This document shows, in pieces, positions 1-34,518 of a DNA stretch of 34,518 nt; position 1 is the first letter of the stretch; every line of letters starts with the position of its first letter. Where the stretch lies: IMG/VR virus record IMGVR_UViG_3300032231_000012, positions 1 through 34,518 of that record; one strand, given 5' to 3'. Origin of the DNA: a virus (lineage: Duplodnaviria; Caudoviricetes). The translations under genes were made by a program, and so were the position numbers. The notes beneath the pieces were generated by a model. It searched no databases. It was given only the letters and a program-made list of their open reading frames with translations, and had not been told where the DNA came from.

Positions 1-1
1 G

Positions 2-142
2 GTCGCAAGCGAAATACTCATTCTGCACCACAATAAAATTATTCAGGAAGCTGGGAAACCTCCAAAATTAGAACTAAAAAAGATAAAAAGCGACAAAAAG
101 AGACAATTTAAGAAGAACTTGAAAAAATACTTAGAAGAATAA
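2..142 (+). CDS. 3' part of a 55-aa ORF spanning the circular junction (starts at 34489)
   Basis: Frame 2 is open from 2 to TAA at 140-142. It joins in frame with ATG 34489 if the terminal GGTC is merged. Confidence 0.55.
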   Translation, partial: VASEILILHHNKIIQEAGKPPKLELKKIKSDKKRQFKKNLKKYLEE

Positions 143-164
143 ATTTAAAGGAGTTTAAAATAAA

Positions 165-524
165 ATGAATATTAAATATTTAGTATTAAAAACAATTGAA
201 AAATATAGAAAAAATAGATATATCTGTACAAAAGCAAATACAAGGAATAGATATAAAAGCATAAAATATAAAACTGATAATTCTAAATGTATAGTTTATG
301 GTGACAATAGATGCTGTGGCGGTTGCTTGATTGCTTATATTTGTTTCCATTGTGTAAATTGTAATTGTTATGGATTTACAAAAAGTTGTATGGGTGGTAC
401 AGATAAACAATACTTTTTAAGTGGTTGTTCAGATGATAAGGCAAAAGGTTATAGATTAAAAAAAGATGGTACCTTTGATTGGGAACATTATAAAATCCTA
501 AATAAATACTTAGAAGAAGGATAG
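165..524 (+). CDS. Cys-rich hypothetical protein
   Basis: 119-aa ORF with AAGGAG RBS upstream, a CCGGC..CxxCxxCxC cluster and a terminator immediately after. Confidence 0.7.
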   Translation: MNIKYLVLKTIEKYRKNRYICTKANTRNRYKSIKYKTDNSKCIVYGDNRCCGGCLIAYICFHCVNCNCYGFTKSCMGGTDKQYFLSGCSDDKAKGYRLKKDGTFDWEHYKILNKYLEEG

Positions 525-544
525 GGGCAATGCCCCTTTTTTTT
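523..544 (+). terminator. Rho-independent terminator
   Basis: AGGGGCA-A-TGCCCCT inverted repeat followed by a T-run. Confidence 0.85.
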
Positions 545-620
545 ATAGTTTTTACATAGTAATTTCAATATCAATATTCCAGTGTCCCCAAATTGGGTAT
601 ACGGTGTTTTTATTTATGTG

Positions 621-649
621 TTTACTTTTTTACCTAGTTGTGATAATAT
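621..649 (+). promoter_or_regulatory. Putative sigma-A promoter for the replication module
   Basis: TTTACT-17 bp-TAATAT with extended TG, upstream of AAGGAG and ATG 672. Confidence 0.45.
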
Positions 650-671
650 TAAATAGGAAAACGAAAAGGAG

Positions 672-917
672 ATGATTACATTGAAAATGTTTATGAATAA
701 TATATCACTTAAATCTTGGGGCATATACGCTTTGATTAAAATGTACAATGAAGAAAACAAAAAAATAACATTAGATTTATTGTCTAGTAGCTCTAAGGAT
801 GGTATGTCAAGTGTGAGAAGTGGAATAAAAGAACTTGTTGATAATGGGTATCTTGAAGTTAAAAGAAATAGAATAAATGGTAAGGTTGCTCATTGTGATT
901 ATAAATTATTAAAATAA
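672..917 (+). CDS. Winged-helix protein resembling the N-terminal domain of phage replication initiators
   Basis: SLKSWGIY...DGMSSVRSGIKELVDNGYL..KRNR..GK pattern. Confidence 0.65.
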   Translation: MITLKMFMNNISLKSWGIYALIKMYNEENKKITLDLLSSSSKDGMSSVRSGIKELVDNGYLEVKRNRINGKVAHCDYKLLK

Positions 918-937
918 AATAATTGGAGGTCCATTAA

Positions 938-1783
938 ATGAATACTAATGATTTTTTATTTTGGGAACAAAACTCAAGGGATACTATTGATTTTAAAACA
1001 ATATATGTTGATGTTGCTGGTGATATTATAACAGGGTTGTTATTATCTCAAATAATTTATTGGAACTTACCAAGCAAAGAAGGAAAAACAAAATTAAGAG
1101 TTACAATTGACGGTGAATTATGGTTAGCAAAAGGTAGAAGTGATTGGTATTCAGAATGTAGAATATCTGAAAAACAATTCGATAGAAGTATTAAAATACT
1201 CCAAAATAAAGGAATAGTTACCACTAAATTGAAAAAATTTAATGGAGCTCCAATGAAACACATTAAATTAAATGTAGATATTTTAATATCTGAAATAAAT
1301 AAAATTAATTCAGAGGGTAAAATGGAATTTCCCCAAAGGGTAAAATCGAATTTACCTAAAGGTCAAAATGGACTTTACCCAAAAGGTAAAATGGATTTTA
1401 ACCAAAAGGTAAATTCTTTAACAGAGAATACAGCAGAGAATATAACAGAGAATACAACAACAACAGATGCGGTGGTGGATTCCAATATTATTTCAAATAT
1501 TTCAAAAACCATTGAAGATAAAACAGGCTTTAAAATCAATCCTAAATCTCTTTCCTATTTATACAATTTGAAAGGCGAGGATAAGATTCTAGAGTATGCA
1601 AATAATTGGAGTAAGTTTAGCACGGTTGATAAGAAAAATGCTCAAGGGTTCTTTGTGAAGGCTATAGAAAATGAATATCAGGTTCCCAAGCAGGAAGAAG
1701 TTTATAGCAATATTAATAATTTTGAGCAAAGGCAGTACCAAAAAGATGAGTATGAAAAATATTATTATAAAGTGGAGGTTTAG
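938..1783 (+). CDS. Replication initiator (Rep1) with internal iterons
   Basis: N-terminal wHTH (GLLLSQIIYW...W...SEKQFDRSIKILQNKGIV), low-complexity linker with DNA repeats, C-terminal NFEQR motif; GGAGG RBS. Confidence 0.8.
   Translation: MNTNDFLFWEQNSRDTIDFKTIYVDVAGDIITGLLLSQIIYWNLPSKEGKTKLRVTIDGELWLAKGRSDWYSECRISEKQFDRSIKILQNKGIVTTKLKKFNGAPMKHIKLNVDILISEINKINSEGKMEFPQRVKSNLPKGQNGLYPKGKMDFNQKVNSLTENTAENITENTTTTDAVVDSNIISNISKTIEDKTGFKINPKSLSYLYNLKGEDKILEYANNWSKFSTVDKKNAQGFFVKAIENEYQVPKQEEVYSNINNFEQRQYQKDEYEKYYYKVEV
1315..1417 (+). repeat. Iteron array, ~4.5 x 23 bp (putative origin 1)
   Basis: Units at 1315, 1338, 1361, 1384 and a partial at 1407, approximately RGGTAAAATGGAnTTTACCCAAA. 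The period is not a multiple of 3. Confidence 0.8.
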
Positions 1784-1786
1784 ATT

Positions 1787-2128
1787 ATGGTATATACAAC
1801 AATGTATGGAGAAAGTCAAATTTATGGATATGAAAAAGAAGTTCCAGAAAATAGGGAGGTATGGGGATTTGCGTTTAGAGTTAATAATGGGAAATATGGA
1901 TTCCAAGGTGGAAACATATGTAAACCAGTTTTAGGAGTTGTAAAGATTAATAGATTTTATGAGTACAAAAAAGGCACAAAACAGCTAAAAAAAAGTAGCG
2001 TATTAAAGGATGCAAGATGCTATGCAGATACTGAAATTGAAGCTATAACAGAGTATAACAAACATATATTAACGGCTTGTGCTGTGCTTGACAATTACAA
2101 ATATAAGTATAAAGCAGAAATGGTTTAA
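1787..2128 (+). CDS. Hypothetical phage protein
   Basis: 113-aa ORF with GGAGGT RBS, directly after Rep1. Confidence 0.7.
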   Translation: MVYTTMYGESQIYGYEKEVPENREVWGFAFRVNNGKYGFQGGNICKPVLGVVKINRFYEYKKGTKQLKKSSVLKDARCYADTEIEAITEYNKHILTACAVLDNYKYKYKAEMV

Positions 2129-2152
2129 TTATTATAAGGTGGAGGTTTAGAG

Positions 2153-2455
2153 ATGGAGAATATAGGAGCATTTTTTAAAACACAAAGGATTTACAACGGT
2201 TTATCGCTTAGAGAAGTCGCAAAGGAATTGGATATATCAGCATCATATTTATGCAATATAGAAAAAGATAGAAGATATATTTCTAAAAATTCAATGTTAA
2301 ATAAGCTGTGTGAATTATATATAATACCAGATAGAATTAGATTAAATATAGCTAGAAATATAATAAAGAATAGATGTTCTGTCAATAAAGATTCTTTAGA
2401 GTTCTGCTACATAAAATATTTAGAGAAAGAAATAACAATTAGAAAGGGCGGTTGA
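2153..2455 (+). CDS. XRE-family HTH regulator
   Basis: GLSLREVAKELDISASYLCNIEKDRR. Confidence 0.85.
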   Translation: MENIGAFFKTQRIYNGLSLREVAKELDISASYLCNIEKDRRYISKNSMLNKLCELYIIPDRIRLNIARNIIKNRCSVNKDSLEFCYIKYLEKEITIRKGG

Positions 2456-2627
2456 TAATATGACAAAGAGAAAATACTTAGATATATGCTTAGATTGTAA
2501 TAAATAAATTGATTTAAAGCATTGATTAATCAAAATAAATACTCGGTTGCACTTTTGGGAAAGGATGCAACCGAGTATTTCATCTATAGCATATAAAACT
2601 AACATATAAATAATATCTCTACTAAAA

Positions 2628-3359
2628 TTATTTGTCAATTAATAATCTATATAAATTTATTATCATTGCGGTACCTTCTGCCCTGGTTAAATTACTATTG
2701 GGATTAAACTTATTGTGTCCGTAGCCTTTCACAAGTCCTAAGCTAGATGCTTTGTTAATATCATCTTTCGCCCAGTGACTTTCGATATCCAAAAATTCGA
2801 CATTATTCTCCAAAACCTTCTCAACTTCAAAAATTTCTAGGATTGAGTCTACAATGTTTTCAGCAATCAAATCTGTGTTTTCAATAATCCACTTTGCATC
2901 ATCTTTGTTATCGTGAAAAGCTACTTCGATTAATACTGCATTCGCAAGCGTTTTATAGAGTTCTGCCATGTGCTTACTTTGACCATAGAAGTTATATCCT
3001 TCTTTAACACCCCTATCTTTAGTAGGTGTCAATCCTTCTAAATTTTTGTAAAATACATTAGCATAAACATGACTTTCAGTATCAAACTTATTACAATACA
3101 CCTCACAACCTCTAGATTTGCCATTATTCGCGTTAGAATGTATTGCTAGGTGTAAATCAATATCATAATAATTACTGTCTGTAATGACTTCTGAGAGTTT
3201 CCAGTTAGGATTATTTCTATAGATAGTAAATTGATTGTACTGTGATAAAATCTGTTGCACCTTATCACATAAAATATTCATTCTTTCTTCTTCAGCACCA
3301 AATTTACCATAACCTATATTTTTTTCCTGTGTAGATGGACTTAAATATATCTTAAACAT
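2628..3359 (-). CDS. Endolysin: N-acetylmuramoyl-L-alanine amidase (Amidase_3) with a C-terminal SLH domain
   Basis: KIYLSPS, LAIHSNA and VLIEVAFHDN motifs; SLH FLDIESHWAK..GLVKGYG..FNPN..LTRAE. Confidence 0.92.
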   Translation of the reverse strand: MFKIYLSPSTQEKNIGYGKFGAEEERMNILCDKVQQILSQYNQFTIYRNNPNWKLSEVITDSNYYDIDLHLAIHSNANNGKSRGCEVYCNKFDTESHVYANVFYKNLEGLTPTKDRGVKEGYNFYGQSKHMAELYKTLANAVLIEVAFHDNKDDAKWIIENTDLIAENIVDSILEIFEVEKVLENNVEFLDIESHWAKDDINKASSLGLVKGYGHNKFNPNSNLTRAEGTAMIINLYRLLIDK

Positions 3360-3675
3360 CGCTCTCACCTAATTTCTTATAGATATCTTTTACATCTTTG
3401 TTGATTTCTGTTAACTCTTTTTCAATCATTTTTTTTAGGTCGTCATATTTATTTGCAAGTGCTTTCATAACATCTTGTGCACCATCCAAGACCTCGTGAT
3501 TTTTCAATAACAACTCTGTGAAAGCTTGGTCTCTCTCATCATTTTTCTTTCTGGTATAAATCTTGTCATCTTGTCTAGCCTTGCGCTCGCTTAGTATGTA
3601 CCAAATTAAAAAAGTTACAAAAGGTGTAGTACCAGCAATGCTTGTTAATATATCATTGTAATCCATCAATTTCAC
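3352..3675 (-). CDS. Holin-like protein (N-terminal TM plus coiled coil, BhlA/UviB-like)
   Basis: Single N-terminal hydrophobic helix; lies directly upstream of the endolysin. Confidence 0.6.
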   Translation of the reverse strand: MKLMDYNDILTSIAGTTPFVTFLIWYILSERKARQDDKIYTRKKNDERDQAFTELLLKNHEVLDGAQDVMKALANKYDDLKKMIEKELTEINKDVKDIYKKLGESDV

Positions 3676-3714
3676 TTCCTCTCACTTTAGTTTAATAATA
3701 TAATTATATCATAT

Positions 3715-6700
3715 TTAGTTAGAACCTACCCAAAATGTTAAGTCAGCAGCCGCAATAACTAAATTCACTGTTGTTGTTGTTGTAGCAGTAATCGAAGACG
3801 ATCCACTTGTTGTGATAGCTTGAATTGGATAAGCTAAAGTCTTGCTGAAATTCCCTGCGACTACATCAAATGTATAAGTTTTTTTAGCTGTAGCATCAAT
3901 TGCAACTACTATTGTAACCGTTCCTGCACCTGCACAAGTTCCAACAATTGTATAATGAGTGTGCAATGGTAAATCAGTATCAATTATAGCTGTTATAGTT
4001 CTTACATCTGACCCAGTGGTTGCGACAATTGTACCTCCTGCGGTCCATTCATCATATAAAACTTCTTTTTGCTCATCTTTTTCATTATTACTTTTTAGCA
4101 TTTCATCAAAATCATCTGTCCAAACTCTTTTTTGCTTTGTTGCTGCAACATATTTTTCACACTCAATTGTACTCAAAATTCTCAAAGTAGAATCTATTTT
4201 TTTAGTTACTTTTGTAACTTTGTAAGTTTCACTAGATATTCCTAATAAGCTAATATCTACACTTATTAATTCAAGTACATTTATTTTGTCATAGGTTTTA
4301 AATTTAATTTTAGCAGGATTGACATATGTTTTAACTTCTGTTTCTGCCATGTCATTCGCGTCAGATGTATTATTTATATTCCTGTTAGTTAAAACTGAAC
4401 CAAAAACACCACTTCCATAGATTAGAGCCATTGCAGTTTCTTTAGTAGTATCAGTGTATGAACCAACAACCGATCCATTTTCTAATTTTTTTCCAACTAC
4501 AAATTGTCTAGTCCTAAACTTGCTAGAATCTTCAATAAAGGTAGGCATATCCACGCAATTTATATATCCTGCATCGGTCTTGTCTGGTGTCAAAACTTTT
4601 GTAGATGTATTATCAACATATGTGGGCTCTGCTTGGAAATAAAAAGCCTTTTCATTTGTAACCCACCACTTAAACCCACTAGAATTAGCTAAATCATTAT
4701 ATATTTTCATTGCGGGTTCTGCTGGTTTCACATAGTTTTCTATAGTTGCCCCTGTTGCAATATTACCTTCCGTCAATTCTTCACTAGTAGAAGAACCAAC
4801 CTTAATAAAATCGGTAAAAGTTTGGTCAACGATTGCTCCGGCGGTAGTATTTTGTGCATCAACTACAAATGTTCTTCTTCCAAAAATTTGTTTGTAACCT
4901 TCGGCATAGATATCTAATACCATAAATTCTGGACTTAGCAATGTTTTTTTAGGTTCTTGGATAAGCCCACCAAACAAAATTTCGCTTGTAACTGTATCTC
5001 TTATAATTAACTCCATTCCCATTTCAATAAAATTACTATTATCTACAATTTTCAATGATGCACTATTAGAAAAATTATCTTGGGTAACTATTTTTATACT
5101 TGGCATATGTGCCTTATCAGTATAATCTTCATCGTTTATTTCTATAATCGTATTATCAAAATCATATGATTGTGTCTTGAAATTCCAGTACGCAGGATCT
5201 GTTACTGCATCTGTTCCGTTGCTACTTGCATCTTCAAACGCCCCAGCATCAATCAAAACATAGTATATTTTCCCATATGAAAAATTATCTGTAGGGTTGA
5301 TAGTAACTACATTGTCTACAATAGTAACTTTTGCGTTTGTCGCTTCAATTTGTTCAAACAATGTGCCGTAAAAATCATAAATATTTATGTATTTACTACT
5401 TACTGCAGTAACATTTTCATTATATGTAATTGATAAATTTTGAGATACTAAAACTTTATTATCGCCCGATTCTGGATTTAAATCTGTTATTGTTGGTGCG
5501 GTTGCATCACCTGTTGAATACTCTGTTATTGGTGGTGTAAATGATGCTGGTGTGTATCTTCCATCACCGTTTGAAATTCTTAATTCGTCTATGTATCCAT
5601 CTAAAAATTCAGAAATTCCACTGAATCCTTTATATCTAGCCCCAACAACTAATATTTGACTACTATTGTACAAAGATGTCGTAGAAACAAAGTATGAATC
5701 TAACACTTTTCCCTCCACGGCTAAATAAACAGTATCAGAAATTCTAAATGCGGAAAAATGATACCAGGTATTCAAACTAAATTGATATTTTGCTAAGCAA
5801 CTTCTCTGGGTTGTTCCGTTGAAAGAAAAAGCAAAAATCAACTCATGATTTCCAGAATTATTATACATAGTAAGTAAGTAACTAAGATTTGATATTCCAT
5901 TGTAACATTGACCGCTCAGTCCGAAATAATTACCAGAATTAGGAAAGTTAGAAAAACTAAAATATCCCTCTACTGCAAAATTATTATTAGAAAAATTAAA
6001 ATCCGAGCTGTCGGCTGTTGTTACCGAATCACCTACGCCATCAAATTTTCCCATTGCAGTTCCAATCACAGGTGAAATTGTGTATGCTCCTTGTAGTCTT
6101 GCATTTCCATTTGCCGTAACTGTGTGTGTTGTATTACCATCGTCAGTAAATGTTGTATCTCCAGTAGAACCATTGCAATGCAATAAAAGTTGAGTGTTTG
6201 CATCACTTGAATATTCGCTCGAAGGAGCTGTAAAATTAGTTGTCCATCTTGCGGTATTTTTGCTAATTCTAATTTCGTCCATGTACCCATTTAAAAAACC
6301 TTGTACTGTTGATTGTTTATATGCCCCAATTTTTAGCGTTTCTGTAGAATCATCTAAAGCCGTAGTGCCTGCACTTATTGTTGTTGCATCTGCTGTACCA
6401 TTAACGTACAGAGTAATTGTTGTGCTATTTCTTACAAATGCTAAATGATACCATGTGTCCACTGAAAAAGCTTGTGTGAATGTAGTAACTCCTAACAATC
6501 TGCTAGAAAAATTCACTTTGTTATAATTCATAAAAATGGTAAAGCTATAATTTGGTAAAGCACTTGTACGCTGATCTACCAACCCTACATATTGTACAGT
6601 TGTAACATCTTTAAAATTAACCCAAAAGTCTATTGTAAAATCATTGTTGCTAAATGTCCAATCCGTAGAATCTGGAATTGATAAGTAAGTTGAACTTGAA

Positions 6701-7536
6701 CCATCAAAATAAGCAACTGCACTGCCAAATTTACCAGAAAAGGAGTCAGATGTTTTTAATTTAGCATCACCATTTGCGCTCATTGTATGAGCCGATGTCG
6801 AACTGTCCGTAAATGTTGTTGAATCATCTGAACCGTCCATGTGTAGTAATAGTGAAGTATTAGCATCATTAGTAAATGCTACTGTCGGTGGAGTAAATGA
6901 ACTTATAGTATATCTTGCAATTCCTTTTGAAAATCTAAATTCATCTATATAACCATTTAGAAAGTCTGTTTCCGTTGTGTTATAAGCACCTAGCTTAAAA
7001 TCCTCTGCACTATTATGTATAGTGTCTGTGCCTATGTAATATCCACCTATGTTAGTCCCATCTAAAAATATTGCAATATCTGTTGAATCTCTGCAAACTG
7101 CTATATGATAAAATGTATCTATAACAATATTACAATCTATATTTTGTGTTTTTTCCGTACTTCCATCTGTAGTATATTTCCATTCTAGTTCATACCTACC
7201 AGCATTATTATACAAAGACAACATATAACCTTCATCTGTAGTATCGTTCCAGCTACTAAATAAACACATTCTGTTACTTGCACTTGGCAAACTAACAAAC
7301 CTTACTTGTAAATCAATCTCAAAATCTCCGCTTCCTAAGTCAAAATCTGCATGGTCACTTATACTCACAAAATCACTTGTTGCACTAGCTAATAATAGAC
7401 TTCCTGCTCCAAACTTTTTTACACTTGTCGAAATACTTGCACTACCATTTCCAGTTAGTGTTTTTCCTCCGTAATCATCTGATATAGTGCTGTTAAAGTT
7501 ACTATATAGCTTTACAAAACTATCTAAACCAGCCAT
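3715..7536 (-). CDS. Tail-tip/receptor-binding protein: 3 LamG-like domains, an Ig-like domain and a C-terminal baseplate-hub-like region
   Basis: Three '(W/F)YH.A..R...GY.DE.R.S' modules, an Ig-like 'DATAPTI..NP..I.AGAFED' segment, then a phage tail-protein-like region; follows the tape measure gene. Confidence 0.8.
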   Translation of the reverse strand: MAGLDSFVKLYSNFNSTISDDYGGKTLTGNGSASISTSVKKFGAGSLLLASATSDFVSISDHADFDLGSGDFEIDLQVRFVSLPSASNRMCLFSSWNDTTDEGYMLSLYNNAGRYELEWKYTTDGSTEKTQNIDCNIVIDTFYHIAVCRDSTDIAIFLDGTNIGGYYIGTDTIHNSAEDFKLGAYNTTETDFLNGYIDEFRFSKGIARYTISSFTPPTVAFTNDANTSLLLHMDGSDDSTTFTDSSTSAHTMSANGDAKLKTSDSFSGKFGSAVAYFDGSSSTYLSIPDSTDWTFSNNDFTIDFWVNFKDVTTVQYVGLVDQRTSALPNYSFTIFMNYNKVNFSSRLLGVTTFTQAFSVDTWYHLAFVRNSTTITLYVNGTADATTISAGTTALDDSTETLKIGAYKQSTVQGFLNGYMDEIRISKNTARWTTNFTAPSSEYSSDANTQLLLHCNGSTGDTTFTDDGNTTHTVTANGNARLQGAYTISPVIGTAMGKFDGVGDSVTTADSSDFNFSNNNFAVEGYFSFSNFPNSGNYFGLSGQCYNGISNLSYLLTMYNNSGNHELIFAFSFNGTTQRSCLAKYQFSLNTWYHFSAFRISDTVYLAVEGKVLDSYFVSTTSLYNSSQILVVGARYKGFSGISEFLDGYIDELRISNGDGRYTPASFTPPITEYSTGDATAPTITDLNPESGDNKVLVSQNLSITYNENVTAVSSKYINIYDFYGTLFEQIEATNAKVTIVDNVVTINPTDNFSYGKIYYVLIDAGAFEDASSNGTDAVTDPAYWNFKTQSYDFDNTIIEINDEDYTDKAHMPSIKIVTQDNFSNSASLKIVDNSNFIEMGMELIIRDTVTSEILFGGLIQEPKKTLLSPEFMVLDIYAEGYKQIFGRRTFVVDAQNTTAGAIVDQTFTDFIKVGSSTSEELTEGNIATGATIENYVKPAEPAMKIYNDLANSSGFKWWVTNEKAFYFQAEPTYVDNTSTKVLTPDKTDAGYINCVDMPTFIEDSSKFRTRQFVVGKKLENGSVVGSYTDTTKETAMALIYGSGVFGSVLTNRNINNTSDANDMAETEVKTYVNPAKIKFKTYDKINVLELISVDISLLGISSETYKVTKVTKKIDSTLRILSTIECEKYVAATKQKRVWTDDFDEMLKSNNEKDEQKEVLYDEWTAGGTIVATTGSDVRTITAIIDTDLPLHTHYTIVGTCAGAGTVTIVVAIDATAKKTYTFDVVAGNFSKTLAYPIQAITTSGSSSITATTTTTVNLVIAAADLTFWVGSN

Positions 7537-7550
7537 GAAACACCCCTTTC

Positions 7551-9605
7551 TTAATAATTACCATCTCTTTTTAATTTATTCATAAAATTAGTCCCTATTG
7601 TGTCTATGTTACTATCATCAATTACATTATCTCTTACAGTTATGTTGTTATATACAATCTTTGAACTATCAAGTGCCGACCTGTTCATATCTAATCCTAA
7701 TAATTTTTTTAGAGAACTCAGGGGTGCAATAACCTCTGGATCTATTTTTGCGTTCGGATTGTCTCCAACCGTAGCAAGTGTTTCATCTGTTGCAATTCCG
7801 CCTTTTGCTAACTTAGGGATTCTATAAGGAAAACTAAACTTTTTGCCACCAACAACAGGTACCCAATCAGGTATACCTATCCCATCTAAGCCACTTAAAA
7901 ATCCATTAACACCACCAATTATTACATTGAATGGTAGCTTAAAAGCATTTTTTATTCCTTCCCAAATGTTGCCGAATATATCTTTTACATTTCCCCAAGC
8001 ACCCGACCAATTCCCAGTAAACACATTTTTTATAAAGTCAATTAAACTTGATAATGTGCTTGTTAATAATTTAACCTGGTCCATCACGTAACCAACTATA
8101 GTGCTAAATACTTCTTTAAAAACTCCAGAAACTACTCTTAAATCCATTATTAATACATCTAATATACCTTTCATTAGTCTGCCTAAAATTTCAATCAATG
8201 GAGTTATACCCTGGGAAATAAGTGTTAAAACTGGCTCTAGTAATCCCATAAACAACTCAATTAAAGGCATTAATAATTCAATTATGTTAGAAAAAATCGG
8301 TATTAATACATTCAATAATTCTAAAAAAACTGGCAATATCATTTCAATTATTTGCAGAAATGGAGGTATCAGCATTTCTATTAATTCTACAAAAACTGGC
8401 AATAATGCTTCAATTATTTCTGCTATTGGAGGTATCAAACCCATTAATAACTCACTAAAAACTGGCAATAATTGTTCTACTACTGGCATTAAAGATGTTG
8501 CTATTTCTTGCAATATTGGAATTAATCCTTGCCCCAAGTCAATCAGCAATGGTTCTACACTTCTTTTCAAACCTTCTAGCATTTCTGAGGTAGAACCATA
8601 TTTTATATCTTCCATTTTCTTTAAGGAATCGCCTGTCATGTCCATCTCGCCATTTATATCAGTTAAAGCATTTATTGCATCAACACCTAAATCCTCAAAT
8701 TTAGTGCCGAATAATGCTACACCTAGTTCATTTTGCTTAACCGCATTGTCAACTTCGGATAAAGCTTGCGTAATGTCCATAAATGCAACCGCCGACGCAT
8801 CGCCACCGTCTGCAAAAGTTTTTGTCATTTTTTCAGCATCAAATCCTAGTTGTTGAAACGCTTCGGCTGAGGCATCTGAACCGTCTTTGGCTCTAATACC
8901 GAATTCTTTTACGGCATCGTTTAAATAGTCCATCTGAAAGGCACCATCAGCACTACCATTTACCATTGAGTTAAAAAATTCGTCTGCAGTAAGTCCTAAA
9001 TCAGCAAAATGACCCGCATATTCTGCAACTTGATCTGCTAAATCCTCATTTTGATTTAGTCCTTTTTGCGCTCCTTGTGTTAGTAGTTCGAAAGCCTCTT
9101 CGGAACTTATTCCAAATTGCTTTACAAGAGCATTTACACCCCTTATTGACTCGCTGAACTCTATTTCGAAAGTATCTTGTAATAAATAAGCCTGTTCGGT
9201 AACTCTCTTTAATTCTTCATCGGATAAATCACCCATTTGTTGATTAACAAGCCCCATTTTATCAGCTATATCTTCAAATGATTCACCGTAGTTATTAGTG
9301 TAAATAGACTCTAATACACCTTGATATCTTTCGGCTTCTTCTGCTCCTTTTCCTGTACTGGCGATAAATTGATTCATTGCCTTGTCCATATCGTCAGCAC
9401 CTTTTATAGCCATTGCACCAATTCCAACGGCAATAGTGCCTAAACTAAGTCCAATAGCCTTAGCACTAGATTTAGCCTTGTCTTTCAGCTTACTAGTGCC
9501 TTTTTCAACTTCATTTTCAACCCCTCGCATATCACTGCCAACATTACTATCGTCTATGACAACCCGATATAAAACTTGTCCATCTTGATTAGCCAAAACT
9601 ATCAC
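7551..9605 (-). CDS. Tape measure protein
   Basis: DAVKEFGIR and LFGTKFEDLG motifs, amphipathic ~11-aa repeats, FTGNWSGAW, IPKLAKGG. Confidence 0.92.
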   Translation of the reverse strand: MIVLANQDGQVLYRVVIDDSNVGSDMRGVENEVEKGTSKLKDKAKSSAKAIGLSLGTIAVGIGAMAIKGADDMDKAMNQFIASTGKGAEEAERYQGVLESIYTNNYGESFEDIADKMGLVNQQMGDLSDEELKRVTEQAYLLQDTFEIEFSESIRGVNALVKQFGISSEEAFELLTQGAQKGLNQNEDLADQVAEYAGHFADLGLTADEFFNSMVNGSADGAFQMDYLNDAVKEFGIRAKDGSDASAEAFQQLGFDAEKMTKTFADGGDASAVAFMDITQALSEVDNAVKQNELGVALFGTKFEDLGVDAINALTDINGEMDMTGDSLKKMEDIKYGSTSEMLEGLKRSVEPLLIDLGQGLIPILQEIATSLMPVVEQLLPVFSELLMGLIPPIAEIIEALLPVFVELIEMLIPPFLQIIEMILPVFLELLNVLIPIFSNIIELLMPLIELFMGLLEPVLTLISQGITPLIEILGRLMKGILDVLIMDLRVVSGVFKEVFSTIVGYVMDQVKLLTSTLSSLIDFIKNVFTGNWSGAWGNVKDIFGNIWEGIKNAFKLPFNVIIGGVNGFLSGLDGIGIPDWVPVVGGKKFSFPYRIPKLAKGGIATDETLATVGDNPNAKIDPEVIAPLSSLKKLLGLDMNRSALDSSKIVYNNITVRDNVIDDSNIDTIGTNFMNKLKRDGNY

Positions 9606-10210
9606 CTACCTTTTTTCTTTTTAGGCTTTGCCATTCCTTTTAATGTTCCAAACAAATCATTTAGTTGCTGTTGGAAATTTCCTTCTTTCTGCTCCAAGGA
9701 ATAATAAGCTTTCATTTTTATAATGTTATTTCTATGCTCTGCATTATCTTTAGTTGCCTTTGGAACTTTCATAGACCTTATTTTTATAACTTCACTCATT
9801 TTTGTTTTTTCAGATAATCCCCCAAGTAAAGACATAAATTTTATCCAGGATAATTTATCAACTTCTTCCACTAAATCAATCCCATAATTCATCATAAATG
9901 AAGAATAAATATACTCAAAATCCTGCTTAATATCCATGACTATTTCGTCATTAACTTTCTTTTTACCTCTTGCAAAACTATTGATATGCTCAAATACTTT
10001 GTTAACTAGTTCTACCTTTTCATTTATGTTTAGCTTGTACTTTTCATCAAAAAAACATTCATAACTATATGTTGCTTTTTCGGATTCCTCTAAAGATTCA
10101 TCTTCTAATATATCTATAGCCCTCAACACACGATTGAAGGCTATATTAATATTGTACACTTTATCTTTGTATTTAATTTTGGAATCGTCAATGTATAAAA
10201 TATCATACAT
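9602..10210 (-). CDS. A118 Gp15-like tail assembly protein
   Basis: DIKQDFEYIYSSF...YGIDL...LSW..F..LL.GL...T....VIKIR. Confidence 0.85.
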   Translation of the reverse strand: MYDILYIDDSKIKYKDKVYNINIAFNRVLRAIDILEDESLEESEKATYSYECFFDEKYKLNINEKVELVNKVFEHINSFARGKKKVNDEIVMDIKQDFEYIYSSFMMNYGIDLVEEVDKLSWIKFMSLLGGLSEKTKMSEVIKIRSMKVPKATKDNAEHRNNIIKMKAYYSLEQKEGNFQQQLNDLFGTLKGMAKPKKKKGR

Positions 10211-10635
10211 TATCTAACACTTTTCCCTTTTATGCTTTCTGCAAACTGTTGTTGTTTTTTTGACATAAAATCATGTATCTTGGGTAACAAGCTAACTAGA
10301 AAAGGCATTACTTCGATCAACATTTCCTCGGTATTTTCAGTAGAAATTACTCTTTCATTTTTATCAAAAGATTCTTTTACACTATAAAACTCTAAAACTT
10401 TATTTGCATTGTTTCCAAAAAACATTTTAATTATTTTTATAGTTATTTCTCCAAGTCTTTGCAAGTTTTCATACAAATCTTTTTCTTGTTGCAAATTTAC
10501 TTGTATGACTTGCAAATCTTTAATATCTTTTAATATATTTTTAGAATTTTTTGATAAATTTAGCTCTGTTGTTATAATCTCACCGTTTATTTTAACTTCT
10601 TCTTTTAACAATTCACTTCTTTTTAATTCAAACAT
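10210..10635 (-). CDS. Tail assembly chaperone (Gp14-like)
   Basis: Position between major tail gene and Gp15-like gene; typical size. Confidence 0.65.
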   Translation of the reverse strand: MFELKRSELLKEEVKINGEIITTELNLSKNSKNILKDIKDLQVIQVNLQQEKDLYENLQRLGEITIKIIKMFFGNNANKVLEFYSVKESFDKNERVISTENTEEMLIEVMPFLVSLLPKIHDFMSKKQQQFAESIKGKSVR

Positions 10636-10665
10636 AATTTTTTACCTTCCTTGACTAGTTTTTTA

Positions 10666-11382
10666 TTATGCCTTAGATGTTACTGTCGCCCTACCAGCTA
10701 ATTTAGCCAATGTACTAGCATCAACCTCGGCAATAACAATTTGATTGCCTGTTGTTGCCGTAATATCGTCTGTACCATTCCAAGCCGTCCATCCACTCGA
10801 CAAATCTTCGTCATATTCAGGGAAATCAACCGTAGCGGCTGTTTTATAAACATAGCTTGTTTCTGTCAATGCAGGATTTACATATATTGCAGTATCTCCG
10901 CTCAGTGTTCCAGCAACAGATACAACTTGTAAATTACCTAATACTCCTCCTGTAATCGCTGGTAATCCATTGAAATGGAACTCACAACTTATTGTAGCTA
11001 ATGCGTTAGGGTCTCCTCCTGTGTCAACTATATTGCAAATTGTTATTTCTCCTGTCAGTGTTACTCCACCATGTGTAATTATAAAATTAGTTTTTCTGTT
11101 ATCTAGTAGTCCGTATTGAACAGCTTCACCAAAAATATAGTCTTGTGCAGTATCTCCAACGTAGCGAGTACCCGACAATGTTATTATTATTTGCATACCG
11201 CTCACTTCTGTGCTTCCGAACCCACTATCACCAAAGTATGAGAATTGATTAATTACTTCATTTAGTGACTTTGATAAGTTTGACCAACCCTTTTCCAATG
11301 TTTGGTAACTACTAGCCCCGCTTGGATTTACATCAATTTGCATTGTTGTCTGATAATTTGCTTTAACAACTTTTTGTGTCAT
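10666..11382 (-). CDS. Major tail tube protein with C-terminal accessory domain
   Basis: G.R..GD.AQDYIF and GGD......S.E..FNG.P motifs; synteny. Confidence 0.85.
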   Translation of the reverse strand: MTQKVVKANYQTTMQIDVNPSGASSYQTLEKGWSNLSKSLNEVINQFSYFGDSGFGSTEVSGMQIIITLSGTRYVGDTAQDYIFGEAVQYGLLDNRKTNFIITHGGVTLTGEITICNIVDTGGDPNALATISCEFHFNGLPAITGGVLGNLQVVSVAGTLSGDTAIYVNPALTETSYVYKTAATVDFPEYDEDLSSGWTAWNGTDDITATTGNQIVIAEVDASTLAKLAGRATVTSKA

Positions 11383-11401
11383 AATTTTTCACTCTCCTTT
11401 T

Positions 11402-11782
11402 TTATTTATCCACCTGTTCAACGTCAATTACTATGTTGTAAATCCAACTATTGTCATCATCTTTATCCACATAATTAACTGTAGTTGAATACTCAATATT
11501 ATATATCTGTGAATCCGTTAAAGTAGGAAATGTTTTAAGTTTTCTCATACCTTTTCCGATTGCATCTAATTTATTCATTGCAGTTTTCTGATTTGCATAC
11601 TTACTCAAAAATACAAATGATGATGCAAATGCAGATTCTTTGTCTAAAAATGTTATATCTGTACCTGCAGGAGCATTATAAATTGATATGGACTCAGAAA
11701 CTGGCAATGCTCCAACGTAAATAGTTGATACACTAGCAAAATCTTTAGCAAGTGCTATAAGTTCGTCAATTAAATCATCCAT
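11402..11782 (-). CDS. Tail terminator-like protein
   Basis: Synteny in the head-tail block and size. Confidence 0.65.
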   Translation of the reverse strand: MDDLIDELIALAKDFASVSTIYVGALPVSESISIYNAPAGTDITFLDKESAFASSFVFLSKYANQKTAMNKLDAIGKGMRKLKTFPTLTDSQIYNIEYSTTVNYVDKDDDNSWIYNIVIDVEQVDK

Positions 11783-12113
11783 TACTGGCTCCTCTCTGTG
11801 CTATTTTAAGCCATTCTTTATTGTGTACTTCTTTTGCGTGATGTGCCCACATCAACCTAGCATGAGGATTTTTGTTTTTCAAAGGTGTTCCTATCCAATA
11901 TACCTTTTTCGCATAAGGTGTGTTCCAAATAAGTTCTCCTTTTTCATAGTCTGTAGCAATCAAACTGCTTTTTATTAAATCTCCACTTTGCCTTCGAGCA
12001 TATTTATTACAATCCTTTAAAGCTTGTGTAGTAACTAAGAAAGTCATTTTTGCAACATCTCGTGAAATTCTGTTTGTTATTGCAGTAATATCAGTTTGTA
12101 CTTCGACACTCAT
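11775..12113 (-). CDS. Tail completion/neck protein (Minor_capsid_2-like)
   Basis: SGDL..S...WNTPYAKKVY...NPHA...W. Confidence 0.75.
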   Translation of the reverse strand: MSVEVQTDITAITNRISRDVAKMTFLVTTQALKDCNKYARRQSGDLIKSSLIATDYEKGELIWNTPYAKKVYWIGTPLKNKNPHARLMWAHHAKEVHNKEWLKIAQRGASNG

Positions 12114-12121
12114 TCTATCAC

Positions 12122-12472
12122 CTACCTTAAATATAATTCATAGTGATGTATACTTGTAGTGTCCGCTTGATGAATTGGATCTATTTTTACTATTCTGTAA
12201 TCTTTGCTATTAAATGTAATTATATCATCTTCCGCAAAGTTTGGCGAAGTAATTACTGTAGCTAATTTACATACACTATTTACCATGTCAAAAAACAACA
12301 TCGAACTTGCTACAATATCAGTATTATCTTTTGATTTTACAATTTGATTGCTTACTTCAAAATATACTTGTGTTAAAGCATATTCTGTTTCCGTTTCTGC
12401 ACCCCAATTATCCTTTGTAATACTATTATGAGTACATGATTGATTTAAAATTTTTAACGGAATAGGCTTCAT
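12122..12472 (-). CDS. Head closure protein
   Basis: D.WG...I.FN..DY.I...HHYELYL; synteny. Confidence 0.7.
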   Translation of the reverse strand: MKPIPLKILNQSCTHNSITKDNWGAETETEYALTQVYFEVSNQIVKSKDNTDIVASSMLFFDMVNSVCKLATVITSPNFAEDDIITFNSKDYRIVKIDPIHQADTTSIHHYELYLR

Positions 12473-12885
12473 TCTATCACGCTCATTCCTCTGTAAAGTA
12501 ACCCTGTGTTCTTTAAATACATTGATACAGAAGGAGATAGTGGAATACCCTCGAAGTATTGATAATTTGACTTTTTACTTTCATTGCTTGACTCTATCTT
12601 AAATTTAGAAAGAGAAAACCCAACATCGTTATTATCAGAGTTATTAGTCGCATTATATCCACCTAAATTATAAATAAATTCTATTTGAGAACATACCGCC
12701 TTTTTTACTCCTGTTTGCTGGAAAGTATTCAAATCATCAAATGTATCACTATCATACAAATCATTATTGGTAAAAGCATTAATAACATCTTCCGCCCTCG
12801 CTAATAACTGTGCAAATACATCTGTATCGCTTATTGTTGTACCGTTGTATGTGCTATCGTAGTAAGTTTTATCTACATAAGCCAT
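12469..12885 (-). CDS. Head-tail connector/adaptor
   Basis: MAYVD..YY...RA..VI...VKKAVCSQIE...YL..TGLLYRG. Confidence 0.85.
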   Translation of the reverse strand: MAYVDKTYYDSTYNGTTISDTDVFAQLLARAEDVINAFTNNDLYDSDTFDDLNTFQQTGVKKAVCSQIEFIYNLGGYNATNNSDNNDVGFSLSKFKIESSNESKKSNYQYFEGIPLSPSVSMYLKNTGLLYRGMSVIE

Positions 12886-12899
12886 ATTACACCTCGTTT

Positions 12900-13421
12900 C
12901 TATACCTCAAAAATGCTTGTTGAATAATCAATAACTGTTGATTGTGCTTCTTTGTTCTCAAATTCTGCAATATATTTTTTATTTTTATCCAATATCAAAA
13001 ATGGATAAATTAAACTGTTAGCACTATCTTTATGATTAGCAAAAGCATTTCTTGTAGGTAATAAATCGCCTTTATCTGTACCTGTCGCACCACTTGTTAA
13101 AACTGTCTGTAATGTTTGCTCAGATGTCCTATTAGGATTGAAAGGTGTTACCGTAGTTCCTCCTGAATAATCTGTACCTTCGTAAAATCTAAATTCAACT
13201 CTAGTGTCCGAAGAAGAAATTAAACAAGGAAATATAAATACAGTTTTATCAACATCAACACTGCTCATATCAATCAAAAAATTTACCGTTTGTTCTGATG
13301 ATAAATTCATACTAGAGACAACAACACCTGTCTTTCCTGCAACAATTGAATCGTCTCCATAGCTTGTTGTAATAAATCCTGTTTTTGATGTATCTCTGCT
13401 ATTTAATATTTCAGTACCCAT
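12900..13421 (-). CDS. Hypothetical beta-rich virion-associated protein (probable paralog of 13441-14004)
   Basis: Within the structural operon; shares MGTE start and a GT.....NPN motif with its neighbour. Confidence 0.65.
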   Translation of the reverse strand: MGTEILNSRDTSKTGFITTSYGDDSIVAGKTGVVVSSMNLSSEQTVNFLIDMSSVDVDKTVFIFPCLISSSDTRVEFRFYEGTDYSGGTTVTPFNPNRTSEQTLQTVLTSGATGTDKGDLLPTRNAFANHKDSANSLIYPFLILDKNKKYIAEFENKEAQSTVIDYSTSIFEV

Positions 13422-13440
13422 TTGTCGTTCCCTTCTGCTG

Positions 13441-14004
13441 TTAGCTATTTCCGTTTGTTATTCCTCTAGGTTCTTCGTACCCAAACAAATTCCATGTAAC
13501 ATCTATTGTATCTGTTGTCAAATTTGTTACAACTATAATGTATTGAGTATCTTTTTCAAAAACAAATTCTTGATTAGCACTTTGTACAAAGCTAGCACTA
13601 GCAACCGTTTGATTTGTACTATCTGCCATAACTACAACCGGAGGTAAACATAATGCTCCTCCTGTGTATGTAGGAGATGCTTTTATAGTGCTTTCTGGCG
13701 TATTAGAACCAGCTAAATTAGGGTTATAAAGTAGTATTGCAGTCCCTGTGTTTACTGTAACATCTGCACCGCTGAAAATTTCTATTTTGCAAGAACCTCC
13801 AAGCGCATTGAGTACTATGTTTTTAATATGAGGGAATAAGCTTTCAGGTGTAGTTAAACAATATTTTTTTGTTGCTCCATTTGTTAAAGTAAAATAATCG
13901 CCTGCAATAATACCATAATCTTTATGTATTGCAGAATGGTCTGTGTTAATTACTTCAACACCCCCGAAGGTAACTTCCTCTCTGCCCCAAACTTCAGTTC
14001 CCAT
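13441..14004 (-). CDS. Hypothetical beta-rich virion-associated protein
   Basis: Within the structural operon; start overlaps the upstream stop codon. Confidence 0.65.
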   Translation of the reverse strand: MGTEVWGREEVTFGGVEVINTDHSAIHKDYGIIAGDYFTLTNGATKKYCLTTPESLFPHIKNIVLNALGGSCKIEIFSGADVTVNTGTAILLYNPNLAGSNTPESTIKASPTYTGGALCLPPVVVMADSTNQTVASASFVQSANQEFVFEKDTQYIIVVTNLTTDTIDVTWNLFGYEEPRGITNGNS

Positions 14005-14306
14005 TATTTCACCTTCTTTTTTCCTTTATTTTTCACAGTTTTTTTAGGTTCTTTTTTAAGTTCTTCCACTTGTGGCTCTGGCTCTGGCTCTGGCTCTGGT
14101 TCTGGTTCTGGCTCTGGTTCTGGTTCTGGCTCTGGTTCTGGCTCAATATTGTATACGATTTCTTCAATTGTTTTATCTAGCTTCTCTAATTCTTCAGTAA
14201 TTTCATCTTCAAAAACTTCATTTTTTGGATCTGATTTTTTACATCTTTTTTCATGTATATTTAAAACTTTATCACTATATTCTATATTACAAAATTTACA
14301 TTTCAC
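14004..14306 (-). CDS. Small C2HC zinc-finger protein with an (EP)12 linker and Lys-rich tail
   Basis: CKFC..H...C, Glu-Pro repeat, GGAGG-type RBS upstream. Confidence 0.75.
   Translation of the reverse strand: MKCKFCNIEYSDKVLNIHEKRCKKSDPKNEVFEDEITEELEKLDKTIEEIVYNIEPEPEPEPEPEPEPEPEPEPEPEPQVEELKKEPKKTVKNKGKKKVK
14073..14144. repeat. 12 x 6-bp tandem repeat (TGGYTC) encoding Glu-Pro
   Basis: Counted directly from the sequence. Confidence 0.95.
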
Positions 14307-14327
14307 TCAAAATTCCTCCTTATTTTG

Positions 14328-14356
14328 AAAAAGCTCTAGCTTTCACTAGAGCCTTT
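14328..14356 (-). terminator. Rho-independent terminator after the head genes
   Basis: Minus strand GGCTCTAGT-GAAA-GCTAGAGCT followed by a T-run. Confidence 0.8.
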
Positions 14357-14366
14357 AAAGTTTAAT

Positions 14367-15419
14367 TTAGTATGCAGAACCTAATGAAATTCTGCGCCAA
14401 TTATTATCACTTATGGTATTAGTAGCAATACATCTATACATGTAAGAACTATCAAAATAAATATCGTCTAATGTTCCAACTGTACCGTCAACTCCTGCTG
14501 TTGTATCTCCAAGCGTAGCTTGTCCAAAAGCACCATTAGCCATTGTTTCTGTTGTTGCAATGCTATTACTAGCAGTACCTTTTGTATCTGCTGTTAATAC
14601 AACTGTATCGCCTGCACCATCCGCAGCACCTACACCAGCGGTATCATTTGCAGTAACACTTGTAACTGTCGCAGTAACTGCGTTTGCAGCGGTACAATCA
14701 ACACCAGCAACCTCAGTTCCAAATGTTGCAGCATCAAATATATTGCCAACATTATCAAAAGTTTCTGTACATGCGATTAAATCTCCTGCTGTCCCCGCAA
14801 TTAAGGCTGTTATTACTGCGTCATTTGTTGCCCACGCTCCTATTGTTGCATAAGCACTAGCAGTATTATAACCGTCTGTTCCGTTTATAGCTGCTGTTAT
14901 TTCAACTTTTGCACCTGCTAAATCTGCACCAACTGAAACTTCACCGTCCGCATTTGCAGTTCCTACCGGAACAAAAGTAAATACCTTATCACCAATAGTA
15001 AATGTATCACCAGAAATTGGCTGAACTGCTACTGTTAGTAAACACGCGCTTGCTGTTGCAAAAGATGTTATATCAATTGCGAAATCACTTCCATCAGTCA
15101 ATGATTGCGCTGCATCTGCACAAAACTCATATACGTCAGCTCCAATTGTAACTGTTTCGCCATCAATAGCAACTCCACTAACAGTAAGTGTTCCTTGGCT
15201 TGCCACTGCATTAACAGGTGTTCCAGATTGTTTTAACTTGTCAACTTCTGCTTCAACTGCTGTCATTTCGCTTTGCAATGTGCTAATATCACTAGCACTT
15301 ACTAAGTTTAACGCGGTTATAATAGTTTGTAGCTTTGTTCCTAACCCAATCACTTGCATACGTCTATTAATTCTATTAATCTTGTCTTGCTCTGCTGTTG
15401 TTAAATTTGTAACGGACAT
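14367..15419 (-). CDS. Putative head fibre/decoration protein
   Basis: Directly after the capsid gene; N-terminal coiled coil, two related 'G.T.TIG..V..F' modules, C-terminal D..Y.Y.C...NW.RI motif. Confidence 0.55.
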   Translation of the reverse strand: MSVTNLTTAEQDKINRINRRMQVIGLGTKLQTIITALNLVSASDISTLQSEMTAVEAEVDKLKQSGTPVNAVASQGTLTVSGVAIDGETVTIGADVYEFCADAAQSLTDGSDFAIDITSFATASACLLTVAVQPISGDTFTIGDKVFTFVPVGTANADGEVSVGADLAGAKVEITAAINGTDGYNTASAYATIGAWATNDAVITALIAGTAGDLIACTETFDNVGNIFDAATFGTEVAGVDCTAANAVTATVTSVTANDTAGVGAADGAGDTVVLTADTKGTASNSIATTETMANGAFGQATLGDTTAGVDGTVGTLDDIYFDSSYMYRCIATNTISDNNWRRISLGSAY

Positions 15420-15453
15420 TTAAATTGCCTCCTTTTTAGATTGTTAGTTTTTA

Positions 15454-16611
15454 TTATCCTAAAATTCTTGTTGCTAGTTCTGGATAAGGAGTAGCATATC
15501 CGTACAATACATCAAAACTAATTGTTTCTTTTTTGCTTGTAATATTGTAGCCTTTTGTAACACGAATCGTTAAACCGTTGTAGCTAGTTGTGTAAGATTC
15601 TACACCACTTTGCGGTGCTTCCAAAGGTCTAGAAACAAATGAAAATGCTTTTTCGTGGAAAGCTAAGTTAGCAACGTGACCGCCTGCTGAAACGTCAGGG
15701 AATGTAACCGCATCACCTGACAAATCAGCAGTAAGTTGAGGATAAAGGTTTGCAGTAACAACACCAGCAATTGCATTAGCAGTATCTGCTATAACAACAT
15801 ACTGAGAAGTTCCTATTACAACCAAATCACCTTTTAATAATTTTTCTGTAGATGTGCCTGCTGCACTTGTCAAAGGAACTGGAGTATACTTATAACCTGT
15901 CGTTGCATCTGTAGCATTAACCGCAGAAACATCAACTGTACCTGTTACATCTGCCAACGCAGTATATCCACCAGCAGTATGAGTTTTAACCGCTTGTGAC
16001 ATATAGTTATTAATTCCTTGTACCTTACCGATTGCACCTTCTCTAAGTGCTTCAGTTGACCCAGATTTTTCAGCGTTAACAATTGCATCAACAATAGAAA
16101 GTTTTGTATCTGCATCAGCATCCCAAACACCAGAGCGAGGACTCATTGGTACTTTATTATTATTTAATTTACCTCTTGCGTTTGCAATATCTTCCAAATC
16201 ATCTGGAGTAGTTCCAGCAACACCAACAAAAGAATTAATTAACTTATATTGATTTAATCCATCCTGATTTATTTTTTCAGCAATTGCAGTAATTGCTGGA
16301 TTAACAACATCATTTACAAAATCGTGCATTTTTAACGTCATTTCCTTTGAAGTAACAACTACGGATACATCAGCGATTGTATCCATTTTTACTAGAATCG
16401 GATGAGGGTTAATATCTTGCAAATTAATTGCAGAACCGTCGAACTCGTCGGCTACATAAACCGCAGGTCTTTTTACTTGGATTGTATCACCTTTTTTAAC
16501 AAAATCGTTTGAGTAATCTTTGTTTATAAGATTAGGGAATACAAGTTGTTGCTCTAAAATTGGAAGTGCTTCTCTTGCGATATTTTGCATAGTTAACATA
16601 CTGTTAGCCAT
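15454..16611 (-). CDS. Major capsid protein (P22 coat protein gp5-like)
   Basis: MAN..LT...IAREAL..L...KKGDTIQV.RP...NLAFH..AF...SFDVLYG...PELA.RI.G. Confidence 0.9.
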   Translation of the reverse strand: MANSMLTMQNIAREALPILEQQLVFPNLINKDYSNDFVKKGDTIQVKRPAVYVADEFDGSAINLQDINPHPILVKMDTIADVSVVVTSKEMTLKMHDFVNDVVNPAITAIAEKINQDGLNQYKLINSFVGVAGTTPDDLEDIANARGKLNNNKVPMSPRSGVWDADADTKLSIVDAIVNAEKSGSTEALREGAIGKVQGINNYMSQAVKTHTAGGYTALADVTGTVDVSAVNATDATTGYKYTPVPLTSAAGTSTEKLLKGDLVVIGTSQYVVIADTANAIAGVVTANLYPQLTADLSGDAVTFPDVSAGGHVANLAFHEKAFSFVSRPLEAPQSGVESYTTSYNGLTIRVTKGYNITSKKETISFDVLYGYATPYPELATRILG

Positions 16612-16626
16612 ATTATTTCACGCTCC

Positions 16627-17190
16627 TTAAATTTTGTTTTTCTCTTTCATCATTTTGTAATATTCTGAATCACTCAATTGTGAGTAATCAGGTTTTCCAG
16701 CTTCATTTTTAATTTTTTGACCACCTGCTGGAATCGTTGTCCCTTGGCTGGGAGTTTTAGAAAATTGAGGATTATCTTTTAAAAATCCTTCTAAATTATC
16801 TTGAAAATCACCTTCCATTTGACTAACTTTAAACGATATAAAATCTGCGTAATCTGAATTTACTCCGCTTTTTAATACTGCTCTTTCATTTTTCAATTGT
16901 TGTAGTTCAGTTCTAATTTTATCAGCTTGTTTTCTTTCTTCTGCAATTTTTTCTTGCTCTGTTTGTTGTGACTTCTTCCACTCTTTAAACGCTTCTAAAT
17001 CTTCTTTATGTGGCATTTTTGAGCGTTCTCTTTTCAACCTCTCACCAATCTGTTTATCAAGTTCGGCTTGAGTAAATGTTTTTTCTTCTTGTTGTTGCTC
17101 TGTTTCTTGATTCTCCGTAGCATCTACGTTTGTTTCTTGCTCTGTTTCTTGATTCTCCGCTGTTTGCGTATTTTTATTTTCTATATCCAT
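16627..17190 (-). CDS. Capsid scaffolding protein (DUF4355-like)
   Basis: KTFTQAELDK.I.ERL.RER motif; GGGAGG RBS at 17203-17198 favours the ATG at 17190. Confidence 0.85.
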   Translation of the reverse strand: MDIENKNTQTAENQETEQETNVDATENQETEQQQEEKTFTQAELDKQIGERLKRERSKMPHKEDLEAFKEWKKSQQTEQEKIAEERKQADKIRTELQQLKNERAVLKSGVNSDYADFISFKVSQMEGDFQDNLEGFLKDNPQFSKTPSQGTTIPAGGQKIKNEAGKPDYSQLSDSEYYKMMKEKNKI

Positions 17191-17243
17191 TCTTATTCCT
17201 CCCATTTAAAGTCCGTCGACAAATTATTTATATAAGTGTTACA

Positions 17244-18305
17244 TTATTTTATTGCTTCTTGTGCTAATTTCTCCATTTTAGGTAAGTTTTCCTTTTTAAA
17301 CTCTCTTAATTTCTTTCTTTTTTCTTTCAATCTCTGTTTACTTATTAATTCTTCTTGCTTATTGTTAGTTTTTTCAAACCCTTCCAGCCTTCTTTTTTCT
17401 TTTTCAATTTCATTTTTGTAATAGTTAACTTTTTGGTCGTATGCGTATATTATATCATTTTCTTTTTTCTTGTAAATATCAAAAGTTTTTGTAAATAATC
17501 CATCATCGATATAATATTTCATGTGAGTACAATTTATTCCAAAAATACCATCAGGTTCACCAAAAGAAGTCCTTGAAAAATCACTGTAGTTATAACTTTT
17601 TCCATTGATATCTTTTACGGTACCCGATTTATTATCTTCGCTGAAAATTCGCCCTTGCTCAAGGTAGCATTTAGGCCTCGCCCCTGCGTGGGAAGAAATT
17701 TCGAATAAATGTAAATCAAAATCCTTGGCGTAGGCGTCTTGAATATCCCTTGATGATTTGGCGGTCTGTGTTCTAATGTTCCTCGCTACTCCTGACCTGA
17801 CATTTATAACACTTCCTGTTTCGTAGGTCTGGATCTTAATACCTTCATCCGCTAACAATTTTGTTGCTCTAGTTACTGATTGTTCAAAAGTTCTCAAGCC
17901 TGTCTGAACATCTAAATAAGCAGTATTAACAATTTCCAAATATTTTTTATTTGATGCTTGTAAGCAAGTTGTATTAGTGTAATTTATAAATTTCGTAGAA
18001 TCTCTTTTAAACATATCTAAAATACTGCTTATGCTTTCAGTTGTTTTTCCTGTGGAATTAACATTTTTAATTATATCATTCATGGCTGGAACTATTAAAT
18101 TATTATATTTATTAATTATTTTTCCATTTGCTTTATTTACTGTTGTTGCTTTATTTATTTTTTCTTGGAGCCATTCTTCACTTCCTCCATCATCTAAATC
18201 AATGTCTAATTCAGATATAATTGTTAAAAATAATTCAGTATCCAAAGCATTATAGAGGATTGATAAAGGCTCAACTAATGCATCAATATCTAAAATATTA
18301 CTCAA
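17244..18305 (-). CDS. Minor head protein (Phage_min_cap2-like)
   Basis: SSHAGARP.C...QG.I...G.PDGIFGINC.H. Confidence 0.88.
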   Translation of the reverse strand: MSNILDIDALVEPLSILYNALDTELFLTIISELDIDLDDGGSEEWLQEKINKATTVNKANGKIINKYNNLIVPAMNDIIKNVNSTGKTTESISSILDMFKRDSTKFINYTNTTCLQASNKKYLEIVNTAYLDVQTGLRTFEQSVTRATKLLADEGIKIQTYETGSVINVRSGVARNIRTQTAKSSRDIQDAYAKDFDLHLFEISSHAGARPKCYLEQGRIFSEDNKSGTVKDINGKSYNYSDFSRTSFGEPDGIFGINCTHMKYYIDDGLFTKTFDIYKKKENDIIYAYDQKVNYYKNEIEKEKRRLEGFEKTNNKQEELISKQRLKEKRKKLREFKKENLPKMEKLAQEAIK

Positions 18306-19707
18306 AATCGATCACCTCGCTAGGGTCTTGCTTAGGCTTCCTAGCTTCTATTTTTTTATCTAACTCAATTGCTTCTTCTTCACTCATTTTATAAACTCTT
18401 TGATAATACTCAATTCTATCAATTACACCTGAATTTAGTTCTAGTAGTGCATCTTGCATAATCTGTGTATCATCTTGTACAATACTATCATCAAATTTAA
18501 TAGAAATATCTTTAGTTGCATCTTGACCTTTCAAGTGTAAAATAGCCTTTACCATGCTTACTAAAGCATTATCTATAACCATTTCATCTTTTTTTACTTG
18601 TCTATAAAGATCGCTATCCTCTGATATTACCTCTGTAGCTGTTTTTTCAACTGTACCATCTTTAAAGTTATAGTATCCATTCCCTAGATTTACTTTAAAT
18701 GATAACATACTAAGCATATCACAAATAGCTTGGGACAACTCATTAGTTCTCAAGTCTGGTGTATCATGTATAATATTTTCTTTTGAATCTTTCCCCATTT
18801 TCATAGAATAGAAAGTTGTATCTTTTTTGTCAAAATATTGCATAGGATTTCCGTTTTCATCGAATTGTATTGTTGCCATTTCTTCATTCACAAATATCCT
18901 ACTTTTCCCATTCTGAATCTCTTCAACGTAACTATCATAAGTGATGTCAACACTTTGTAACTGGTCTAAAGCATTAGCAAAACATGAAATACCTAGCTTA
19001 CTATTAATGTCAATATTATTAGCTATGTTAGGTTTTATTATCTGAAATAAAGGCACTGGCGAATAATAAGGTGTATAAACTCCACTGCTAATTTCTTCAT
19101 CTGTTAATTCTAAATATACTAACTCATCACAACCATCACTTACTTTAGCTTTATAGTTTTCAATGACCCAGCTTCCAAATTCTTGTGTGGTCATATCTGT
19201 AATTAGTGTATGCTCGCTTACATAATATGCTTCATCATCTATTTTAGATACAAAAGCAATTTTATTTACTTTGTTTTCGTTACCTTGGCATAGAGGAATA
19301 ATATTATAAGCCGATACATAATCAATAATAACATTTCCGTTTGCATCCAAAAATTGTACCATTGCCCCGGTACCCAAGGCATAAATTTTTTCTAATAACT
19401 GGCTACTTTCTACTAAGAAATTATTTTTTTCTAGTGTTTCATTGACAACTTTCTCAACTGTTTTATCAATATTAAATTGTAGCCTATCATTGATAATAAA
19501 CCCTGCTTTATCCTCACATATTTTCTTTGCCATACACAACTTTTTCATTTCAATTTTCACAATATCTTTTCCATTGTAAACTGTGTAATCGTGAAAATCC
19601 GCTACTTTCCCTTGATACCATTGATTCCATTTGTCAATATAATTGTAATAGTTCTCACTTGCGAAATTATACCCTTGACTCCTATAATAATTCCTCAACT
19701 TGTACAT
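18298..19707 (-). CDS. Portal protein (SPP1 gp6/A118-like)
   Basis: LGIS.FANA, KTATEVISE.S.LY and I.FDDSI motifs; follows terL. Confidence 0.92.
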   Translation of the reverse strand: MYKLRNYYRSQGYNFASENYYNYIDKWNQWYQGKVADFHDYTVYNGKDIVKIEMKKLCMAKKICEDKAGFIINDRLQFNIDKTVEKVVNETLEKNNFLVESSQLLEKIYALGTGAMVQFLDANGNVIIDYVSAYNIIPLCQGNENKVNKIAFVSKIDDEAYYVSEHTLITDMTTQEFGSWVIENYKAKVSDGCDELVYLELTDEEISSGVYTPYYSPVPLFQIIKPNIANNIDINSKLGISCFANALDQLQSVDITYDSYVEEIQNGKSRIFVNEEMATIQFDENGNPMQYFDKKDTTFYSMKMGKDSKENIIHDTPDLRTNELSQAICDMLSMLSFKVNLGNGYYNFKDGTVEKTATEVISEDSDLYRQVKKDEMVIDNALVSMVKAILHLKGQDATKDISIKFDDSIVQDDTQIMQDALLELNSGVIDRIEYYQRVYKMSEEEAIELDKKIEARKPKQDPSEVIDFE

Positions 19708-19725
19708 AAAACACCCCTTCCAAAA

Positions 19726-21048
19726 TTAAGCTGCTAATCTTTCCAAATTTGCGATTATGTTTTCCATGTGTATTTCAACGCTATACTCTAATGCATCTAA
19801 AGTATCGACATTTGTACTTCCATCATCAAGCCTCTCATCCTCATGCCCTTTTTTGCTATTCCACATAGAGTTTTCTAGTGCATCAATTGTAACTTTGCAA
19901 TGTCTAGCTACTTTGTAATTGTCTGTAGCAATAAGCATATCAAACAAATTTATTCTGTCCAATATTGCACCCTTCTTAGCATTAACAACCGATATTCCTA
20001 ATCCATTTTTGTTTAATGCTTGTTCAAATCCTGCTATAAGTGTTTGCTCTGCCGAATCCATGTAGCAAGCATTAATTTTATATCCTTTCATTCTGCACAT
20101 TTTTACGAATTTTATAAAATCATCTGCTAACTTTTTAGGAGTCTGCCTACCAACTATTCTATAATCTTCTAAAGTATGTACTTGTTTAAGTCCTCTAGTA
20201 AAACCCGTCAAATTGAATGTAGTACCCGACTTATTACCGCCAAAATCGACTCCAATATTGCAAAATTGATAAGAAGAAGGATCAATTCTCTCTGTTTCAA
20301 TTATATATCTTTCTTTATCATTTGCGAAGTTCAAATATATAATACCTTCTGCTCTTACCCATAACCCTAAAATAAAGCGTTTATAGAAAACTCCTGTGTA
20401 CATTCTCTCATAACGCTCTCTAATAGCTTCATCAAGACTCAAATTATCATTCATAGTAAAATGTAGCCTGATTAATTTCTTTTCTTTTCTTTTTTCTATA
20501 AATTCTAGATTGAAAAAGTGATTAGGATCTGATGGGTTCATATTAAACCAATATTTACTCCCAGCAATAGAACACCTTGCCAAAGCTTGATTTACAAAGC
20601 TTTCCGGCATAAGTGTAACTTCATCAAAAAATATTCCTGCTAGTGTTCGTCCTTGGATTAATCTTTGTGACCCTTCATCCTTACCGCCGAATATTTCAAA
20701 CTTATTTAATACTTTTCCTTTTTTTACATAGATAACATTTTTAACTCTTTTTACATTGTAACCTCTACATAACATTAATTCCCACAATGTATCCATTACA
20801 TTATGTTCAAAAGATTGTATTGTTTGCCCACATAGTCCAAATCGTTTATTATTAAATGTTTCCATTGCCCAAATTACAAAAGATAAAGACATTACAACCG
20901 TTTTTCCTGCTCTAACCGAACCATCAGCAATAATACCGTCCATATCTTTAACAGGACTATTTTTATTCCACCAGGTTAAAACTTTAGCTTGTTTTTTTGA
21001 TAAAGGACTCCATTGAAAGTGCGATTTTTCAATCTTCTTCGCTCCCAT
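19726..21048 (-). CDS. terL: Terminase large subunit (PBSX-like)
   Basis: Walker A GSVRAGKT, Walker B FFDE, nuclease GVDFG and D.LDALEY. Confidence 0.95.
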   Translation of the reverse strand: MGAKKIEKSHFQWSPLSKKQAKVLTWWNKNSPVKDMDGIIADGSVRAGKTVVMSLSFVIWAMETFNNKRFGLCGQTIQSFEHNVMDTLWELMLCRGYNVKRVKNVIYVKKGKVLNKFEIFGGKDEGSQRLIQGRTLAGIFFDEVTLMPESFVNQALARCSIAGSKYWFNMNPSDPNHFFNLEFIEKRKEKKLIRLHFTMNDNLSLDEAIRERYERMYTGVFYKRFILGLWVRAEGIIYLNFANDKERYIIETERIDPSSYQFCNIGVDFGGNKSGTTFNLTGFTRGLKQVHTLEDYRIVGRQTPKKLADDFIKFVKMCRMKGYKINACYMDSAEQTLIAGFEQALNKNGLGISVVNAKKGAILDRINLFDMLIATDNYKVARHCKVTIDALENSMWNSKKGHEDERLDDGSTNVDTLDALEYSVEIHMENIIANLERLAA

Positions 21049-21649
21049 CTTCTTCCTCCTCATCATCCCAAATATTATCTGTAATTTTTTCTAGTTGTTC
21101 AACTAATCCATCATCTTTTAATTCTTCATCGTCTCCGCCCTCTGGTTTAATTAATCCTACATATTCCGCCAACTTATCCAAAGCTTTTAATTTATTGTGT
21201 AATTTAAAAGAAAATGTTCCTTTTTGATTTATACTAACTTCTTGTATTGCTGCCCCATCGACATCATCAGAAGGCTTCATCCTGATTGTTTGTGTTAATC
21301 TTGGATATTCACCAGTGCCACATTGGACCATGTTTTCCTCTGTTTTATACTCCAGAAAATCTTTAATATCAGAGAAGGCAATCTTTTTATATTCTCTTAA
21401 GATTTCTTTTGCATCAATTATACATTCTTCTTCCGATTGCTTTATTAATTCTTGTTTTAACTGTTCGTATCTTAGGTTAATCTTAGGATTATTAAATAAT
21501 CTACTAGCATTAACATATATTGCATTTGGAGTCCATTTTTTGGTATGAGGATAAGCAATTAAATAAGCATCTTTTAAAGTTTTATTTTTTATCAACTCTT
21601 GTACAAAAATTTCCTCTTTTAAAGTTAACCCATCTTCTTTCTTTTTCAC
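21029..21649 (-). CDS. terS: Terminase small subunit
   Basis: LT.KEE.FVQE..AY...ASRL...IAFSDIKD..KLHNKLKALDKL; directly upstream of terL. Confidence 0.9.
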   Translation of the reverse strand: MKKKEDGLTLKEEIFVQELIKNKTLKDAYLIAYPHTKKWTPNAIYVNASRLFNNPKINLRYEQLKQELIKQSEEECIIDAKEILREYKKIAFSDIKDFLEYKTEENMVQCGTGEYPRLTQTIRMKPSDDVDGAAIQEVSINQKGTFSFKLHNKLKALDKLAEYVGLIKPEGGDDEELKDDGLVEQLEKITDNIWDDEEEEDGSEED

Positions 21650-21709
21650 AATATCCTCACCCCCCCTATATATATATTCTACATTATGTATTGTTATTCC
21701 TACAAGCTA

Positions 21710-21737
21710 AATAAAAAAAATAGGAGCTTTCGCCCCT
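21710..21737 (-). terminator. Rho-independent terminator between early and late regions
   Basis: AGGGGC-GAAA-GCTCCT then ATTTTTTTT on the minus strand. Confidence 0.85.
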
Positions 21738-21775
21738 TGGTAATTCATTTGCCGACGGAATCTTAAAACCTCGAC
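21712..21775 (-). ncRNA. Candidate ~63-nt small RNA
   Basis: Extended -10 TGATATAAT (21789-21781), an ORF-free hairpin-forming stretch, then a terminator. Confidence 0.4.
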
Positions 21776-21791
21776 ATCTAATTATATCATA

Positions 21792-22070
21792 CTAAAATTC
21801 AATATACTCGTCTATTTCAATGTTTTTATGCGTTCCACCTTTGGACAACTTTAGCAGGTGCGTTTTATAACTCTTAGCAAACAATAAATTACCTACTAGT
21901 ATAAACATTATTCCCCAGATTGTTTGAATTAAGTCCCATCCCTCTTCAAGTACATCTTCTATGCAAATATTTTCCCGCTCCAGTTCATCCGTAAACTCTT
22001 TAAATTCCTCATAAAATTTTTCCTTTTGAACCCTCAAGCATTTTTCTTTAGTTTTAATTAAGTAAGCCAT
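21792..22070 (-). CDS. MazG-like all-alpha NTP pyrophosphohydrolase-fold protein
   Basis: KFYEEFKE...LEEGWDLIQ acidic motifs; GGAGG RBS before MAYL. Confidence 0.55.
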   Translation of the reverse strand: MAYLIKTKEKCLRVQKEKFYEEFKEFTDELERENICIEDVLEEGWDLIQTIWGIMFILVGNLLFAKSYKTHLLKLSKGGTHKNIEIDEYIEF

Positions 22071-22071
22071 G

Positions 22072-22188
22072 TTAACCTCCTTTTGCTTTGCAACTCTCAC
22101 ATATAAAATAAGAGTCACCACGCTTAGTTTTTCTCTCAATCGTGCCTGTGTGTAGTCCACATATACAACATATATTCAACTCTATCAT
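22072..22188 (-). CDS. 38-aa zinc-ribbon protein (not in ORF track)
   Basis: MIELNICCICG...FICESCKAKGG; GGAGG RBS; ATGA overlap with the upstream stop. Confidence 0.6.
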   Translation of the reverse strand: MIELNICCICGLHTGTIERKTKRGDSYFICESCKAKGG

Positions 22189-22583
22189 CCTCCAATTTTG
22201 AAATTTTCAACAATAACACACTGAGTATCTGTAACCTTGTAAAAACTATGTGTTTTACAAAATCTTTTTGTCCAGTCACTAAAAAGTTGTAGCATTGATT
22301 TCTTCAAAGTGTCTTTTTCATCTTGATTAACATCGTTCAAATAATCATCAGCAACTTCTCCAACTTCTTCATATGCATCTTCTTGTATTTTTTCCAAAAA
22401 TGTATCAATACAAAAATCTGGTTTATACTCTTCTTTTTGTCCTAACCAAAAGCACCTTGACCCTTCGCTTTTTGCTTCTTTTATCCCCCACTCTATAGCT
22501 TTTTTTCTAGTAGAAAATTCTTCTGGGAAATTCCAAATGTCGGGTTCATAATCTTGTATTTGCACTAACCAAATTTTACTCAT
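22185..22583 (-). CDS. Acidic hypothetical phage protein
   Basis: 132-aa ORF with RBS in the minus-strand operon. Confidence 0.75.
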   Translation of the reverse strand: MSKIWLVQIQDYEPDIWNFPEEFSTRKKAIEWGIKEAKSEGSRCFWLGQKEEYKPDFCIDTFLEKIQEDAYEEVGEVADDYLNDVNQDEKDTLKKSMLQLFSDWTKRFCKTHSFYKVTDTQCVIVENFKIGG

Positions 22584-22589
22584 TATTTA

Positions 22590-22811
22590 TCATTCCTCAC
22601 TTTTAATTTTTTCAATATACTTCTCCCATCTAGTTAAAATCATCCTATCGTTTTCCTCATCCAAGGTTAAATTATAAAAAGTTTTACATTTTGGACAACT
22701 ACCGTGACCTGCATCTAACTTGCCCATACATTGAGCCAATGATTTTGTGGCATAAAATACATTTTCACAACTACAATCACATTTATATCTTTTTCTTGTA
22801 TCTTTTTTCAT
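22590..22811 (-). CDS. Zinc-ribbon hypothetical protein
   Basis: CDCSC...CPKC. Confidence 0.7.
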   Translation of the reverse strand: MKKDTRKRYKCDCSCENVFYATKSLAQCMGKLDAGHGSCPKCKTFYNLTLDEENDRMILTRWEKYIEKIKSEE

Positions 22812-22903
22812 TGTTCGTCCTCACTCTCATATTTTTAAACATCTATTATCAAAACAATACTGTGATAATTTGTTTCAAGATTCGCTTTTAAATCAAATAA
22901 TCG

Positions 22904-23101
22904 TTACTGCTCTTTAATTAAACTATCTTTGTCATTTGCTAACACATGCTTAAGCATAACTTTTCCACTATTACTTATAACTTGCTCTCCACAATAAATA
23001 CAAGTATACACTCTTTTTTCTTTTTCCCATCTCTTATACATTTCAACATCATGTTCTTTGCCACATATCCAACAAGCTAACATATCTTTATAAACATTCA
23101 T
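22904..23101 (-). CDS. Zinc-ribbon hypothetical protein
   Basis: CWICG...CIYCG; GGAGG RBS. Confidence 0.7.
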   Translation of the reverse strand: MNVYKDMLACWICGKEHDVEMYKRWEKEKRVYTCIYCGEQVISNSGKVMLKHVLANDKDSLIKEQ

Positions 23102-23124
23102 ATCTTCTCGACCTCCAATTCAAT

Positions 23125-23391
23125 TTAAACAACTATTTTTAAAATACTTTTATAGTATTCAAAAACTTTATTTTCGTATGATACATCTTCAGCATAATAT
23201 CTAGAATCATTATCAAATCTATTGTAACAACTGTCGCAATAAATTTGATTTAGCACTAGAATTAGATTCCCTTCTTCCATAGATTTATTACAATAATCAC
23301 AAATTCCAAACCCTTGAATAATAACTTTCATTTCAAATAAACCAACTTTTATAATTTTCCAACCAACTTTACTTTTAAATAAATTTGCCAT
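23125..23391 (-). CDS. Zinc-finger hypothetical protein
   Basis: GICDYC...YCDSC; GGAGG RBS. Confidence 0.7.
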   Translation of the reverse strand: MANLFKSKVGWKIIKVGLFEMKVIIQGFGICDYCNKSMEEGNLILVLNQIYCDSCYNRFDNDSRYYAEDVSYENKVFEYYKSILKIVV

Positions 23392-23476
23392 CTTCTGAAC
23401 CTCCAGTTTTAATTTTAAGCACTTGAAAATTTAAAACGTAACTTTACACTAAAGATACATTAAAAATAGCTATTTG

Positions 23477-23632
23477 CTAATCCTGTTCGTTTTTTCTGCT
23501 ATCTGCTATCCTTAGTAGTTCCTTTGAAATTACTTCTATATCTTTCGAGTCGCAACTTGGACATAAATACACATGACCAAAAATTTCTGTTGTAAAAGAA
23601 TAACATTCCTTGCCACATCTACACATAACCAC
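23477..23632 (-). CDS. 51-aa zinc-ribbon protein (not in ORF track)
   Basis: GTG start; MVMCRCGKEC...LCPSCDS. Confidence 0.55.
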   Translation of the reverse strand: MVMCRCGKECYSFTTEIFGHVYLCPSCDSKDIEVISKELLRIADSRKNEQD

Positions 23633-23643
23633 TATAATTCCCC

Positions 23644-23733
23644 CTATCCCTCAGTGTTAAATGTCATTAGTAATCCTATTGCCAAAAAAATTGAAACTAC
23701 TATTGCTAGTGCTATAACTCCTATAGTTAACAT
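23644..23733 (-). CDS. 29-aa single-TM peptide (not in ORF track)
   Basis: MLTIGVIALAIVVSIFLAIGLLMTFNTEG; GAGGTG RBS. Confidence 0.55.
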   Translation of the reverse strand: MLTIGVIALAIVVSIFLAIGLLMTFNTEG

Positions 23734-23768
23734 CTACATCACCTCTCCATCTTGTTATATTTGATTTC

Positions 23769-23975
23769 TTATCCCCTTTTTTTTATTGTTTTCAATGTTT
23801 GATAGTTGGTTCTTATTTGGTCTACGAAATCAAAATACATATTAGTATTAAACTCATATGCGTTTATTTTTTCAATGACCGAGTTACATTCAAGGCAAAG
23901 AAATATATCTTTCTTAAAGCCTTTCAAGTGTGTCAATCCATCTTTTTCTTGCATACAATAACAACAATAGTTCAT
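23769..23975 (-). CDS. Zinc-finger hypothetical protein
   Basis: CCYC...LCLEC. Confidence 0.65.
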   Translation of the reverse strand: MNYCCYCMQEKDGLTHLKGFKKDIFLCLECNSVIEKINAYEFNTNMYFDFVDQIRTNYQTLKTIKKRG

Positions 23976-24103
23976 AATGTATTCCCTTCGAGTTAAATTA
24001 TTTTTGTTTTTTGATGTTTTTTGTTGCCAAAAATATTAAATGCTGTTACAATACGTTTTGACTAAAAATATTAATGCTTGAATCTTGTCAGAGATTCTTT
24101 TAG

Positions 24104-24874
24104 CTATTTTTTCAACTCCTTTGTAACATCATATATATATTTGTCATACTCTCCTGCTTGAAAACTTCTTTGGTCAAAATTTGCTTGATGTCCTGAATAA
24201 TGATTAATTACTGTTTTATCGTCTAATTTATTTTTTTTGATTTTATCTTCCTTCACAGCATCTACAACCCACTTTCTAATAGCCAAGTAATGATTCTTAG
24301 CCTTATAACCCTTCATTTCAATATATTCATCTAAAAAAGTTATAAGTTCTTCTTCATTTCCAAAATCAGCTTTTAGTTTTTCAATTTCTGAATCTTTAAG
24401 TTTTACATTTTTAAATTCGCCATATGTATTTTTCTTATCATTCTTTACATTCTTATCTTTCTTATTAGGTGTTAGTTCTTTGTTACTTCTTTGTTGGTTC
24501 TTTGTTAGTTCTTTGTTAGTATCTTTGTTACTATCTTCTTCACTATCTTGGTAAGTGTGCCAATTCAATATGGTTACAAGCCTTCCTGTCTTTGTTGATT
24601 TGTTTGTTAAAAATCCTAACTTTTCAAATTTTTTTAACGCACTCCTGACATTTTGTATTGTTATTCCTTTACCAGATTCTTTAACTATACTATCTAAAGA
24701 TGTAATCATTTGTCCTTTTTCAACTGTAAATTTTTTGCCTTGCCATTCCCATTGATTAGGCTTGTAATTAACTATCATTAATAGCGTTATTAATATAGTT
24801 TTGTGTTCTGGTGTACATTTCTGCCAAATTGCTTTATCTTTCAATTCTCTATATAACTTAATCCAGCCTGACAT
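24104..24874 (-). CDS. Replisome organiser/replication initiator (Rep2) with internal iterons
   Basis: MSGWIKLYREL...GQ.ITS...Q.VR.ALKK.EK.GFL...NW..YQ; C-terminal YGEF.NV.L...YK.K.HY.AI.KW and NFDQR. Confidence 0.88.
   Translation of the reverse strand: MSGWIKLYRELKDKAIWQKCTPEHKTILITLLMIVNYKPNQWEWQGKKFTVEKGQMITSLDSIVKESGKGITIQNVRSALKKFEKLGFLTNKSTKTGRLVTILNWHTYQDSEEDSNKDTNKELTKNQQRSNKELTPNKKDKNVKNDKKNTYGEFKNVKLKDSEIEKLKADFGNEEELITFLDEYIEMKGYKAKNHYLAIRKWVVDAVKEDKIKKNKLDDKTVINHYSGHQANFDQRSFQAGEYDKYIYDVTKELKK
24471..24537. repeat. Iteron array, ~6 x 11-12 bp (putative origin 2)
   Basis: GTTAGTTCTTT-like units at 24471, 24482, 24493, 24504, 24515 and 24527. Confidence 0.75.
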
Positions 24875-24890
24875 GATAACACCACCTATA

Positions 24891-25115
24891 TTATTTTTTA
24901 AGTAATTTACATATTTCACACATAATATCTTCACATATTTGTTCATCCATTGTAGGATCATTAGTAATTTCTAAATAACATTTTTTACAAAGATGAAGTT
25001 TTTGATTTCCTATTGAAACAATATTTAAAAATTCTAGTTCTAAAATATTAATTTCATCAATGTTATACTCTGACTTTTTATCACATCTTTCACATTCAAC
25101 TAAATAACTAATCAT
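24891..25115 (-). CDS. Cys-rich hypothetical protein
   Basis: CERC..HLCKKC..CEIC; GGAGG RBS before MISYL. Confidence 0.65.
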   Translation of the reverse strand: MISYLVECERCDKKSEYNIDEINILELEFLNIVSIGNQKLHLCKKCYLEITNDPTMDEQICEDIMCEICKLLKK

Positions 25116-25257
25116 GAACTCTGCCTCCTTCCTTTGTTCTTTTATAAGTTTCCCAAGCATTTCTAATTAACCTATTAATATTAACTCCAGTAGTTTCCTT
25201 TTCTTTTTGAATAGCTTCATAGATATCAGCTGGAATTTTTACAGATTTGTTTTTCAT
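25108..25257 (-). CDS. 49-aa ribbon-helix-helix-like regulator (not in ORF track)
   Basis: MKNKSVKIPADIYEAIQKEKETTGVNINRLIRNAW; AAGGAG RBS. Confidence 0.7.
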   Translation of the reverse strand: MKNKSVKIPADIYEAIQKEKETTGVNINRLIRNAWETYKRTKEGGRVHD

Positions 25258-25286
25258 AAAATCACTCCTTAGTTTGAGATAATTCT

Positions 25287-25315
25287 ATTTTATACTACTT
25301 TTTACTACTGATCAA
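25287..25315 (-). promoter_or_regulatory. Sigma-A promoter of the Rep2 operon with operator-like repeats
   Basis: TTGATC-17 bp-TAAAAT; the spacer holds AGTAGTA twice. Confidence 0.65.
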
Positions 25316-25371
25316 CTCTAAAACAAAAATAAATAAAAATAGGTCTAAAGTCCTATATACAGATATGTTAA

Positions 25372-25404
25372 AATGAATTTAAAGTAAATTTTGGAGGGAT
25401 ATTA
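25372..25404 (+). repeat. 33-bp promoter/RBS leader, copy 1
   Basis: AATGAATTTAAAGTAAATTTTGGAGGGATATTA, identical to 26030-26062; overlaps an extended -10 TGTTAAAAT. Confidence 0.9.
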
Positions 25405-25406
25405 AA

Positions 25407-25583
25407 ATGTATGAATTATTAAAAAATCTTTATGTAGAAATAGAGAAAGTTCAAGATGAAATAGAAACCAAGTATCATTATGATACGACACTATGGGAAG
25501 AAGCAAGGAAAAGTTTATATCCTTTAAAAGTTAATTTAAGTTTTACAAAAAATGAAATAAATAAAATATTAAAAATGCTTTAG
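25407..25583 (+). CDS. 58-aa helical hypothetical protein (not in ORF track)
   Basis: MYELLKNLYVEIEKVQDEIE...NKILKML; GGAGG RBS. Confidence 0.7.
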   Translation: MYELLKNLYVEIEKVQDEIETKYHYDTTLWEEARKSLYPLKVNLSFTKNEINKILKML

Positions 25584-25628
25584 AATGTGGTATCATTAGA
25601 TAAATACTATATTGGAGGTTAGAAAATA

Positions 25629-26003
25629 ATGAAAGAACATAATGCAGAAGAGTTGAATACGATACAAAAAAGAAATAAATTAAATAATGTATCAAGATAC
25701 GGAGAAGTTGGACCTGGTGGAGCTTATCATAATTATTGTGTTATAACAGATAATTTATGCGGTAATATTGTTGATATTAAGTTTCAAAAAGGAGCTAGAC
25801 ATGAGCCATACAGCGTTTCTGGAGTTTTAGATGTAGATTTATTAGAAATAGTTAGGGATAGGCTTTCAAGTTTCCAACAAGGAGATTTTAAGACAAGAGA
25901 AAATGCAATAGCTCTAACACATATTGAAGAAGCTTTATTGTGGATGAATAAAAGAGTTGAAGATAGAGCAGAAAGGAATGTTCTAGGAACAAACCAAAAA
26001 TAG
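25629..26003 (+). CDS. tad1: Tad1-family anti-defence sponge (Thoeris/CBASS signal sequestering)
   Basis: TIQKR.KLN.V...GPGGAYH.Y...IKFQKGAR...[46 protein letters not shown] closely matches clostridial Tad1 as I recall it. Confidence 0.9.
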
Positions 26004-26029
26004 TCGCCTTTTAACTGTTGTTTTGCTAG

Positions 26030-26062
26030 AATGAATTTAAAGTAAATTTTGGAGGGATATTA
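26030..26062 (+). repeat. 33-bp promoter/RBS leader, copy 2
   Basis: Identical to 25372-25404; overlaps an extended -10 TGCTAGAAT. Confidence 0.9.
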
Positions 26063-26235
26063 TGAAAAAATATTTAGGAGTTGCAGAGCCAATGAGTTTA
26101 GGGGAATATAACAAATTTAAAGGTTGGACTATTCCAAAAAATGAGGACCCCGAGACTGAAGGATATAAAGTTAAATATTCGGATGGTTATATATCTTGGA
26201 GTCCAAGAGAAGTTTTTGAAAAATCTTATAATTAA
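26062..26235 (+). CDS. 57-aa stand-alone 'SWSP' domain protein (not in ORF track)
   Basis: MKKYLGVAEPMSLGEYNKFKGW...EGYKVKYSDGYISWSPREVFEKSYN; homologous to the N-terminus of the next gene. Confidence 0.8.
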   Translation: MKKYLGVAEPMSLGEYNKFKGWTIPKNEDPETEGYKVKYSDGYISWSPREVFEKSYN

Positions 26236-26264
26236 AAAAATAAAAGGTAAATAAGGAGATTTTT

Positions 26265-26732
26265 ATGGAAAAATATTTAGGAGTTAAATTGATTGAAGCT
26301 GAACAAAAGACACACGGAGAGTATACAAAAATCAAATATTGTGAGAGTAATCCCATTAACACTGAATTTTCAAAAGAAAATGTCAATAGTGCTGGTTACA
26401 TGGTTAAGTATGACAATAATTATATATCTTGGAGTCCTAAAGATGTTTTTGAAAAAGCTTATTTTAAACTTGAAAAAACTAATAACACAATATGTCAAAC
26501 CGATGTTGATTTATTTATAAAAGATGTAAAATCAATCAAACAAGGTGAAAAAACAACGGTTACAACTGTTACTTTAATAAACGGTTTTGAAATATTTGAA
26601 GCTTCTAGCTGTGTTGACCCTGATAATTTTGATATGAGTTTAGGAGAACAAATTTGTTTAGGAAAAATTAAAGATAAAATATGGAATCTGTTAGGTTTTT
26701 TATTACAAACAGGTGTTGCTGGTATAAAATAG
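26265..26732 (+). CDS. SWSP domain fused to a Phage gp49/66-like domain (candidate Acb4-type sponge)
   Basis: N-terminal KYLGVKLIEAE..YISWSPKDVFEKAY; C-terminal TTV..TL.NGF.....SSCVDP.NFD...G..IC...I..KIW.L.GFLL. Confidence 0.75.
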   Translation: MEKYLGVKLIEAEQKTHGEYTKIKYCESNPINTEFSKENVNSAGYMVKYDNNYISWSPKDVFEKAYFKLEKTNNTICQTDVDLFIKDVKSIKQGEKTTVTTVTLINGFEIFEASSCVDPDNFDMSLGEQICLGKIKDKIWNLLGFLLQTGVAGIK

Positions 26733-26796
26733 TCACATTTTAGGTGGCTTTTGTGCTATAATAATACTATGCTTATGTTTTTTGATATAACTAAAT

Positions 26797-26838
26797 AAAG
26801 AAAAGACTAGTGCTTTCAGGTCACTAGCCTTTTTTTTG
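26797..26838. terminator. Bidirectional terminator between convergent units
   Basis: AAAAGACTAGTG...CACTAGCCTTTTTTTT with A and T tracts on both sides. Confidence 0.8.
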
Positions 26839-26843
26839 CAGTA

Positions 26844-26888
26844 AAATGCCCCTGTAAGCCATTCGACTAATAGCTTACAAGAGCATTT
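26844..26888 (-). other. 20-bp RNA stem-loop
   Basis: On the minus strand all 20 positions pair (3 G-U wobbles) around a 5-nt loop. Confidence 0.7.
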
Positions 26889-27020
26889 CATTCACACAAT
26901 AAATGATATTTTTTTAAGTTGCATGATTACTTTGTTATTATAACACTTCTTTTATTATTTTTCTGTCATCTACAATCGAAAATAAATCTGATATTAACTC
27001 ATTAAATTCATCTCTATTCA

Positions 27021-27209
27021 TTATTCGCCCTCACCTTCTTCCTGTTCCTGAATTAAATGCAAATACTCAATGTTAAATTTAACTACCATTTCCCTCAGAA
27101 TTTTGCTTTTATCCTCACCAAGACTCTCACAAGCCTTGATAAAATCATCCTTGTCTTTTTTTGATAGTCTAAATATAAAATTTGTATCGTTATTTGTAAC
27201 TTTACCCAT
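27021..27209 (-). CDS. Ribbon-helix-helix-like regulator
   Basis: NFIFRLSKKDKDDFIKACESLGEDKSKILRE; AAGGAG RBS. Confidence 0.72.
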   Translation of the reverse strand: MGKVTNNDTNFIFRLSKKDKDDFIKACESLGEDKSKILREMVVKFNIEYLHLIQEQEEGEGE

Positions 27210-27259
27210 GAAAATACTCCTTTGCTTTTTATTATTTTATTTATAATTATTATTATATC

Positions 27260-27287
27260 ATTTGTATATACATATGTATATACAAAT
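27260..27287. promoter_or_regulatory. Perfect 28-bp palindrome overlapping a minus-strand promoter
   Basis: ATTTGTATATACATATGTATATACAAAT, adjacent to TGATATAAT (27260-27252). Confidence 0.7.
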
Positions 27288-27455
27288 TTTATTATATACA
27301 AATAAATTCAAGTGATATATAATTATCTTCTAATAAAATTACTTTTTACTTTTTTTTGTAATGAGAAACTTAATTCGCAAGTTTTTTTCCTTTTGTAGAG
27401 AAATATCTATAGTCATTTTAGCCTCCAGTAATTTTATTTTGCCTAGCTATATTAT

Positions 27456-28175
27456 CTACAAATTGCAATTTCTAATTATATCCCCTTCTGGCTGTGGTAA
27501 TGTATCTTTCAAAACTTGTAAGTAATTATAGTGCAATTTAATCAAATTATTGTTTTCGTCTTTATACTCAAATTTAAAATAGTGAATTTCTTTGAAATCA
27601 CCGTTTATTATTTTACAAACATTATGTCTTGGATAAACCATTTCTTTTGTCCACATATCCACCATATTGCCATACTTATTCATCATAAACGGAATTTTTT
27701 TACAACCTACCTTTACTTGATACCATTCATAATCCATTTTTATAATTTTTTCAACTTCCCCATAGCCATAAACTTTTTCATGTTTTAGATATTCCTCAAG
27801 CATTTTTATGAAAGTGTCTTTGTTGATATTCCTACTAGTGTATACATAACATTTTTTCAAATTTTCTATTGTTCCAATGCCTATACTTATAAATTCTCCA
27901 TGCTCTTGATAGTGTCCACAATCATACCAATAATCTTTTATTGTAACCTTTTTATTATTTTCAAGTTCCAACTCTAGTTCTCTACCAGCAAATGCGTTTC
28001 CCCAACTATTGTATTTCAAATATTGACTAAATATAATATCTCCTTTATCATTCACAGTTTTTCCTATGTAATCTCCTTTAATTTTTTTATAAATCATAGT
28101 CGGTATCTTATCTACAACTATCTTATAATCATAATCACCACCCAATTTAGTTCTAATTAATTTAAGTATTTTCAT
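27456..28175 (-). CDS. Hypothetical protein (239 aa)
   Basis: GGAGGT RBS before MKILKLI; AFAGRE...W motif. Confidence 0.7.
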   Translation of the reverse strand: MKILKLIRTKLGGDYDYKIVVDKIPTMIYKKIKGDYIGKTVNDKGDIIFSQYLKYNSWGNAFAGRELELELENNKKVTIKDYWYDCGHYQEHGEFISIGIGTIENLKKCYVYTSRNINKDTFIKMLEEYLKHEKVYGYGEVEKIIKMDYEWYQVKVGCKKIPFMMNKYGNMVDMWTKEMVYPRHNVCKIINGDFKEIHYFKFEYKDENNNLIKLHYNYLQVLKDTLPQPEGDIIRNCNL

Positions 28176-28323
28176 TTTTAACCTCCACCTTGTAATAATA
28201 TTTTGAATAATCTTCCTCTGGTGATCTCTGCTCGAAGTTTGCTTCATGCCCCTTTATAACTTCACTAACCGTTTTTTTGTAATCGTTTTCATTATAATTT
28301 TTGTCTAAATTTTTTTTTGCCAT
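28162..28323 (-). CDS. 53-aa peptide carrying the Rep C-terminal NFEQR motif (not in ORF track)
   Basis: MAKKNLDKNYNENDYKKTVSEVIKGHEANFEQRSPEEDYSKYYYKVEVKNENT; GGAGGG RBS. Confidence 0.7.
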   Translation of the reverse strand: MAKKNLDKNYNENDYKKTVSEVIKGHEANFEQRSPEEDYSKYYYKVEVKNENT

Positions 28324-28375
28324 TATTCCCTCCAACCAATTTTTTTTGCTGGGGGACTAATCCCCCCTTAAATAG

Positions 28376-28696
28376 TTAATTAGAAAAGCCCATGCAACCG
28401 ATGATTTTTCCTTTTTCGTCTCTACAAAGTAGGTCGGGTGCAACTAAGTCTGTTCTTTCAGGACAAGCACTTAACACTAAATTTGATACTATATAATATG
28501 TATTTGTTTCTGGTTCTGGCAATCCAATTGGAGTCGTAAATTGTTTTTTCTTAACAAACTCTATTTCAGTTTCTTGTCTTTCTTCTCCGACCCTTACATT
28601 TCCTGCACTTGCAATTGTGAAAATTTCATTAGCTAGTATTAAGTGTACCTCGTGTGGTGTATAATTCTTAAATTCGTATCCTCTAATTTTCATCAT
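28376..28696 (-). CDS. 'NxTPH' family protein (candidate Crn4/Unk01-like ring nuclease)
   Basis: NYTPH...GLPEP....YIVS..V...PER.DL..P....RD..G.IIG; family link is from memory. Confidence 0.5.
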   Translation of the reverse strand: MMKIRGYEFKNYTPHEVHLILANEIFTIASAGNVRVGEERQETEIEFVKKKQFTTPIGLPEPETNTYYIVSNLVLSACPERTDLVAPDLLCRDEKGKIIGCMGFSN

Positions 28697-28735
28697 TCAA
28701 GCTCCTTTATTTTTTTATATTTTTCAATTTTTTAT

Positions 28736-29017
28736 TTATGCAACATTTATTTCGACATTAAAATCAATGTCATTGTCGCCATCTTTTTTATAAGCTGCCA
28801 TTAAGTTAAGTACGTATTGTGTTTTACGTACGTACCTTACAGAAGTTTGTGACCTTCTGTTTTCGATTCCATCTTTTATAGCGTTATCAGACAAAGGAAA
28901 TTTACCGTTTATTTCAATCCAATGGTCCCCCCAGTTGTAAAATAAGATATGCTCTTGACTAATGCTGTTTCTTTGACTACTTATAATTTCGACGTAAGTC
29001 GCTTCTTTTATTCTCAT
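28736..29017 (-). CDS. Hypothetical early protein
   Basis: 93-aa ORF with AAGGAG RBS. Confidence 0.7.
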   Translation of the reverse strand: MRIKEATYVEIISSQRNSISQEHILFYNWGDHWIEINGKFPLSDNAIKDGIENRRSQTSVRYVRKTQYVLNLMAAYKKDGDNDIDFNVEINVA

Positions 29018-29037
29018 AATATTCTCCTTTTTTATTT

Positions 29038-29247
29038 TTAGTAAACATCTTCAAGAACTTCATCGTAGAACACTCCACAATATTTGTCCCAAAATTTTTC
29101 AGTTTCGTTTTTGTATTTCAAATATAATTCTAGATTGTCATCTTCATTTATCCAGCCTTCTTCTTTTAGCTGAGTTTCCAGCCTGTTTATATCAGTGCCC
29201 TCTATAACAAACTCTTTCCAGTTCTTAACTATTACTGTATTTGCCAT
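29038..29247 (-). CDS. Small acidic hypothetical early protein
   Basis: 69-aa ORF overlapping the end of the upstream gene. Confidence 0.65.
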   Translation of the reverse strand: MANTVIVKNWKEFVIEGTDINRLETQLKEEGWINEDDNLELYLKYKNETEKFWDKYCGVFYDEVLEDVY

Positions 29248-29413
29248 TTTTTACTCTCCCATTATCATATTTTTCTATTAGTTTTTCTGATGCAAGAAAC
29301 ATTAATTCTCTCAACAATGTTTCTTTATCTAGCCTTGTAGCGTTTTTCAGCAAATTAAATTGCTCGAACGTTTCTTTTGTTGCTCTAAAATTTATCACTT
29401 CCGTTTTTGCCAT
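29225..29413 (-). CDS. Ribbon-helix-helix-like regulator
   Basis: TEVINFRATKETFEQF..LK..T.LDK..LLRELM; GGAGG RBS. Confidence 0.6.
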   Translation of the reverse strand: MAKTEVINFRATKETFEQFNLLKNATRLDKETLLRELMFLASEKLIEKYDNGRVKNGKYSNS

Positions 29414-29432
29414 CTTGTCCCTCCAATAATTT

Positions 29433-29786
29433 TTATGCTATTTTGAACCCTTGATTCACTAGTTCAGCTGCCATATTTTCAGCAGTTGACCAAGTGCCTG
29501 CTCTGTTGCATACAATTTCTTTTGAGTTCATATCTATGTAAAAAGATTTTGAATAATGAAATCCATCTACATATATTCTTGATTTTCCGTATTTTTCCCA
29601 AACTCTCGTTTTTGCATCTTGATTTTCCATTATTGCAACTATTTCTTCTTTTGTTAATTCTTTTTTTGATTCATTTTTTAACTCTTTCCAAGCAACTGTT
29701 AAAGCATAACTAAATCTTGCTCTGTAATCCCCCTCTAAAGTTTTTGCAATTGAATGTGCTTTAGTAAATAAATTTGATTTAGTCAT
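29433..29786 (-). CDS. Early phage protein
   Basis: LF.KAH..AK...DY...F..AL..AW and WEKYGKSRIY motifs; first gene after a strong promoter. Confidence 0.75.
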   Translation of the reverse strand: MTKSNLFTKAHSIAKTLEGDYRARFSYALTVAWKELKNESKKELTKEEIVAIMENQDAKTRVWEKYGKSRIYVDGFHYSKSFYIDMNSKEIVCNRAGTWSTAENMAAELVNQGFKIA

Positions 29787-29832
29787 CTTAACTCCGCCTT
29801 TTTTAAAGTTGTTTATCTCTCTTACAATTATT

Positions 29833-29861
29833 ATTGTACTACATTTGTATCACAAAGTCAA
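29833..29861 (-). promoter_or_regulatory. Sigma-A promoter with overlapping TTTGT repeats
   Basis: TTGACT-17 bp-TACAAT; TTTGT units recur every 11 bp across the -35 element. Confidence 0.8.
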
Positions 29862-29893
29862 TACAAAATTGATACAAAATATAAAATAATTTT

Positions 29894-29926
29894 AAAATAA
29901 AGAACATTGCCCTGTTAGCAATGTTC
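29894..29926 (-). terminator. Rho-independent terminator
   Basis: GAACATTGCT-AACAG-GGCAATGTTC followed by TTTATTTT. Confidence 0.8.
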
Positions 29927-29947
29927 AATATACTTTGTTGCAATTAA

Positions 29948-30490
29948 TTAATTAATCAAAAGTTCTCTTAAATGATAATAAAATGTGCTATATATATACT
30001 TCCCTGCTATTTCTTTTTCGATGAACTGTATATTAACATTATATCTTGCTTGAAAAGTCATTAGACTTGACCAATAAGCTTCCTTTCCAAATCTAGTATC
30101 ATAATTGCCTTTTATTACGTCATTATAGTTTCCTTTTTCTATTAGTAATATAAACTTGCATTTTTTTCCTCTTATTAGTTCATTCTCGAAGCTAGTACGA
30201 TTTTTTGCTAAGTTTGTGCTTAGTTCTTCCAGGGAATTTTTTCTTTCTATCACGATTTCATTATGAAACCATAAATCCCTGATAATCCCTAAATCTAGAT
30301 TTGCTGGAAGATAAAAACTATAATCTCCAAAACTCAAAGACTTGTTAAATGTTTCAACTTTCATCTTGTGAAAAGATTGCATGATATGTAAATTTTCCTG
30401 CTCTCTCCTATCAACTACTACTACAATACTTTTTAAAAGTTCCTTTATTTCTTTTTCAGTGTACTTATAATAGCAAAGTATATTATTCAT
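29948..30490 (-). CDS. ERCC4-domain nuclease
   Basis: VD.REQ...L..GDY...IERK.SL.EL...F..EL.R. Confidence 0.9.
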   Translation of the reverse strand: MNNILCYYKYTEKEIKELLKSIVVVVDRREQENLHIMQSFHKMKVETFNKSLSFGDYSFYLPANLDLGIIRDLWFHNEIVIERKNSLEELSTNLAKNRTSFENELIRGKKCKFILLIEKGNYNDVIKGNYDTRFGKEAYWSSLMTFQARYNVNIQFIEKEIAGKYIYSTFYYHLRELLIN

Positions 30491-30511
30491 TTAATAAGTC
30501 TCCTTAAGTTT

Positions 30512-31078
30512 TTATTTTTCATCGTAATAAGTTGCTTCCATGTCCGCTACATGCAAATAAAATGCCAATGGATATTTACTATAAACATTGTTTAAGTTTT
30601 TCATATCTCCATCTTGGAAGGCTCCCATATGATACCTAATAGCAAATTTTTCTTCATCTGTAAGCTTTATAAATTTTTCTATAATGTAACAACTTTCTGC
30701 CCCATGACCGTAAGAAACTCTTTTTTCATTGTATTTATAAGATTTAACTTTATTCCAGGACCCAGTTTTATCATCCTTTACATTTCTCATGTATGACTCA
30801 TAACAATTAACTTTGCATACATCATGGAATAATGAAACAATCTTCATGCTTTCCATTTCAGTTTCTAATAGTCCTAACCTACGTTTTTGTAATAATCTTT
30901 CCTCTACATTCAAAGAATGAATTACAAGACCATTCTCGAACGAATTATGATATATTGTGCTACATGGTGCAGTAAAAAAGTCTGTTTTATTTTCTAAGTA
31001 ATCAATTAACTCTTTCATTCCATCTCTTTCAATTACATTTAATGACCTGTCTTTAAATTTAGTTATTAATTCTTGCAT
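30512..31078 (-). CDS. HD-domain phosphohydrolase
   Basis: FFTAP.S..YH...GL..HSLNV...HD.CK...GHG..S...AIR.HMG...H.AD. Confidence 0.9.
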   Translation of the reverse strand: MQELITKFKDRSLNVIERDGMKELIDYLENKTDFFTAPCSTIYHNSFENGLVIHSLNVEERLLQKRRLGLLETEMESMKIVSLFHDVCKVNCYESYMRNVKDDKTGSWNKVKSYKYNEKRVSYGHGAESCYIIEKFIKLTDEEKFAIRYHMGAFQDGDMKNLNNVYSKYPLAFYLHVADMEATYYDEK

Positions 31079-31096
31079 TTATATTCCCCTTTTTAT

Positions 31097-32059
31097 TTAA
31101 ATTTTAGTTGCTTCAAATTTTATGTTATTTTTATTCATAAACTCTTTTAATGCTACTAGCTGATTATAAGTTCCTTCAACTTGAATTTTGTATTGTATTG
31201 TTTTTTCATTTATTTCAACTTTTACTGCTCCTGATTCTTTTTTTATATCTTCAACTTTCTTTTCAATCTCAATTTTTGCTTTTTCAATTTCTCTTTGTGT
31301 TTCAATCTCTGCTTTTTTCTTAGTTTCCTCAATTTCTTTTTCTGCTCTTATTTTTGCCTGTTCAACTTCAATTTTCGATTTTTCTTCTAACTCTTTCTCA
31401 TACTGTACAATGTTATTAAAATCGCTTTCAATCTGTTTTAAACACTCAATTCCTTCACTTTCAATCAAGCTTTCATATCTCTTTGGATCTACTTTCTGCT
31501 TAACTTCTACATTTCTTTTCTCTATGTAATCAAATATTTCTTGTTTATCAATTAAATACTTTGCGTTTGCATCTTTAATTGACAAAATTTGAATTGTAAT
31601 ATCCTTTGTAACATCTTTCTTTTTTGCAGTTAAATTACAATATTCTTTTTTTAATTGTACTTGCCAAAGGAGTTCCTGTGGTAGTTCTAATTCGGTTTTT
31701 AGTCTATTAATTTCTGATTCTGCAAATTTCTTGTTTTCTTCTTTCTTTAAATCATCATAATAATTGATTCCCTCTTTAAGCTTACTCTCTGTTTCTGATA
31801 TAAGTGATACAATTTCCTTACATTTACTTTCAAACTCGTCCAAAGGCTTTGAGAGTTCTTTTTTAACATCTTTTCTATAAGTGTCTACTTCCCTTCTTAA
31901 TCCTGCTAAATGTTTTTGCTCACTTTTACAAAATTTCAAAGTTTCCTCTGTTACAACTAACTTTTTATAATCACATAATTTTTCACTTAATTTGTTTTTT
32001 ACTTCCTCAAAGTTAAATTTTATTGCTGGTAATTGTTTTTCAGTAATTTTAAATTCCAT
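31097..32059 (-). CDS. DUF1351-like coiled-coil protein
   Basis: I.FNFEE.K...Y..LVVTEE...RK..KK....P...FE; adjacent to the recombinase. Confidence 0.75.
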   Translation of the reverse strand: MEFKITEKQLPAIKFNFEEVKNKLSEKLCDYKKLVVTEETLKFCKSEQKHLAGLRREVDTYRKDVKKELSKPLDEFESKCKEIVSLISETESKLKEGINYYDDLKKEENKKFAESEINRLKTELELPQELLWQVQLKKEYCNLTAKKKDVTKDITIQILSIKDANAKYLIDKQEIFDYIEKRNVEVKQKVDPKRYESLIESEGIECLKQIESDFNNIVQYEKELEEKSKIEVEQAKIRAEKEIEETKKKAEIETQREIEKAKIEIEKKVEDIKKESGAVKVEINEKTIQYKIQVEGTYNQLVALKEFMNKNNIKFEATKI

Positions 32060-32060
32060 T

Positions 32061-32237
32061 CTATTTTCCACCCTCCATATTTTTTTCATAAAGTTCTTCT
32101 ATTATATCTACTAAGTTTTCGTCTCCTATTGCATTGTAGCAATCTTTTTGATAAAAAGGGCAAAGGGAACATTGAACATATTCCCTGCATATTTTCTTAG
32201 ATTCAATTATTTCTTGTATAATTTTATTATCTATCAT
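32061..32237 (-). CDS. Small Cys-rich hypothetical protein
   Basis: C...C..CPF...C pattern; GGAGG RBS. Confidence 0.6.
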   Translation of the reverse strand: MIDNKIIQEIIESKKICREYVQCSLCPFYQKDCYNAIGDENLVDIIEELYEKNMEGGK

Positions 32238-32238
32238 T

Positions 32239-32922
32239 TTATCCTCCAATTAATTTATTGTAATGAGTTTCGGCTTCTTCGTTTGTAAGTTGTTTTAGTT
32301 CATCTTTTCCAGTTAGATTTTTTAATTCTTCCCTAACTTTTTCCTTCCCATATCGATAAAGTAATACATTGCCTAATTCTTTTATATAATTTTTTGTTAG
32401 TTGCTTTGGTGGTTTTGGTGCTGGTTCTGGTTCATCTGGAATTACAATTACTTCTGTATCATCTCCTTTAGGTAATGCCCACTCTGGAAGTTTTGGATAA
32501 GTTTTTAACTTGTATGACTTGCCAAAACTTTTAAGTTCACACCATTCCTGTGGTAGCTTATAAAGATATCTGCCTATTCCCCATTGATAAGCTGCTCTTT
32601 TCATTGCATCCGATAAACCGCCTTTAGTTGCATCCATATTACTATTATCTGCACCATCCCATTTAGTTATCCACTCACCTCTTTCTTCTACCCAAATACT
32701 AATACCACAGATTTGACTACTACCTTTCCACTCTTTATATTCATTTCTCCATCCAAAGCACCCAAAAACATCATCTAATCTATTTTGTATTGCTCTATTA
32801 GTTACATATGCTAATGCTAATCCTTTACTCTTATCTTTGTTTGTACTTCCAACCCTCCACTCTATTTCCTCCGCCTTAAATGGCTCTTGTAACTGCTGCA
32901 TTATTTTTTTATAATCCATCAT
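32239..32922 (-). CDS. Rad52/Sak-family single-strand annealing protein
   Basis: PF...IEWRV...LAYV.NRAIQ.RLD.V.G...W...KGG.SD.MKRAA.QWGIGRYLY.LP. Confidence 0.92.
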   Translation of the reverse strand: MMDYKKIMQQLQEPFKAEEIEWRVGSTNKDKSKGLALAYVTNRAIQNRLDDVFGCFGWRNEYKEWKGSSQICGISIWVEERGEWITKWDGADNSNMDATKGGLSDAMKRAAYQWGIGRYLYKLPQEWCELKSFGKSYKLKTYPKLPEWALPKGDDTEVIVIPDEPEPAPKPPKQLTKNYIKELGNVLLYRYGKEKVREELKNLTGKDELKQLTNEEAETHYNKLIGG

Positions 32923-33034
32923 TTGTAATATCTCCTTCCTCTGTGTTATACCAGGTCCCATTAAAATAATATTGTTCTTCTATTTCTATATGCTCAATTC
33001 CGTCATTCATCATCATTTCATAGCAATTTATCAT
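32909..33034 (-). CDS. 41-aa acidic peptide (not in ORF track)
   Basis: MINCYEMMMNDGIEHIEIEEQYYFNGTWYNTEEGDITNDGL; overlaps both neighbours. Confidence 0.5.
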   Translation of the reverse strand: MINCYEMMMNDGIEHIEIEEQYYFNGTWYNTEEGDITNDGL

Positions 33035-33185
33035 TTTCTGTTTTTTCCCCTTTCTTCATATATTCATTAAATATTTTTTCTAAAAACTGTCCGTACTTCA
33101 CATTTTCGTAGTCTGCTGTTTGTCTAAAATAAGTAGCAAATTCTTTCTTTACTTTAATTTGTAGAGTATATTCTTTTTTCATCAT
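33018..33185 (-). CDS. 55-aa ribbon-helix-helix-like regulator (not in ORF track)
   Basis: MMKKEYTLQIKVKKEFATYFRQTADYENVKYGQFLEKIFNEY; GGGGGTG RBS. Confidence 0.62.
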   Translation of the reverse strand: MMKKEYTLQIKVKKEFATYFRQTADYENVKYGQFLEKIFNEYMKKGEKTENDKLL

Positions 33186-33216
33186 TACACCCCCTAGCTA
33201 TTTATTTGATAGTTGT

Positions 33217-33245
33217 ATTGTATTACTTTTATATTACTTTGTCAA
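33217..33245 (-). promoter_or_regulatory. Sigma-A promoter (leftward)
   Basis: TTGACA-17 bp-TACAAT; AAGTAATA repeated 11 bp apart. Confidence 0.85.
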
Positions 33246-33307
33246 GTGTTATTATTAATGTGTTTAATTTTGCGCCATCGTTTGGGCACAACGCGAACGC
33301 ACGATAT

Positions 33308-33336
33308 TTGACATTATTATATCTATATTATATAAT
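33308..33336 (+). promoter_or_regulatory. Perfect-consensus sigma-A promoter (rightward)
   Basis: TTGACA-17 bp-TATAAT, then AGGAGG RBS and ATG 33368. Confidence 0.92.
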
Positions 33337-33367
33337 ACTTTTATAATACATTTTAGGAGGTAATACA

Positions 33368-34486
33368 ATGATTAAATTTTTAAGTTACTTAGGATTTTTG
33401 GGTAGTTGGTATGTTAGTTTTCTCCTTGCATCTACTTTGGCCAACACCAAAACAGATTATGTAGTAGCATTTATTTTTACATCAGTGATGCAGTTTTCAA
33501 GTTTTTATTTTTTCAAGAAAGGAAATGAGAATCAGAAGTATTTTTATATTGCAGGCGTGTTATTCGCTATAAGTATCTTGGGCACAATGTGTTATCAGCT
33601 TTCCATACACGACCAAGCGCAGAACGAAATGATAGTAAATTCCGACGAATATCAAAAGCACCAAGATAGTCTATCTAATCAAAAAGAGTTAATAGCAGAC
33701 ATGAAAGCAAGCAGAGAATCGTTAATACTATCATACAATGAGCAAGTTGAAAGCCTTGTGTCACAGAAGAATTCTATGCCAGAGAATTATATCACAAGGA
33801 AAGCACAAGTCGACACCAAAATAAATGCAGTTAAACAAGAATTATCAGATAAGCTTGAAATGTTAAACAACTCTTTAATCACACAGTCAAATGAATTAAA
33901 AGAGTTGAATAACACCAATATAGTTACTACTAATCTAAGGTACACCAAGGGGTATCTCGGTATATCTAGTATTATAGCAGATTTTTTCAACATTAACAAA
34001 GAATTAGTAGTGCTATTCATACAGTTTGTAATCGCAGTTACATTTGAGGCAACCGCAGTTGTGCTTCATGTGTCTCTCAATCCACTAGATATAATTGAAA
34101 ATAAAAAGGAGCGTGTTTTTAAAAATGCAAAAATTAGAAAAGGTGTTTTGGATATCCATCGTAGTAATAGACCTAGGAATGATAACACTAGCAGTGGTGA
34201 AATTATGGCAATACCTAATGTAGACCTAAAAAAAAAAGAAATTTCGCCTAAAAAAATTGAAACAAAATCTTATAAAATTAGTGACATAGACGTGAAAAAA
34301 TACAGAAACGCAATGGAGCAAACGCAGTCGGACACATATTGCGTAGGGTATCGCAAAATTTCAAAAATCGCAGGTTTGACGGACTCGAAAGGTAGGCAAA
34401 TATTTGAACATCTTAAGCAAATTGGCATCATAGAAACAACCCAAAATGGTACTAAAATAATTAAGTTTCAAAAAAAGGTGGTGTAG
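33368..34486 (+). CDS. Membrane protein: 3 TM, coiled coil, TM, C-terminal winged-helix-like domain
   Basis: Hydrophobic segments flank a long heptad region; C-terminal GYRKISKIAGLTDSKGRQIFEHLKQIGII. Confidence 0.8.
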   Translation: MIKFLSYLGFLGSWYVSFLLASTLANTKTDYVVAFIFTSVMQFSSFYFFKKGNENQKYFYIAGVLFAISILGTMCYQLSIHDQAQNEMIVNSDEYQKHQDSLSNQKELIADMKASRESLILSYNEQVESLVSQKNSMPENYITRKAQVDTKINAVKQELSDKLEMLNNSLITQSNELKELNNTNIVTTNLRYTKGYLGISSIIADFFNINKELVVLFIQFVIAVTFEATAVVLHVSLNPLDIIENKKERVFKNAKIRKGVLDIHRSNRPRNDNTSSGEIMAIPNVDLKKKEISPKKIETKSYKISDIDVKKYRNAMEQTQSDTYCVGYRKISKIAGLTDSKGRQIFEHLKQIGIIETTQNGTKIIKFQKKVV

Positions 34487-34488
34487 AT

Positions 34489-34518
34489 ATGATTTCGAAT
34501 ATTAAAAACATAGTGGTC
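34489..34518 (+). CDS. 5' part of the junction-spanning ORF
   Basis: AAGGTGGTG upstream; MISNIKNIVV runs off the window end. Confidence 0.55.
   Translation, partial: MISNIKNIVV

Follow-up and report, generated by a model that had tools for sequence, protein, structure and literature searches.

A plus-strand island in a siphophage genome

Do the four small genes that run against their surroundings in this phage genome form an island directed against nucleotide-signal immunity, and are its uncharacterised members candidate new inhibitors, as a sequence-only reading had proposed? The window, i.e., the complete stretch of 34,518 nucleotides analysed here, represents a whole linear virus record with a completeness of ~60% as estimated by CheckV. 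Its minus strand encodes a siphophage gene set (terminase, SPP1-type portal, minor capsid, scaffold, major head, tail tape measure, endolysin), together with a DnaD-like initiator, an ERCC4 nuclease and a Rad52/Erf annealing protein. The GC content of the window of 31% and the clostridial origin of the closest relatives of the island make a Firmicute a likely host. No integrase was found among the genes scanned in the window, and the search for relatives of the ERCC4 gene for synteny comparison yielded none. Plus-strand genes were also observed elsewhere. A block at 165-2455, after the endolysin gene, carries an HTH repressor and a replication-initiator-like gene, the N-terminal half of which matches Bacillus plasmid proteins at 45-47%; this block may be read as a lysogeny module, a plasmid module or flanking DNA. 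At 33368-34486 a plus-strand gene for a 372-aa orphan lies against the local orientation, with no family above cut-off.

The inverted arrangement described before was found in the open reading frames: the genes flanking the island lie on the minus strand, while ORF1 (25407..25583), ORF2 (25629..26003), ORF3 (26062..26235) and ORF4 (26265..26732) lie on the plus strand, and the GC skew turns positive across the block. A GGAG(G) ribosome site precedes each of the four ORFs at a distance of 10-15 nt. The island was matched letter for letter by three contigs of one sequencing run (X1), which may represent the source sample and would then not be independent of the window; their depths were 9.0, 11.3 and 10.6. 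This match makes an assembly slip in ORF3 less likely. All three contigs break at the 39-nt repeat described below. A second run (X2), in which the stretch is represented by short pieces only, was left out.

Promoter-like sites, a direct repeat and terminator-like hairpins

The three extended -10 sites reported by the sequence-only reading were present exactly as placed, TGTTAAAAT at 25366, TGGTATCAT at 25588 and TGCTAGAAT at 26024. We are aware of the fact that the underlying pattern TGNTANNAT occurs often in the AT-rich window (65 matches versus 43.9 expected from shuffles), so that a single match means little. Using a start 30-55 nt upstream of the gene as criterion, a -10 site was found for 3 of the 4 island genes and for 4 of the 49 other genes (Fisher p=0.006, a post hoc and inflated value, as the pattern was drawn from these very sites). 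The distance to the three island genes is 38-41 nt, and ORF4 is without a -10 site of its own. We infer that the three sites are promoters.

The sites at 25366 and 26024 belong to one 39-nt direct repeat with 95% identity between its copies, of which there are two only, with 0 expected. Copy 1 (25366..25404, plus strand) comprises the extended -10 box, leader and ribosome-binding site of ORF1, copy 2 (26024..26062, plus strand) those of ORF3, and the two bracket a unit of 658 nt with ORF1 and tad1. The tad1 control site (25588..25618, plus strand) consists of an extended -10 box and a ribosome-binding site. An exact match to the repeat was absent from the viral contigs searched. Metagenomes gave 8 matches, 2 of which were the record of the window itself; only the match in locus L327 stands in leader position. 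There, at 1491-1526, the leader and ribosome-site motif of the island precede an unrelated gene for 202 aa. A literature search on islands of promoter cassettes returned nothing specific.

A fourth extended -10 box, TGCTATAAT, lies at 26754..26762 on the plus strand with no gene downstream; it is preceded by a junction motif (repeat D8) that also follows tad1. The interval 26726-26837 can be read as an emptied cassette or as a putative RNA of ~70 nt. Rfam gave no family above threshold over this interval, and three sub-threshold matches over the terminators were taken as chance. The terminator said to close the island was found as a hairpin followed by U8 at ~26805..26837 on the plus strand (-15.2 kcal/mol, z -2.9), which a simple terminator scan does not list. 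It stands back to back with a strong terminator-like hairpin of the converging early genes at 26842..26890 on the minus strand (z -8.4). On the other side, a promoter-like site at 25287..25315 on the minus strand, belonging to the ribbon-helix-helix gene 25108-25257, is divergent from the island. The minus-strand hairpin and the divergent promoter-like site would insulate the island on both sides.

ORF2 belongs to the Tad1 family

By PDB sequence search, residues 6-124 of the 124-aa protein ORF2 matched the CbTad1 structures with an E-value of 8e-45 and an identity of about two-thirds, while the score against PF24729 was slightly below the cut-off (25.6 versus 27 bits). The pocket contacts of Tad1 are named in 10.1101/2022.05.03.490397 and 10.1101/2023.11.15.567273, the accessible parts of which describe hexamers that bind gcADPR as well as cyclic di- and trinucleotides. 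The gcADPR/dinucleotide contacts were identical in ORF2 at 11 of 11 positions (H29, G55, R57, R78, F82, F87, N92, R109, R113, G120, N122), both trinucleotide contacts (R90, T97) were identical as well, and so were Q8, L13 and L119 of CbTad1; for all of these a one-residue numbering offset was used, chosen since the letters of all named residues then agreed. By this alignment ORF2 is a Tad1 family member, and it would bind signals like the published Tad1 proteins. As a side observation, a 649-aa ORF of another locus (L107:911-2860) ends in a Tad1 domain.

ORF4 combines an Acb4 domain with a further N-terminal domain

Residues 77-149 of ORF4 (155 aa) matched PF13876 with 77.3 bits at a cut-off of 27, a family defined as Acb4 in 10.1101/2024.12.30.630793. 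A predicted model of ORF4 (pLDDT 92) retrieved the SPO1 Acb4 structure 9e4w as top match in both fold searches, with an E-value of 2e-4 in Foldseek and, in VIA, with Z 8.0 and an rmsd of 2.8 over 75 aligned residues, the next match having Z 5.9. As in 9E4W, the model shows a three-strand core and a long C-terminal helix. The guanine-pocket residues K36, F48 and E49 of SPO1 Acb4 were identical in ORF4, as was F62, while V56, N63 (a backbone contact) and I66 were similar; the adenine-pocket residues were identical or similar throughout. Three phosphate contacts (Y57, T70, K81) differ, so the ligand preference of ORF4 may differ from that of SPO1 Acb4. As far as the accessible text of the Acb4 study goes, the tetramers bind cGAMP-type dinucleotides (10.1101/2024.12.30.630793), and ORF4 would bind dinucleotides in a similar manner. 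Alignment and model agree that ORF4 is an Acb4 family sponge, with an additional N-terminal domain of ~60 residues (approximately residues 1-66), termed domain X here. In the homologue table of 10.1101/2024.12.30.630793 the motif of this N-terminal domain occurs 37 times, and in the rows examined it lies within proteins of the two-domain build of ORF4; since such proteins are already listed, the architecture is not new.

Domain X is a common fusion partner of sponges

ORF3 and the N-terminus of ORF4 represent the same domain, with 53% identity. Domain X gave no Pfam match, and PDB sequence searches with it were empty. Using a profile of 35 sequences, 5071 representatives clustered at 50% identity were found at E<=0.001. 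Pfam typing of the best 150 of these left 81 without a family and assigned one to 69. In 68 of the 69 this was a sponge family, namely Tad2 in 35, Sequestin in 20, Acb4 in 17 (including ORF4) and Acb2/Tad1 in 3, with seven proteins carrying two sponge families; the remaining protein carried WDGH. At the level of genomes, the best 80 of 151 loci comprised 72 with a sponge fusion, 7 lacking one and 1 without a whole ORF; one of the 7, locus L200, is Tad2 by Pfam. These fractions are biased upward, as fusion genes supplied the seeds and typing was limited to the best-ranked matches. With a local profile, four domain X proteins were identified as Tad1 fusions. Protein P0212, the sole match above the cut-off of PF24729, is one that we take to be Acb2-like. 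In published tables, the domain X motif was also found 198 times for Sequestin and in two rows for Lockin (PMC12265669, Tal 2025), and one row for Tad2 in PMC12393519 contains it as well. The fusion partners comprise Tad1, Tad2, Acb2-like, Acb4, Sequestin, Lockin and RyR Tad, i.e., all but one of the eight sponge families described. Domain X is also encoded alone, and both stand-alone and tandem X-X forms were found, the tandem proteins P0123, P0160, P0228 and P0239 being without Pfam family. In other cases (P0143; L199:2291-3022; L229:2180-2695; P0144/P0153/P0188/P0251) domain X was observed fused to WDGH, to DUF6275 plus Tad1, or to unnamed domains; by the argument of fusion, these are candidates for additional proteins directed against defence.

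The published relative of domain X is part of RyR Tad. Residues 4-64 of gp68 aligned with the domain X profile with an hhalign probability of 97.5 and an E-value of 6e-12, and ORF3 alone matched the N-terminal domain of gp68 with 42% over 50 aa (E 2e-7). These alignments show homology between domain X and the RyR Tad N-terminal domain. According to the accessible part of 10.64898/2026.06.04.730250, the fold of this gp68 domain is without known function and often forms a single ORF, its first strand is swapped between the chains of the crystal dimer, no activity of the N-terminal fragment alone was apparent against type I Thoeris, and the other domain is the one that holds the ligand. The screen that led to Sequestin used fusions between Pfam families only, as described in the accessible part of 10.1101/2025.07.12.664507; domain X, having no Pfam family, was invisible to it, and domain X motifs were absent from the screen table of that paper. 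Our literature search, which covered mostly papers outside subscription and some only in part, found domain X nowhere named as a general sponge partner.

Tad2 homology was considered for ORF3 and rejected: ORF3 gave no PF11195 match or other Pfam match, and the profile-profile probability was 0.2. The model of the gapped ORF3 had no Foldseek match at E<=0.001 and a best VIA match of Z 3.5, results that point neither to a known fold nor to a new one; in Foldseek, SPO1 Tad2 appeared at rank 9 (E 1.3, TM 0.47). Kinship of domain X to the N-terminal domain of the L229 protein (probability 0.5) was also unsupported.

ORF3 is probably a damaged copy, and ORF1 is an orphan

ORF3 (57 aa) consists of domain X alone. 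Among 265 domain X proteins it is the only one in which four residues of the first strand are missing. The gap includes a lysine that is kept in 248 of the 249 regularly spaced copies, while the remaining 15 of the 265 are irregular or were missed by the pattern. The domain X of ORF4 retains the complete first strand. Judged by its N-terminal position, the strand with the gap is inferred to correspond to the swapped strand of gp68. Moreover, ORF3 ends one residue past the motif, without a C-terminal tail, while 49 of 66 short homologues, some of which may be contig fragments, have 12-19 residues more. In a domain X tree of 46 rows and few columns, ORF3 grouped (98/88) with longer proteins and with Tad2 or Acb4 fusions, apart from ORF4; due to this separate placement ORF3 is not a copy of ORF4. 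These features suggest that ORF3 is probably the damaged remnant of a gene for a fusion of domain X to a sponge. Its short end branch (0.075), intact frame and own promoter-like site would also fit a working gene. The proposal that the uncharacterised members are candidate new inhibitors was overstated, with ORF4 belonging to a published family and ORF3 probably being a remnant; for ORF3 as a new inhibitor, the negative result of the homologous gp68 domain alone against type I Thoeris points in the same direction.

ORF1 (58 aa) matched no family in Pfam or PHROGs and reached sub-threshold matches only in NCBIfam. Relatives were absent from the viral contigs, the protein collection and the cultured phages searched, and the top score in the Atlas (0.77) was at noise level. 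The gene has a GC content of 22%, and a ribosome site and a promoter-like site are present. In its small size ORF1, like domain X, is in line with the class of phage sponges. Its sole tie to immunity is its position, within the repeat-bounded unit with tad1. The claim that the island targets nucleotide-signal immunity is supported by ORF2 (Tad1) and ORF4 (Acb4).

An empty site in the head operon suggests relocation of ORF4

A close relative of the phage was found in locus L002 (portal 77%, minor capsid 74%, scaffold 63%), and it also holds the best match to ORF4 (62%), located between minor capsid and scaffold. In the window the corresponding site at 17206..17243 on the minus strand, a junction before the scaffold gene common with L002, contains no gene. 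The filled site (L002:2741-3385) carries a 62-aa orphan beside the X-Acb4 gene; a Sequestin-like gene was observed before the portal gene of the same locus. In the tree, the X domains of ORF4 and its L002 orthologue pair at 95/87. Other clostridial phages also have X-Acb4 genes in the head region, some with Tad1 beside them, and genes for X-sponge fusions stand in the head operons of L002, L101, L102 and L163. The simplest reading is that ORF4 moved from the head operon into the separately promoted block, and the same picture would result if the head-operon gene had been lost and a related gene acquired independently. Such a move probably brought ORF4 under host-type promoters and would allow its early expression.

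The sequence-only reading had further relied on a tendency of anti-defence genes to cluster. Tad1 was indeed co-located with other sponges in L005, L008, L102, L106, L163 and L203, adjoining an X-Acb4 gene in the first five of these, but such clustering was uncommon: a second sponge within ~2.5 kb was found in 2 of 59 Tad1-anchored loci versus 0 of 80 DnaD-anchored control loci (p=0.18, not significant), using home-built profiles that cover only the sponge families in hand.

A proposed two-sponge module and the possible roles of domain X

Taken together, we propose with a probability of about 0.7 that the block represents an early-transcribed counter-defence module with two sponges, in which ORF3 is a damaged remnant and ORF1 is cargo. 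The RNA polymerase of the host with its primary sigma factor would transcribe the block from the predicted promoters on phage entry. Oligomers of Tad1 (ORF2) and of X-Acb4 (ORF4) would bind gcADPR and cyclic oligonucleotides ahead of the effectors, so that the alarm nucleotides of Thoeris and CBASS would be soaked up. The repeat-bounded unit of ORF1 and tad1 may have been gained, or may be able to drop out, by recombination. Domain X would mainly serve as a strand-swapping dimerisation module on sponges, a role that, taken as pure dimerisation, does not explain how common the stand-alone form of domain X is.

The frequency of fusions leads to another view of domain X, namely as an unrecognised sponge for a signal of, e.g., Pycsar, type II/IV Thoeris or type III CRISPR. 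In this view ORF4 would combine two sponges in one protein, and ORF3 would add a third one that possibly still works. Sequestin was found by the same fusion logic that 68 of 69 Pfam-typed proteins and 72 of 80 loci would provide here, and the stand-alone and tandem X-X forms and the invariant aromatic and polar residues present in the domain are in line with it. We nevertheless regard this as rather unlikely, given the inactivity of the gp68 N-terminal fragment against type I Thoeris, with the ligand in the other domain, the upward bias of the fusion fractions, and the loss of the near-invariant lysine from ORF3. As a portable adaptor, domain X might instead build mixed sponge assemblies or tether them to a phage or host structure, and stand-alone copies such as ORF3 might cap or tune these assemblies. 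The strand exchange seen between the chains of crystallised RyR Tad, the mostly N-terminal position in fusions with partners of differing oligomeric states, the many X-sponge genes in head operons, and the position of ORF3 directly before ORF4, with one promoter-like site for both, are compatible with such a role. It appears quite improbable to us, as partners work without domain X (the gp68 C-terminal fragment; SPO1 Acb4, CbTad1) and part of the would-be swapped strand is missing in ORF3. The broader proposal that domain X is either a new sponge for an unassayed signal or a universal strand-swapping hub for mixed multi-signal sponges is put forward tentatively, with the odds somewhat against it.

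Compatible with the two-sponge module, and with roughly even odds in our estimate, the island may be a general cargo or moron site that holds sponges by chance, in which case ORF1 and the empty fourth cassette would be unrelated to nucleotide immunity. The AT-rich ORF1 without relatives, the unrelated gene behind the island leader in L327 and the fact that most Tad1 genes are without a sponge neighbour speak in its favour. Against it stand the assignment of three of the four island genes to families of sponges or linked to sponges, and the enclosure of ORF1 together with tad1 by the two repeat copies.

For the two-sponge module as preferred here, the two sponge families would together cover Thoeris and CBASS signals, and the pair of filled and empty sites suggests the transfer of a sponge gene out of a late structural operon into a block with promoters of its own. 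The lead to follow is the domain X family, rather than ORF3 or ORF1. Finding the ligand or partner of domain X could uncover a new immune signal or a general rule of sponge assembly, and intact stand-alone homologues are better suited than ORF3 for probing it. Domain X also provides a hook for finding further inhibitors by fusion; if its reading as a novel sponge or hub is true, WDGH, DUF6275 and the unnamed partner domains would be further anti-defence proteins.

Comparison with known anti-defence systems

ORF2 aligned with CbTad1 (PDB 7UAV/7UAW/8KBE) over its whole length, with the named contacts common to both; it differs by a shorter loop before the fourth strand and by its location within a promoter cassette. 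With SPO1 Acb4 (PDB 9E4W; 10.1101/2024.12.30.630793), ORF4 shares the fold and the guanine pocket, whereas the N-terminal domain X is added and the three phosphate contacts are changed. RyR Tad (Pectobacterium phage CB1 gp68) has an N-terminal domain homologous to ORF3 and to the N-terminus of ORF4. Domain X is found here alone or on Acb4, in contrast to the gp68 copy, which is part of RyR Tad; the accessible part of 10.64898/2026.06.04.730250 makes no mention of fusions of this domain to other sponge families. Published sponge fusions, as far as described in the accessible part of 10.1101/2025.07.12.664507, join sponge domains in one protein. Overall, the island is an example of a known strategy, the multi-sponge anti-defence island. 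It resembles the anti-signalling hotspot of N4-like phages (10.64898/2026.06.04.730250, accessible part), likewise a compact multi-gene island against Thoeris and CBASS, and is distinguished from it by its Firmicute-type siphophage background, its inverted and terminator-insulated block, its repeated promoter-leader cassettes and the signs of relocation.

Follow-up and report, generated by a model that had tools for sequence, protein, structure and literature searches.

The locus analysed here raises the question of why a phage should carry the same small domain, which we call the SWSP domain, in two adjacent genes, once as a free protein and once in front of a known immune-signal sponge, and whether that domain could be a sponge in its own right.

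A sponge cassette with one domain in two adjacent genes

The window, by which we mean the whole stretch of DNA analysed, is an entire IMG/VR virus record of 34,518 bases that is about 60% complete. Its genes encode, among others, Rad52, ERCC4, an SLH-domain amidase, and a terminase with 43–48% identity to those of Bacillota phages; the phage is of a clostridial type. The sole full match to the locus was a sediment metagenome run, and no RNA data set was listed as containing it. A 372-aa ORF on the + strand (33368–34486) showed no convincing family.

Among genes that lie mostly on the − strand, a short + strand cassette comprises a 58-aa ORF (25407–25583), a Tad1 sponge gene of 124 aa (25629–26003), the free SWSP gene of 57 aa (P0001; 26062–26235), and a gene of 155 aa (26265–26732). 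The 58-aa ORF belongs to no known family, and its weak, sub-cut-off match to Csm2 is likely due to chance. The Tad1 gene is homologous over its full length to a solved Tad1 (phmmer E 7.9e-45 to PDB 7UAV), while its match to PF24729 (E 1.4e-5) was under the cut-off. At the site in the C-terminal helix where cbTad1 has a Cys, which presumably binds metal, the window's Tad1 has an Ile. In the 155-aa gene, an SWSP domain with an intact N-terminal arm, the conserved lysine, and a divergent central loop (residues 1–68; 26265–26468, +) precedes a PF13876 domain (residues 77–149; 26493–26711, +), which scored 77.3 bits against a cut-off of 27 and matched Acb4 of phage SPO1 (PDB 9E4W) with a phmmer E of 0.006. 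PF13876, also called the gp49/66 domain, corresponds to Acb4, a family of anti-CBASS sponges (Chang et al., PMC11722364; Tal et al., 10.1101/2025.07.12.664507). Because the cassette holds a Tad1 gene and PF13876 is the Acb4 domain, it represents, by homology, a two-sponge anti-signalling island; the Tad1 and the Acb4 of the window are ordinary in themselves.

The initial annotation had pointed to the same domain, with DNA identity, in the adjacent genes, and this was borne out. In BLASTP, the products of the 57-aa and 155-aa genes matched at 32 of 66 aligned columns (E 7e-15). At the DNA level, identity was 96% across 23 nt where the two genes start and 78% across a 69-nt segment surrounding SWSP. 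The annotation had also given the free copy a ribosome-binding site and a promoter of its own. The former stands (GGAGGGA at 26051–26057), and the latter amounts to a −10-like motif that is missing from the list of the promoter scan, which returned 37 sites in the window versus 36.8 expected in shuffles. The ribosome-binding site lies in the second copy of a 39-nt leader repeat (26024–26062, +); the first copy (25366–25404, +; 95% repeat identity) precedes the 58-aa ORF and likewise carries a ribosome-binding site. The leader also contains the −10-like motif, which resembles the extended −10 consensus. A 26-nt core of the leader occurred twice versus 0.00 times expected, with no exact match elsewhere in viral_contigs. 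The two leaders flank a 658-nt unit made up of the 58-aa ORF and Tad1 (25366–26062), which recombination could excise or amplify. A 17-nt repeat follows both the Tad1 gene and the fusion gene: one copy lies at the end of the former (25997–26013), and the other belongs to an element at 26726–26749 (+), where a terminator-like hairpin (26731–26749) overlaps the repeat.

The free 57-aa copy

Four residues (KLIE) had been described as lacking from the free copy, and our alignments confirmed their absence. The gap falls in the middle of the N-terminal arm and includes a near-invariant lysine: of 228 distinct domains, 226 had K and 2 had R at position 8, none of them with a gap there, and in a pattern-free set the residue was K in 147 of the 150 domains. 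Among the domains examined, only the free copy lacked the conserved-lysine segment. The protein is also short at its other end, stopping 9 residues past the motif, as compared with at least 11 in all 67 short relatives found in the best 120 of 3,954 matches listed, so that its C-terminus is two residues shorter than any of theirs. Run X1 may be the source of this DNA and is not an independent sample; a separate assembly of it agreed with the window letter for letter, and without gaps, over 26033–26800 (depth 10.6). An assembly artefact was therefore not supported as the source of the four-residue gap.

The free copy showed 79–81% identity to the N-domains of other fusions versus 56% to its neighbour, and 74% and 70% identity to the N-domains of L022 and L023. 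In these two loci and in L102, Tad1 lies directly upstream of the SWSP-Acb4 gene; overall, of 108 loci with SWSP-Acb4, 4 had a Tad1 gene at a distance of about 900 nt or less. The pair in L022 is set among genes that, by eye, are anaerobic-reductase-like. A recent tandem duplication of the neighbour was rejected on the basis of these identities and of the separate placement of the copies on a poorly resolved tree. The splitting of a fusion gene by a point mutation was also rejected, because the ORFs are only about 30 nt apart and no partner remnant was seen. We consider it fairly likely that the free copy is not a duplicate of its neighbour but what is left of the N-terminus of another SWSP fusion. 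In such a course of events, this other fusion would have stood behind Tad1, and the loss of its partner domain would have preceded the loss of part of the N-terminal arm. The simplest history would be that an SWSP-Acb4 gene of the kind that directly follows Tad1 in L022, L023, and L102 was stripped of its sponge portion, the present SWSP-Acb4 gene behind it being a second and divergent one.

Whatever the mechanism of the family, the 57-aa copy might instead be a working, streamlined member, or might pair with the N-domain of the neighbouring fusion. Its frame is intact, it has a ribosome-binding site and the repeated leader, and its core motif and conserved columns are kept except for the deleted lysine and one R-to-K change. 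The dN/dS was 0.10–0.14 versus relatives and 0.20 between two fused relatives, in comparisons too distant to register recent decay. AlphaFold2 predicted the free copy with a pLDDT of 87.7, with residues 1–3 below 50 and a strand re-registered over residues 6–12; alignment-driven AlphaFold2 is insensitive to small deletions. Against a working protein stand the segment that all 228 other domains keep, the shortest C-terminus, and the finding of two complete SWSP copies in none of the 344 other loci, and we regard this reading as rather doubtful. The earlier suspicion of degeneracy is thus probably right, given that this is the only domain without the conserved-lysine segment. The intact SWSP copy of the window is the one fused to the Acb4-family domain, and the 57-aa copy is likely a damaged remnant, a poor representative of the family and likely not its working form.

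Fusion partners and stand-alone members of the family

A profile of 13 sequences was searched against 1.84 billion 50%-identity representatives and recovered 4,666 of them at E ≤ 1e-3 and 2,184 at 1e-10. No Pfam or NCBIfam model for SWSP was found, and PADLOC likewise gave nothing. The fusion to DUF2829 (Tad2) or gp49/66 domains that the initial annotation had mentioned was seen in 36 of the 37 longer close relatives (19 with Acb4 and 17 with Tad2). Among the best 149 of the 4,666 representatives (the window's own excluded), 76 matched a sponge Pfam at E ≤ 1e-3, namely Tad2 (40), Sequestin (27), Acb4 (15), and the Acb2/Tad1 hairpin (2), with 8 having two; 5 more matched Acb4 or Tad1 profiles built here, one had WDGH, one had an unnamed helical domain, and 66 were without a known partner. 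Of these last, 13 look stand-alone, one matched OmpA, and many have tails that appear frameshifted by eye. Association with sponge domains was also strong at the level of loci. The 179 other loci formed 133 clusters at 90% identity, of which 113, with partners assigned by profiles built from our own matches, were sponge fusions in both domain orders (65 Tad2, 20 Sequestin, 17 Acb4, 7 Tad1, and 4 triple or reversed). Of the remaining clusters, 10 were short ORFs, 6 had a partner of unknown type, 2 were fusions to a PGDYG-like domain, and 2 ran into contig ends. Tad2- and Acb4-fused SWSP domains interleave on the tree, which is poorly resolved.

The SWSP motif also occurred 291 times in the published Sequestin homologue file and 52 times in the Acb4 file; the Acb4 homologue table of Chang et al. 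(PMC11722364) lists 1,331 homologues. Two Lockin rows and one Acb2 row of the published tables contained it, with two rows per table viewed and the domain judged by eye. The six motif matches in the tables of Hadary et al. were, by eye, one Acb2 fusion and one fusion to a Tad2 "known homolog", together with four chance occurrences. SWSP is fused to at least five sponge families, Tad2, Sequestin, Acb4, Tad1, and RyR Tad, and apparently also to Lockin and Acb2. The domain extends from phages of Bacillota hosts to those of Pseudomonadota and Bacteroidota with its surface nearly unchanged; it is present in gp49 of coliphage N4 and also matches crAssphage records. In the RefSeq annotation of N4 (L183:2106–2959), PF13876 ("N4 Gp49") matches gp48, and gp49 is the SWSP-Tad2 fusion.

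Several other small domains keep company with SWSP. One, a helical domain that has no name and no Pfam match and is about 60 aa long, is fused to it twice (P0042 and P0152), and a domain of the same type forms a gene of its own (L065:3479–3712) beside an Acb4-Sequestin gene, making it a further sponge candidate. WDGH, fused to SWSP in P0172, is a candidate by association, as are PGDYG-like genes, which lie between SWSP-Acb4 and Tad1 (L025:2992–3237), lie near SWSP-Tad2 (L088:3135–3392 and L176), or are fused to SWSP (L166 and L177). The comparison of SWSP with the PGDYG-like PF14083 gave an hhalign probability of 2.7% and E 0.017 with a profile of only five sequences, and the PGDYG rows of BFVD gave E 0.23–0.34; the term PGDYG appeared in no paper of the literature searched. 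Tad2 (PF11195) was rejected as a paralogue by sequence (hhalign probability 0.3%, E 0.19).

To characterize the stand-alone genes, we used a search limited to proteins of 25–132 aa, which gave 3,954 matches among 4,687 candidates. The best 120 of these included 114 new proteins, 67 of them at most 82 aa long and a few others contig-edge fragments. Pairwise identity across the 67 ranged from 46 to 99%, and 27 of them end exactly 11 residues past the motif. The dN/dS values of 0.06 and 0.03 in two stand-alone pairs indicate purifying selection. Inspection by eye of the 10 short-ORF clusters identified 6 as intact, 2 as frameshift pieces, and 2 as truncated Tad2 fusions. No known sponge gene was present within 2.5–3 kb of any of the 6 intact clusters or of L197, suggesting that the stand-alone genes do not serve a neighbour in the loci seen. 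A scan for 73-aa stand-alone relatives found 1 in 80 loci, so that the gene context of these relatives is thinly sampled. A 73-aa stand-alone gene (L197:3001–3222) lies between what appear by eye to be ribonucleotide-reductase-like and glutaredoxin-like genes. Unnamed, mostly viral clusters of 50–78 aa in the ESM Atlas, with scores of 0.90–0.93, offer a lead only. SWSP thus shares the traits of the sponge class: it is a small domain encoded by phages, and it occurs both in fusions with known sponges and by itself. The earlier proposal of an independent sponge or sponge-accessory module is partly supported, for the family, by its sponge association and its stand-alone genes; the window's free copy is probably degenerate.

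A possible sponge function and its alternatives

A fold search with SWSP among predicted viral structures returned an RyR-domain protein, which led to RyR Tad, gp68 of Pectobacterium phage vB_PatP_CB1. Residues 4–65 of CB1 gp68 aligned with SWSP at an hhalign probability of 98% (E 3e-13, 40% identity over 58 columns), and the SWSP profile also detected the protein with hmmsearch (E 2e-11); by sequence homology, SWSP is the N-terminal domain of RyR Tad. In the portion of the RyR Tad preprint available to us (bioRxiv 10.64898/2026.06.04.730250), this domain is described as of unknown function and often a single ORF. The crystal structure of gp68 shows it as a β1-swapped dimer with a five-stranded sheet, and both domains of gp68 contribute to the dimer. 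Against type I Thoeris, the N-domain alone (gp68_N, residues 1–86) appeared inactive, whereas gp68_C alone sufficed, and the sub-micromolar ligands of full-length gp68 in SPR were gcADPR isomers and cADPR. The C-domain can explain these ligands.

An intact stand-alone member was predicted by AlphaFold2, as a monomer, to form a small barrel (pLDDT 95.2; strands 11–16, 37–42, and 48–52); its residues 1–10, although modelled with confidence (pLDDT 92), are not part of any strand. Such unpaired residues would fit an arm that pairs only in the dimer, and, judging from its position, the N-terminal arm with the conserved lysine may correspond to the swapped β1 of gp68. K, Y, S, and W were near-invariant across phyla and partners in the pattern-free set, from which we quote conservation because invariance in alignments A1–A3 was partly imposed by the search pattern. 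The best structural neighbours were small barrels of the Tudor, chromo, and CarD/Mfd types (Z 3.0–3.3, rmsd 2–3.4, 42–59 residues aligned). No match in the fold searches reached E ≤ 1e-3, nor did any of 48,161 chains reach Z ≥ 5, a result that does not show a new fold. Tad2 (8WJE) aligned with SWSP in Foldseek at E 1.5 over 42 columns with an rmsd of 3.3, outside the best 50 fold matches listed. Searched against PDB sequences, neither the free protein nor two profiles retrieved anything relevant.

We tentatively place first, as a possibility just short of an even balance, that SWSP is an autonomous, dimeric, putative sponge for a nucleotide immune signal other than 3'cADPR. The domain would dimerise by swapping its first strand and thereby trap the signal, and the arm lysine together with the Tyr, Trp, and Ser of GYxVxY and YxSWSP would line an inter-subunit pocket. 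Fusion would then yield a protein with two specificities, as has been shown for Acb4-Tad2 and Acb4-Sequestin. This reading is favoured because the free genes are conserved without sponge neighbours, the partners oligomerise unaided, and basic and aromatic residues are near-invariant. Against it, gp68_N was inactive against type I Thoeris and the gp68 ligands are explicable by the C-domain; the intact stand-alone genes did not cluster with sponges, which also withholds guilt by association, and 66 of the 149 best representatives had no known partner.

The inactivity of gp68_N and the participation of both gp68 domains in the swapped dimer would equally be expected if SWSP binds no signal and only dimerises or stabilises the fused sponge, raising its avidity or yield. 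The strandless residues 1–10 of the intact monomer model are what a swapped arm should look like, and this structural explanation is the only one with direct experimental support. It does not explain the stand-alone genes, which are common and conserved, and the partner sponges form dimers, tetramers, or hexamers by themselves in the available part of Tal et al. (10.1101/2025.07.12.664507), while gp68_C, in the preprint text at hand, works without SWSP. Near-invariant K, Y, S, and W would also exceed the usual needs of a generic dimer, and we consider a purely structural role unlikely. The Tudor/chromo/CarD/Mfd-type neighbours and the conserved aromatic residues could instead point to an SH3/Tudor-like module with a defence enzyme or sensor as its binding target. 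The free form would inhibit that target, and the fused form would carry its sponge to where the signal is made. Tad3–8 are protein-binding inhibitors of the same systems, as stated in the accessible sections of a review (PMC13728456). Z values near 3 are, by the tool's own description, at background level, and one near-unchanged surface from Bacillota to Pseudomonadota and Bacteroidota would be easier to reconcile with a small molecule than with protein targets that diverge. We therefore hold protein binding to be somewhat less likely still than the structural role.

Sponges have already been tools for finding new immune signals, Tad1 leading to 3'cADPR and MoTad2 to His-ADPR in the available part of Hadary et al. 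With thousands of clusters, riding on most known sponge families, and assayed by itself against a single system, SWSP is a candidate for such signal discovery. In a bolder proposal, which we judge improbable, SWSP would rank among the phage sponge families of widest distribution, overlooked for want of a Pfam model, and would sequester a signal outside current panels. Its attachment to five to seven unrelated sponges would then put this signal on a par with cGAMP and cADPR in its importance to phages, and SWSP could act as bait for both the molecule and the defence system making it. SWSP is a real, widespread companion of phage sponges without a characterised role.

The finding is partly anticipated by the RyR Tad preprint, to which the present work adds the link of RyR Tad to the family and the evidence on stand-alone genes; the available preprint text does not link the domain to other sponge families. 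The fusion logic by which Tal et al. (10.1101/2025.07.12.664507) found Sequestin, as described in the sections available, sought partners among Pfam families only, and the SWSP or SWCP motif was absent from the 126-row table of their five-system screen in the form at hand. Neither an SWSP function nor its multi-family fusion was reported in the literature searched, as far as the accessible texts extend (including PMC13712596, PMC13243611, 10.1101/2023.05.01.538930, and 10.64898/2026.08.10.743972), with most subscription journals outside coverage.

Compared with known systems, cbTad1 (PDB 7UAV) is a close homologue of the upstream gene at 25629–26003, which neighbours SWSP, and not of SWSP itself. 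SPO1 Acb4 (9E4W) differs from the window's fusion gene in that the latter carries an SWSP domain in front; extensions on Acb4 homologues are mentioned in the accessible text of Chang et al. (PMC11722364), where all eight homologues assayed bound 3'3'-cGAMP. The guanine-pocket residues K36, F48, and E49 of SPO1 Acb4, and also F62, correspond to K96, F108, E109, and F122 in the window protein, whereas V56, Y57, N63, I66, T70, and K81 are replaced by C, V, D, L, I, and N. Thus, 4 of the 10 named residues of the cGAMP pocket are identical and 6 differ, in an alignment reading that assumes a one-residue numbering offset, and the ligand range may therefore differ. In the N-domain of RyR Tad, both the lysine of the arm and the SWSP motif are present, and the window's free copy lacks part of that arm; the RyR Tad domain is fused to an RyR-like gcADPR sponge, whereas in the window SWSP is found free and fused to Acb4. 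Sequestin (PF21825) resembles SWSP in being small, phage-borne, fused to Tad2 and Acb4, and also stand-alone, and is often itself the partner of SWSP. The two folds are unrelated, Sequestin being a helical hairpin and SWSP a small β-barrel, and Sequestin binds 3'cADPR, whereas the one SWSP domain assayed did not block type I Thoeris.
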